Assembly: GCA_030295235.1 (NCBI GenBank)
Contig: AP026157.1
Coordinates: 248,001 to 312,000, forward strand
Length of the DNA stretch: 64,000 nt
Source: Fistulifera solaris
Lineage: Eukaryota
Direction of reading: 5' to 3'
Shown here: positions 1 through 64,000 of the stretch, in pieces
Layout of the letters: every line of letters begins with the position of its first letter
Position numbering within the stretch: position 1 is the stretch's first letter
The notes under the pieces: generated by a model
What the model saw: the letters and a program-made list of their open reading frames with translations, nothing else
Told to the model about the DNA's origin: nothing
Databases searched by the model: none
Program-made: the position numbers and the translations under genes

Positions 1-1639
1 TCTTTCCGGAGAAGACACGACCAAAGGCATAGAAACGACCCTTATCGGAGGTGGGAACCATCTTGGAAATGTACATGCACAAAGGAGCATCCGGACTGGT
101 GTCGCACGTACGAATGGCCGTGGCGGTAGCATCATCCAGCGGTCCGTCGTAGAGGGTCTCCACACGGTACTTTTGTGCCTGCGCCGGGGAAGGCAAGTGC
201 AAGACAATCATCTCCAACACAGTGTCACCCGCAGGAAGCCACTTTTGCATAACACGCTTCAAGAGCTGCTTGCCGACGAGTTCCTTTTCTTCACCCTTGA
301 GTTCCACATCAATGGCCTTGAGCATCTTCTTGACCTTTCCGTGCTTCTCGGACATGATGGCCTCGAAGAGGGTGGTGATGGGCGTCGCAATGAACTGACA
401 GAAAGCACGTTCGAGAGTACCTCCCTTGTCGGACGTGGTCCATACTTTGCGTCCGGCATCAAAATACCAGTCACCCCACAATTTTTCCATCATTTTCTCT
501 TCTCCGACACCAAACTTCTCACCATAATCAATGGCGAACCGCTTGAGCGTGAAGGCCCACTGATGCAAACCACTACCAAAGGCGACCGTTCCCTTGGTGG
601 GATGAACTTGCAGATCACCCAAGGACTCGTCATTGTACGTCGCCACAATCACATTGACGGACTCAATGGAACGGCAAAAGGCCTGATACAACTCTTCGGC
701 GGGCAACTGGAGTTCGAGCAAGGCCCGATCGACCTTGTTGACCATGAGTACGGGCTTGACACGTTCCGAAATGGCTTGACGCAAGACGGTTTCGGTTTGC
801 ACGCACACACCATCAATGGTATCGACTACCACGAGAGCACCATCGGTGACACGCAAGGCGGCCGTGACTTCGGACGAAAAGTCGACGTGACCGGGACTGT
901 CAATCAAGTTAATCAAGTACGAGTTCTCACTGATTCGAACATTGCCTTCGGCAGCCGCCTTGTCTTCCAATTCCTTCGTACGAGCCGCTTCTTCTTCTTC
1001 GGTCATACCGGCCGGCTTGCCGGTCTTCATATCGTACTCAAAGAACATACTGATCCCGGTGGACTTGATGGTAATACCACGTTCGGCTTCATCGGCACGA
1101 GTATCGGTGTAGCGGGCTCCACCGGCGGCTTTGGAACTGATAATACCGGCCTTTTGGACCAAACTGTCCGTGAGTGTCGTCTTGCCGTGATCGACGTGCG
1201 CAATCACGGACATACTGCGAATGTTGTGCTTCAAGTCCATGATGGACCGCATCTGGTCTACGGAAAAGTTCACCTATAGAAACAGAGACGTATGTGTGTG
1301 AGTTCTACTGCAGATCGAGAACAAAGAACGAGCTGCACACTTTGCAGGGCCAACGAGATCTTCCCAAAAGGACTCTCTCCTAACGTCGTTCTTCCTCTTT
1401 GAACCATCAATATACATCCAGGGATCGAACGAAAGATCTTTTCCTTGTCAAAAAGCATTGAATTGGCTCGATTTCTGCCCGAAAGACACTCCTTTGACAC
1501 CATCGCGTTCACGACCGTTCCTCGGGTACTCGTTTCTACACAAGATTCGCGTCCGAGATTCCTCCATCTTTGAGATGACTGGATGTCTTTCATTCTCCCC
1601 CAATCTTTGTTTGATTCTACAATTGAATATACTCACCAT
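1..1639 (-). CDS. EF2: Translation elongation factor 2 (eEF2), 5' part; runs off the left edge
   Basis: ATG at 1639-1637 is followed immediately by a GTGAGT...CTATAG intron (1636-1274). Exon 2 reads [38 protein letters not shown]...[27 protein letters not shown], the eEF2 N-terminus with G1 and switch I motifs. Confidence 0.96.
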
Positions 1640-2058
1640 GGTTGTAGCGTTTTCTTTTTCTTTTCAACAAAATAACAATGAAACGTTTTACAGCGTGTTA
1701 CTTTGTTTGACGGCAACGATCGAGTGTGTCTGCTGCTTTTCGTCGCGGCATGCTTTCGCGGCAGCGAGAGACAATCCTGCGGACGGCGAAGAATAGGTTA
1801 TGAGTCTAGTAAGCAGGCGAGGAAGCGCCTCTACTCTACCAGCTAGAGTCAGCCGGTGACAGGCATGCTTCGCGATCGATCGACTGACGTAGAACTTCGG
1901 TTTCCTCTGAGATCGTGGATACTAGGGACTGAATGCTCGGTGCAACAAAAAACAAGACACTCTAGTATTTATGGAGATTGCTTGTCTTGATAGCCTTTGA
2001 TCACTCAATGATTCAAGAATGAATAGTACAACAAAACATTATTATTATTTCCTACTCC

Positions 2059-4356
2059 TTACTTCGATTCCACAAAGACCGACTTGTATTTGTCTTGGAC
2101 CACATTCCGTTTCACTTTATAGGATTGCGTCAAGAGACCATTCACCATGGCAAAGGGTTCCAACGTCAAGTGTACATCTCCCACTTGTTCCCATTTGCGG
2201 AACTTTTTGGAGGTGACTTTTGTATGTCCGACAAGATGCGTTGTTTGAGTTCTCGATTGTTGACTAGTTTTTGAGACGCTAGATTCAAAATCTCCAAAGC
2301 CTCGGAAGCATCTTCCGGACTGCATTTGGGATCATTGACTCGATCTGCTTGCTTTTGCAACAATTCGGATTCCGACGTATATTCACCCAAGGCACTGGGT
2401 TTCAATACCACTACTGCAACGACGCGACGCCCGTCTTGTCCCGTCAACATGATTTGATCAATCAATTCACATTGTCCCAAAATAGCATCTTCGATCGGCG
2501 TCGGTTCAATGTTCTCTCCATTGCTCAACACAATGGTGTCTTTCGCACGACCCGTTAAAATCAAATCGCCCGTCGCCGGATTGATGCGTCCCAAATCACC
2601 GGTATCAAACCATCCTTTCTCATTCAACACGGCGGCCGTCGCTTCGGGATTCTTGTAATACCCCTGCATAATCTGCGGACCCCGGCCCCAAATAATCCCC
2701 GGTTCTCCAATTTTCACGGGCTGTTTGGTATCCGGATCCACAATTTGCAGTTGGGTATATTGACAGGGATGTCCCGCACAACCGGCCGTGACCAAATTCG
2801 TATCCGAACGTCGATACGACAACAGCGGCGCACATTCGGTCAAACCGTATCCGACACACACGGTCATTCCTGCCGCTTGATAGAATTCTTCCAAAGACCC
2901 CGCGAGGGCACTGCCACCACTAATGACCGTCTTGACACGTCCACCGAACCCATCCAATACTTTGGACCACACCAATTTGTTCCCCACGGCTTGTAGTGGT
3001 TTCAAGAATGTCACTATCCCACGCGATGCCCATTGTTCAAGGATACCCGGTGCTTCTTCGCCCACGACCAATCCCTGCAACCGCGCTTCGTGTCGATGAA
3101 ATGTCTTACTGACTTTGGTAAAGAACTTGGACAAGACTTTCACGACAACACTTCCAGCATTGAATTTGTCTTGCACACCGAGCGCAATTTTTTCCAACAC
3201 GCGCGGCACCAAAACCAACCATTGCGGTTGATGTTGGGCTAAATCTTGCTTGAAGGTCCGAATGGAACTGTACACAATGGCACACCCCGACTGGCCATCC
3301 ATAATTCGAACGATCGTTCGGTAATATGCCAAATCGGTAACAAACTCAACATACAATCTCCCGGAATAGGTTCTTGCGATGGCGATTGGGACAAACGATG
3401 CGATGTTTGATGCAACAAATTGCCGTGCGACAACATGACACCTTTCGGATGTCCCGTCGTTCCACTCGTGTACACGATGGTAGCCAAATCGTCGCGTTTC
3501 ACTTTCGGCAATACGGTCCAAGGATCCGTCTTCGCCAACAAATCTGGAAAAAAGCACACTTGCACACCGGCTTGTTGCGCCAATTGTTGAATCTCATCGT
3601 CGGAATGTTTTTCGCGATGCAACAACAAAACCGTCTTGACAGGTCCATGCGCGGCATTCCACAAGCCTAATGGTTTGTTGGGCGTCGAACACTTCATCAA
3701 GGCTTTCAATAATTTGGGTCCTTGCAATACGCAGACGTGTTTGGAATCGGAATGTTCATAAATGTACTGCAATTCTGTGAGGGGGGCATCGGCCCCCGGA
3801 CCGCCGAAACACCTCCTAAGAGCTGTAAACCTTGATCGGCAATCAACCAATGCGCGGCATTTTCCGCCAAGAACGCCACTTTATCGTGTTTCCGAATGCC
3901 CAGCTGCGAAAAGACCGCGGCACTTTTTTGGACCTGCACAGCCATTTGTTGAAAATTGTAGTCCACAGCCGGTTCCGTGAGGCGTTCATCGAATACGGCA
4001 CGGTACTCCGGCACGACTTGGGCCAACGCCGACCACAAGGCCGGACAGGAGGAAATGGATTCACGAATTGTTTGCAATTTGGCCACGACGGGGTCGGGTC
4101 GTTGTTGTTGTTGTTGTTGTGGATTGTTGTTCTTGTTGTGGTTATTATTCAAAACATTCCCAAAGACATCCGTCGAACGACGATGATCCGAAATTGCCGT
4201 ATCATCACCAAATAAAATTTCTTCTTCGACTTCCGTCAAGGTTTCTTTGGTAGGAGTCGCTCGCAATAGCGTCAGTTGTGTTTTCGACTGAGGAAGAATC
4301 GGAAACGCCGTCGTTAGCCAAGGAACGACGACAAGGCAACAAAGTAATCGTATCAT
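2059..4356 (-). CDS. Long-chain acyl-CoA/acyl-ACP synthetase (AMP-binding), probably plastid-targeted
   Basis: Joined from ORFs 3706-4356, 3239-3850, 2166-3557 and 2059-2325 (three apparent frameshifts). Motifs YTSGTTGHPKGV, GYGLTE, GWFDTGDLG, GRAKDTIVLSNGENIEP and NGLLTQSYKVKR. Signal peptide ends TTA-FP (ASAFAP-like). Confidence 0.9.
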
Positions 4357-5060
4357 TGTGATGTGAAATGGATTTGTTGTGAATATAGGATCGAATTACA
4401 AGCGAAAAACAGACGCCATTCGACTTAACGCATGTTTCAAGAATCTCCCTCCATCATCGTCGCATCATATTTTGCAAAAATCATCCACTTCAACGTCGTC
4501 CGGACGCTGAGCAGACTGCGCGACGACGCGTCCGTCGTTCTGTCCGTCCGCTAATAAAACACCGCGTGACCTGTTTCATTCCCACTTCAACCGGGTGGCC
4601 TCTAGGGATCCAACGTATTTCAGAGAAAACACAGTGGTAACTGCCCTGATTGAAATAGAGGTTGGGCTAGAGACAATAATTGCAGACTAGCCTATTCGAA
4701 ATAGAACGTTACTATTGTACCCCTATCTGCCGGTCTACTGCGTAGGAATCGTCTGTCAAAGATGCGCCGCTGCAGATTGCGCAATCCGAAAACGATCACC
4801 TCAAAACTCAAAACATATTATAGCCCTTAGTTATTCGTCATCGTGTCTCGAAAAGTGTTTTATGGGAGTAGAACACTGTCCGTCGAATTCTACGACGTCT
4901 TCGCAGACTAACTAGTTCGAAAAATGGTATAGCTTTTTGACGCCAACGAAGCCTCGGAACACCCTTTCCATTTGAAATCAAACCAGGTACGATACGGCTG
5001 TCAAATTCTACGAGAGGGACGTGGGGTTCTGTCGCAAACTATTCAGTCCGAAATACGTCG

Positions 5061-5100
5061 CTCGTTTCGAGTAGGTATCGCTCGTTTCGAGTAGGTATCG
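5061..5100. repeat. Perfect 20-bp tandem duplication (CTCGTTTCGAGTAGGTATCG x2)
   Basis: Directly visible at 5061-5080 and 5081-5100. Confidence 0.9.
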
Positions 5101-5355
5101 TGCAAATCACATTCTGGATTCATTATTGCCCTCCTTTGTTCGTCATCTAGTGGCATAACCTATTCAAAAACAGTTCGCTGAGAATGGGATTGCTTCGTTG
5201 TTTTATACGCTTCGCGTTTCGTCCTCCCAAATATTGAAAAATTCAACATTCCGTGCAGTCATCTGTACTCACAAAAACAAACAGCACCCAAACACATATT
5301 ATTATATCCTCTTTGCCATCTACACAGAAATTGGTATCATACACATACAACGACC

Positions 5356-5937
5356 ATGGCGGACAGTTTACCCGATCGCATGAATGCCATTGTTTTGTCG
5401 GACGACGATGAAATGCCCAAAAGGAAACGACGAAAGACTTCCTCTGATGATAAGAAGCATGCGTATTACCGGCAGCTGGTCGCTCAAGTCTTGGTTCGTT
5501 ATCAAGAAGAACGATCGAACGACGCCCAAATACCCGAGCACAACGACCAGCAGATAACATGTCCCAACCGTCGAAGTGTCGGCGCGAGTCCCAAAATGAA
5601 ACAAGACGATGACGATCCCAGTCAATCCAAAGATTCCATAATGATTCTCAAAATCAACGACCACGATGTATTGTTTGGTCGTCGTTCCGCGCAACGCAAT
5701 CATCCGGGAAATTTAAAATTGCGCGAAATGTGTTGCAACCTGCAAGCGGATTACCGTGACAGCCATCGTTCGCAAAAGACGGCCATGACGTGGCGGATTG
5801 TGCACACCATCCAAGCGCGGGGTGGTCGATTTTTGAAAGAAGAGGAAGAAGACGTCTGGCGCGAAGTGAGTCCGGAAGTGGCGCGGGAAAAAGTCGCTTT
5901 CACGATCCGCGATTTGAATGTCTCCGAATGCCATTGA
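5356..5937 (+). CDS. DUF6824-type diatom protein (putative regulator)
   Basis: 193-aa ORF with the family signature DVLFGR...HPGN...IV..I...GGRFLK...W.EV....AREKV and a basic KRKRRK NLS-like patch. Confidence 0.8.
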   Translation: MADSLPDRMNAIVLSDDDEMPKRKRRKTSSDDKKHAYYRQLVAQVLVRYQEERSNDAQIPEHNDQQITCPNRRSVGASPKMKQDDDDPSQSKDSIMILKINDHDVLFGRRSAQRNHPGNLKLREMCCNLQADYRDSHRSQKTAMTWRIVHTIQARGGRFLKEEEEDVWREVSPEVAREKVAFTIRDLNVSECH

Positions 5938-6841
5938 ATGACAAAAATGCATGAAACTGAATGAAACGAATGTATAAAGAATTGCAGCAACGAAGTGAGG
6001 CCACAGAGGATTTTTGGCCATTTTTAGTGGCCTGTAAAGATGAGGCCAGTTGGAACAAAAATTTTGTAGCAGACGAGTGACTGCCCCGAGATTGGAGGCC
6101 ACTGCACTTGTTCGAATGAGATGTCAAAGCTCGCGGATTTTTTTAAACGTATTTGAAGAAATAGTTAGATGAACCTGTCAGTGCGGGTCTCGTAGGCTAT
6201 AGGACGACAAATGTTTGCGGTACTTCCTTGCGTCTCGAATTGCGAAGAAATAGGGCGATCTTGCGCGCTCTTGTGGTCTGCCGACGACTCTTCGTCGAGA
6301 GGCGACCGCGCTTCGTCACTCATCCCATTGATTCTCCGTTTATTCCATTGTTGATCTTTGAAGAGAAATGGTATCGTTGTAGGTGAACTATTTCGAGGGA
6401 AAAGAAAAGTTATACAACTACAATGAATTGAAGCGCACACACGGTTTTGAATGAGAAAATAATGAGATGTCGTTCAATAAAAGGTGGCGCGCGCTTTTTT
6501 CTCATCCGCGAAATTGAACGAAGCACAGACGAAATTCAGTACACCTTGTCCCACACTCGGTCCATCCTTCGTCAGGATGCTGAATTGCACGACGTCATTC
6601 ACTCGTCAACCGAAAGATACTATCAAAAACAAAAAAAAGCCGAGACTATCGTTTTCGATGAAAAGCAGCAAACGGACTACGAAATTAACATAGACTAGTC
6701 ATCATTATTGAGTTATATGCAAGTCATCATTCTACTGGTATGTTACGGGTAATATTGGCTACGTTTGCGACAACCAGGTAGTTGGCGTTCTCAAGCATGC
6801 AAAGTCTAAGTAATCTCGGAGAATGATGATGGATTCATTCT

Positions 6842-8427
6842 TCACAAACACGCTGAATCACGAGCACAGGTCTCGTATTCTTTCAACAAATAATCCATCA
6901 CATCATTTGCAGAATAGCCCCATTTTCCCTCATCTTGTTTCACAAAACGACGGCAAAATGCGACATCATCACCCATGGTCACTAGCCCGGGTTCTTTTTT
7001 ATTTCCTGACAACACTTGCGGATAGCCGGCATCGGCGCACAAGGCATTGCACAAACATTTACGTCCTTCGGTGGCTTCCAAAGTCCCGCCTTTTTGATGT
7101 AAGCATCGACCGGTTCCGCCGCGCAACGAAAGTTAATGGTTCCTTGTTCGGTCACAAACGGAGTTCGCAGATAGCCCAAATTACACACTCGAGGACGCTG
7201 CTCGTACACGTTCGTTTCCGACAAAGTGTCCGGAATTTGCAACACTTTGAACGGAAAACCCGTCGGTGACGCGTGCGGATCGGTAAAGACTTGCGTCGAA
7301 TCATTCATGAGACGCTGCAATGTCGATTGACGAACGTGATCCGTCATACCCGATTCGTTCGCCAAAGCAAACGCCGTCCCCACCTGAATACCTTGTCCAC
7401 CCATGGCCAGTACTTGATGAAACTTGTCCGCACAACTTCCCGCCAACCAAAACGGCAATCCTTGTGTCGCTTGCTGGAATTGCTGTAAATCAACTTGATC
7501 TTTGGGACCGTACACAGGTTCACCCAGCTCATTGAGCTGCATGGAACCCCGGGGAGGCGCATTGTGGCCACCGGCCGTGGGCAGTTCAATCACAAAGCCT
7601 TGAATACCGCGGGTGGGACCGGCGCCCGTCGCACGTTTGAGCATCGATTGGGCCAACACCACGGAACTGACAATCGGCAGAAAGGAAGGGCGTTGTAAGG
7701 GAGTGCTAGAAAGTGCGGGTTTGCCCGCGTTGGCCCAGAATTCCGCCGGAGAAAAGTGAAACGTAGCGGCCATTCCTGTTGGGAGTTTGCCTTCCACATC
7801 CAGCGACATGGAACACGCCTCGCCCTGGGCCAACCGGTCCAAGAAACCCGGAATCGCCATGGGAATGCCCGCGCCCATGATGACGTAATCAACATCGGCC
7901 AGCATGGCACCGTACAAACTAGGCAGTGTCGGAAGTTGGACCTTGGTGAGTAAATTGATACCTACCATACCACCCGTCGATGTACCATCGTCGTTGTGTT
8001 TCGCCAGCCACACTTCGGCAAAATTGGCCAAGACGGTGACTTCCAACAATGCTTGCGAAGGTGTCAACGTCCACATGGGAAGACTTTTGAAGGGTTTGTT
8101 TGCGTGCTTGCCGCCCGGAATGTAGTAACGATCCAAAACGCGTTGGACCATGTCTTGGTCGGGGAAATGGCGTAAAGCGCGGAGCATGTCACCATCGCCC
8201 GATTGCAAACTGCGCACGAGAATGGTATCCATGGCCGTCCCCGAAATGACTCCCAATTCACCGCGCTTCGAAACTTCCCGCGCCAATCTCCAATTTGAAA
8301 TGCGGATCCCCATGCCGCCTTGAATGATGCGGGGGAGTGGTTGGGGCAACGCAGTGGTCATTTGCAAAGAGCTCCATCCATGAGACATACTCAGCAAGCA
8401 GCCGAATAGATAAATGAAACGTAACAT
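6842..8427 (-). CDS. Nitronate monooxygenase / 2-nitropropane dioxygenase-like FMN enzyme (bacterial type) with N-terminal signal peptide
   Basis: Motifs IIQGGMG, AGGHNAPPRG and GIQVGTAF. Frameshift near 7090 joins ORF 6982-8439 to 6842-7126 (RKCLCNAL...). Likely start ATG at 8427 (MLRFIYLFGCLLSMSHG-WSS). Confidence 0.85.
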
Positions 8428-8955
8428 GATTCCTGGCACTGTAGTTAGAGAGATGGTGCAGAAAATCTTTGGTTTTTGTGAGGTTTAGAAGAAACGCAAT
8501 AATGAGAAAGCAAGAAAAAGTGGTCGCCGGATCGGATTCGCATTTGGTACTGATTACGTCGACTTTGTGCGTGTCTTAGAATCACTCGTACGGTACTGAT
8601 TCCTTATCTACAGACATTGTTCAGGAAAAGTATTTAGAAAGTCTTTTTGTGCTAATGCGAACCGGAACATTATTATTCTTGAAAAGGAGCTTACGAAAGC
8701 AAACAACGATGACAAGAATCTGATCGCATTCGTTTGTCACATTCCGCATGGCATGACTCTTTTTTTGATGAAAGAAACTGTAGCTTTTTTTTCTTTCAAG
8801 GAACAACGCTTCCGCACTTGTCACCAATGAAATGTTAAAATTCTCTTTATAGCAACACACCTACTCCAGTAATCAACGTAATCATGTTGCGTTACTATAA
8901 TGCATTCCTGATACTAAATTTACTCCTTCAATTTTAGTATGACCTTTCCACACTA

Positions 8956-10257
8956 TTATCGTTTCGAACCTTTCGAAGAATCCGCCTTGCCCAAATCATC
9001 GCCCCACAAAATGGGCAATACCAAATCTTCTTGACGCAACATCCCCCGCGCCGCTTTCATAGAAGCCTTCAAACACTGATTCGGTGTCGTATTGGGTTGA
9101 TTGAAGGCTCCCAATAGCATGGAAGATTCCCCGGATATGCGACTGCTCGTACTACCGGGACTCGTGAGACTCTTCTTGTGGGGCACATCGCGCTTTTTCT
9201 GAAAATCCATCATGATTTCTTGTTGTGCCCGAATGACTTCTTTAATGCGTTCCAGTTCGTAATATTCCGTCCCATCAATGTCATTGTAATCGAGACGCGA
9301 TGGTTGTTGGAGTTCGGCAATTTCGCGTTGCAGATCCGCCGTATGGAATGCATCGTGACTCGAAAAGGAGTTATTGTGGTTGTTATTGTTGCGAGTGCCA
9401 AATTGCGACAAAATATCGCGTTGAATATCAATGAGTTCCCGAATTTGTTCCGTCCGCAGTAATTCCAATTCCTCATCGCCTTCTTCGGTGGTACTCAGAT
9501 CTTGCTGTGCCGACGCGGCCGTCTCGGGCGCATCACGACGATGCCCACACATTTCACATACCAAATGCAACGGATTGTCATTGCGGTAGGTACAGGCCGC
9601 ACAATCCCACGGTTTCACCGAATTGTTCCCATTCCAGTGACGAAAGGATATCACGGTTGAATCATCGTCCAAGACGGCGGGCATCGTCGCACGACGTGTG
9701 GGAACGGACGTTCGCGTCGTCCGATGACTCGTCAAACTGCTCGTCGACGACTGTAAGACGACGGGCAAACTCATGTGACCCGTCATTTTTTCCGGTTGTT
9801 TGTGATCCAGGATCGAAAAATTGTGATGACTTAACGACGATTCGGACGCATTGCCGTCAAAGAATATGGACGAGTACGACGTATCGTCGCCCGCCATCGA
9901 TTCACTCATATCACTGCTTTCACACGAATCAAAATCGACACTTTTCAACATGCCGCAGACGGAACATTCATTGCTTAATACGGATTGATTGACGGAACGA
10001 CATCCCGCACATTCCCATCCCATGCGTTCATGAAAACTCGGCATGGGCAAATGGACCGATTTTTCTTCCAGTAAGGCACCTTTCGGAAAGGTCGGATGTG
10101 CCGTCGAAGAACCCGCGGATTTCGGAAGTCGGGGACTGCGGTACGAATCAAAGACCCGGGGAGATTGCCGCGGTGAGACGACCGGTAACGAGGTCTTATG
10201 GGGTTTGACGTCGCTGTTGTTTCCTGTAGTAGGAAAGACCACGTCGTTGCGATTCAT
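8956..10257 (-). CDS. Protein with two RanBP2/NZF-type zinc fingers
   Basis: WECAGCRSVN...CSVC and WDCAACTYRN...CEMC match W-x-C-x2-C-x3-N-x(n)-C-x2-C. First ATG is at 10257. Confidence 0.8.
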   Translation of the reverse strand: MNRNDVVFPTTGNNSDVKPHKTSLPVVSPRQSPRVFDSYRSPRLPKSAGSSTAHPTFPKGALLEEKSVHLPMPSFHERMGWECAGCRSVNQSVLSNECSVCGMLKSVDFDSCESSDMSESMAGDDTSYSSIFFDGNASESSLSHHNFSILDHKQPEKMTGHMSLPVVLQSSTSSLTSHRTTRTSVPTRRATMPAVLDDDSTVISFRHWNGNNSVKPWDCAACTYRNDNPLHLVCEMCGHRRDAPETAASAQQDLSTTEEGDEELELLRTEQIRELIDIQRDILSQFGTRNNNNHNNSFSSHDAFHTADLQREIAELQQPSRLDYNDIDGTEYYELERIKEVIRAQQEIMMDFQKKRDVPHKKSLTSPGSTSSRISGESSMLLGAFNQPNTTPNQCLKASMKAARGMLRQEDLVLPILWGDDLGKADSSKGSKR

Positions 10258-10776
10258 TTTGTTTTCTAGAAATAAAAATAAAGAATATTGATAAACAAAG
10301 AATAGAAATAGCAAATGGAATTGAAGGCTGTTGTTATTGAAGGTGCTGTTGTTTGTTGTTGTTGTTGTTCGTTGTGCTGCATCTGCTGCTGCGCTACTTC
10401 TTCGCGGGCGTTGAGAATGTCCCTGCGAAGTTCGTCGTGGGCCCTTCCACTGTTTGTCTGATAGTCAAAGACGAATTCTACACAAACCTCCCTTCCTTGG
10501 GTGACTTTTGGCAGATACTGGTACAGTACTAAGGAGCACAACGTGAGGACGGACCCGCGCGCGTCGCGCCGGCGCAGCTTCAGCTTTGGCCCTTGACCCT
10601 TTCGAACCTTGCCTCGAACAAAAACGAAAGAAAGCTTTCGTCGAACAGGAATGAAGAATCATCATCAAAAAATTTCCATTTGTTTCGACTACTTACTTGT
10701 ATAAAGATTTCCTTTCGTCATTGAAAGGGTGAAGACGAAAGACTATTCATTGTTACCAACATTGTTCAATCGATTC

Positions 10777-11805
10777 ATGAAAGGGCAATTCCTTTCTTTC
10801 TTTTTGCTCGTCCACATGGCTCGCGTGACATCCTTTCTTCTTTCGCATCGATGTACTGCCGTTTTTGCATCCAAACGAAGACATGCCGCTTCGTTGGCAG
10901 AAGAATTACAGCAGGAACCGCTCGCCATTACCATGCCCACGGCATTATCACCATCATCGATACAAACCTTTCGCGATTGTCCGCAATCGTTTTTATTTCA
11001 ATACATTTACAAAATCAAACAACCTGTCAACGCAGCACTCACGACGGGGACCTTGTGTCACGCCGCATTGGAACAAATCTTTGATTTGCCGGCGTCCGAT
11101 CGCACCTTGCACAATTTACAAAATTTGTTTCGACAACAATGGGCCCAAAAACGATTGCAGGCAGATTATCGTCACCTATTTCATGATCAAGAACAACACA
11201 ATCGCGAAGCAGAAATTGCGTGGGGACAATATTCGCTTTCTTTACTAAAACAATATTTTGAATACGAAAATCCGGCCCACGTCGAACGACCCAATCCGTT
11301 GCAACGCGAAGTCTGGGTGCGGGCGCACATTCCCTTTGAGGAAGAAGAATCGTTTCTGGTTCGTGGCATTGTCGATCGCTTCGATATGGTCCGCGATTCA
11401 CAAAACAACATCGTGTTGCGATTATTGGATTACAAAACGGGCAAAGCACCGCAACTCAAATACAGTCCCGCCATGAATCAAAAAATTCGGGATGAAGCCT
11501 TTGAGCAATTGAAAATCTATGCGTTATTGTATCAAGGAGAATTGCCGTTGCGTTATTTGCGACTCTTGTTTTTGACCAGTCCTTCGGGGCGGGCCGTCGC
11601 GATGGATTGGGATTTGGGCGCGACGCCGGAAGAACGTCACGCTGTGCTACAACCGGTTCAACAAGGTCTCGTGGACGTGTATCAACAGATTCGTGCCTTG
11701 GTAGAATCGCAAGATCCGAAAGTATGGAAAGGTTGCGATCGATCGTTTTGTTACTGTCATACGTGTCGTCCCCAATTCGCAGCGGGGTCCGTGTGGGCGC
11801 CTTGA
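10777..11805 (+). CDS. PD-(D/E)XK RecB/Cas4-like exonuclease with putative plastid presequence
   Basis: LSPSS...CP, G...H.ALE, RGIVDRFD (motif II), DYKTG (motif III), QLKIYA (QxxxY) and a C-terminal Cys cluster. N-terminus MKGQFLSFFLLVHMARVTS-FLL. Confidence 0.85.
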   Translation: MKGQFLSFFLLVHMARVTSFLLSHRCTAVFASKRRHAASLAEELQQEPLAITMPTALSPSSIQTFRDCPQSFLFQYIYKIKQPVNAALTTGTLCHAALEQIFDLPASDRTLHNLQNLFRQQWAQKRLQADYRHLFHDQEQHNREAEIAWGQYSLSLLKQYFEYENPAHVERPNPLQREVWVRAHIPFEEEESFLVRGIVDRFDMVRDSQNNIVLRLLDYKTGKAPQLKYSPAMNQKIRDEAFEQLKIYALLYQGELPLRYLRLLFLTSPSGRAVAMDWDLGATPEERHAVLQPVQQGLVDVYQQIRALVESQDPKVWKGCDRSFCYCHTCRPQFAAGSVWAP

Positions 11806-11935
11806 ATCGTTGGTCGATAGACTTATAGAAGAGACTACTACCAAAATACAGGTTTCATTGTTATAAACGTTCATGAGTAACTATCACAAAATAAATAAGA
11901 ATAGGGCCAACATAGGATATAATGATGCGCCTTTC

Positions 11936-12562
11936 TCACGGTGTTTCCGATATGAGAACCACTTGTGTATTCCGACGATGGGATTTCTCGTCTTTTAAAC
12001 GCAATAATTCGTCAGCGTCGGGCAATTGATCGCACGAGCCACGATGATGAAACGAAGGACTCTTGAGTTGTTCGGAAGAGTCCAAAATTGACAAAGATCC
12101 CAACATGGAAGCCACATCGCGCACACTGAATTGTTGCGACAGGGAGCGAGGAGGAGAAGAGGATCGTTCCGAATAGAAACGTGGCCGGTCGGGTCGATCG
12201 GCAAATGTAGTTGAACTGGAAACAAATGTAGTAGCCGTTTCGTCATGTTGCGAGATGGTCCTTTTTCTGGAATTTTGTGCCGGAGAAGAGACATCGAAAC
12301 TGGGCACGGTCGTCACGTCGAAGGATGAGTTTTCGAACAACCTTTCAAAGGACCCGGCCGCCAAGATGGTCGTGAGATTGAGACTGTCTTCCAGTTCCGG
12401 TTGAAGTGGCGGACCCAGCAATTCAGCAACATCATCATCGTTCAAGTTGAAGCTTTGATCATCGGCGATACTGGAAAAGCTCGAATGGCGACTGAGAGGT
12501 GTTTGTATTTCAATAAAGCCCATTTTCTTATTCCGCTGCTTGATGTTTTCGTCGTCCATCAT
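11936..12562 (-). CDS. Hypothetical Ser-rich protein
   Basis: 208-aa ATG-initiated ORF with plausible composition; no recognised domain. Confidence 0.6.
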   Translation of the reverse strand: MMDDENIKQRNKKMGFIEIQTPLSRHSSFSSIADDQSFNLNDDDVAELLGPPLQPELEDSLNLTTILAAGSFERLFENSSFDVTTVPSFDVSSPAQNSRKRTISQHDETATTFVSSSTTFADRPDRPRFYSERSSSPPRSLSQQFSVRDVASMLGSLSILDSSEQLKSPSFHHRGSCDQLPDADELLRLKDEKSHRRNTQVVLISETP

Positions 12563-13592
12563 GAAGAGTTGGAGTGATGTGTCCAGTTGAATGACAGAGT
12601 TATATTATTGTGAGTCTTTTCGAACAAGACGTTGATGGATCGAAAATCGAAGATAGTAGCAATAAATGAGACGTTCAGAATTATGTTTTGTCGTGGCGCT
12701 GTCGGCAATTCGGCCCTTCCTTCATAGACGGGTCACAGATCACGCGGATCAATCCAGTACTAAATCTTCCAATCTGTTTCTGGCGCTCTCGTTGAGAAAA
12801 TTCCCCAGAACATCTAATTCTTTCGAGTATAACACTTTAGTGTATGGCTCACGCGTGAACGGTCTGTTAAAATTTCGCTGGAACTTCCACAACCTCCACC
12901 ACTTCTTGTTCGCTTGGCGCTTCTTGCGCGGACGAGACTCCGACGCATTGTACGCAGACATGACGGCATGACACCTTCTCTCGCTCACTACATTGTGAGA
13001 GACACTGAACGTTGAGTTCTTGAACCTTACTGTAACGGCAAGAAAGAGGTGTCAGTGCCGTTTGCCACTCCGACGAACGATTTGAATTTTTGAAACAACA
13101 TGGTGAAACAGATCGACTATAGAATACCTTTACCCGGTCTAGTTTCATTGGAACAAGTTGATTACTTGAACTTGGGAATGCACGAGAGAAGCCGTGATGT
13201 CTTGGAATTGGAATTGCCTAATATACAACCAAAACGTGCGTCAGAGTTCACCTATGTTTCGTGGTGTTGCGAGGACCATCGGCACGTGAATCCCTAGAGC
13301 ACCGATAAAGTTTTAAATGGGAAAATTGAATTTTGAATTGTAGATATAAAGGAATTGCGTCTCAAATCGACTCTAAAGATCTCACTAGAACGTGTATAGA
13401 GCACGTTGACATGATTAAATCCAAACTAAACATCACGTTCCACTGTTTCACTGAAACATCTTAGGAAAACTTCGTAATCCGTAATACAACCTTAAAACCG
13501 AAACACAATCGATGTGTTTCTCGGCGTGTGCATCCAATAGCTTGAATCAAATATGAAACTCGTCCTCTTCATGCGAGCCGCCGCTTCATCTC

Positions 13593-13853
13593 TCATTCAT
13601 CGCTTGCCCCATACAACGTCCGTTTTATCAAATGAAGCTTCGTTTCCACACAAAATGATTCCTTTCCCGTATGTATACAAGTATCAAGATGCTTGCGCAT
13701 ATTGATTCGTTCCAGAGCAAACTGACAGTGAATGGTTTCGCCGTCGGCGGACTCTTCGCAATCGAGTCGATTGCGCGTGGCTTGTATGGTTTGTGCGGCG
13801 GTTGCTGGCACCACGAGAGCCAAAAGCGTCAGCAGTAATTTGAAATGTATCAT
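13593..13853 (-). CDS. Small secreted protein with four Cys
   Basis: 86-aa ORF with a clear signal peptide (MIHFKLLLTLLALVVPATAA). Confidence 0.6.
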   Translation of the reverse strand: MIHFKLLLTLLALVVPATAAQTIQATRNRLDCEESADGETIHCQFALERINMRKHLDTCIHTGKESFCVETKLHLIKRTLYGASDE

Positions 13854-14205
13854 TTTGCTTGCTTACTTGTGTTGGTAGAAGGACACAGAGACTAACGTAG
13901 TAAGATTATGTTTTATTGCATCGCAAGCATGGTGTGGAAGGATCGTTTGGAATGCGCACGCGGCGGAGATCTTTGCTTTGTCCATCCTTCGACCGTCGTT
14001 TTGTCCGCCGCACGTCGATTGCCCATTGCTAAGTTGATTCGACTGGCTATACTAGTTGAGTTGAGCACCCATCGCGAATTTGATAATTAGATTCACATTA
14101 AAACCTTATTCTATTTTAGAACACTGGGAAACTAGGAGAGAAAAAAGAAAACTAGTATTGCTATTTACTTAGATTCAGGCATGGACGTCTCCTCATGATT
14201 TGCGT

Positions 14206-14753
14206 CTAAGCATAAAAGATTTGCTGCGGCAAATCTTCCTTCTCCATACCAAACTCTTGTGTAAACAAGGAACTGAGTTCCGCATAGGCACGAGGCGCTA
14301 AATCTACTTTATTGTTCCCACATTCGTGCAACCATTTTTGTTCCACCAGATCGTGCAAGACTTCTTCGGCTTTGGACAAATCCAAGTTGCCCTCTTGCAA
14401 TTCGAGACGCAAATTCTTCAAATCGGTCAATTTGGTCTCTCCGTGTTCGACCACATGCTTCAACACCAAACGCGTGTAATTGTGCGCAGGAATGGGATAT
14501 TGACCCACGCCTTTCGTGACATCATCGGCCGTCGGACGAATGAGACACAAATGCAAGACATTGTTGTGTCGGATTCCGACAATCTGTAAGCCAATGTATT
14601 TGAGTTGACGGTTCGTTTGAATTAAACTGTCTTCCAGGGTTTGTTTCGAGTGCAAGGATTCCCACAATTGGAGCGCTTGTTCGTGCGTCATGGAGTGTTC
14701 CGCCAGTAAACGCTGATTGAACATTTTTGCGCAATGGAAAGCGGTTCAACCAT
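14206..14753 (-). CDS. NSE1: Nse1-like (SMC5/6 non-SMC element 1) winged-helix protein without a RING domain
   Basis: L..AE..L..LV..KWL......LAPRAYAEL pattern typical of the Nse1 WH-B region. Probable start MVEPLSIAQK at 14753, joined through an A-run indel near 14724-14728. Confidence 0.6.
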
Positions 14754-14931
14754 GTTTGAATTGTATATGTTGATTGAAGGATGATAGCAAACGAACGAAA
14801 TGCAACGAAATAATGAATGCGGTGCGGCAAAGAAAAAGCATCATTGCTGCAAAAAGCGGACGAAAAACGAAGGTGGAGGGAGGCGAGTCCGGCGTTCACA
14901 ACGGAAACTGTTGCCGCCCTTCGGCTTCACG

Positions 14932-15050
14932 ACGTCATGCAACGTAGCATCCGGACGATGCACGCACCAAGTGTGATACAATGTGTAAGGAATGATGTCA
15001 TTCCACCTCAAATTCCGTGCGTGCGTTGAACGTTGAGCTCGATGACGTCA
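14932..15050. promoter_or_regulatory. CRE/CCRE-like bZIP sites upstream of theta-CA
   Basis: ACGTCA at 14932-14937, near-match TGATGTCA at 14993-15000 and perfect TGACGTCA at 15043-15050, in the divergent Nse1/theta-CA intergenic region. Confidence 0.5.
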
Positions 15051-15159
15051 GTGGCGCGCCACAACGAAGTGTCGGAAGATTTGCGTCTCGTTGGGACCAT
15101 GACAAAGAGAGATTCTCGTTATCCACAACATTCAACTGACTGGCAATAAAATAAATAAA

Positions 15160-16074
15160 ATGAAGTTCTTATTGTCGGCTTTATTGCTGATTGCTTCTAC
15201 TGAGGCTCTCGTCCCCGCGGAGCGCACTCGCCGTCAAACGTTTGGTGACATCGCGGCCGCCAGTGCTGGTTTCGGTCTAGTTGGTAGCAACAGCTCGCCC
15301 GCCTTTGCCGCCGAAATGGATACGAAAAAGACGTTGCGCGATTCGTTTCCGGGTGCCATGCCCAATGATATGTTGTTGGAACGCGTCGGACTCAAACTCA
15401 TTCGCAGCGGTTTCACAAAAGATACGACGCTCGTGGCGTCTTCGTTGTGTTCCGATGAAGTCAATCGTCCGCTCGAAGATACCTTTCTCAAATATTACGG
15501 CAATCACTTTTCCATGGGTGGACTGGCAGGATTTCCTTTTTCGGGTGTCACAGGATTTGCCGCCATGGCGTCACACATTCCCGACAATGGCAATTGTTTG
15601 TTGGTGTACGGTCCCCACGTCGGTGTCAATGGCGAAGGCAAAGTGGGGACAGTCGAACGCAAAGGCCAACAAAAGAGTGGAGCCTGTTGTGGTAGTGCCG
15701 TCGCGGCTTCGCGTTACTTGAAACAAGTCATTGATGGAGATGCCGATCAAATGGGACCGCCGTCCGCGGCACTCGACGCCCAACAAGCGTACGTGTCCAA
15801 CATGTTATTGCCGTACGCTTCCGAAATTACGTACGCCAAAGATCCCATGGTCGTGTTGCCGTACGCGACGTTCAAACCGATTGATGGCATGATGAACAAG
15901 ATTGTGGCCGCGGCGTCTTCCAAAATTGGACCCAATGGCAAAGTTGCCCTCTTGGGTGGGTTGCAAATCAATACTCCGGAAGGTTTGTCCGATTACTTTT
16001 TGCCTTTGCGGTTTGAAGTCCGTGATAGTTCCAACAAACTCTTGTCGGATGATTTGCTGGATATTATGGTATAA
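15160..16074 (+). CDS. Theta-class carbonic anhydrase (LCIB/C family), probably in the thylakoid lumen
   Basis: LCSDEVN, MGGLAGFPF.G.TGF.AMASH.P, YGPHVG and ACCGSA motifs. Signal peptide, then RR, a hydrophobic stretch and AFA (Tat-type lumen signal). Confidence 0.92.
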   Translation: MKFLLSALLLIASTEALVPAERTRRQTFGDIAAASAGFGLVGSNSSPAFAAEMDTKKTLRDSFPGAMPNDMLLERVGLKLIRSGFTKDTTLVASSLCSDEVNRPLEDTFLKYYGNHFSMGGLAGFPFSGVTGFAAMASHIPDNGNCLLVYGPHVGVNGEGKVGTVERKGQQKSGACCGSAVAASRYLKQVIDGDADQMGPPSAALDAQQAYVSNMLLPYASEITYAKDPMVVLPYATFKPIDGMMNKIVAAASSKIGPNGKVALLGGLQINTPEGLSDYFLPLRFEVRDSSNKLLSDDLLDIMV

Positions 16075-16159
16075 TAGTAGTAGTAGTATGGTGGGTGAAT
16101 AACAATTAATCACATTGCGAGCTAAAATAATGGAGTATTTTCATGTTTCACCGAAACTA

Positions 16160-17917
16160 TTACTCTTTCTTTTTGTCATGACACATGGCGACTCCCATGA
16201 GTTTAAACGTCGTTCCTTGAACGAATTCAAAGGTCATCTTCGAATAGGTACCCGGTTCCACCGTATGAATGTACATTTCACTCGTTTTCTTGTTGTGAAA
16301 TCCCGTCAACGCAAAAGAGTGTGATGCAGAGGAAGACTCTAACGTCACGTGCACGGTCGAATTGTCCCATTTGGGGCCATAACTTTTGAGATAAAACAAG
16401 GTTATTTGGGTGGGAGCCGTGGTGGGCAGTTGGAACACCATTTTCGATCCCACTGGACCCGGCATCCATCCCAATTTATCACCCCGTGTCGTATCATCCA
16501 TCAAGGTCCAGGAAGAAGACTCCAATACGTTTTGAAACAAGGATTGAATGGCACGATATTCGGCTTTGGCCGATAACGGAGGATGGTGTAACGATAGGCC
16601 ACTCACCCATACAAACGGACATGTGGTCGAACACGCTGCCGACGATGTTTCGGTCGATCGCCACACATCGGTCACTTGTTCCAGGGTCAAATCAGGTGTC
16701 AACTTGGGTGGTAATCTGTCGGAGGGAACCGGTCGCGGCATTTTGGGCCACCGTGGAAACTTGGTTTCATCCATTTCCAAAGCAGATAGTCCGGGTGGAA
16801 CATGATCGTTGTAACGCAACGTGCGTTCGTAGTCATGGACCTGCCAGGAGTCCAATGTACAAGTTTGGGTTGTCAAGACCAACAAATGATACGCGACCAA
16901 CCAGGCCGTGACCATGTGCATACTTTGACTGGGATGAATTTCCCGTTGCATTTTGGAGGTGGGCGTAGCGTACCATTTTCCCGGACTGAATACCGATTCG
17001 TGCGTATCGCCGTACACCAGGTCGCGGGCGAGATTGGCATAGGACAGAAAGGAGAAGCCGTAATATTGCGACAACACATGAATGTTTTGCGTCAAGGCAG
17101 TCGTCGCCAAGATTTCGGGTTGTTCATTGCCGAGATAATCATCCAACCATAGTAACAATGGTGGTTGTCCACAGGAGGAAAGTGCCGCGCGCACAAATTC
17201 TTGACTCATATCAAAGACTAACTCGCGTAAGGTTCGATTGGACGATTGAGCTTGGAGGATGGATTGCACATGCATATCGTTCGTCGCATACGCATTGATG
17301 ATAATATCCGGTGGTTGTGGTAAATAATCCGACAAGAAGGACAATAAAGCCGTCCCCGTGGCTGTATTGGAACCGGCAATGGCAAAATTGTATACCTTCA
17401 CAGTCTTTAGACCCATTTGTTGCAAGAATTGTTCCAATCGATACGGCCAAGCACAATTTCGCATTTGTGTCTTGACGGTAAAACAGTTGACACCCATGGT
17501 TACCGAACCACCCATAACGACAATGGAGATTTCGTCACCCCGTTGCAGTTTGTGTTGCAACCTTTGCAGAGTCGACCATTGTCTGGTGAGAGTGGATTGA
17601 CTGAGCGGCAATCGAGGTGTAACGAGACGCAACAATTCGGTGACCTTGTTGCGCAACAGAAAATCACGATCGGGTGGCAGCCGACTGGCGGAAACGACTT
17701 GCGAAATGCGTTGTGTCCACAATGCGAGTGCCGAAGATTGCTGCAGTTCGGAAGAGCATGTACTGTTGTTGGAGCTGGGCCATTCCTGGGGTCGTTCGAA
17801 CACTATGGCCGGTTCGATCGGACATTCAAAGACACGAACGGCCGTATACAAAAGAAGCCATCCAAATGCATGCAATAAGCAACGATGCTGTTTGCTATTT
17901 GTAGTGCTTCGTTTCAT
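16160..17917 (-). CDS. SGNH/GDSL hydrolase-like protein with N-terminal membrane anchor
   Basis: 585-aa ORF with blocks VVMGGSVT, AIAGSNT, IIINAYATND and IHPS. Confidence 0.75.
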   Translation of the reverse strand: MKRSTTNSKQHRCLLHAFGWLLLYTAVRVFECPIEPAIVFERPQEWPSSNNSTCSSELQQSSALALWTQRISQVVSASRLPPDRDFLLRNKVTELLRLVTPRLPLSQSTLTRQWSTLQRLQHKLQRGDEISIVVMGGSVTMGVNCFTVKTQMRNCAWPYRLEQFLQQMGLKTVKVYNFAIAGSNTATGTALLSFLSDYLPQPPDIIINAYATNDMHVQSILQAQSSNRTLRELVFDMSQEFVRAALSSCGQPPLLLWLDDYLGNEQPEILATTALTQNIHVLSQYYGFSFLSYANLARDLVYGDTHESVFSPGKWYATPTSKMQREIHPSQSMHMVTAWLVAYHLLVLTTQTCTLDSWQVHDYERTLRYNDHVPPGLSALEMDETKFPRWPKMPRPVPSDRLPPKLTPDLTLEQVTDVWRSTETSSAACSTTCPFVWVSGLSLHHPPLSAKAEYRAIQSLFQNVLESSSWTLMDDTTRGDKLGWMPGPVGSKMVFQLPTTAPTQITLFYLKSYGPKWDNSTVHVTLESSSASHSFALTGFHNKKTSEMYIHTVEPGTYSKMTFEFVQGTTFKLMGVAMCHDKKKE

Positions 17918-18375
17918 AGTCTCTAGGTGAACGATTCATTTCATCAAGGATGATCGTCGTTGCTATTATTGTCATCTTCCTTAATTTGTTTGTGAAAACG
18001 TTGTTCATCACAACGTTTGCTAGTGCGACTCAAAACGATTTTTCAAGTAACACTCTTAGTACCGTACGGGATCTAAGAGTCATTTGGCGGTCATTTTCGT
18101 AACGCGACTCGGTAGCTAGTAACTCTTCAAGCCTGTTGGCATTCATTTGATTTATTTATTCAAATGATAATACCCCATAGTACTTCTTTCTTCCTCCTCA
18201 AAGAGGATTTAGGTATCATCTATCATCACCCGAAGAAGGAAACACAAGAAACGCTGGCTTGCGGAACGATACTATCTGACCGAGTACTTGCAATCGTTTA
18301 TTTCGGTGACTATCACTATTATCCGCGCGCCATCAGTCGAAGACATAATAATGTAAAGAAGTTAAGTTAACGTTT

Positions 18376-19316
18376 TTATTCACCACACACATAACACTGA
18401 CCATTGCTATCTAGAGATTCGACACCAGCAATTGGACCCGTTCCAGTGCTGGGCGGATCTCTTCCATCGGGAGTGTAACGGTCGGGACACGAAAACGGTT
18501 TTTGCGCATCGTAATGCATGTAACAACCTTCGTTATAAGTGAATCCAATAACGTCCTCAAATTCAGCCGCTCTTTTCTGGCACAATTCCTGGCTCAAGTA
18601 CCTGTAGCAATAAGGCTAGTCTTCTTGGGCAGCGTCCACACAATTGTACCCATCCGCAAACTTAGTGCAAGAGCGAGTGGTGTCAGGTGGAGGTGGAGGC
18701 AAGAATGTAGGTGCGCAAGTATAGCAGGAATAATCAGGATAAAGATCACTGTCTCGGATCAGACCTTTTCCTAGTGTAAAACCATCTTCGGTATATTTGA
18801 TGAAAAGTTCGGGGCAGGTGAAACTTGGATCTGCATTGTCAACAAAAAGAAGACAATCAAAATTAATCGAACCATCATCTCTGTCTGTAAATTGACCGTA
18901 GGAAAACCCGAGAGCTTCACTGTAGTCTGTCGCTGATTTCTGGCACTCTTCCAGTGTGAGGTCCAACCTGTAGCAAAACGGGAAAACGTCATCTTTACTA
19001 TCCATACAGAATCCATCTCCAACACGGATGGAGCAGGTACGGCTGGTATCTGGCCCGTTAACAGGGGGGGTCAACAGGTGCATCGACAGGTGCATCAACA
19101 GGTGCATCAACAGGTGGATCAGCAGGTGCATCCTCTCCTCCCGATCCGAAACATAAGAATTCTCGGCGCGAAAACAGAGGTTGACCCACTGCCGACGACG
19201 ACTCGAACCCTAGAGCAAATGATGAAAATGTTAGTAGGAATTGCGAGGTAAGTGGCAGTTGCAAGTGTTAGCTTACCAAGAACCAGAGCAAGAAAAACTA
19301 AGGCAACACGCAACAT
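18376..19316 (-). CDS. Secreted protein with two ~95-aa Cys-rich repeats and a DAPV linker; interrupted by an in-frame TAG (possible pseudogene)
   Basis: Signal peptide exon 19316-19277, GT-AG intron 19276-19210, frameshift at the G7 run 19064-19070, and in-frame TAG at 18618-18616 inside repeat 2. Confidence 0.65.
19071..19132 (-). repeat. 12-bp coding minisatellite (DAPV/DPPV, about 5 units)
   Basis: GATGCACCTGTT-like units on the minus strand. Confidence 0.85.
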
Positions 19317-19389
19317 TGTTGGATGTTAAAGTACGTGATCAAATCAAAAAAAAAATGTGATTGCCGCTGCCAACATCTTTTAGATTGGA

Positions 19390-20045
19390 TGTATGATGAA
19401 TGATGATTGATGATCGAAGATTGGAAGATCACGATGAGTCACATTTTCTCGTTGCTGTAAAATTCCGCATAATTGTTAATCGTAGACACGACTAGAGGTT
19501 TGAGCTTAGTACTCCAAAGTACTGTAATTGGTACTTCGTATTTGGTTTCCTGTTTCCTCTTTCCTCAATGTTCAAAGTTCAAAGTTTTTCAGAGTACTGT
19601 AGGTGTCAGTAGTCAGTACTCAGTACATTGTACATTGTACATAAGACTTCGTGTTCCCTGTTCCCTGTTCCCTCTTAACGGATTCAACGGGTACCAGGTA
19701 CCTGGAACCTGGAACAGGGTAACGGGTAACAGATACCGGTAACAGATTCTCTATTCTCTAGCTCTAGAGATTAGAAATAATAATTGTTTTCTTTATATTT
19801 ATTATGGAACATGGAACAGGGAAGGATCTATAGATCTACAGTACCTGGTGCAAGCTGCAACCGGACAAGCGTGACTCGTGACTGTTGACTGTTCTGTACA
19901 GCTAGAGTTTCCAACTTGCAGGTTTCAGGTTGCATAAACAATAATCAATAATCATGATCATAATTATTTTTATCTTTTATCTGATAAATGCGATCACGAA
20001 TACTACGGACAATGGAGTACCCGGTACGGTACCAATCACCAACTG
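19390..20045. repeat. Tract of many unrelated 7-bp tandem duplications
   Basis: At least 16 different heptamers each occur 2-4 times in tandem, some copies with 1-2 mismatches (listed in findings). Confidence 0.85.
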
Positions 20046-20745
20046 CCTTGCCCTATTACGGATGATGCAGAGCAGAATTGCAAAAGATGAAAATTGTGAA
20101 GCTTAGAAGAAGTTATATCCTAGAGCTAGAGAGGTCGAAGTCGAAACGTCGAAATGGTCACAGGAGAAAAAAATTTGGCACGACTGAAACAGTCCCGGTA
20201 AGAAAAAGCACGGGAAAAATACGCAGTCGAGTTCGTGTGGTTGACGCGAGAGAGCGCGACGCCGCGACACTGTTGCTGCTCTAGTCACTTTTATGCGACA
20301 ATCTAGTAGATACCTTGCATTCATTCTATTGTCGTAGTTTGAACAAATAGGTGAGGCTAATGATTGAAATATAAAGGCTTATTATCAACACTCATCTCTT
20401 GAAAATTCCGTCCTGTTCGTCATCTTTTGACAGTGATAACGAACTTATGATTAATTATTTCCCTTTCCAATGCAGTCCTTGTGAGACAAATCAATGCGGG
20501 GGACCAATTCCGGCTGTTCCGGAGTTCGGAGCTCCTAGCTTGTGGAAGGAATCACACCGGTACGGAACGTGACTTAATTGTCCGTGACTCGGTTGTTGTT
20601 TTACTCGAACGGGTTCCTTGTCGTTCATCATAATCATCGAAATCAAGAGTTCATCGCGTTGCATGATGAGTATTATTTTATCCTCTTATCAATTATTATA
20701 GTGTTGTAACAGCAAGAGGACTCATTATTATATTTAAAGAAGAAA

Positions 20746-23700
20746 ATGACGACGACAGAAGAAGAAACGTTGGCGTCGTTGACACGCGTGTCTCACAAAT
20801 TAGCGCTCACGACCCCCGATCGATTGGGTTCCGTCATTGACAAGTTATTGCCCAAATTATTGCAACGTTTGGGGTCAGAGACTTCCCAGCAGATTCAACA
20901 GAAATTGATTGAAATGTTGAGTCATATCATGAAACGTGTCAAAGAAGATACGAGTGTTCCTTTGCCGTGTGAAGCCATGTTGCAACTTTTCTTTCTTCCT
21001 CCGAAAGATGATACTGCTAACAAATATCAACGCAATTTCGAAATGCATCCCATGACATTGCATTTCGCCTTGGCTTTTTAGCGGTTGGAGTCCCCCGCTG
21101 TACGACAAATCCGTTTCCGTTGTTACCGTATCTGGTGGCGGGTCAATCCTTTTCGATAGCGACACCGGCGAAAAAATCGCAATCCCACCAAATGGCGCAT
21201 CTGCTGTTGCAGTGCTTGTCTCTGTGTACTGCAAATATAGCAACAGAAGAAAAGGAGAAGTATGTACAAGTCACGCGCGAATTACTGCAACACAATGAGA
21301 CGCTTCAAGCGACACTCTTTGACTTGTTCCTCGACGTGCTCCTGTATCCTTCCTCGTATGACAGTCAAACGACTTTGCCACCACCGGGATTGTCACAATC
21401 TGGACACGAACGATTGCGCTCTGTCGAACAAGGGGGTTGGCAAACGGCAGTCATCGAATGGATTGCGCCGCAACGGTATGCACTGTTTCCCCAGTCCGAA
21501 TCCGGACGAGGTCGCACCATCTGTCTGTTAGTCGTTTCTTCATCCATTTATTTGAAACAATACATGGAATCAAATTCCGAAAATCTATTGGGAGACCCGG
21601 TGCGTTTGTCGTGGACACTCTTGTCGTTGTGTTTGGGACAAGCACAAGCGGAGCCGACATCACTGTATTTGGGACGATCTCAGCCCGATGATCCTACACC
21701 GACACCGCAATTGTTGTTATCGATCCAACGGCGGCCGCTCACGGATCCCTCCACTTTGCTTTCGTTTGTGACGCAATCGGTGTTTCAAAATCATCCCAGG
21801 ATCGATCTGCAACCAGTGGTGCCATTGGCATTGCAAGTCATTGAAACCATACTCCATACTTCCGTTCCGTCCCGTGGATTGTCCGTACTACGAGCCAAAT
21901 CCTACATTGCTTCGGCGGAACTGTTGCAAATTTTGGCGATTCGTTTGGCGGAAGATCGGGATTCAGAACAACTATGGCAAAGACGCATTCTGGTTGTGGC
22001 GTGTCGTATTTTGTCACCGGCGTCCTCCTCCTTGCATGCGGGCACAACAACCCGAACATCCGACAGTGAGGGAAATTTGGCCATTCGGGATGCCTGTTAC
22101 GGTACGATCAGTACCTTGTGTCGATCCTCTTTTGCTTTGTCGGGATATATTTTTGGTGATGGAACCAGCAGTGTTCAGACAGCGACGATGCTGTTTGGAT
22201 GTGTTGCTCATGAAGAAGAAAAGTTGAAGCCCCGAGCTGTTGCCGCTTTAGATGCCTTACTCGGAAGCTACATTCGATTGTACAGTCATTTTGAAGAATC
22301 GAAACCAATTGTGGAAGCATCGTCGAATCCGTGGGCATCCACGTCGACAAGTGAGACAAAGAGCAGCACAGCCGCAGCGAATAATGGGAGTGCAGATCGT
22401 TCTAAGTTACTGGCTGCTTTGTTACCGTTGGTTTGGACGGCAGCTCAATCGTATCAACCCAAAGCAAGTCGCGTAGCTGCAGCACGATGGGCCTCCGAAT
22501 TGTTGCAAAGTTTGGATCGTGCCAGTGCTTGTCATGTACTATGTTTCTTGGCCGGTGACAATGATCCTACGGCAGCTAATTTGGCTCGAGAAGGGTTGGG
22601 ATTGTCGGCCACTTTGGAGGAGTCGGAGTATGACATGGCAGTAGAAGAGAAGGAAGCTTCGAGTGCAAGAAAACTTCCTGACTTTGGTCGCTTCGTTTCT
22701 TTCGTTTTTCAAGATCCCTCCAAACAACAACGCGATTTTCTCTTTCGGTCACAGTATTTTGACGATTTTTCTCTGAAAGGAAAAGCTGCGACGCTTCACT
22801 TTGGAATGCTGTGTCTACTAAATGACTTTTACGGTGGCTCGGATGAACCCATTCGATCGTACTTAGAAGCATTGACAAGGAGCTTGATCTTGTACAAATC
22901 AGGGTCGATGCGGATAGATTCGGCACATTCATTAGATGCAGTGGACCTCTTGGATGTATGTTCATCATCACTGGCTGCTTTGCTTTCCGCCTCGAAGTTT
23001 GCAAGGGAATGTTTTATGAATGGATCATTATTTGGTTTCAAAGAACTTCAAGAACTTGCTGTGCATGTCAACTCATCGCGGGCTCGCCGGTACTTAGCGA
23101 AATCATGTGGTATCATGCTAGAAGATAATGAAACGATGGAGAAAGAAGACTCGCAATCGCCTGTTCTGCTACCGGAATCGGCTTTTGACTTGTGTCTGAC
23201 GATTCTGTCGGACATCGAGGGGAGCCGTACGGGATCGTTGTCGCGCACTCACGGTAGCGTCTTTTTTGGGCGCGTACGCCATCAAGGCATTGCGAAAACG
23301 AATCTCACAGAATGCCAGCTTGGCATCGTCATCTTTGCTTCAGAAGGCGGCGACTGTTCTTGCAAAACTCGGCTACGGTTGTATGCATTCTGAAGAACTC
23401 GTGGGAAATGCATGTTCCGATGGTCTAGTGATTGCCTTTCACTCCGACGATAATTCCAGTGTGCATCTTGGCACTGAGTTCTGCCAATCTAGCGTTATAG
23501 ATTTGAGAAAATTGGCTGAAGCAAATGCGAAATTCTCTCATACGGACAGTTTAAATGTTCTACGGGCTTTGAAATGCGCTGCAGCTTCTGGTGCCTGTTT
23601 GGCTGCGACTACGTATCCTCAACAAGACGTGGACAAAGACGTACTCTTGGTGTTACATGCTACGAGACAGACTTGTGTTGAATCTCTTATTGGCTTGCTA

Positions 23701-26700
23701 GGATCAGCGGCATTTCGAAATGAAGAGGAAATCGCCATTGGAGTCGGCGAGGCCCTTGCTATGTACGCCAGTGCTTACAATACAGACGAAATTGACACTT
23801 TCAACCATTCTATCAAAAAGTGGCCCGACACTTACGATGAAGAATTACGGCTAGAGTTGTCACCCGCAGAAGACATACTTTATGTTCTGTTGCGAAAAAC
23901 GCTTCTATCATCCAGTCCTCAAACGCGCACTTCGGTTGCTCCGGCGCTTCTCGCTATCACAGCCATGGCTGCGAGAAAGGTAAGTGAATCTGCCGCTTTT
24001 TTGTTTGAAACAGACGAGACGACTAACTTCTCACTCGTCAAAGGCTAATGACTACCGATCTAGCAACGACCGTCTATTTATCCGGGTGCTAAATTTTCAT
24101 ATCGACGAAGTCCAAACTACTTTTATCAATCTATTATCTGATCCCAAGTGTAAACATCTCTCCCGTGAAAGCTGTTGTTTAGGATTGGCAGCATGTAGGG
24201 GTCTTATACAATCCCAATCAAATAGTACCGGCACGACGCAGGAACTGAACAATAAACTACTAAGAGCATTTGGTCAAACGACCAGTTTTGCGGGAAGTGC
24301 GTTGGTAGAGAGTCAAAATGAAGCCAGGCAGCGCCGTGCAGCTCTTGAAGGACAAGATATAGCGCCAACTGGAGTGGATGATAACCCCCATGTCGACGTG
24401 GGTGGTGCATCCGGTATCACAGAAGCAGCTTTGGGTGCTTTTAAAGAGATGGCGTCAGCGGCGGTGTCGTTGAATCGTCCCGATGTTCTATATACTTTGC
24501 TGATTTTATCTGTTTCGCACCCATTTTGGTTTACCCCTGGAAATCGAAACGCATACAGGTACGACCGGATGCTTTATATTTACTTAAATTACGCATTTCT
24601 AACTTGTGGTTTGGTTGTGTTCATGCAGTTCTGCTGCCTTACTTGGTGACGATGATTCTACTGGCGGCACAGCACCCGGAACCTCGAAAATCAAACAAGT
24701 CTTAGAACCACACTTGGATAAGCTGCTCCCTCGTATCTTGCGTGCTAAACATGACCCGAACGCTCAGACCAGGGAACAAATGTCTGCTCTATGGGTCGCA
24801 GTGACAGGTGGTGGAGCGGAAGCACGAGCCTCGATATCCAAGCACCTGATCGTAGCTATCGATGCGCTACTGATTGAAACATCAAGCAAAATGTGGAGAA
24901 TCAGAGCTGGTGCTTGTAGCGCACTTGCCGAAATCATCGTAGGGCGCGATTGGGAGTCATTAGGTGGAGGCGAGGCTATTTTGAACGACGATGATTTGCA
25001 CAGTCCTTCAAAAGTATTGGCAGGTGTTCGCTTGCTTCAACTTTGGAGGGTAACAATGCGAGCTCTTGATGACGTACGAACGAATGTTAGAGAAAGTGGA
25101 GCCACACTAGCTCGCTCTGTTAGGGGCTTGACTATTCGGCTATGTGACCCGTCAAGTCATGAGAAAGATTCTGGTCTGAAGAGGGAACGTGACGGTGTTG
25201 CCCGAGCGGATTCTGACATAATAGCCGCATCCGCCACTGCTCTTCGATGGCTGGTCCGTCATGGACTAAACCAGCATTCTGAAGGCACCGCGTTTTGCAT
25301 AACGTGTCTTGTTGAAATCGTTGGTCTTGTGACACCAAGGATGTTAGCCCCCATTCTTCCCGACTTGCTTCGATCGCTCCTTGTCTCGATATCTGGTTTG
25401 GAACCTTCAGCTCTGAATTACTTGCAGCTTCGTACAGATGACCAGGAAGGGCTGGAAAGAGCCCGGTTGCAACTAGCTTCGACTGGTCCGATAGCCTCGG
25501 CGGTAACAAAATGCCTTGACCTCACCCCGGAGACCTCCTTGGCGACGCAACACGCAGTTGTAGTTCAACTAGATAATGCGTTGAGACAATCTGCTGGCTT
25601 TGCCACACGGTCAGCGATTGCCGATGCTATATCCACATTATGCAGCACATGCCCTGCTGCTTTTCAGTTTAGTGGAACCAACAGTTCCAACCCAAGTGTC
25701 CGACTCCTGCGTGCGCTCTATAACGCAAGTGAGCGCGAACGTACCGCAGCTTCCCGAGATCGTTTAATACATTCACTGGGAATACTTGCATCGGTATGCC
25801 CTGGAGTGAGCGTTCGCTCACTAGCGCTGAAAAGCTTATCAAAAGTACAACTCGAGCACAGGGAGTAATGATGATCCACTCGCTAGAAGTGCTGCAGCTG
25901 CTGCATTACGCTCAATCGCAGTGCGGGCGTCGAATCAGCTAGCGGACGGAGGCAAGATGGACGTGTGGTGTCGATATATTTTACCTAGTGCATTTATTGG
26001 GAAGAAAGATGACAATAAGAAGATTGCCTCCCAGTGGCAAGATGTATGGGATGAAGCTGCACCTGCATTACGATCGTCGGAGGTTCCTCTGATCGGAACA
26101 ACACACGAAGAAAATCTGCTATCTTATCTTGTGGAAGAATGCATCCGCGGCTTGGATGATGTTTCATGGTCAAGGAGAACATCAGCGAGCAATGCACTAA
26201 TTGAATTGTGCGATTCCGGAATTCTGGCTCCACTTCCTAAACAGACAGCCTCGACGTCTTCTACTTCAGAGCGACAAGGATACAGAGCGAAGCAATCACG
26301 GCTTGCTTTGGAGCGGTTTGTCCTGCTTGTTCGAAAACCGCGTCTATGGACTGGGAAAATAGTCGCAGCGACGGCTGCATCCAAAATCGCGGGAGTCTGG
26401 TCAGTTACATTCGGAAATGTGAATAACGTGCAATCTTGCCCCATTACCTTTTCTTCTGGCTCATTCGATGATCTTTTCAAGGAGACAAGTGGTTTCTCGC
26501 TACTAGTCACGAATCGGAGATGGACGAGGTCGAAACTGCGCAGTCACAAGTTATTGCGTCCGAAGGTGAAGAAAACGAAAGCGATGTGGAACTTTTACGA
26601 CCTGTTGCTGAACTAAAGTTGTCGTCGAATGCCGTAACCTTTACGGGGTTGTGTCGTCTTTTGCTTGACTCGGCCGAAAACGAGAGTATGGACAAAAATG

Positions 26701-27320
26701 CCGAGTCTTTGCCCTATCGAAAATCCTGTTTCGACAACTTGAAGTATGTGTTGTCACAGCTCTCCTCCAATACCGACATCACAGCACAACAAACAGTCTT
26801 TGAACTTCTTTCTCCTCGCCTGTTGTCCTTTATTCGCAACCATTCGGAATCAAATCAGCCCCCAGTACTCGTTGCAGCAGCCATGGCTTGTTTGGAATCC
26901 ACCCTCTATGAAGGACTGGAAGATTCATCGTTCGTCGAGCTCATTGCACAAGCCGGTGGCCCCACACAAGCCGCCTGGACGGTCCGCGAAGCATCGGCCA
27001 AGTGTTTGGCCCGTATAGCCGCCTTGTGCCATGCCGAATGCTTTCGAACGTATGATTTCACTTCCGCACTGGTGAACAGTGCGGCATTTGCGTTAACGGA
27101 CAAAAAGTTCTGGCAAGTCCGACACGGCGGATGTACGATCTTGCAGAACCTTGTGAATCGCACCGGGAAAGCTACGTCGGAAACCAGCCGAACATTGGAG
27201 GCCATTTTGCCGCACAAAGAAGCGATACTGCAACACGTTCGAGCCTGTTTGAAGGATTCCGAAGCTCGAATCACGGCGTTAGCCAGCGATATTTTAAGTT
27301 CCATGGCATGGTGGCCCTAG
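20746..27320 (+). CDS. ECM29: Proteasome adapter and scaffold ECM29 (HEAT repeats)
   Basis: N-terminus L.RV..KLAL...L...LPKLL.RL...KLIEMLSHI.KRVK, plus KLLPRILRAKHDPN, WRIRAGACSAL and RALDDVR.NVRE. Introns 23980-24043 and 24559-24628 have CTAAC branch sites. About four apparent frameshifts. Confidence 0.85.
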
Positions 27321-27902
27321 AAAGCGAGTTCGACGGAAACGACTCATCGATTAGAACCTTTTCATGCACGCAAAGGTCTTTTATATTATCCTCATCCAGG
27401 CTACACAATTCTTTTCGGTCAACTAGTGCAATGCGGACGATCATAAAATTGGGCACTTTTAGACTTGTTCATCCATGCTTCGGTCAAACGCGCCTTATGT
27501 CGTAGCATGAACTTGCACTACACGAAACAGTACACGAAGGGAAAAGTCTTCTGGTAAAATTTTGTCATAAGATAGTGCCAAAGTTACTAAGTAAAAAACA
27601 ACATCCTCCCTATGAACATCAGTAGAGACGGATGATCCTGTGAAGTTTTTTTCCGCGACCGCCATCTTGACCGCAAACAAAAATGAATCCCCCGCCAAAC
27701 ACGCAGCGAAGGAATTAACAAAATACCACCGTGACAACAATATCTAGAGGGGACTATTGTTAGTTTCATTCTTTTCATTCGGGTCGATACCTTCGAGCCT
27801 TTTGTTGAAGAAGACAAAGTTGCCAGAGTGCCGACATTCTCTCTTTTGAAAAAATCCATCGCGCTGTCTTCGAGTCAAAAGATACGTTTTCTGTTTTACA
27901 TC

Positions 27903-29068
27903 ATGGACATTGAAACGGGGAACATCTTTCCGGAGAATGACTGTAATGAATGCAATTTAGAGTGCGATTCCTTTGCCTCCGGATGCGTGGACTCCGAATC
28001 TCACAGCAGCAGTGATGATGATAGATCTTCCGAATGTCCCTCAGAACGTGCCGATCGCACGGACGAAATTCCTGCCCCATTTGCTTTGAACCGTATTCTT
28101 CAGCCAATCCTTTGATACGCTCGGATACTTGCGGACATGCTTGGTGTCAAGATTGTTTATCAGAATACTTGGAATTCCAAGTATCTCAACATCGTGTGCC
28201 TCTTCCGTGTCCTTCCTCGGCTAGTTATCGGGCCTGCCGTTTCCATTTACCCCAAGAGTTGGTACGAAAACATCTTTCGCACTCTCCAATTATTCAAAAA
28301 TATGATCGTCTCGATCGACTGGTGCAAGATGAATCTCTGGTGGAATGCCCTCGTTGCAACGAAATTGTCGAAGCACCGGCTCCACCAAATCCGCTCGATC
28401 CAGATGCCCGTCACTGTCCCAAATGCGAGCATACCTTTTGTTTCCTTCACGCCGATGCCCACTTGGGAATCAACTGTCGCGATTATCGTGTCACACCTTT
28501 GCAATTCCCCAACACGAAACCGTGTTCGCATTGTGGCGCCGCCTTGCACAAATACGCTGGATGCGATCACGTCGTGTGTCCCGCTTGTCACAACGACATG
28601 TGCTTTCATTGTGGCACCCATCACCATTTGACGGGGAAAGTGACGCGGCAGTGTAGCAAATGTCAACAATCCTATTTGGATCATCGGTATATGTGGCATG
28701 TTCGACTCTATTATTGTTTGACGCTGCCGTTTGCTCTGCCCTTTGTAGTGGCGTACGTCATCATCATGTTGGGGCTGGTGCTAGTGTCGCTGTGTTGTTG
28801 TGGATGCTTTGGGTGTGGATCCTGGTTGTACGAAGGACGAGAACGTCAAGCGAATTTTTCGCGAGGTTGCTTGTACGTGGCCGGTATTATATCTCTGCCA
28901 CTAATACTTATGCTGTACGATGTGGGCTATCATTTTCAAGGAGGCGATGACTTTTTGGAATGGTGTTTAATGGAAAGCCCGGATCGTGAGGAACGTGTCC
29001 GAACGAATCGACCAGATGGGTCGAACGTGCCTTCCACACCTAACACCACTACGTCGGAGGACGAGTAA
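27903..29068 (+). CDS. RBR (RING1-IBR-RING2) E3 ubiquitin ligase with C-terminal transmembrane segments
   Basis: CPICF...CGH.WC.DC...CP (RING1), ECPRC...CPKC.H.FC (IBR), KPCSHC...K..GCDHVVC..C...C (RING2), then hydrophobic helices. Start 27903 with a frameshift near 28065. Confidence 0.85.
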
Positions 29069-29186
29069 TTGTAACAACAGCAAAACCGGTTTTGCAGCTG
29101 CGTTTGGGTACGACTTGTGTATCCGTGCTTTTTTGTCTCTCGAAGGAGTAGTGGAAGAAATAAAACAAACAAGCACCAGCTATAAT

Positions 29187-32100
29187 TTACTTTTTCACAA
29201 TTTTCTTTCGTGCCGTCTTCTTTGACTTTGGTCTATTCATGTACAAATTGAAAGCGTCCATCAACTCTTCTCCGAAAGTTAACGTTCGAACTGACTCCTC
29301 GTCATCGTCCTTGCTTTCATATCCATCACTTTTGACTGCCAGCAACAATTCACTTTCGCGGACACCTAGTCGATTGGCATGCTTGCGCAGTACACGAAGA
29401 GCCTGTTCGACATCGTCACCCATCGTGTCAAGCGACCCAAGAGAAAGCAAGTCTTGGACTTTCCGTGACGAATCGGTAACATCCGAACCAAACGTATGAA
29501 TGCGATCCATGGCACGCTCCACAATCAGAGATGCGTCGGCAATCTCAGCCCACGTGTTCGCCATGGAATCGTTATCGTCACCAGCCGAGTAAATATTTTC
29601 GAGACGATCTTGGCATATCACAGAAGAGCTCCGGGGTATCTTCCCTTCGGTCTTGTTGCCTACTTTGGAGGGCAGTGATGCCTCCTGTTCTCCCTGGCTG
29701 CTGTGTCTTTTTACTCGGCCCAAACCAATTGAAGTAGGTTGAGAATTGAGACACAGACGCATTCTCTGATCTTTCCACAACGGGGACATAATCCTGCTGA
29801 TTGCAGGAAGTGTTAGCCGCTGGCTTCTTTTCGAGTTCCTTAGGAGTTTTGGCACTATCGACTTTCAGAGTGTCATGATTTGCAAGTTTCTTCTCGTGCT
29901 TTTTCGTCGCAAGATTTATTTTATTCAATTGATCACTGCTGTTATCATTTTCGATCGCTTTCGGTTCTCGTGGGAGATCTCCTACTTGCGCCTGATCAAT
30001 CTTTTTTCGGTTTGAGGTTGGTTTTCTCATTTTCTTTTCATGCTCCTTCGCGGGCTTTTTCCTTGTGGATTTGGATGGAAGAGGCTTTGCCAAAGTGGCT
30101 TTGGCGGATTTACTGGCAAGCGAGATGTCATCCACCAGTGCTAGAAGACTCGGCTCCCGCGTCGGCAGATACGTCGTTGTCGGTGAGGTCGCTGTTATTG
30201 TGTTATGATCATAAACTTCGATACCCTGATTTTCGATCACTTCAATGTTGGCGTCCCCACAAAGATTAAAAAGGTAATCATCCGACTTCTTTACTTTAGC
30301 TGGGGCTTCCTTCTTTGACTGAAACATCATACCAAACAAGTCTCCTAGTGATGTCGCCAATACCGGCTCGGAGACCTGAGTTTGGTGAATTGCCTCCCTT
30401 TCAGATCCATGCAAAGTAGAGTGTATACCATCTGTGCCCTGATTAGCATCACTCTTGATATTGATGTTGTGATTTTCTGTTTCAACACCCGCTAGATTTT
30501 TAAAAGACTTTTCTTCTGCGATCTCGGAGTCGTCGATATCATTTTTCACCGATACAGTGGAAGTCTTCTTTTCTATCGTTTCCGCTGGATCGTTCAAAGC
30601 TATGCCGTCATGCGGTACCTCTTCAATATTATTAGAGACGGACTTGCATGACCGTGGATTTTCCACGTGCGATGAACCTCCTTGGACTGAAAGTGGGGCT
30701 GCTCTAGTGCTCGTTAACTGCTCTATCAATTTGTTGAGGCCCGTTTTCGGAGGACTTTGACCCTCTACGTCAATCAGACAAATTTGTACCGAAAGTGGAG
30801 CGGCCTTAGTGTTTGTCTGTCGATCATCGTCTGAATCCGGAAGACTTTGCTTGTGTGATATATCTTCTCGGATAGGAGACAAGAGATTTAATTGCTGGCC
30901 TGTGGAAATATGAGTGACTTCTTCCGTCTTTGGTACTGACGCAACAGAGACTTTGACCGGACGTATACCGCGTCGAAACAAACGTTTTATGGAGGCGAAT
31001 GGAAGTCTCCCTTTATTCATTTCCACTTCGATTTGATCGACGTGTGTTTTCTGCGATTTCTCTGTGGTTGTCGTGACGTGAGGCTTCCCTGAAGTAGAGA
31101 CTTGCGCGGAAGCATCGTCTTCATTTTTGAAAAGCGAATCGAATTTCCTCATCCCCGAAACGCTATTTACATCGTTTTCCGTCGCATTATTATGTTGTTG
31201 AGAGTCTTCCTTCGTTATACTGTCGACTCCAGTTTCATCTTGCCCACACAAGCCACCCGTTCCTAGATGAACCGCTGCAAGATTCGTACAACTATCCATT
31301 CGAGGACTCTTGCTTGGTATTGCATTAGCCTCTTCTTGGTCCAAAGATGGGGAAGCCTTTCGTTTCGGAGAACTCATCGTGGTTTTAATTGGTTCGGGGA
31401 TAGCAGACGCGGGGATCATCTTTAAAGGCATTTTTTCGTCGTCCACGGTGGTTGCAACACTGCTCTTCTTTTTGCCTTGACTCCAGCGATTCTTGAGTCC
31501 CAATGGCCGAGTACAAGATCGGGTACTTCGTGGTTTACTGCAATCAGAGTTCTTGGCCGTAACTAAACTTTTGTTATCGTAGGTTTCACCATTCGATCCA
31601 ATCACTATGGGTCTCATCTCCGTACAAACATCCGGAACATTGTTTTCTTGTTCTTCGTCCATATTCTCGACTGGATGCACCTCCTTCTCCGGGACGGGCA
31701 CAGGCGGTAGACTCGCTAATGCCACGACTGGATCAAAGCTGAATTCTCCCAAAGGATCGGGACTTATCTGCCCACCATCGGGACTGTGGAGTGGCCCGGG
31801 TGTCGGTAATGCTAGCGTTCGTTTGGGTGGAATCTTTAGTGGCTGTTGCGACGCGGCTTGAATGGAATCCATATCCACCGTTGGAAAAAGATGTCGATGT
31901 TTCGGTTTCAACAACGATTTTCCCAATCGTGTCTTGTTTTCGACAGACATTTTGCGCCGAGGAGCCAACGACGATTCGAAGGAATTGTTATTGTTTTTAT
32001 CATCGTCATTCAGATGAATTACTCGTGGAATCGATGAACTCGTCGCAATATCCCCAGTTTCGTCTTCGACTTCAATTTCCGTTTGCTCCACGACTCGTTT

Positions 32101-33098
32101 CCATTTCGGTACCGGATGATGCGGCTTCGTAGCACGACGAGACGGCTCTTTGGGCGTGGGGGGATTGTGTTTGGTCGACACCAACGGACGAGAACGCGCT
32201 GTGGGCGGGTGTTCTTCTTTCCGATTCACTTTGACTTTCAAATGTTGCATGGCCGCCAAAATCTCTTCCTTGGAAAAGAATCGGTGGGTGGAATATGCGG
32301 AATGGGTAAACGCCGACTGTGCACCATGGGTGCGGTTGGTATGGTAGCCGATAAACGACGTCTCTTGGCTTCCATGGCCGCCTGAATGTGGGCCAATTCA
32401 TCGGCCAATTCGTTGGGTCCTGGAATATCACCATCTTCGGAACCATCGAGCGGCGTTTGTTGCTCTATCTGCTCTCTCACAACCGGTGTTTTTCTCGGTT
32501 CGATCATTTCTTCTTCTTCCGGATGCGGTGAGAGCAAGATTGCCGGCGACGCCACTCGGGGTCCTCCTGCCAATAATAGTTTGTCGGGTGTATTCGTCAT
32601 TTGTGACAACGACGGTTCAATGATAGGAACATCGTCCAACACGGGTTCTTCTTTCGGCTGTGAACTGGGTTGTTTCCGACGTGCAAAACGAAACGGACGA
32701 AAGTTGTTATTTCGTGGCTTCGTTTGTGCCCGAATTGCTTTCTTCTTTGGCAAAGGAGGCTCTTTGTTTTCCACGTCATCGGTAGAACTGTCACTACTAC
32801 TGCTACTGGAATCATCGTCACTGTCGGAGCTAAGGGACGAACCCGACGACGAATCGTCCTCGCTACTCGAATTATCGTCACTGCTCGAATCCTCGCTACG
32901 CGACGACGATGACGAAGAAGAATCATCCAATCGTCGATTCCGCGGCACCAGGCCAATCATTTTCATTCCAGCGACTTTCATTTCATTACTTGTTGTGTTG
33001 GAAACAGTGTTGAGCGATGATCCTTCTTCGTTCTTTTGTGAAGCTCGCCAAAATGAATACGAAATGGACGAGGATGGCTCGACACGCTCGTGAGACAT
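29187..33098 (-). CDS. Large low-complexity, likely disordered protein (~1300 aa)
   Basis: Three overlapping same-strand ORFs (32238-33098, 29578-32259, 29187-29855), consistent with one gene broken by two indels; no domain recognised. Confidence 0.6.
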
Positions 33099-33372
33099 GT
33101 CGACTAATTGTGAAACGTGTTATCTTGGTTTGATAGTATGAGTGAGGAAGGAAAAGAAAATGGCCAACACGACATTGTAGAAAAATGATATTTGTGTCGT
33201 ACAGTATCCGGTAGACCGCGGCTTTCCACTTGGAACCGATCGGATGGATGGAAGACGGCGGAGAGAGGCAACTGGGTTGCGTTGCAACAACTTGACGTAT
33301 CCATCGGCTTGTTGCTTATTGACGTGCTAAATTACAAAAAGAATTGATCTATCTCCTAGAAAGGAAACAAAC

Positions 33373-34244
33373 ATGAAATTCGTTCACGCCCTTCTTTTGA
33401 TTGCCAATCTGTCGCTGAGCACGGCCACTCCTTGGGTCTCCTCGAATCCGCTCAAGATCCGTGGTGGTTCCTCGGCCGAGTATCGCCAGCAATTGCAAGC
33501 CATTCAAAGTCAAATTTTGCAGTCTTCCAGTACCAAGCAACAGGAATTGCGTCAACAAATTGTCGAGGAGGGCAAGATTGTCCCGGATTTGGGCGCGCAA
33601 GCCGATGCCATTTGTTTACAAGCCTTGCAAGACTTTGCCGCCCAAGCGCCGGAAGCTCTGTCGAACAGTGACGCGGCCGCGTACGATGAAATATTGCAAA
33701 ATCTCGAACAAAGTTTGGATGGGAGTTTGCAAAACTTGTATTGGAAACAATTGAGTGCCTTGCGGGCCCAAGCGTTGGAGCAGTATCAATCGAATGCCGA
33801 CAAAGCCGAGGCGCTCTTTCAAGCCGACGCCTTTTTTGTGCAAGCCGCCGAAGCGAGTAGTCGCGCCGGATGGGAATACGCGACGGAACGGGCGTTTTGC
33901 AACGCATTCTCCAATTGACGGCCGTGCAACAACAACAGGCCCAAGACGTCAAACTCCAAGCCGCCCAACAACAACAAACGGCCATGACGTTTCTACAATC
34001 CCAACAACAGATGATTCAACAATTGCAAATGCAACTTTATGGTCAATCATCTCCTTGGAATGTCGGTATGGCGTACCGCATTCCCGATACTAATTTTAAT
34101 TTGCAGGGCAGTTATCAACAGGGACGTGCGAATGTGCAACTCAGTTGTGTGCCCGATGAGTATGCGCCCTTGTTGGGACCGAATGGATTCACCAATGGTG
34201 TGGGACCGGGAAATTTGGGTTTGTCGTTGAATTTGAGCTTTTAA
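33373..34244 (+). CDS. Signal-peptide protein with a Sey1/RHD3-like helical bundle, Q-rich coil and beta-rich C-terminus
   Basis: ORFs 33373-33918 and 33870-34244 joined by a frameshift near 33890. Signal peptide followed by IRGG. Confidence 0.7.
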
Positions 34245-34342
34245 AACGTGAAGAACGAGGGTCTTGAATACGACAGGAATAAAAAAAAATTGAAAAATGG
34301 TGACAATAACGATTCTTTGTAGACTTAGTTGTCGTTCGTCTC

Positions 34343-35059
34343 TTACAAATACCCCATGACTTGTACTCCCACGGTTCGTTCCCGAGGACCATCCAAATCG
34401 ACCAACAAGATACTTTGCCACGATCCCAATGTCAGTTTGCCTTCTACTACAGGAATACTTTCCGTCGACCCCAACAACATCGCCGCCAAATGCGAATGCG
34501 CGTTGATGGGTTCTTGTGCTCGCCACGCGGCGAGTTGCACAGGATCATGAATATTCCAGCCGTTTTCGAGACACCGTTGCTCTTCGGCAGCCGATTCGGG
34601 TCGTTGATCCAAATCATTGTGTTGATAGCGGACGCCCGTTTGACGTGCTGCGACCGACCGTTCATCGGGCGGTGCCAATTGGAGCAGCCATTCTTGCAAA
34701 TCACGAGCCAAGCGTGATTCTTGCTCATTGATGGTGATCCCGGTTGTTGTATGACGACTGGTTACTGTCAAGAGTCCGTGTTGCAGGCCCGTTTGCTCCA
34801 GTAATTTTTGAATGATGGGTGTCACATCAATGACATGAATCTCTTGTTGGGGCTGAAAGTTGGGCGATACGGGCATCGGAATCGTCAAAACATGATATTC
34901 GCAGATTGGTTTTGTCAGTGACTCTGGCTTTGGAAAAGTAGTTTGTGAAGCCGATGAAGAGGAGGATGATGCTGAAAGAGTCGTCGTCGTGCGACTGCTA
35001 GGAAACAAGGAAAAGGCCGAAGCCGTAGCAGTCGCCATCAGCCACAACAGCAATCTCAT
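34343..35059 (-). CDS. yjbQ: UPF0047/YjbQ family protein, plastid-targeted
   Basis: HTTTGITINE, Y.HND, NAHSHL and LG.WQSI..VDLDGPR.R motifs. Presequence ATASA-FSL followed by a Ser/Thr-rich transit peptide. Confidence 0.9.
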   Translation of the reverse strand: MRLLLWLMATATASAFSLFPSSRTTTTLSASSSSSSASQTTFPKPESLTKPICEYHVLTIPMPVSPNFQPQQEIHVIDVTPIIQKLLEQTGLQHGLLTVTSRHTTTGITINEQESRLARDLQEWLLQLAPPDERSVAARQTGVRYQHNDLDQRPESAAEEQRCLENGWNIHDPVQLAAWRAQEPINAHSHLAAMLLGSTESIPVVEGKLTLGSWQSILLVDLDGPRERTVGVQVMGYL

Positions 35060-35184
35060 TATTCTCCCTGCTGTTTTCTATTAGGAAAAGATCGTATCAG
35101 TTGACAGAGAATGGATAGAGGGTGTGGCAAAGAAGTATTAATGTAAAAACGAAAATGCGACGAAACAAAAATTTCAAAACATTG

Positions 35185-35192
35185 TGACGTCA
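35185..35192. promoter_or_regulatory. Palindromic TGACGTCA bZIP site about 125 bp upstream of yjbQ
   Basis: Perfect CRE octamer; its function is inferred only. Confidence 0.35.
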
Positions 35193-35745
35193 TAGCTCAC
35201 AGTCACGTTTCAGTCACGATCTAGATTACGGCCGCCAACAAAATCATCACACGACCGCATCTCACTATCAACTGATAATGATGTTGCATATGAGATCCGC
35301 AATAGTCTTCAGATAGGGGTAGTGTTATTGGCGATGAAGAAGCAATCAAATTTACAATTTACTGCCATTTTTATGATTCTCTCGTAAAGTGTAGAGGGCA
35401 ATCATTCCTGACTGACTTAACTAGTTTTCAGTCCCGAAACGACCTAGATCGAGTTGAATGTTGATGGTGGCATAGATTCTTCCATAAGGTGCATCTGAAA
35501 ATGGATCTCAAGGAATCATATATTGTTCAACCATCTTATTTAAGAGTTCTACGTACGGCTTGATCGGGGTTCCGTTGTGCCTTATTACGGATAGATTGGA
35601 GACATGAAAGTGAATACCGTTTTGTCTTCCACGATGCGTTTCGAGATACTCGCGGGTCAACAAAAATCCTTTGTCTTTTATTATTTTTGCACGCGATTCT
35701 TATTATTTCATTCTTTTCCAGAAAACACTCGAAGCTTATATCAAA

Positions 35746-36480
35746 ATGAAGCCTTCTTGTTCGTTCTATGCCTTGCTCATCCTTGTTGTGGTAAGTCTTT
35801 TATAACGCTGCTGTGATTGCGCCGAGTAGACTCCGTCTGATGTGCCACAGGTCTCCCAAGTCCACGCTTTGCGAAACAGTAAATGGACTGAGGGTCGCAA
35901 TAGGTTCGAAAACTCCAATGGCACTACCGCCCGAGAGTTCTCGGTTGGTTGCAGAGTCGGATTCTCTCGCGAAACTCGCAATTTCCCAATGAAGCCGATG
36001 CGCTGCATGCGGACAAGGCGCAGCTGGCGTCTGAAAAGGCACAAAGTGCCTTCCAGTCTTTCAAGAGCTGGAATCAGCAAATGTCTTTTCGAGACGTATG
36101 GAAAAATTTAAAGTGTCAGGTCGCAACTTGAGAAAATGAGGGAAGAGGGAGTCTGGGAGTATGCGGATGACAGACTCGAAAAGCTCCAGGCCACGTTCGA
36201 CGATCCACATTTTCGGGAAGCAATTCAAGATCCGAAAAAGATAGAGATGGTACGGCAGATGATCGTCGGCAGTAGCGATTTCCAGAATATCAAGCTAGCA
36301 TTGAAGGAGTTGGATCAACTTTTGCACGATCCTGTCGAGTGGCGTGAAAAGATGACAAAAGTGGCAGAGTTGTGCAATGATTACCTTGATGATGAAGAGG
36401 TCAAAGCAGCTCTGGGTCAGACGCCGTCCAAGTCGTCATGGAATCCTTTTGCTCGACGAAAGAAGTCTCTCGAAAAATGA
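35746..36480 (+). CDS. Signal-peptide protein with DP-repeat (STI1-like) helical region
   Basis: Exon 1 35746-35790 (MKPSCSFYALLILVV), intron 35791-35850, then frameshifted pieces leading into FDDPHFREAIQDPKKIE...LLHDPVEWREKM. Confidence 0.5.
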
Positions 36481-36891
36481 ATTTGTTCGAATACAGTGCT
36501 TGCTAGAACCAAAAAATGTTGAGCCGAAAATTTCCCACGTACATGTATCCCTCGTTTAGCAATGTCATCTTTCATTCATTGTGAATTTTTCTTACGAGCC
36601 TTAAAAACGGCGTCATGTAGAAATAGTTCCAGCCGTCTCTCCACTTCTCGATGTACAGATCATGAACCATCATTCCAGAAAACACGAGATGCGTCAAGAC
36701 GGCAAAGAGGCAACGGCATTTGAGGCCAACGATCGAATCCGGCAAATGCGCATACTTTCCATCGTCTCACCTAGCATAGCGGACCAATACATCAGACCTT
36801 CTTCATGTATTTCATAGAAGATTCATACCATTCAACTGAAGAATGCTACTGGAGAGCCATCATTTTGGATTTCAGTCTCAAAACCGAAATC

Positions 36892-38250
36892 TCATCTCCT
36901 CGTGCTCCTTCCTGCATCCTCGTTTTTGTCATTCTGTAAACATATCATTCGACACGATCCCTGCGCATTCCAAGCACGGATCCAATATCCTTCGTTATAC
37001 GTTGGATCCACTTCCAAGCGCACCAAGGGATCCTGGAGAACGTGCGAATGAATCCATTGTCCCGTGACCAGAGAACAAAGCCGCAGTTCCGCTTTTTCCG
37101 ACACTACGTGAGGACACCACACCGCCATGTCGGTCACGGCCATGCCACGGACGGCGCCCGGAGACGCGCTACCCTCCAGCATTAATTCGTACACGAGTTG
37201 GTCTCGCCCGACGGCATAGCGATGAATCCCACCCGTTGCCGTTTGTACCAAAACAGCCTGTGGTACACAACGAATGGCCACCACCGGTCCGGTATGTTTC
37301 ACAAAGGGTGGGAGTGCGGCCGTGACCGGAGCGCGGTTCGAAACATCCCACAGGGAAACCGTACCATTCCGGTGTCCCATGACAATGCGAATCATGTTGC
37401 TTCCGCTCGAATCATCATTCCATCGATACTCTTCCAAACACAAAATATCACTGTTCATTTTCGGCATTGTATGAAGAGGACATTGCAAACGACCTTCCGA
37501 GTAGGAATACACGACGGCACCATTCGACAAGCGCAAAACATCGTACACTTCACCACGCGTATGAACACGAGCTTGATAGGTTTGCTCTTCTAAATCCATC
37601 TGATATAATATTGTTCCCTGCCCTGCCGCTTCCAAATTGAATTGGTATCGATTGTTTTCAAACATTCGCAGTGCGTAATATTGTCCGGGTGTCGTCGACG
37701 AAGAAGCAGTGGATGATTCCATGGGTTGCCATACAATTTGACCCTCTTGTAGTATCCAAGCGTTTTGTGCTGAGGAAGGTTGAAATGTTCGACACCACAA
37801 GGGAGGCAATGGTGATATGCTGGTAGGAAACCATGGGAACGCTTTTAGAGACGATTGCTTCCACACCAGACGACAAGCCCATTCATTGAGCCAAGCGTAT
37901 CGCTGATGAGCACGGACTGTCACGGGCGCCTCCAGCATCCATGGATATCTTTGTCTTTTTCTTTTTGAAACTCGAAATAAAGGTTCCGAAGCGTCTGCCT
38001 TACTTGGGTTGACATTAACTGTTACAGGAAAGTAGCCCTTCTTTTCTTCATCGTAAACATACTTTCCGACACGCAGTCGTTTCAACGAGGGTGGTTCGTT
38101 CTGTGCTGCTTGTCGTTGTCGACGCAATTGTTGTTCAATTTCCTCTTGTATAGAATGTTGTTTCTTTGATCGATGATTCGTCGGTGGGGCTTGCGTCCTT
38201 TTGTGTTTCTTCTTCTTCGTTCGCTTCGAACTGTTTGGTGGCAACGGCAT
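36892..38250 (-). CDS. WD40-like protein resembling DCAF4/WDR21
   Basis: 452-aa ORF. N-terminal YVYDEEKKGYF resembles the DCAF4 motif; also SDILCLE and MGHRNGTVSLWDV. Confidence 0.55.
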   Translation of the reverse strand: MPLPPNSSKRTKKKKHKRTQAPPTNHRSKKQHSIQEEIEQQLRRQRQAAQNEPPSLKRLRVGKYVYDEEKKGYFPVTVNVNPSKADASEPLFRVSKRKRQRYPWMLEAPVTVRAHQRYAWLNEWACRLVWKQSSLKAFPWFPTSISPLPPLWCRTFQPSSAQNAWILQEGQIVWQPMESSTASSSTTPGQYYALRMFENNRYQFNLEAAGQGTILYQMDLEEQTYQARVHTRGEVYDVLRLSNGAVVYSYSEGRLQCPLHTMPKMNSDILCLEEYRWNDDSSGSNMIRIVMGHRNGTVSLWDVSNRAPVTAALPPFVKHTGPVVAIRCVPQAVLVQTATGGIHRYAVGRDQLVYELMLEGSASPGAVRGMAVTDMAVWCPHVVSEKAELRLCSLVTGQWIHSHVLQDPLVRLEVDPTYNEGYWIRAWNAQGSCRMICLQNDKNEDAGRSTRR

Positions 38251-38632
38251 CCTTTTTCAATGTCTCTATCTATTAGTCTATGAAATGGACAGCTGTGAAG
38301 CTTCCCTGCACAACAAACAAATATCCAGCATCATCATTCTTTCGTTCGCTTCCTATTTATTTATTGTGTTTTTGCGGTGCAACGTTTCGCGACTCGAAAT
38401 ATTGAGTCCCCATTTCTTTAGGAGTACCGTATAGGTACCGGTAAGTCAGGCAACATCGCGTTCAGCGAGCAGCGAGCGAGGCCGGCACGCAGCAAAAAAG
38501 CGCTGTACAAGCAAGTACTATACTGTACTGCATTTGTGAGCGTTGAGCAACGAAGCCAATAAGCCAATTGATTCACCGGAAATTCCGATTCATTCCTTCT
38601 CTACCAGCATTTTCATTATATAATATATTACA

Positions 38633-38871
38633 ATGGGTTGCATGAATTCCAAAGACGGTGCTTTGGGCTATGTCGATGATAGCGTTCACGTCATGTTGAA
38701 GAAGGACAAGAAGGATGCGAAGAAACAGGGCCATCCGCCGACCGGATACGTTCCGCGGGCGGAGCATCCTCTTTGCACAAAAACGAAAATAATAACGATG
38801 AAACAAATGGTAATAATGAGAATAATAATGAAACATCGACAGCGAATGCAACTGAAGCAACCGCTCCGTGA
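38633..38871 (+). CDS. Small putatively N-myristoylated/palmitoylated protein
   Basis: Starts MGCMNSK. A frameshift near 38772 gives an Asn/Glu-rich tail ending ATEATAP* at 38871. Confidence 0.55.
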
Positions 38872-39254
38872 GAAAACAGCGCTACGAAACACAAGCACCC
38901 GCTTTCCTACATATGCTCACCTTCTTCGTCGAAGAAAAACGAAACTGGATCAATAACACCATTCTGTTGATACTTCCCATGTTCGAGCAACAGCAGCTCC
39001 GATTCTACGCTCGGCATGGCGTTTTCGGGGTTATATGGCGACAAACTAGAGGAACAGTTGGATGTGTATTTGTGTTTCAACTAAAAAATTACTGATAAAG
39101 TCCTGTAGCCTTATTGATTCATTCACTGAAATTTAGAAATTATTTGTCTGTCTTACACCGAAGCTACACGATGTTTCATAACAGCAACAACTTGAAGCTC
39201 CTTAGCTCTCCCGTTTCCGCACGCCGCACGCACGTTCGCTTGCCAGCCAGTCAG

Positions 39255-39692
39255 TTAGTCGTCCGTCCATGCTTGTGGTTGGCGACAAATGTAAAGCCAG
39301 TACGACATTACCCCTTTATTAGGAATTAGGACACCCGTCGTTTCTGTAAGGTTACAAGGTACGAACCAGATTGGAAGAACGTCGTTCCTTGACAACCATT
39401 TCTTGCGGGCAAACGCATCTTTCTGTTTCCGTGTCAACAGCAACAATATCTTACTCCGTATCTGGTATTTTTTGTTGTTGCCGTTGAACTCTACGCCCCC
39501 GACCATTATTTGTATATCACTCTTCTTTAAAATAGCCCCACCAATGGGACAGTCCTTGTCGAAAAACGACGATCCCTCGATCATGTCAGCGACAGTGTTC
39601 ATGTGCAATTGAAACGCGAAAAGAATGCCGCCATTCAACACGGAAAACATCCTTCGTACGGGTTTGTCGAACGGAGTCCGTTTCCAAGACAA
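39255..39692 (-). CDS. Possible hypothetical protein or gene fragment
   Basis: 145-codon stop-free stretch with protein-like composition but no clear ATG start or domain. Confidence 0.25.
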   Translation of the reverse strand: MSWKRTPFDKPVRRMFSVLNGGILFAFQLHMNTVADMIEGSSFFDKDCPIGGAILKKSDIQIMVGGVEFNGNNKKYQIRSKILLLLTRKQKDAFARKKWLSRNDVLPIWFVPCNLTETTGVLIPNKGVMSYWLYICRQPQAWTDD

Positions 39693-39869
39693 GTTGTCTG
39701 CTGTGAAGAAGAAGAAAACGATCTATTTGGTCCGCCGCAAAAACCTTTTCCACAATAACCAGAAACTTCGCGTAGAGCGTATAGTAGAAGTGTAAGCATT
39801 AGTCATGATAACAACAGAAAAGAAACGCATAGAATCAGAATATAATATTTATAGTATTTTACCGCAACT

Positions 39870-41911
39870 TTAGTTGTGTTTGGGCCGCTTCATTGCTTGG
39901 AATTGATTGTAATCGAAATTTTGCTCGGGGGGACGAAACGGCTGTGGTTGTTGATGTTGTTGAAGACCGTACTGCATCATTGCTTGGGCCATCCCCGGAG
40001 CCATACCCATACCTTGCATGTTCGGCATCATCCCCATGTTCGGCATCATACCCTGCATCGGCATCATATTGGGCATCATCAATTGCGGCTGACTCGGTGG
40101 TGGTGGTGGTGGCGGCTCGATTTTGGGACGCTTGAATGCGGTGGGTTGACCCTTGCCGTGCAGACGCTCCCAAATGCGACCAAAAAACGCCTTTTGACTT
40201 CCAAATTTCATTTTCGCGCGTTCATCGTCGTGTCCGACCCGAAGATTCTCCAAATTTTCGCGAATTTCTGGTGGACACTTGCGACACCGCATCATGTGAT
40301 TGTGCAGCACATTCAACGTTTTCGAGGTGTCCGACAAGGTCTTGATACTGGAAGGGAAAAACCGTCCGGATCCGTATCCACCAAAACAATGACGACAGGC
40401 CAGTCCGGGGAATCCCGCCGGTAAACCTTTGCGTTTCCCGAGACGATCGGCTTCGGTGAATACACAGGGCTGCATCTGACTCATTAAGTGGTAGGAAAAT
40501 GCCGTGGAGTACGGCTCATCGTCGGGTGTCACCAACGGCGCCGACTTGGACATGTCTTGTTCCGCTTGCGTGACACCATCATCGGCATCGCCTTTGCGAC
40601 CATCGGAAGTCGGGTGGTCCGTGACCGCGTTACTGTTTGACGAAAAGAGTTCTTCCGACGTTTCCTTGTCGTTCGTAGTAGTTTGTTGTTGTTCGGCCGC
40701 CGGCAAGGGCGGCGGCGTCAGAGCCGAAAACCGAATGCCGTGTTCGGCATCGACCAAACCGAAACTGAGTGCACTCTGGATCCAGTACTTTTTCGAAGTC
40801 CCACTCCGCGCATCGTCCGCTTTCAAGGTTTCGTACCGTTTCATAATGTCTTCGGGAACATTTTTGCACGAATTGAAATGCCGCTGCAACAAATTCATGC
40901 TGGCATTGTAGATGGACGAAATGTTGGTGGGATAATACGTACTGCCCCGTTCGTGCGATTTGGCCGTGTGATTGCAAAGGGACAGCGAATGCCGACTTGT
41001 CCGACTTGAATCGGTTTGCGTTTGCCCTTGGACGGTGTCGCCACATCTTCTTCTGAAGCCGAGAAGACTTCGACACAATGTCGGCGAATGAAACAATGCA
41101 GTGGTGTCAACCAATCCTTATCGGACGGCATCGCGAGTGGCATGGGTTTGGGCAACTGCGCAAAGGGTCCTTGCGAAATGGTTGGTTCGTACTGATTGTC
41201 TGACGACACGGTCGAACGGTTGGATCGATCAATGATTTGCGAATGCGAAGAACGGGCACTGACATCCCGCAACAGTTCATCGCGAACACCGGTACACACC
41301 ATTTCGTGCGCCATGGATTCTTCGTGCGAAGCAAAGGCCTTGGAATGGCAGAGACGACAAATGTACCAATTGTTGTTGTTTTGTCGAGGCGGAAACAAAG
41401 ATCCTGTCGTGGGCGTGACGCCGAGTCCGAGACTGCCTCCCAAACTCCGACGTCGTAAAAACGGTCCTTCGTAGTTACTACTTTCTTGCATGCTCGACAG
41501 CAATTGCTGTCGCTGAATTTCTAGCACTTTTTGATATTTTTCCAATTCGCGTTGCTGTTCTTGCAATTGTTGTTGTCGGGCGGCCAAACTGAGCGCCGGA
41601 TCTTCCCACAAATTGAGGGACGTGCGGCGATCTCCTCCGAAGGAGGGCAGCGTGTTGTTCCCAAATCCTTCCAAAGCATCCGCACCAGCCGTACTCCCAT
41701 TTCCCAAAAATAAGGACGAACGTCTTCTCGTCAGATCCAAAATAGCGGCATCAATGGCGGCTGTTGTCGAATCCATCGAATTGCGACGCTGAAAATCCAA
41801 ACTATTGCGACGGGCAAACATCAAATCCTCGCCCAAGGACGCCAAACTGCCACTGCGATCGATGCGTTGGGAATACGCGTTGTTTTTGTTCGCATTGTTG
41901 TTAGGATCCAT
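39870..41911 (-). CDS. Putative Zn-binding regulator with a duplicated Cys/His domain, a C2HC finger and an M/Q/P-rich tail
   Basis: Start MDPNN at 41911; frameshift near 40980. Repeat 1 QVGIRCP...YYP...QRHFNSC, repeat 2 PGLACRHC...FFP...NH..RC..CP; finger ICRLC...AHE..C. Confidence 0.75.
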
Positions 41912-42990
41912 GATTGCGATGGATCTTTCGGTTTCTATTTTGTAAAGTCCCTGCCAGTACGCAAAACCAAAAGATCCCAATACTGGTAGATCCTTTGGGC
42001 GTTGCTGTAATGCAAATCGATGAGCCTTTGGGCTTGCCTTTGGGTGTTTTTTTTCGGTTCGAGCGCTACGTAGAACTGGCGTAGAATTTGTACCAGCCAA
42101 CGTTCGGTTCGAACCTGTTTTCGAACATCCCCATCGAGCTGGACTGTGCCCTGAAACGTACAATGGAGAACCCACGATCGGAACCTTTCGTTGGAAAAGT
42201 GAAAGTACACCGACAGTTTGGCAGTTCCAAAGGAGTATCAGCTGTAAAGTAGAGAGAAACGATCATGAGTACCGGTGGAACATTTCGGATTTATACGACA
42301 CACCGTAAGTACTCTCACAATCATGGAACGGCGTTGCGCCAAGAGCGTTGCGCGTGTCGTAATTATGGAGCCCCTAAAGTAGAGAGTAGAGAGTCCGTCT
42401 TCAACGGAAAGATGCCTACGATTGGTCCTTCTGGCTTGGAACTCTTATCGAAACACCATAATTTGCGATTTTATGTTGAAAAACCAAATATTAGACTATG
42501 TATACCTTTGGCCCTAATTGTATATTTTTTAGTCTTTTTTCTGTATCGCCAGTTTGGCCAGTTTATCCCAAAAAGCAAAAAAATGCCCCTTTGTCCAATC
42601 ACGAGTCTTCATCGGTCACGATTTGCGATTCGAAAACGCCCGTTGCTCTCTTCAACGCGCGAGCCTGCTTCTATTATAGCGTGTATGAATACCGCTCCGT
42701 GTCGTCCACGTTCCTTGACAAGGAGGTTCTTCGAAGAACACCGGAGGTGGCGCCCAAATTTCTTCTTCGTACCACTTCTACATGCCTCCACGTAGATTCA
42801 AATCTTGGCCCGCGCCGGGGCGTCCTCTGTAGACTGATGTAGAGTTGTACCACGAGCCCGATTTGGTTATGCCGGGCTGGCGGCAAGTTTTGTTTTTCAT
42901 GCTCCCATCGATCGATCCGCACACATTCAGTTTTCACTTTTTTCGTCACCAACACCAACTCATTCAAATACTACTCTTCCTTTCATCACC

Positions 42991-44265
42991 ATGCCATCCT
43001 TCGACGTTATAGCCAGCCCTTCCAAGACCGGACCTCTTCTCAGTTCCGTCGAAGACGACGCGCAACAGAAATTGGCGCAATTGTCGCTGCAACCGACCAT
43101 TGTTTCGGAATCATCGAACGATGATGACGAAGTCAGTGTCGAATCATCGGCATCGTCCCATTTTTCCCGCAGTATCGGCAAGACCGAACACAAATTGGCC
43201 GAAGAACGTGGAGAACTCGCCGATGAACCCCTCTTGAAAGAGAATCCGCACCGCTTCGTGCTCTTTCCCATTCAAGACGACGAGGTACGTCCGAAGTTGT
43301 CGTGTTAACTCTATAAGCAACCAACCCACTTACAATCAACCTCTCTTTCTTTCTCTCAATCACACAGATCTGGCAAATGTACAAAAAAGCCGAAGCTTCC
43401 TTTTGGACGGCCGAAGAAATTGATCTCGCCAGTGATTTGCAAGATTGGAAACATTTGTCGAGCAACGAACGTCACTTTGTGTCGCACGTGTTGGCGTTCT
43501 TTGCCGCGTCCGACGGCATTGTGAATGAAAATTTGGCACAAAACTTTTGTACCGAAATTCAATCGCCGGAAGCCCGTTGTTTTTACGGATTCCAAATTGC
43601 CGTCGAAAACATTCACAGCGAAACCTATTCTCTTTTGATTGATACGTACATTCGCGATCCGAAAGAGAAGGATCATTTGTTGCGGGCCATTGATACGGTT
43701 CCGTGTGTACAAAAGAAGGCCCATTGGGCCTTGCAATGGTGTGACGCGAACAACGCTTCCTTTGCGGAACGCTGTGTCGCCTTTGCGGCCGTCGAAGGCA
43801 TTTTCTTTTCCGGTTCCTTTTGTGCCATTTTTGGCTCAAGAAACGGGGTCTCATGCCCGGTCTTTGCTTTTCCAACGAATTGATTAGTCGCGACGAAGGT
43901 CTGCATTGTGATTTTGCCTGTCTACTGTACACCAAGCTCGTCAATAAGTTGTCGAATGAACGCGTGACCGAAATCATTACCAACGCGGTCGATATTGAAA
44001 AGATTTTTGTTGTCGAATCGTTGCCGGTCGAATTGATTGGCATGAACAGTACACTCATGTGTCAATACATTGAATTCTGTGCCGATCGCTTGTTGGTCGC
44101 TTTGGGTTGTCCCCGTCATTACAACGTTCCCAACCCGTTCGAATGGATGGTGTCGATTTCTCTTACAGGAAAAGCCAACTTTTTGAAAAGCGGGTGAGTG
44201 ATTATGCCAAATCGGGCGTCGGTGTCACGGACAATCATTGTTTTGATCTCGATGCGGACTTTTAA
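42991..44265 (+). CDS. RNR2: Ribonucleotide reductase small subunit (class Ia R2)
   Basis: [54 protein letters not shown] and C-terminal FDLDADF*. Intron 43285-43367. Missing T in the T-runs near 43830 and 44182. Confidence 0.97.
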
Positions 44266-44681
44266 AAAAGGCATTCACACAATCATTAGAATCTGTTCAT
44301 AGCATACTTTCGTTTTTTAATGTTTCACACAATAATACTAATTTGCCGTTAGAGCTGGCTAGTTCAGTGTTGACGATTGAAGTAGACGTAAAGACAAACT
44401 CGAAGATAGAATTCTTTGTCTCTAGCTAGCTAGAGCGAAACTCGACGCTATAGATGACAAGAGACTCCTCACTTTTCACTCTAAATTTTCGGCCATTCAG
44501 TCTCGGATGGTACTCTTTGTGCGAGTCTAAAGTCGCACTGGCTTCGATGGTTGGAAGAAAAAAGAAATTACGAGGGACGAAAAAAGGACGAAACGAGAGC
44601 CGTCGTTATTGTCATTCAATTGCAACCGATTGCATGCGAGAAACTCTCTTCCTACACAATATTTCATTGGAATAGGCTATC

Positions 44682-45341
44682 ATGTTATCTTCTTTGCGGA
44701 TGATTCGAATAGTACGACATTCACGAAACGTCGTTCCGTATCGTTCGCGGTCGACATTAACGACTCCTCCGCGCACCTGGTTGCAATGGTATTCGCACAA
44801 ACTCGATACCCATCCGATTACCACCAAGTCGATCACGAGTGCCATTATTGCGGGAATCGGTGATGGGGCGTGTCAATATGGTCAGCGCAATCAGTCGAAG
44901 TGGGATGTGAATCGGACGGGTCGGTTTTTTGTGTTAGGGGGTGTCTTGGTGGGTCCCTTGATTCACCTGTGGTACGGTGTACTGGCGACGTATCTTCCCG
45001 GAACGGCCGTCACGACCGTCATAAAGCGTGTCATACTGGATCAGTTTGTGTTCACTCCCTTTTGTCTCCCCGCCTGGCTCGTGTCTTTATGGACCTTGGA
45101 ACGGACGGAATGGATCGGTCGTCCCGATGCCGACGCACGTCCTCTGTACGAAAAGTTACATCAAGAAGCTCCCGCATTGATTCAAGCCAACTGGTGTTTT
45201 TGGATCCCCGTCATGACGGTCAACTTTGGATTCACGCCCGTGAAATATCAAGTTCTATTTAGTAATGTCGCGTCCTTGTTGTGGAATGCTTACATGTCCT
45301 TTACGACGAGTCGTCGGACGATGACAGCCAAGGTATTGTAA
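44682..45341 (+). CDS. Mpv17/PMP22 family membrane protein
   Basis: WY..KL..HP..TK.ITS...GD...Q, RT.RF, DQ..F.P, ANW..W.P....NF...P..YQV, WN.Y.S. Mitochondrial-like basic N-terminus. Confidence 0.92.
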   Translation: MLSSLRMIRIVRHSRNVVPYRSRSTLTTPPRTWLQWYSHKLDTHPITTKSITSAIIAGIGDGACQYGQRNQSKWDVNRTGRFFVLGGVLVGPLIHLWYGVLATYLPGTAVTTVIKRVILDQFVFTPFCLPAWLVSLWTLERTEWIGRPDADARPLYEKLHQEAPALIQANWCFWIPVMTVNFGFTPVKYQVLFSNVASLLWNAYMSFTTSRRTMTAKVL

Positions 45342-45953
45342 ATTAATGATTTAGTAATAATAATATGGCAGAAAATTTCAGGTTTCGTTTCGGTTTGTTG
45401 GGTTGGTGTATCGTTCCGCACGACTTTGAAACAAAAAAAAACAATTGCGCTTCCGACCAAACAAAGTCGCTGTTGTCATCTCTACGCTGTTTCTTGACTT
45501 TTTTAAAAAGTTGTCTACGTTATAGATAATGTGGAAAGAATCGCTTTCCGTCTTCAATCCTCTAGTAGGTAGAAGGCGGCATAGCCTTTATGGGTATAGC
45601 TTGTTCCAGTCATGAGTACGTCGAGCTCGACCACACAAAACTTTATAGTAACTGAGACATGCAGACACGTCATCGCGCGTTTCATGACGACGAGGATCTT
45701 CCTCGAACCTTTTCTTTCTCATTTTCATCTGTTTTTATTGCCAGCGCATCATTTCGTTTTGTTCTTTTTTCGAACAAAAGGAGACGGAATCATTAGTCTA
45801 GCTAGAAGAATATCTTTCGTTCTTCATTAAACGAGGCGTCTCACCTTCTCTTCGTACCTGTTTTGCTAGTCGGGTGGGTCGATAAGAAATGAAACACGAA
45901 AAGGAATCTTTCTAACTCCGAAACGAAACTTAGACTTTATAGAACAAGCCACA

Positions 45954-46692
45954 ATGTCGTGTCATTTGCAGCGAACGAAGACTCGTTTATCATCTCTCCG
46001 GGGCAAGAGCTGGCAATATACATCCAAGAGGAATTCATCACTTCCTGTGCATCCACCCAATCGATTCCATCTGTTCTCATGGTACAACCACCAATTAAAG
46101 AAACATCCGTTACGGACCAAATCCATCACGGCCGGTCTGATTGCGGGGACCGGTGATATCGCTTGTCAGTCGATGACCGAACGGGAATGGAATGCGTCAC
46201 GCACCAGTCGATTTGTTCTCTTGGGGAGTTTGTATTCGGCACCGACGCGACACTACTTTTTTTGACTATTTGGCCCGCGCATTTCCGGGCGTGGTCCCCA
46301 AGGTCATCATGGAACGTGTGTTCTTTGCGCCCGCGTCGCTGGCCGTATGGTTGACTTCGCTGTGGACGTTGGAATCCCTCATGGACGAAGCGGCTTCTTC
46401 GAAAAGCCCCTTTATGGATAATTCTTATTATTTGGAGCAATTCATGGCCACCTACCCTCCATTGTTACAAACGAGTTGGTTGTGGTGGACACCCATCATG
46501 GCGCTCAATTTTCGCTTTGTTCCCGTCCAGTATCAAGTCTTGTGGGTGAATGTGTTCAACTTGGTCTGGAATACCTATCTTTCGTATCAGACGAGTCGGA
46601 AAGTGGACGAAGCAAGAACCAGCGAACCAAGGAACCGAGATAGATTACATGAATTGGTAGAAGTGCACATAATGTCTCATGCTCTCTATTAG
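45954..46692 (+). CDS. Second Mpv17/PMP22 paralog
   Basis: Same motifs as the first copy, split by a frameshift around the T-run at 46257-46263. Confidence 0.85.
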
Positions 46693-47416
46693 AGCAAGAA
46701 GGTGTATCTTTTGTAAATACGTGAGAGATTTATAGAGAATGAGTTAGAAACCAAGCGAATCTTCTCGGTTGAAAGGTTCTTCGGCTATAGCACCTTGGCC
46801 ACGAATCGACGCTCAATTTTCCAAAAGCTAGAATCTGCATATATTTCCGTGTGTATGACCTTTGATTTCAATCGTTCGCTTCAGCTACCTCCATTCAGTT
46901 GTCAATATCATTACCTGCAACGCATGACTCAATGCTTTTTTACTTTACTATGAATCAGAGTGTAGATGACTTTTCCACGATTGCATTTCAGTCATGAATC
47001 TTGCTTTTCGACTCGGTTACCTTTTTAGAAATCTGCCGCAACGTTTCGCATTTTCGTACCTTTCAAGGGTCGTCCCTCTTTGCTCAAAATCGCAAGCTTT
47101 CGCCAACTAATCATTACTAGAGATGTTTTTTGTGGATCATGGTCGTCGTCCTGATTTTGATTTTCCCGCGCGCGCGCAAACGATCGACGGAGTGGCGCTC
47201 GCGCACTTGTTTGCGCGCACCTTTTTCAATCACGTCAAAAACATCTCTCGCGCTGGATGGCATCGCATCGATTCATTCATTCGTTGCATCCAAAATAGAT
47301 ACTTTGCGCAGACCTCTCCGTATTGCATCCTTACACACACTGCTCTATTGTGCTATCTTGCGTCACAACAGAGAATGAAGCAACCTCCCAACAACAATAA
47401 CAATAAAAAAGACATC

Positions 47417-47795
47417 ATGGCAACAAATAGCCCTCAATAGCCTTCGATGGACGGGTTGGTTGGATCAAATGATGGTCTGTTGTACGAGTCCGTACGAAGA
47501 GGAAGAAGAAGACTATAATGACAATTATAACGATGAGGACGACGGCATTCGATACGAACGTCCGGCGACAAGCCAACAATCAAAGAGACCCGTATTGATT
47601 TTAGCGAGCAGTGAACACACAAAATCCACCGTACCGGATTTATCCATTTCCTTTTCGTCTTCGACCATGTACGATGACGACGATGATGATGACGACGACG
47701 AGAAACTAATTCAAGAGGCCCTTACGGCTGTACGAAAAGAAGAAATGGTAACGCGACTTTCGCGTTTATCGAAAACACAAGGTTACGAGTGTTGA
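47417..47795 (+). CDS. Small acidic hypothetical protein
   Basis: ORF 47460-47795, extendable to the ATG at 47417 by one indel near 47432. Confidence 0.45.
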
Positions 47796-47958
47796 GGTTT
47801 CCCAGACACCTCCAGAAAAGTTGAATTGCATTCATTCAATCAATCAATCACTTTGCACTATATCTATAATCAAACTCTTGTTTTGCTCATAGAGCCTATT
47901 CCGTTCTATTCATCTTTCAATTAATTGTTTTCTATTACACTTTTTTCTTTCAATTCGA

Positions 47959-49172
47959 TCAAGCATCTTCTACCAGACACGCCGCATGCGACCAACCCGC
48001 ACTCACTTGTGTCACCTTCTTGCCATCCAAGGCTTCCACCCACACCGCTTGATCGGCGCGTCCTACACTGCCCAATCCCAAGACACCCCGTTTGCTCGTC
48101 AACGTCTGTCCTTGTCCAAAACTGTACAATTTTCCATCTTCATCCACCGCCAAGGTATAATCTTGTCCACAGGCTACATCCACAATGCGGGTATGCAACA
48201 AGGAATCCATCCGAACGGGTTCTAAATACAGCGACATGCCCCAATAAAACAATTCACCACTTTCGGTCACACACGCCGCGTGGGAATGTCCCGCGGCCAT
48301 TTTCACCACACGGCGTCCCAACAATTCATCCGCTTGAATCGGTTCCGGGACACTTTGCATGGCGTACATGTCGACGGCTAGTCCAAAGCCGAGCCCCAAT
48401 TGTCCCTTGTGATTGCGTCCCCACGCGTACAGCACACCATCCTCCATCAAAGCCAAGGTAAAGCCTTTGCCACCGGCAATGGCCAAAACACCTGCGTCAA
48501 CAATTCCACCGGTTCCAAATACAATTGATCGTTCGTTTCCAAATTCCCCAATCGACCATAACTCCCGGCCCCACACGACAAGACTTCTCCTTCCGTCGTC
48601 AAAACCGTGGTATGATATTCACTCATTTGCACTTGTTTTGCATAACAGCCATCTTCGACCAAGGAATCGACGCGTTGAAACTGGAGCGAAGAATTGCCTT
48701 CGCCTTGTCCCAAAAATCCCGTCCCGGACGACAACGAACTGCCCAATCCGGCCGTATACAAATCGCCCTCTTTCGTAATCAAGCCCGCCGTATGAACACC
48801 CAACGAAATGCTTTGTACCCGCACAGGCAAAGCCGTCAGCTTGGAAACGGGTTGCGTATGACCGACCCCCAATTGTCCAAATTTGTTGTCGCCTGCCACA
48901 TAGCACGTTCCATTTTGGAGTACAATGGCGGTGTCGGTCGGACCGCAGACGACTTGTTGAATTTCGGACACGTCCGTGCTTTCGGCCAAATACTCCGCCA
49001 AATTCTCAACACGCGTCGGAATGTCGAGTACTTTTTCATCTTGTCGATCTTTCGGTTTACAAATGGAGCCATGGTGATCGGTGCCCCACATATAGAGGGA
49101 CTGTTTGGGGGTCGCAGTGGAAACGAACCGACGACGCGATAGACGTCGAATGAAAGCGTTGTTTCGCATCAT
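47959..49172 (-). CDS. RCC1-repeat protein with mitochondrial-type presequence
   Basis: Repeats G.N.FGQLG.G, AAG.SH, ACG.DYT and SAGWSH. Start MMRNNAFIRRLSRRRF at 49172; frameshift near 48490. Confidence 0.88.
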
Positions 49173-50073
49173 TTTTTTTCGGCGGATGAAGGGGACCAGC
49201 AATAACAGGAGATAGAGAAACAAAAATTTACAAAAGATTGAAGCAATAAAAAGAAAGCGACGAAAGAAGACTGGAAGGGCAACAACAAGTAATGAATAAT
49301 TGCGAGGATGGATGATGGTGTTCATGATCCGCTATTTCTCGCATCATCGTGAGAATAAGATCCTCTCGGTTCTCTTACGGACGACGCAAGACGTTGCGGT
49401 ATGGCATACAGTAGCAATAAGCAAGCAAGACGAGACAAGACGAAACGACCGCACACAGTACATAATGAAATGCCAGAAAGACGTCAACCAAACGGTTAAT
49501 CCAATAGCCGCGGCATTTGCAACGCAAGCCATCGAGAGATGCAGGAGCCGACGAAATGGAATGCGAAATGGAAGAGAAAGAGGGAAACGACAGTTTGTAC
49601 TATAGCCTATACATGTATAAAACTTTTGTCACGAGTCACGACCGATTCCGTCATTCGCTCAATCGTTCGTGTTTCCTACGACAGCCCTTCCTTTTTATAA
49701 TTAGCGCTTTCTATCTATCATTGAGGTTAATATTCGGGCAATAAATGCACCGCGCCTTCTGACAACAGTCGAAAATTGCCTCTGATCGTGCTGACTGAAA
49801 AAACACTATGGACGTTTAGTGTAAGTTCCACATTGGATTGCAGTCACGGAGCTGACGTAACGCAATGATGGCAACACAAAAATGACACCTCGGAAAAACA
49901 CGAAGATCGACGATCAAAGTTGATCATACTATTCGTTCATTTCAATTTGTTCACTTTATAAAAACTCTTTTCTTAACTTGCTTGTAACTATCCCTTCGTC
50001 TGGAAGAGCAGTTTTCCAGGGTTACGCTAGTACGAGAGAAACTACGTCGACGACCTTTAAAACAATCAGCATC

Positions 50074-50708
50074 ATGGCGATGAAAAGATCCTTCTTATTA
50101 TCCTTTCGCGTTCTTTCGTGCCTATCGTCTCTCTTATTATTCTTTCGAGTATCTCCATTTGCCGTCGCCGTGGTACCCGAGGCTCGGAAAGACGAAGAAG
50201 AATTCATTGTTTCAGACGCCAGCACGAACGTTCGGCGTCAACTGCGGTATACAACGTGTATGGATTTGCGCGACGCGTGTCCCCAATGGGCCGCACAAGG
50301 CGAATGTCACACGAACCCGGCCTATATGGGACCCCATTGTCCCGTCTCGTGTCACACCTGTCCCCTCCTCCAACCCCGCACGACCACGACGCCCTTCTCC
50401 ACAGTAATTCCTCGCACTTTGAAAGAAAGTGGATGGGAATTTCCGATGCTGTAGGACGGGATTGGGGCGTCCCGCAAATCATTTACGATCGTGACTATCG
50501 AGAAGCTATCCTGGCACGCATCGAACAAGTCCGACACAGTGCTGTGTTGTTGGAAAACGCCCAGAATTGTCGCAATTACAACGTCAATTGCACCCTGTGG
50601 GCGGTCCAAGGGGAGTGTGAAGCCAATCCGGAGTATATGAAACAATATTGTGCGCCCGTTTGTTGGGCGTGTGAACGAATCCGTAACGAACAAGAAGTAA
50701 TAGTATGA
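50074..50708 (+). CDS. Secreted protein with two ShKT domains
   Basis: C.D....C.QWA..GEC..NP.YM...CP.SC..C occurs twice; signal peptide; frameshift near 50395. Confidence 0.85.
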
Positions 50709-50784
50709 CGGATACAAAACCGAATTAGGGAAAATGTACAGTAAGATAACAAAATTTGTGTTTCACTATATATACTGAGTATTT

Positions 50785-51824
50785 TTATTCGTCTCGCTTT
50801 CGTTTCTTCTTGCTCTCACCTTTATTATTCTTGCTTCCCCACACGCGGACTTTTTTCAATTTCTTGTGAATCGCCTTCAACGTCGACAAGTCGTCTTCGG
50901 GTTGTTGTTCCAATTGCGACAACATATCACACAAGTGTTGCAGTATCGGCTCCAGGACGGCGACATTTTGTTCCGGGAAGCGCACCTTCAAGTAGCCCAA
51001 CAAGTCCATTTGTAATTCGGTTTGTTGTTGCTGCGCCAGCATGAGGGCCGCCAAACCGACTTGTCCCGGTGCATACAGGAGGGGAATATCCGAAAGGACC
51101 GCGTGATCGACCAACGTACGAGCCCGTTCGTAGATAGGAATTAAATCTTGTCCCGAGATCATGCTGTTATTGTTATTGTTCCGCACAAACAAGGCTTGTC
51201 CGACTTTGGTTTTCAAAAAGGTGCGCAAATCTTCCGTCAAGGCCACGACGGCTTTATAGGGATGAAAACACCGTAAATCAAAATGCAAGCCCTCCAAGAG
51301 AGCCACTTCGGTCGTTATAATGTCACTGGTTGGCACAGGAGCATTCATGGCTTCGGTCCCTTCTTCCAATTGTCGAATATCGACCGTCGCATCTTCGACT
51401 TTCGAGGCCAAAAAGGCGGCGGCGACCATGACGACTTTGGGGTCGTACAACAGGACCGAATTCGACAAAAGAATCGTCGCAAAAAGAGTGCGGCCGTGGC
51501 GGTAATTTTCGATTCGCGACGGATCCGTAACGCGTGCGGTCCGATGAGATTGGGCAATTTGTGGGCATAAAAGTGGACCAAGGTCGTTTCTTCGTCGGCG
51601 GTCAAAAAGTGCTCGTGTTCATTGGGAAGATTATTGTCGTCTAGAGAATGATTCTTCCATTCGGCTGCAAAGTAGGAGGGTGTAGGAGTATTGTTACTCG
51701 TCTCAGTTTGCGCTGTGATGTATTCACGGGCTTGGCGATTGGCGTGTGTTCGACAGCGTTGCAGTTCGTGAGGGGAGGAAAACATCCATTTGTGCAATTG
51801 ACTGCTATTTTCGTAATCGACCAT
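50785..51824 (-). CDS. CCNH: Cyclin H
   Basis: N-terminal DYENSSQ...WMF, TA...RRFFLSNSV..YDPK.VM.AA.FLA.KVE, E..LLEGL.FDL..FHPY and LLY.PGQ..LAAL. Missing T near 51468. Confidence 0.88.
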
Positions 51825-53055
51825 TGTGTGAGAGAGAGAGAGGAAAAACTTTTTGGAAAGAGAGAAGGAAGAATAAAAAACACTTGTATTAGGATGAATG
51901 AATTAACATCATGCATTCACTTCCTGACGCTTCTTGCGACGCGACGACGAGGTATGGAGAAAAATAGGAAATAAGCTAGAGCAGAACGGCGGAACGTCAA
52001 AATATTATTATTAAAAAAAACAAGAATGGGCTTGGTGCGACATGAGCATAGTTTGTACCTAGAAGCTGTGCATGATTTCATCGTCGCAGAGCGGAAAATG
52101 AGCGCAAACAGTTATTTATTTACCATGATACTCAAATATGATGGTGAGAGAGAACTAAGAGCCATCAGTCGTTGATATTACTCTTGTTGTAGATTGAACG
52201 ACTAGCATGGCTCGTTGCGTCAGAGAGGCCAGAGAAGGATTCAAAATTTTTTAAAATACAAAGTATTTCTCCGCACAAAGCAAATTTGCATGTGTCATTT
52301 TGCTGAAATAAAACAAAAACAACCAATCATTGCGGAGGTATCATGATATCATTTTAATCTTTCGCCAAGAATCTCTTTGGAAAAACTAGAAAAAATACAG
52401 TTAGGAAGAGAGGAAGCCAAGAAGGGTGTCGCACACGAGGAACCCGTTGGCGCTGCGCGATGCGTGTGGCGCCCTCTTGTGAGTCGTGATAGAAAGTTGT
52501 TAGCTCTAGCTAGAGCAATCTCTACTCTTTGTGGGCTGAAAACGAAGAATGACAACAGAGGAACCTGTGGGAACTACGAACGGGGGACTCGGAATTCGGA
52601 ACAACAAGAGCGACAAATGACAGTTGTAATTGGCCAAAACGAAACAAACTATTTATGGCAAAGATGAAAAGATGAAGATGGAGATACAGCGAGCGCTCTT
52701 AAGTAAAGTCGCAGCAACGCCCGGAAGTCGCCAGAGTGAGTCGTGTTACAGTACTGGAAGGCCTATACGGAAGTAACATTCGGAAGTGAAAACTCGAGGT
52801 CCATAAAGTATTGATCGGATTTAGGGGCGTAAGCGAAGGAATCACAAGAGGTGCACGTTTCTCGGTGAAGTGAAACGAAATCGGCTGCTTGTTTCCGGTG
52901 GTCATTTTTGGTACCCGCATCGCATTTAGACCGAAAAAGGTACGCATTAGAATAATCGTAGCTGCCCTGTGATACGCTTGTCGGCATTTGACTCACCCTT
53001 TCATTGAACTGCTTTGTCTTCTCAGTATCTGCTTGTTTTCTCATCAAACGAAGTG

Positions 53056-56000
53056 ATGTTCATTCACGCCAAAACTCTCGTTTTCCTTTTCTGTGGCCTT
53101 CTTCGTATCGGTGCCTCGGAAGGGCTTCTTCCTTCAACTCCGCTTACGGAAGTCGGGTCGTTGTGCGAAGATACGATCGCGTTGTCCGTTCCGACGGATG
53201 GCAGCCCCAAGATTGTCACCGGAACTCATTCGAAGCTCTTTTCGTTCTTCGATTGTGACTACGTGGAGGCAGGGCCTGTCCCAGCCACTATTTATCAGAT
53301 TGAAGGAAAAGGTACGATGTTGGAAGCAGCATTGCTAGCGCATCCGCAGGGTTCGTTGAGTGAGATCGGCGTATTCGAAGGTTGTCCCAGCGAGCTAGGC
53401 AGCACTGCTGGCGTGGACCTCTACCCCAACTGTGTTGCGGGTCAGTATTATCAGGGCGCTCGCTGGATGGCCAAGGCGGGTCAGTTGTACACCATTGTTG
53501 TGTATTCATTGATGGATCCTTCTTCCAGCGACTTTATTCTTCGCGTGGAAACCGCGGAGGCGGATTCGATTTGCAGCGCGGAAGGCGAGACTGCAGGTTC
53601 ACTCGTTGATCTCGGAAAGTTGAACACGACTACTGGTACGCTGCAGCAGATGGGCGGACCCGAGGACAGCGTGTTAATTACGGATCTTCCTTTCTGTGAC
53701 TACGAACCGCAATCTTCTTCTGTTTTGTACAAGTTCATTGTTCCTGAACCAAATGTTTCCGTCGTGGTGCAAGTCGAAGGCGGGGACGGCGTCAGCGATG
53801 CCTATGTGACGGTGTATCAAGGCGATTGCGAGAGCGGCTACTCCTGTCTGGCGCCAACGAATGCCGGAGATGAGAATTCATTGATGTCAAATGCAACTCT
53901 TGACAACGAAACTGACAGCACGATTCGAGCATCATACAACGTCCATTCATTCCACAACGAGAAGGCGGGGACTGCCTACATTGTTGCTGTCAATTCCTGT
54001 TGCAACGCCGACATCACAGACTTTCGATTGACGGTGAATGTCTCCAATTACGGAAATGTCTGCGAAGACTCTGCTGAGGTTGATTTGTCTTCCGGCGAGT
54101 ATTCAGCAGTGGTCAGCCTTTCTGGCAAGAGAGTGTACCGTGATCTTTATTCATGCCAGGTTAGCATTGATGACTCCTACGATGAAATTGCGCAATCGAC
54201 TCCCTCCGAATCCGCTAATTTGATCAGTGGCCCAACAGCGTTCTACAAGATTGACGGTGACGGGAAGACCTATGTCGCCTACGTTGCTCCTTCAGATCGA
54301 GACGTCCAAGACAATGGTCAACTCAGGATGGCAGTTTTCAGTGCAACTTCTTGCAGCGCGACATTCCAGTGTATGAAGCAAGACAACTTCAACAGCTTTG
54401 TTTCCATCGAAACAGAAATTGGTGAAACGTATTACTTGGCCATCTACGACGAAATCGCTGACAATAAGGGCTCATACGACTTGCAGATAACTGCAGTGTC
54501 TGTCACGTCGCTCTGCGAGGATGCTACTGATCTAGGAACAGTCAACAGCACGGAGCTAACAGTCAGGGGTACATCGGCAAAAGCTGGTTATTACACAACA
54601 TTGGACTTCTGCAACGTGTATGGTGAAAGTGTTCATTCTCGTGTCTTTTCGTTTGTGGCGGAAAGTGACGGTCCTATCATGGCTTCTGTCAAGGCGGATC
54701 CAACAGTAGACTTTTATCCTCAGGTCGCGGTCGTACCAAATTGTTCTGGCGAAAACTGCATAGATGTGGCACTATCTGAGGGTGACATGATGTCTCCTCG
54801 TGCCATCTGGACTGCCGAATCTGGAACTACCTACTACGTTATAGTGTTCACCTTCGACATGTACAATACGGGACAGTTTGACCTGACGTTGGAGCCTTTG
54901 ACGACGACGCCTATTTGCGATAATGAAAACGTGGTCGACTTGGGCACGATTCCTGACGAAGGCGCTATGTTTGAAGGGGAGCACAATATCGCAGCCATTG
55001 TTTTCGGTCGCATCATCGTGTCATGAAGACGGCGGCTACTTTTCGGAGTTGACTCGTGGGGCGACTTTCTCTCTTTCAGGCGACGGAAATGCTTACGTGG
55101 TCGGCTTCAGCGCTATTGACTTTAGTCCCATGATGACTGTCTTCAATGGTGGTTGTGATACCTTCGAATGCATCCCGACAGCTTCGGCAGGTACTTATTT
55201 GTTGGACACCAAAGCGGGCGAGACCTACACGATTTTGGTTGGCGATTGTTGCAGCGCCGGTGGAAGTGGAGGGACTTTCAATTTGCATGTAAACAAGGTC
55301 GCAAAAGGCAATGTTACAGCCGATATTGTCGAGAAGATTGAGTCCATTGGCAACGAGACGAAGAAGGTGCTGGGGTCGACGACAGATGGTCTCTTCTATC
55401 CAACTTTACCTGCTTGCTACTTTCCGGTCGATTCACCGGCTGTTGTTTACGAGTTGAACACCGGCGTCGGTTACTTCTCTGCACAAGTTTCTGGTTTTGG
55501 GTTTAGCGCTTACCTCGCGCTCTACAAAGCAGATGGTTCAGGAGGTTTTGAATGTTACGGAACACAAGGTCCGCAAGAAGTATCGTGGGAGGGAGAAGAA
55601 GCAAAGAGTCTTTATCTTGTCGTTTTCGGCAGCGCGAATGAAGTCGGTGACTTCTCTCTGCGTTTGAACAAGCACCCCATCTCAGGTGAACCTTGTGACG
55701 ATGTGTACGATCTTGGCAACGTCACGGAAGATGGGTTGGTGCACGTCGAGACTTTGGATGGTTGGTCGTTCCTCCCTGAGAATCAAACAGCGTGTGAATA
55801 CGAAGGTCATCGCACTGTTCCTGGTGGACGGTCCAAGATTTACACAGTCATTGGTAACGGAAAGACGTTGGTGGCTTCCACATTCATTTCGCAGATGACG
55901 AGAAATCAAGGAATCTCGGTGAGCGTGACAGTTGTCAAAGGTGTCTGTGGTGCTGTCGAGTGCGTCGAAGGCGCCTATTCGAATTCGAGCTCGTTTTGGT

Positions 56001-56320
56001 CACTCACGTGGCCGTCGGTTGCCGGAGAGACGTATGATATTGTGGTCTCCACTTGCTGCTCCTTCGACGATGCTCCCTTTACGGAAGATGACTTTGTGTT
56101 GATGGTGTACGAAGAAGGCACAAAGTTGTTTAGTTATCCGATCGAGCCATCAGACGATCCCCCCTCAGATGTGAGTGCCAGTGATGGAACAGACAGCTTG
56201 GAAAATAGCGCGGCGAACGGAATTGATAGTGCTCTCGACGCTGACTCGTCGAGCCGCCAGGCGGTGAATGGTATGTCTTTCTGGGCCGTGATGACATTCA
56301 TTTGCTACTTTGCCCTTTAA
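53056..56320 (+). CDS. Large secreted, probably GPI-anchored protein with repeated Cys-containing beta-sandwich (PPC-like) modules
   Basis: Signal peptide [16 protein letters not shown]. About 7 modules of form C.D..DLG...C...Y...G.C....C...G.TY.I.V....G.F.L.V; hydrophobic C-terminal tail; frameshift near 54975-55010. Confidence 0.8.
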
Positions 56321-56386
56321 TTTGTTAGTCGCGACGGCGTGTATCATTCAACTATGGAACCCAACTACACTAGCAAAAGTTATACG

Positions 56387-56586
56387 TCTATCTATCTATC
56401 TATCCATCCATCCATCCATCCATCCATCCATCCATCCATCCATCCATCCATCCATCCATCCATCCATCCATCCATCCATCCATCCATCCATCCATCCATC
56501 CATCCATCCATCCATCCATCCATCCATCCATCCATCCATCCATCCATCCATCCATCCATCCATCCATCCATCCATCCATCCATCCA
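56387..56586. repeat. Compound microsatellite (TCTA)4(TCCA)46
   Basis: TCTA units 56387-56402, TCCA units 56403-56586. Confidence 0.95.
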
Positions 56587-56733
56587 ATATGATGATTCAA
56601 TTTGCACCTTGTTTTTCGTTTTACAGGTCATGCAACATCCGTATTTAAAGCCGCGCGATTATTGATTTCGCTGCGACAGTCCGAAATTGGCTGGCGCAAC
56701 GTAGCAGCATCTGTCTGCACCATGGTGCACCAC

Positions 56734-57134
56734 TGTTGAAATCCACCGATGTCGGGACCGTCGGAGGATTGGGCTGAACGGATCAGAGGCCTGAACGGAT
56801 CAGAGTTGTGTGCGAACGGATTGCTGCAAACGGATTGCTGGTGATAAAACTAGATGCTAATCTTATAAGGCTATCGTATTCTATTGTTCGTGATCTTTTC
56901 ACTTCAAAGATGTCGCATTTCAACATGTAAGATACTCCGTAATAAAATGGCAACGTCAGCTGTATAGGTCTTGTCAGTGTATTGGGATGCTTTTCCACTG
57001 CAGTTAGCCATATCGGGAACGAGTTTCGGAGAATAGTTTGATCGCTGTTCGCTACTCAATTCCCTATAGTAGAACTCGTGTAAACGAGACTTTCCCGTTG
57101 GTTCATGACTCGTTTACTCACGGGTTATTCAACA
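56734..57134 (-). repeat. 3' LTR (401 bp)
   Basis: Matches 62596-62997 by eye except for one A indel. PPT GAGAGGGAG (minus strand) at 57143-57135. Confidence 0.96.
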
Positions 57135-57154
57135 CTCCCTCTCGAACTGCGATT

Positions 57155-60100
57155 TTACCATCCGAGGATTGCCATTCGATGTTTGACAAAGAGATCGTAT
57201 GTCAATGGCTTTGTTAAAATATCCGCGGTTTGTTCGAGTGTATCGATCTTGTGGATTGTTATGTCTCCACTGTCCACGCATTACGATCTGAAGTGGTGAA
57301 GCTTCACATTCAAGTGTTTCGTCCTGGGTCGAGCCTTCGGAACTTTCGCTATTTCCAACGCTCCCGAGTTGTCTTCGAAAACTTTACAATGCACCTTCGG
57401 TCTCCATTCGCTCACATCGAATCCGAGAGCTTGCATTTCCTTCAAGGTGTTCATGATGGGTATCGCGTCTCGTAGCGTAACTCAAACCGGTAAATTCACT
57501 TTCAGTTGAACTCAATGCAATTTCTGTCTGGAGTTGACTCTTGTGATGCAACAATACGCCGGGCGTGGGTGATAAGGAATCCGTGTCGCGAGCGCGCCGT
57601 GTTTCGGTCTTCAAAAGCTATCTCTGGATCCCAGTTGCCTGCGAAGTCGGGCGTCGACATGAACTTCCAAGCTCTTGGAAATATCTGGCTTCAAGATCAT
57701 TCCTTTATCCCTTGTTCCTTTCAAATACTTTCCGAGCCATCTAATTGCATCTCCATGCTCTTTTCTTGGATCGGATGCAAAGCGCGCACTGGTGTACCGC
57801 ATAGGCGATATCTGGCCTGGATCCTCGCGTGAGATAGTTCATTTTGCCGATGACTGAAGTATAATGGAAACTTTTGTCGAATGGAGGCTTAATTTGGGAT
57901 GTTTTGAAAGAAGTTTCCGATGATGCCATGGGAATATCTTTTGTCTTAACTTCGTCTCGCTCGAGTTTTAAGTCTTTGAGTATCGAATCAATGAGGTGTG
58001 GCTGCTTCAGCTCAATTGTCGATTCATCAATCCTGTTGATATTGACACCCAGAAAATCTGATAGATCGCCCTCCACAGTAATGTCTAGCTTGATCTGCTT
58101 CATCTTTTCAATTATTTCTTCAATCTCTTTCTCGTTTGGACCGGCTAGAATGCTGTCGTCCGTGTAGAGAACATACATGGTGTTCTTGTAGTAGAACACA
58201 CATTCGTCGTACTGAGATTGCCTGAAACCAATCTCGATGAGCTTCTTTCGCAAATAGAGAAACCATGTTCGACTTGCATCTTTTGCGCCGTAGACATTCT
58301 TGTGAACCTTCAATACATATTCGTCTGGCGAAGCTCCTTGTATCTTGTAACCTTTCGGTATCGAAAGATATATTTCCTTGTCGCGCGGTGCTTGCGGAAA
58401 AGCTTGAACATAATCGAGTTGCTTTGTTTTCCATCCATGAACAATAACCATTGCTAATAACAAACGAATGGAGCTCCAGTTGGCGACTGGGGAGTAAGTC
58501 AGCTCGTAGTCTCGGCCATACTTCATTCTTGACCCATCAATTGTCAACCTTGCCTTCCACTTCTTGACTTCTCTTGTCATGATATCTCGCTTGCGACGAA
58601 GTTGCCATACAGTTGGGAGGATCGTGGCTCCCTCTGGAACTTGACTTTTCGGAAATAATGAGAAATTTCCGTTTGCCATTTGGTCGTCAATCTCTGTGTC
58701 CATGCCCTTCGAGAACTCAGGCCAATCCGGTTCTTTGCGAGCTTGATGAAGATACATCGAATCGGGATCTGCGCTCGTCTTGAAAACGTAAAATGGATCC
58801 GGTGGGTTGAGCTTTGTCGAAGCACTTTGGAGGGTTTCGTAAGCGAAAATTTCTCCTTTGACGTCGGGAAGTTGATGAGTGAGTTCGCATGCAAACATCG
58901 CGACCATAATCTCTATCAATCGAGTGACTGGACGTCGTCGTCGAGTGCTCCTCTCCCTCTGAGGTTGTGGTTGCGGTGGAGCAGGAAGAGACTCAGCTTG
59001 CTCGTCGATCGGCGGAACATCGGCATCAGGATGTTCGGAAGGTAGAATTGGAGCATTCGGAGGAGGAACGGCTTCGGATTCAAGCGGCTGAGGAACTGGA
59101 GGCGCAGGAGGTGTCACAGAAGGCGAAGATGGTTGTTGGGCGTCAGGAGCGACAACAAAACCGGCTTTGAGTTGCCACAAACAAGTTTTCGCAAGGTCCG
59201 GAACAGTTTCGAATTTCGAATCAAATTTGACGTGAAACTGGGGACTGACGAGGCCTGTGTCGGGGTTGAGTACCAGGGCGACAGACCGACTGTGTACTGG
59301 AGAACGTCCTAAATAGATACCAAGATGTGACCGCAAACGCCATTTGTGAAAAATTCGACTTTTTCCGCCTTGCAATGTTGCGTCGAGAACGAAAACTGGG
59401 CAACCGAAAGGTTTCCAATGAATCGGATTCGAATGAACATCCGTGTTGGCGAAAAGCTGGTAAGGAGTGCGTCGCTCGGCGTGTTTCATATTCGGCATAT
59501 GATTGATGGAATCGTTTGCCATTCGTAAAGCGTACGGCCACAGTTGAGTGGTGATGGCTTGCGGCCATCGATGTTGTGCGTCGATCAACATCGCTCGTGT
59601 GAGTTCTTGCAGCTGTCGAATTCGTCGTTCGGCTCGTCCATTTTGATGATGAGCTCCTACTCCGGCAAAAGAAAGACCTTGACCTTTTGTTGCGCAATCG
59701 TTGACCCATGTGTTCGAATTGAAAATTCCATTGTCGGCATGATAGTGCTTGATCTTCTCAACGCCACAATTGCGAGCTGCATTGTTCGAAAGCTTGCTTC
59801 GCTTCAAGAGTCTCACTTGCACTTTGTGTCTTTTGCAGGTGAACATAACTCAAGTTGGAATACAAGTCGACAAAGACGGTTGCGTACAGGTATCTCTTGG
59901 TTGTCAGAATTCCTGTGAGCTGCGCAATAAAACCGGGCGTAGGCGAAACCATTTGATCCACAGCAACAGTTTGACCAGGGTGAGTCGGAGCTTGAATATT
60001 TTTACCCTGTTTTGCTGGTTTTGTTCGCCACTGACGTTTTGTTGCTCTTCCATAAAGACAGGCAGTGCACACAGGTGTCGGGCACTTGGCAAGTCGGCGC

Positions 60101-61249
60101 GGAATAACTCCTTGCTTCGCGAGTTCTTGAAGCTTCTCCATCGGCGCATGACCGTAAAGTCGATGGTAAGCGAGTAATTCGGCGGCTGGAATGCTTGGAC
60201 TTGTGGCAGTGTCGCTTTCTTGGATTACTGGCTTGTCTTCTTTTCCTTCGAACTCAAAATCAACTGTGCGACTTTGAAACGGTTCAGCTCCCTCTGAATC
60301 TTCGTTTGCTCCCTCTGTAACGTCTGTGGTGTCCTCCTGTGCATCAAAACAAAGCGGATTTTCGTCGTCATCGTCGGGAATCGATGCTTCTGTGCAGAAG
60401 GCTGCAAATTTTCGAAAGCCAGGAGGCCGGAATAGAAAGTCGCGACATTCGAGCTTGTATCGATCGGAACTGTCTTCTTGTTGTTGCCCCAATAGAGAAC
60501 CGCGTGTTTGCTGGTTGTGTCACATCCAGAGAGCTTGTGACCAGTGTGTTTTGCCCAGTGTTGCGGTGACAAAAGTCGAACTTTACCTTCAGGTACGTAA
60601 TAGGAGTTGGGGATTGTAAAGATACCATTTTGCCCTCATCGCTCTCCCATGACCATTTCAGGGTTCCTTTCTTGACATTGGTAGTGCGTGAGCCGCCAAA
60701 GCCCTTGATGATCAAGTTTGTGTCGGAAAGTTCCCCAATAAAGTCACTTGCAACATGGGAGATGCATGCAGAGCATCTATTGTCAATTCCTACGGGAACA
60801 GAGTCCGTATCGAAGGTCGTGGTAAGTACTAGCGGAACTGTGTTGGTGCTGTAACACATTGCTGTCATCATCAGTAAAACTCTTCGCTGTCTGAACTGTC
60901 TTTCTCTCCACCAGTCCATGATAGGATTGCGGAACCGAATGAGTGGTGTGCGAGTGCTTGGATTTGACCTTTTCTTTGCTTGCTTGACGCGGTACTGGTA
61001 TGTTTGCCGCGCCTTGTGTCGTATCCAGTAGGTGTGAACTCGCACCAGGTAAGTCTGAATCGAGTTCTGCGCGCGTTGACCAATTGCTTTCAGTCGGTTG
61101 CTAACAGTTTCCTTTCGAAGTCTCTTAGGAACATAGCGTTTTCCGACGTCATTAGATAGGTCACCAAACAAGCAGAAGACTAGGATAGCGGTGTAGGCGA
61201 GTAGCCAGTTGATGCTCAAGTTGAGACACCGCCAAAGGAACTTGGTAAG
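57155..61249 (-). CDS. pol: Retrotransposon Pol (protease, integrase, RT, RNase H), with several frameshifts
   Basis: PR GIDNRCS; IN H..GH...C..C, VDQ, HADNG and NG.AERRIR; RT QLDYVQAF, KNVYG.K.A.RTW and YTDD; RH ALSSTESE and TADILTKPL, ending ILGW* at 57155. Confidence 0.9.
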
Positions 61250-61276
61250 TCATTCGCTGTCGCTAGGCCGTCGTCG

Positions 61277-62530
61277 CTAGCTGTCAAATCCTTCATTATC
61301 ATTTTCGCTCTCACTTTCGTCTCCCATTAGTGCTGCGAAGGCCTTGATAAGTTTCTTCTTCTTGGAGTCGATCTTGGTCTTCGAGGATCCGCTTGTTCCG
61401 ATGTTTGCTTGACGACAATCAACCGTTTTGTGCTTTCCCCAGGAGTTGTGGTGGTCGCACCAGAAGTACTCGACCTTTTCCACCGTCTTGTGCTTCGGTT
61501 CGCCCTCTGCGGGAGGTACCGACATCCATTCGGGTTTGGGAGTGTTTCTGTTGCGCTGTGTCTTTCCTTTCAACTGGTTCTTTGCACTGCTTTTCGTGTT
61601 GTTGTTTGTCTTCCTCTTGCTTTCCAACTGCTGGAGTTTTGCCTCCAGGGCCAGGATTTTCTCTTCCTCGGGAGAAGGAGCGTTCCACTGAGAAAGTTGG
61701 ACAAGCATCTTGTACTTGTTGTCCGCAAGATTCATGAGATGATCGGGAGTCATCGAGACGCCTTCGTGGTAATCCTCTTCCTTCTTCATGATGTAGTTCA
61801 CGAAGGTGCGATCGGATGCCGCCTTGTAACCTTTGAAAAGGTTTGCAAGAAGATCATTGGTTGTTTCGCCGCGTGCTGCAAGTCCTTCCAACAATTGTTT
61901 CACGTGCTGGTTGACTTTCGTGATGTTGTGCTGGACTGTGGGCAGATACTGATCAAGGCTTGAGAGTTGCGTGCGGATGTGGGTCACTGTCGCGTTTGTG
62001 TCGATGTAGGTCTCGCGAATGATGACTTTGAAGAGGCAGGGTCCGCTGATAATGCCGTTAATGGTGTACTGGTCCCGCCAGATAGTGATTTTATCGATGG
62101 CGGTCGAACTGAGGTTGTTGAGGAGGCAGTTTGCTGCCATGTAGGAGTCCTGGGCCGCTCGTGTCTGACTGCTGACATAGGTGCGGGCATGTTCCTGGAT
62201 GTGCTCCAAAGTGATATCACCGTAGTTGGTGATCAGGTTCGTCGTGTGCTGGGCAGGTTCGGCCTGCTCAAGGTCGACTGGGATGTTGAAGATGATTCCC
62301 CATCCAAAGTTGTTGGCATGGATGCCAAATGCCTCGATGAAGGCAACGCATGCGACCGGGATCGCGAAGTCAAAACGTTCTTCGCCAATCTGCTTCGTAG
62401 CAGTCTCGTACAGGCGAGAACCCTCACGGGTGGCGAAGTTAATGACTTGGTTTGTGCTCAAGCCGGGGCTTAGAGCGAAGGGAACTGCGTTGGGCGCGGC
62501 GTTGGCGTTGTTCGCGTTAGCGTCAGCCAT
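61277..62530 (-). CDS. gag: Retrotransposon Gag
   Basis: ORF starting MADANANN at 62530, with a variant knuckle WCDHHNSWGKHKTVDC and an acidic tail. Confidence 0.85.
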   Translation of the reverse strand: MADANANNANAAPNAVPFALSPGLSTNQVINFATREGSRLYETATKQIGEERFDFAIPVACVAFIEAFGIHANNFGWGIIFNIPVDLEQAEPAQHTTNLITNYGDITLEHIQEHARTYVSSQTRAAQDSYMAANCLLNNLSSTAIDKITIWRDQYTINGIISGPCLFKVIIRETYIDTNATVTHIRTQLSSLDQYLPTVQHNITKVNQHVKQLLEGLAARGETTNDLLANLFKGYKAASDRTFVNYIMKKEEDYHEGVSMTPDHLMNLADNKYKMLVQLSQWNAPSPEEEKILALEAKLQQLESKRKTNNNTKSSAKNQLKGKTQRNRNTPKPEWMSVPPAEGEPKHKTVEKVEYFWCDHHNSWGKHKTVDCRQANIGTSGSSKTKIDSKKKKLIKAFAALMGDESESENDNEGFDS

Positions 62531-62595
62531 TTCGTCGGAACGAAAGAAGTCGTCGTGAAAGCTCGGAGCTTTGTTGTCACTTGGCAGAGGAAGCG

Positions 62596-62997
62596 TGTTG
62601 AAATCCACCGATGTCGGGACCGTCGGAGGATTGGGCTGAACGGATCAGAGGCCTGAACGGATCAGAGTTGTGTGCGAACGGATTGCTGCAAACGGATTGC
62701 TGGTGATAAAACTAGATGCTAATCTTATAAGGCTATCGTATTCTATTGTTCGTGATCTTTTCACTTCAAAGATGTCGCATTTCAACATGTAAGATACTCC
62801 GTAATAAAATGGCAACGTCAGCTGTATAGGTCTTGTCAGTGTATTGGGATGCTTTTCCACTGCAGTTAGCCATATCGGGAACGAGTTTCGGAGAATAGTT
62901 TGATCGCTGTTCGCTACTCAATTCCCTATAGTAAGAACTCGTGTAAACGAGACTTTCCCGTTGGTTCATGACTCGTTTACTCACGGGTTATTCAACA
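62596..62997 (-). repeat. 5' LTR (402 bp)
   Basis: Direct repeat of 56734-57134, upstream of gag on the minus strand. Confidence 0.96.
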
Positions 62998-63344
62998 CAC
63001 CACGATGACATAAACGAGTTGCCCTTCAGAATCCAAACAAAAAAATAATGAGCCTGACACACATACTTTATCATTTGTACAAATAATACACCGCTTCCTT
63101 TTCTTTGACTCCTCATCGTGCTCTGAAATATGATGATGGAACGGAATTTTTCCGCGAGCAGGTATTGTTCTCACAAGCTCTCTTGTTCAACTACATGTTA
63201 TCAATTCAAACTAAAAAGTACGCTAAAATCATGCTACTGTTTATGGACGCACAATCTTGCCGCAATCTATCTCACTAAGCAAGTTTTTTACAGCCGTGCA
63301 GACATTTATTATTCATCATTCATTCTTTCATTCATTCATTCATC

Positions 63345-64000
63345 ATGATTGTCAACATGCAATACCTCAAGGTGCCCCCCCTCGCTCTCGGTTGTGCCCT
63401 TCCGCGAACAGTTGCTGATCCTCGACCGTCGACAGTACTGCAGCTAGACCTATCATCTCCTGTTGGCCGTCCCCCTGATTGCCACAACACCATCTGTCTC
63501 TCTGTTCCCTCAGATGGAGACCCCAAAATCGTTATCGGAGCTCACTCGATGTTCGATTACATCTTCCAGTGCAATTTTGGGGACGCACGTTGTTCGTTGG
63601 GTACGGTCTACCAGATTGAGGGAACAGGTGTTTTGCTGGAGGTATCCCTGCTCTTTGGTCCTTCCAGTTCGACGGGTTCTATTGCTGTGTTTGAAGGTTG
63701 CCTTAGTGGTGCCAGCGCTACCGATGGATCCGATAGCACCCACAACGAAGGAATATTTCCTGACTGTGTCAGAGACGATTCTAACCAAGGCACTCGTTGG
63801 ATAGCAAAAAGGGTCATTTCTACTCAATCGTGGTATATGCGCGATTGGGTCCTTCTTCCAAGCCTTTCATTCTTCGCGTTAACACTGCAAAATCGTATCC
63901 AGTTTGCGACACAGAGGAAAAGAAAATGATTGCTCCCGTTGATCTGGGTACTGTGAACGCGACTTCTGTCTGCGAAGACTCTTCAGCGGTTGATATGGTG
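63345..64000 (+). CDS. Paralog of the 53056-56320 surface protein, partial (runs off the right edge), possibly degenerate
   Basis: LSVPSDGDPKIV.G.H, YQIEG.G.LLE, I.VFEGC and QG.RW.AK align with the first module of the upstream gene; frameshift near 63810. Confidence 0.7.

What the first reader, a model, noticed from the sequence alone, without database searches (positions are those of the whole stretch)
62584..62600. Non-canonical primer-binding site matching the D-arm of initiator tRNA-Met
Seen: directly after the 5' LTR the element strand reads CGCTTCCTCTGC, with no TGG to pair with a tRNA CCA end. Its complement is GCAGAGGAAGCG, continuing TGTTG into the LTR. Known: eukaryotic initiator tRNAs carry GCAG-N-GGAAGCG in the D-arm (human GCAGCGGAAGCGTGCTG). 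Described internal priming (Drosophila copia, Ty5) uses the anticodon region instead. I found no matching complement in the LTR for Tf1-style self-priming. Inference: reverse transcription may be primed by a short 5' fragment (about 23-25 nt) of tRNAi-Met, a mode I do not recall being described. A 12-nt match could also be chance.
Basis: partly seen in the sequence, partly recalled or inferred. Interest (0 to 1): 0.75.

Follow-up and report, generated by a model that had tools for sequence, protein, structure and literature searches.

The report
Diatom copia primer site matches D-arm
A diatom jumping gene and dozens of distant relatives carry, exactly where copying into DNA must start, a site that pairs with an inner part (the D-arm) of the initiator methionine tRNA, which suggests that they are primed by an unusually short front piece of that tRNA.

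Summary
Confirmed and extended. The site is the primer-binding position of a young Ty1/copia element (LTRs differ by one indel, 6-bp target duplication). The host's initiator tRNA-Met contains the exact complement. All 11 elements of this RT clade found in the genome carry it, 12-16 nt long, flush against the 5' LTR. Among 55 relatives found by Gag protein alone (30-54% identity), 28 have the exact core, 3 a damaged or cut-off one, 19 lack upstream DNA and 5 show none. Conservation spans tRNA G24 to G10 and breaks at G9. Both core substitutions lie opposite D-loop base 16. LTRs ending in GA put the primer's 3' end at G24 or U25 (23-24 nt). Tf1-style self-priming and a better host partner RNA were tested and not found. 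Priming itself is inferred; no small-RNA or cDNA data were available. It works like copia/Ty5 half-tRNA priming, but the cut lies in the D-stem, not the anticodon stem. I found no description in 10 literature searches; GyDB and Repbase were not searchable. This scan noted the same site before on other DNA.

The parts
62998..63003 (-). 5' target-site duplication GTGGTG
62596..62997 (-). 5' LTR (402 bp, TGTTG...CAACA)
62584..62595 (-). Primer-binding site CGCTTCCTCTGC, complementary to host tRNAi-Met G24 back to G12 (D-stem 3' strand, D-loop, part of D-stem 5' strand). It looks like the sister family's 16-nt site with one GC dinucleotide lost.
61277..62530 (-). gag ORF, 417 aa, open; starts 53 nt after the PBS; no Pfam hit; 285 relatives, among them a Fistulifera solaris protein at 75%
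60368..61249 (-). Open frame at the start of pol, probable protease region (inferred from position; no Pfam hit)
59758..60519 (-). pol piece with weak GAG-pre-integrase hit (PF13976, E 3e-4, below cut-off)
57741..59849 (-). pol piece with the rest of the integrase and copia-type RT (PF07727, E 5e-38). pol lies in several frames in this assembly, so the copy is broken or miscalled.
57135..57143 (-). Polypurine tract GAGAGGGAG
56734..57134 (-). 3' LTR (401 bp)
56728..56733 (-). 3' target-site duplication GTGGTG

Best explanation
The site is the working PBS of a widespread diatom Ty1/copia clade. Minus-strand strong-stop DNA is primed by host initiator tRNA-Met cut in the 3' strand of its D-stem, leaving a 3'-OH at G24 (or U25, pairing with the LTR's last A). 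Its D-arm, G10-G24, is melted onto the PBS, and RT extends straight into U5. SHOWN: the position, the complementarity to the host tRNAi, clade-wide conservation and its sharp limits. INFERRED: that the tRNA is cut there and primes; that the primer keeps the tRNA 5' end (a 23-24-nt 5' fragment, the size class called tRF-5b); and that pairing stops at G10 because G9 is N1-methylated. UNKNOWN: the nuclease. My best guess is a cut made after the D-arm has annealed to the PBS inside the particle, by a nuclease that leaves a 3'-OH (element RNase H or host RNase P-type). Capture of a ready-made host fragment is the alternative.
For: (1) Exact complement in the host tRNAi-Met (A1-U72 pair, G-C-rich anticodon stem, AUCGAAA T-loop). 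(2) 11 of 11 own-genome members of the RT clade (SH-aLRT 99-100) carry it flush with the LTR end, including L011 (60% RT identity, no blastn similarity between its LTR and the window's). (3) PBS-blind Gag search: 28 of 55 loci exact, 3 more partial, 5 without, 19 uninformative. In 13 of the 28, a PPT followed by TG marks an LTR of 343-564 bp whose CA end abuts the site. (4) Column profile of the 28: 28/28 at 11 of the first 12 positions (the pattern required these), 27/28 and 26/28 at +13 and +14, then 2/28 opposite G9. (5) The two core substitutions (L075, L128) both face D-loop base 16, a position that varies among 35 tRNA-Met genes from IMG/VR (A 18, G 12, U 4, C 1). (6) Internal control: anticodon-type PBSs in the same genome also abut the LTR, end at the known nucleotide 40, and stop before G26 (no C opposite G26 in 30 of 30 loci). 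G26 is usually m2,2G (PMC10275265 passage). The host encodes two PF01746 proteins, of which the one tested matches solved Trm10 G9 methyltransferases. (7) A 23-nt fragment has almost no self-structure (-2.0 kcal/mol) and pairs at -27.8 to -39.0 kcal/mol with the PBS regions of the three own-genome elements tested. In the sister family, pairing extends across one bulge into this host's acceptor-stem 5' strand (95 of 3000 shuffles as strong).
Against: No direct evidence of the fragment or of priming: only Logan contigs were served and they cannot show RNA ends. In P. tricornutum small-RNA data, tRNA-Met(CAT) has modest coverage and no listed tRF pattern, and lengths 21-30 nt are not tabulated (PMC4247016 Table S3). 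Covariation is unproven because the hosts of L075 and L128 are unknown. The IMG/VR pattern fixed all other positions, so it shows only that base 16 varies. m1G9 on this tRNA was not measured. The excess of A opposite U8 (18 of 24 clusters, p 1e-4) is matched by an unexplained A excess at +21 (17 of 24), so it is weak. The 5' extension is seen in one lineage only and is weak in the window copy itself. 5 foreign loci show no site.
Confidence: 0.78

Rival explanations
1. The D-arm site anchors or packages tRNAi, but DNA synthesis starts from another end: the intact tRNA's CCA end through a split PBS, or another host RNA.
For: Ty1 and Ty3 use extra pairings with inner tRNA arms (recalled). No primer end was observed here.
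Against: The D-arm duplex occupies the bases flush with the LTR end, where the primer's 3' end must sit, and there is no TGG for a CCA end. The 14-nt core occurs in the assembly only in tRNAi genes and elements, and the 14 other 12-mer hits have no Rfam match.
Confidence: 0.1
2. Self-priming by the element's own RNA (Tf1-type 5' end, or a hairpin or dimer as proposed for palindromic sites), with the tRNA match a relic.
For: Families with palindromic sites in the same genome start with the same CA|CGCTT and also make 6-bp duplications. A review lists self-priming for the copia TAR lineage (PMC6317226).
Against: The longest complement of the PBS inside the LTR is 4-6 nt in 17 of 17 LTRs tested. 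The PBS is not palindromic and is mostly unpaired in the three predicted leader folds. A self-primed site could drift with its partner, yet this one is fixed on the tRNA sequence across 28 clusters.
Confidence: 0.05
3. The primer is an internal tRNAi fragment (about bases 10-24) rather than a fragment that keeps the tRNA's 5' end.
For: Conservation stops sharply at G10. Short D-loop/anticodon fragments are reported for 9 P. tricornutum tRNAs (PMC4247016 passage).
Against: A stop at G10 is also expected from m1G9. One lineage pairs on to U8 and, past a bulge, to C3, and A is enriched opposite U8 (weak).
Confidence: 0.06
4. Chance match.
For: The 12-mer is common in the genome (27 hits, control 20).
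Against: Exact junction position and clade-wide conservation.
Confidence: 0.01

Closest known systems
Hemivirus-type half-tRNA priming (Drosophila copia and 1731, yeast Ty5, Volvox Osser; plant Osser, Bryco, Gymco-II)
   Same: Ty1/copia element; PBS flush with the 5' LTR; complementary to an inner part of initiator tRNA-Met, so the tRNA must be cut to give a primer (PMC1181622 passages; PMC6317226 passages; PMC10275265 passage).
   Different: Known cases start from the 3'-OH of nucleotide 40 in the anticodon stem-loop. Here the end is G24/U25 in the D-stem, 15-16 bases earlier, and the PBS covers bases 10-24 with no overlap with the anticodon-type site, which other families in the same genome carry.
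Pseudovirus/Sirevirus priming from the 3' CCA end of tRNAi-Met (Ty1, GalEa of animals)
   Same: Same tRNA. One family in this genome (L029) has this site.
   Different: No TGG and no acceptor-stem 3' complementarity in this clade.
Self-priming (Tf1/sushi, Tcn1, copia TAR) and the Conserved Hairpin Site of fungal GalEa (PMC5445492)
   Same: No TGG-type PBS.
   Different: No LTR complement above 6 nt and no palindrome; instead a fixed match to a host tRNA.
CoDi elements of diatoms (Maumus et al. 2009, PMC2806351; Llorens et al. 2009, PMC2774666)
   Same: Copia domain order, about 6.3 kb, young LTRs. Named relatives come from Fistulifera, Cylindrotheca and Chaetoceros.
   Different: Neither main text discusses primers (0 hits for tRNA in both). 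I could not assign a CoDi group for lack of labelled references.

Membership tests
Ty1/copia (Pseudoviridae) | Two LTRs with TG...CA ends, target-site duplication, PPT | tested here: met
Ty1/copia (Pseudoviridae) | Copia-type RT (PF07727) with integrase upstream of RT | tested here: met
   RVT_2 E 5e-38; weak GAG-pre-integrase hit upstream; relatives carry PF13976 and PF07727
Hemivirus-type priming | [quoted passage not shown] | tested here: met
Hemivirus-type priming | Primer ends at nucleotide 40 in the anticodon stem-loop (half-tRNA) | tested here: not met
   Complementarity covers G24-G10; definition from PMC1181622 and PMC6317226
Hemivirus-type priming | tRNA fragment shown covalently joined to strong-stop DNA | not testable with these tools
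   Only contigs were served
Pseudovirus-type priming | PBS starts with TGG and pairs with the acceptor stem | tested here: not met
Tf1-type self-priming | PBS perfectly complementary to the transcript's first bases in the LTR | tested here: not met
   Longest complement 4-6 nt in 17 of 17 LTRs
Fungal GalEa Conserved Hairpin Site | Palindromic 9-10-nt site with a downstream reverse complement | tested here: not met
   The site is not palindromic and is mostly unpaired in three predicted folds; definition from PMC5445492
CoDi groups 1-7 (CoDiI/CoDiII) | [quoted passage not shown] | not tested
   No labelled references were on hand; the Maumus 2009 supplement could not be read

The most novel reading that the evidence does not exclude
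A fourth, undescribed primer class for LTR retroelements. A large clade across pennate and centric diatoms primes reverse transcription from a 23-24-nt D-stem-cut 5' fragment of initiator tRNA-Met (tRF-5b size), made by a dedicated cut after D-arm annealing. The PBS limits record the tRNA's m1G9. The palindromic-site families that share CA|CGCTT may have replaced the tRNA by an in-cis mimic of the same D-stem strand.
Probability: 0.55. Interest if true: 0.8.

Novelty: new variant of a known kind. Interest (0 to 1): 0.63.

Why it matters
Surveys list three primer types for LTR retrotransposons: whole tRNA, half-tRNA cut in the anticodon stem, and self-primer (PMC6317226). A D-stem-ended primer would add a fourth. 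It would give 22-24-nt 5' tRNA fragments a direct role as replication primers, and it makes the long-open question of who cuts the tRNA for half-tRNA priming testable in a transformable alga. It also means that PBS finders scanning tRNA 3' ends would score a whole diatom clade as lacking a PBS.

Tried and rejected
Chance: rejected. Tf1-type self-priming: rejected. Another host RNA as partner: none found. The Rfam tRNA search of the genome scored only 63 of 1922 candidates, mostly on the small contigs C57-C62 (probably organellar), so it is no full tRNA list; the exact-pattern searches cover the whole assembly instead. A primer running to G26 (25 nt): disfavoured by LTR ends in GA (9 own copies) and TA (L105). 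Small-RNA evidence: 18 runs listed, all contigs; 4 laid on the tRNAi gene showed no RNA ends. The Gag search in IMG/VR found no relative. A sister relationship with the palindromic families: not shown. The RT trees leave it open, the palindromic families dropped out of the integrase tree, and there the D-arm clade groups weakly (84) with anticodon-type families. Reading the A opposite U8 as a trace of RT read-through over m1G9: kept as weak only. Rows dropped: 12 of 71 in the tree (RT piece under 150 aa), 2 of 17 (RT) and 8 of 17 (integrase); the tree is the quick one, as the careful search did not finish. My second notebook entry miscounted the foreign loci; the third corrects it. Literature: 10 searches, including the PBS letters themselves (0 papers), found no description. 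GyDB element pages, Repbase entries, subscription journals, Martinez 2017 (not held) and the Maumus 2009 supplement could not be seen and may bear on novelty.

Full report
1. The element. The finding lies in a 6.26-kb Ty1/copia element on the minus strand. The 5' LTR is 62997-62596 and the 3' LTR 57134-56734; they differ by one indel. The target duplication is GTGGTG and the PPT is GAGAGGGAG. gag is open (417 aa). pol is in several frames here and holds a copia-type RT (PF07727, E 5e-38) behind a weak GAG-pre-integrase hit. Named relatives are diatom proteins: Fistulifera solaris Gag at 75%, Cylindrotheca and Chaetoceros RT at 61%. Directly after the LTR's CA the element reads CGCTTCCTCTGC (62595-62584), with no TGG.

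2. The tRNA. A pattern search of the own genome (51.7 Mb) gave 4 hits for the 14-mer: two tRNA-Met(CAT) genes, this element and a second element. The tRNA has initiator hallmarks (A1-U72, G-C-rich anticodon stem, AUCGAAA T-loop; hallmarks recalled, sequence). The PBS is the exact complement of G24 back to G12. The 12-mer alone is common (27 hits, control 20). Of the 27, 11 are elements of this clade, 2 are the tRNAs, and 14 are other places with no Rfam match. The 14-nt form ending in GCGC occurs only in the two tRNAs and 8 elements.

3. Own genome. An RT search listed 87 matches. I merged them to 70 places besides the window, fetched all 70 and read the LTR junctions by script. Labels of the 71: anticodon-type tRNAi site 30, palindromic site 15, D-arm site 10, no LTR pair 5, other 4, tRNA-Asn-like anticodon 3, tRNA-Ile-like anticodon 2, 3'-CCA site 1, deleted variant 1. 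L012, labelled other, also has the D-arm site, so all 11 members of the window's RT clade carry it (SH-aLRT 99 with L014 dropped; 100). Three LTR types are involved. The sister family is 78% identical in DNA, has a site of up to 16 nt (G24-U8) and ends its LTR in GA. L011 has 60% RT identity, an LTR with no blastn similarity to the window's and a 14-nt site. The clade makes 6-bp duplications (8 by script, 2 more by eye), whereas the anticodon-type and CCA-type families make 5-bp ones.

4. Relatives elsewhere. To avoid selecting on the site, I searched with a 60-sequence Gag alignment. Of the 55, 28 carry CGCTTCC-N-CTGC upstream of gag, 1 has a one-base deletion (L090), 2 contigs begin inside the site (L084, L121), 19 lack upstream DNA and 5 show no site (L093, L099, L100, L115, L116: short or rearranged upstream DNA). 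In 13 of the 28, a PPT followed by TG marks an LTR of 343-564 bp whose CA end touches the site. With four own-genome representatives the set falls into 28 clusters.

5. What the profile says. In the 28 foreign loci the site matches the tRNA from G24 to G10 (27/28 at +13, 26/28 at +14) and then collapses: C opposite G9 in 2 of 28. The only two substitutions in the core (L075 G, L128 A) face D-loop base 16. That base varies among 35 tRNA-Met genes in 34 of 80 IMG/VR loci (A 18, G 12, U 4, C 1), but the hosts of the two variants are unknown, so this is consistent with covariation and does not show it. On the LTR side the last A is invariant and could pair with U25. The base opposite G26 is G in 9 own copies and T in one foreign copy, so the primer most likely ends at G24 or U25 (23 or 24 nt). 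The anticodon-type families in the same genome are a control: their site also abuts the LTR, ends at sequential base 39 (standard number 40, the known Hemivirus start; PMC1181622 passages), and is never followed by the C that would pair with G26 (30 of 30 loci, few families). G26 is m2,2G in 127 of 160 eukaryotic cytosolic tRNAs, and Trm10 makes m1G9 widely (PMC10275265 passages). The host has two PF01746 genes, and the one tested matches solved G9 methyltransferases (E 4e-32). So both inner-tRNA sites stop just short of a base whose pairing face is commonly methylated. That tRNAi carries m1G9 is recalled from yeast and human and was not measured here.

6. Energetics and alternatives. A 23-nt 5' fragment folds at only -2.0 kcal/mol and pairs with the PBS region at -27.8 (window), -39.0 (L006) and -34.5 (L011); the whole tRNA folds at -26.0. 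In 6 sister copies the duplex runs on over one bulge into the host's acceptor-stem 5' strand. This is the strongest extension among 39 elements scored against this tRNA, with 95 of 3000 shuffles as strong; it is one lineage and only suggestive. Self-priming fails: the longest LTR complement of the site is 4-6 nt in 17 of 17 LTRs. No RNA data could test the fragment. In P. tricornutum, D-loop/anticodon fragments are reported for 9 tRNAs, but Met(CAT) has no listed pattern (PMC4247016 passages and Table S3; 3 of its supplementary files were unreadable scans).

7. Mechanism. Most likely (0.78), tRNAi-Met is cut in the D-stem 3' strand and its G24 or U25 3'-OH primes minus-strand DNA. This size equals tRF-5b (22-24 nt, made by cutting the D-stem; PMC10869971 passage). 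The nuclease must leave a 3'-OH. RNase P was proposed for the copia primer (reference titles only), and element RNase H makes the Tf1 primer (recalled). Rivals: anchor only (0.10), internal fragment (0.06), self-priming (0.05), chance (0.01).

8. Known systems and novelty. It works like Hemivirus half-tRNA priming but fails that type's nucleotide-40 feature. Neumann et al. 2019 list three primer types and not this one (passages). The ICTV profile (whole text) says only that hemiviruses use a short tRNA segment. Maumus 2009 and Llorens 2009, which define CoDi elements, have no tRNA hit in their main texts (passages and term counts). Donnart 2017 describes a palindromic site and an anticodon-type tRNA-Lys site in fungi (passages). 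Benachenhou 2013 and two tRNA reviews (passages) add nothing on D-arm primers. Ten searches found no description; the other papers listed were seen as listings only. GyDB, Repbase, subscription journals and the Maumus supplement were out of reach, so an earlier mention cannot be excluded. Earlier notes of this scan report the same site in this and other genomes. I saw them after forming my reading; they are not independent support.

9. Verdict. The feature is real and is a new variant of a known kind; interest 0.63. The most novel reading (a fourth primer class) has probability 0.55 and interest 0.8 if true.

Noticed in passing
L035-L044, L046, L047, L049, L053, L054, L063, L067 (own genome): Three copia families have a palindrome at the PBS position (CGCTTATAAGCG or CGCTTTAAAGCG, both arms changed together). 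It begins with the same CA|CGCTT as the D-arm site, its second arm equals tRNAi A20-G26, and the families also make 6-bp duplications. A shared origin was not resolved by the trees. I recall a Repbase note on palindromic self-priming in a T. pseudonana copia; not checked.
   Followed up: partly
L068, L069, L073; L070, L071 (own genome): Junction sequences that look like anticodon arms of tRNA-Asn and tRNA-Ile (half-tRNA type). Judged by eye; the host genes were not checked.
   Followed up: no
L029 (G000:C3:475960-485959): Canonical 3'-CCA site for tRNAi whose first T is also the LTR's last base; the LTR ends AGTCAG...CTGACT instead of TG...CA.
   Followed up: partly
L065, L072 (own genome): Two elements whose junction has no match above 5 nt to tRNAi; primer unexplained.
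   Followed up: no
L016-L034 and related loci: After the anticodon-type site, several families carry a short CAC(G/A)C 2-3 bases further on that could pair with tRNAi bases 26-22 across a bulge. Many copies have a T-to-C change opposite the anticodon. LTR ends are non-canonical (GA, CT).
   Followed up: no
L127, L128, L129: Diatom-type copia contigs sit inside bacterial genome bins (Janthinobacterium, Rhodobacteraceae, Symploca records), most likely binning contamination.
   Followed up: no
window 56338-56630: Long GATG/GATA microsatellite about 150 bp beyond the 3' LTR.
   Followed up: no
window 57155-61249 and most own-genome copies: Very young copies (LTRs 97-100% identical) have pol, and often gag, in several frames, which may reflect assembly indel errors rather than decay.
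   Followed up: no
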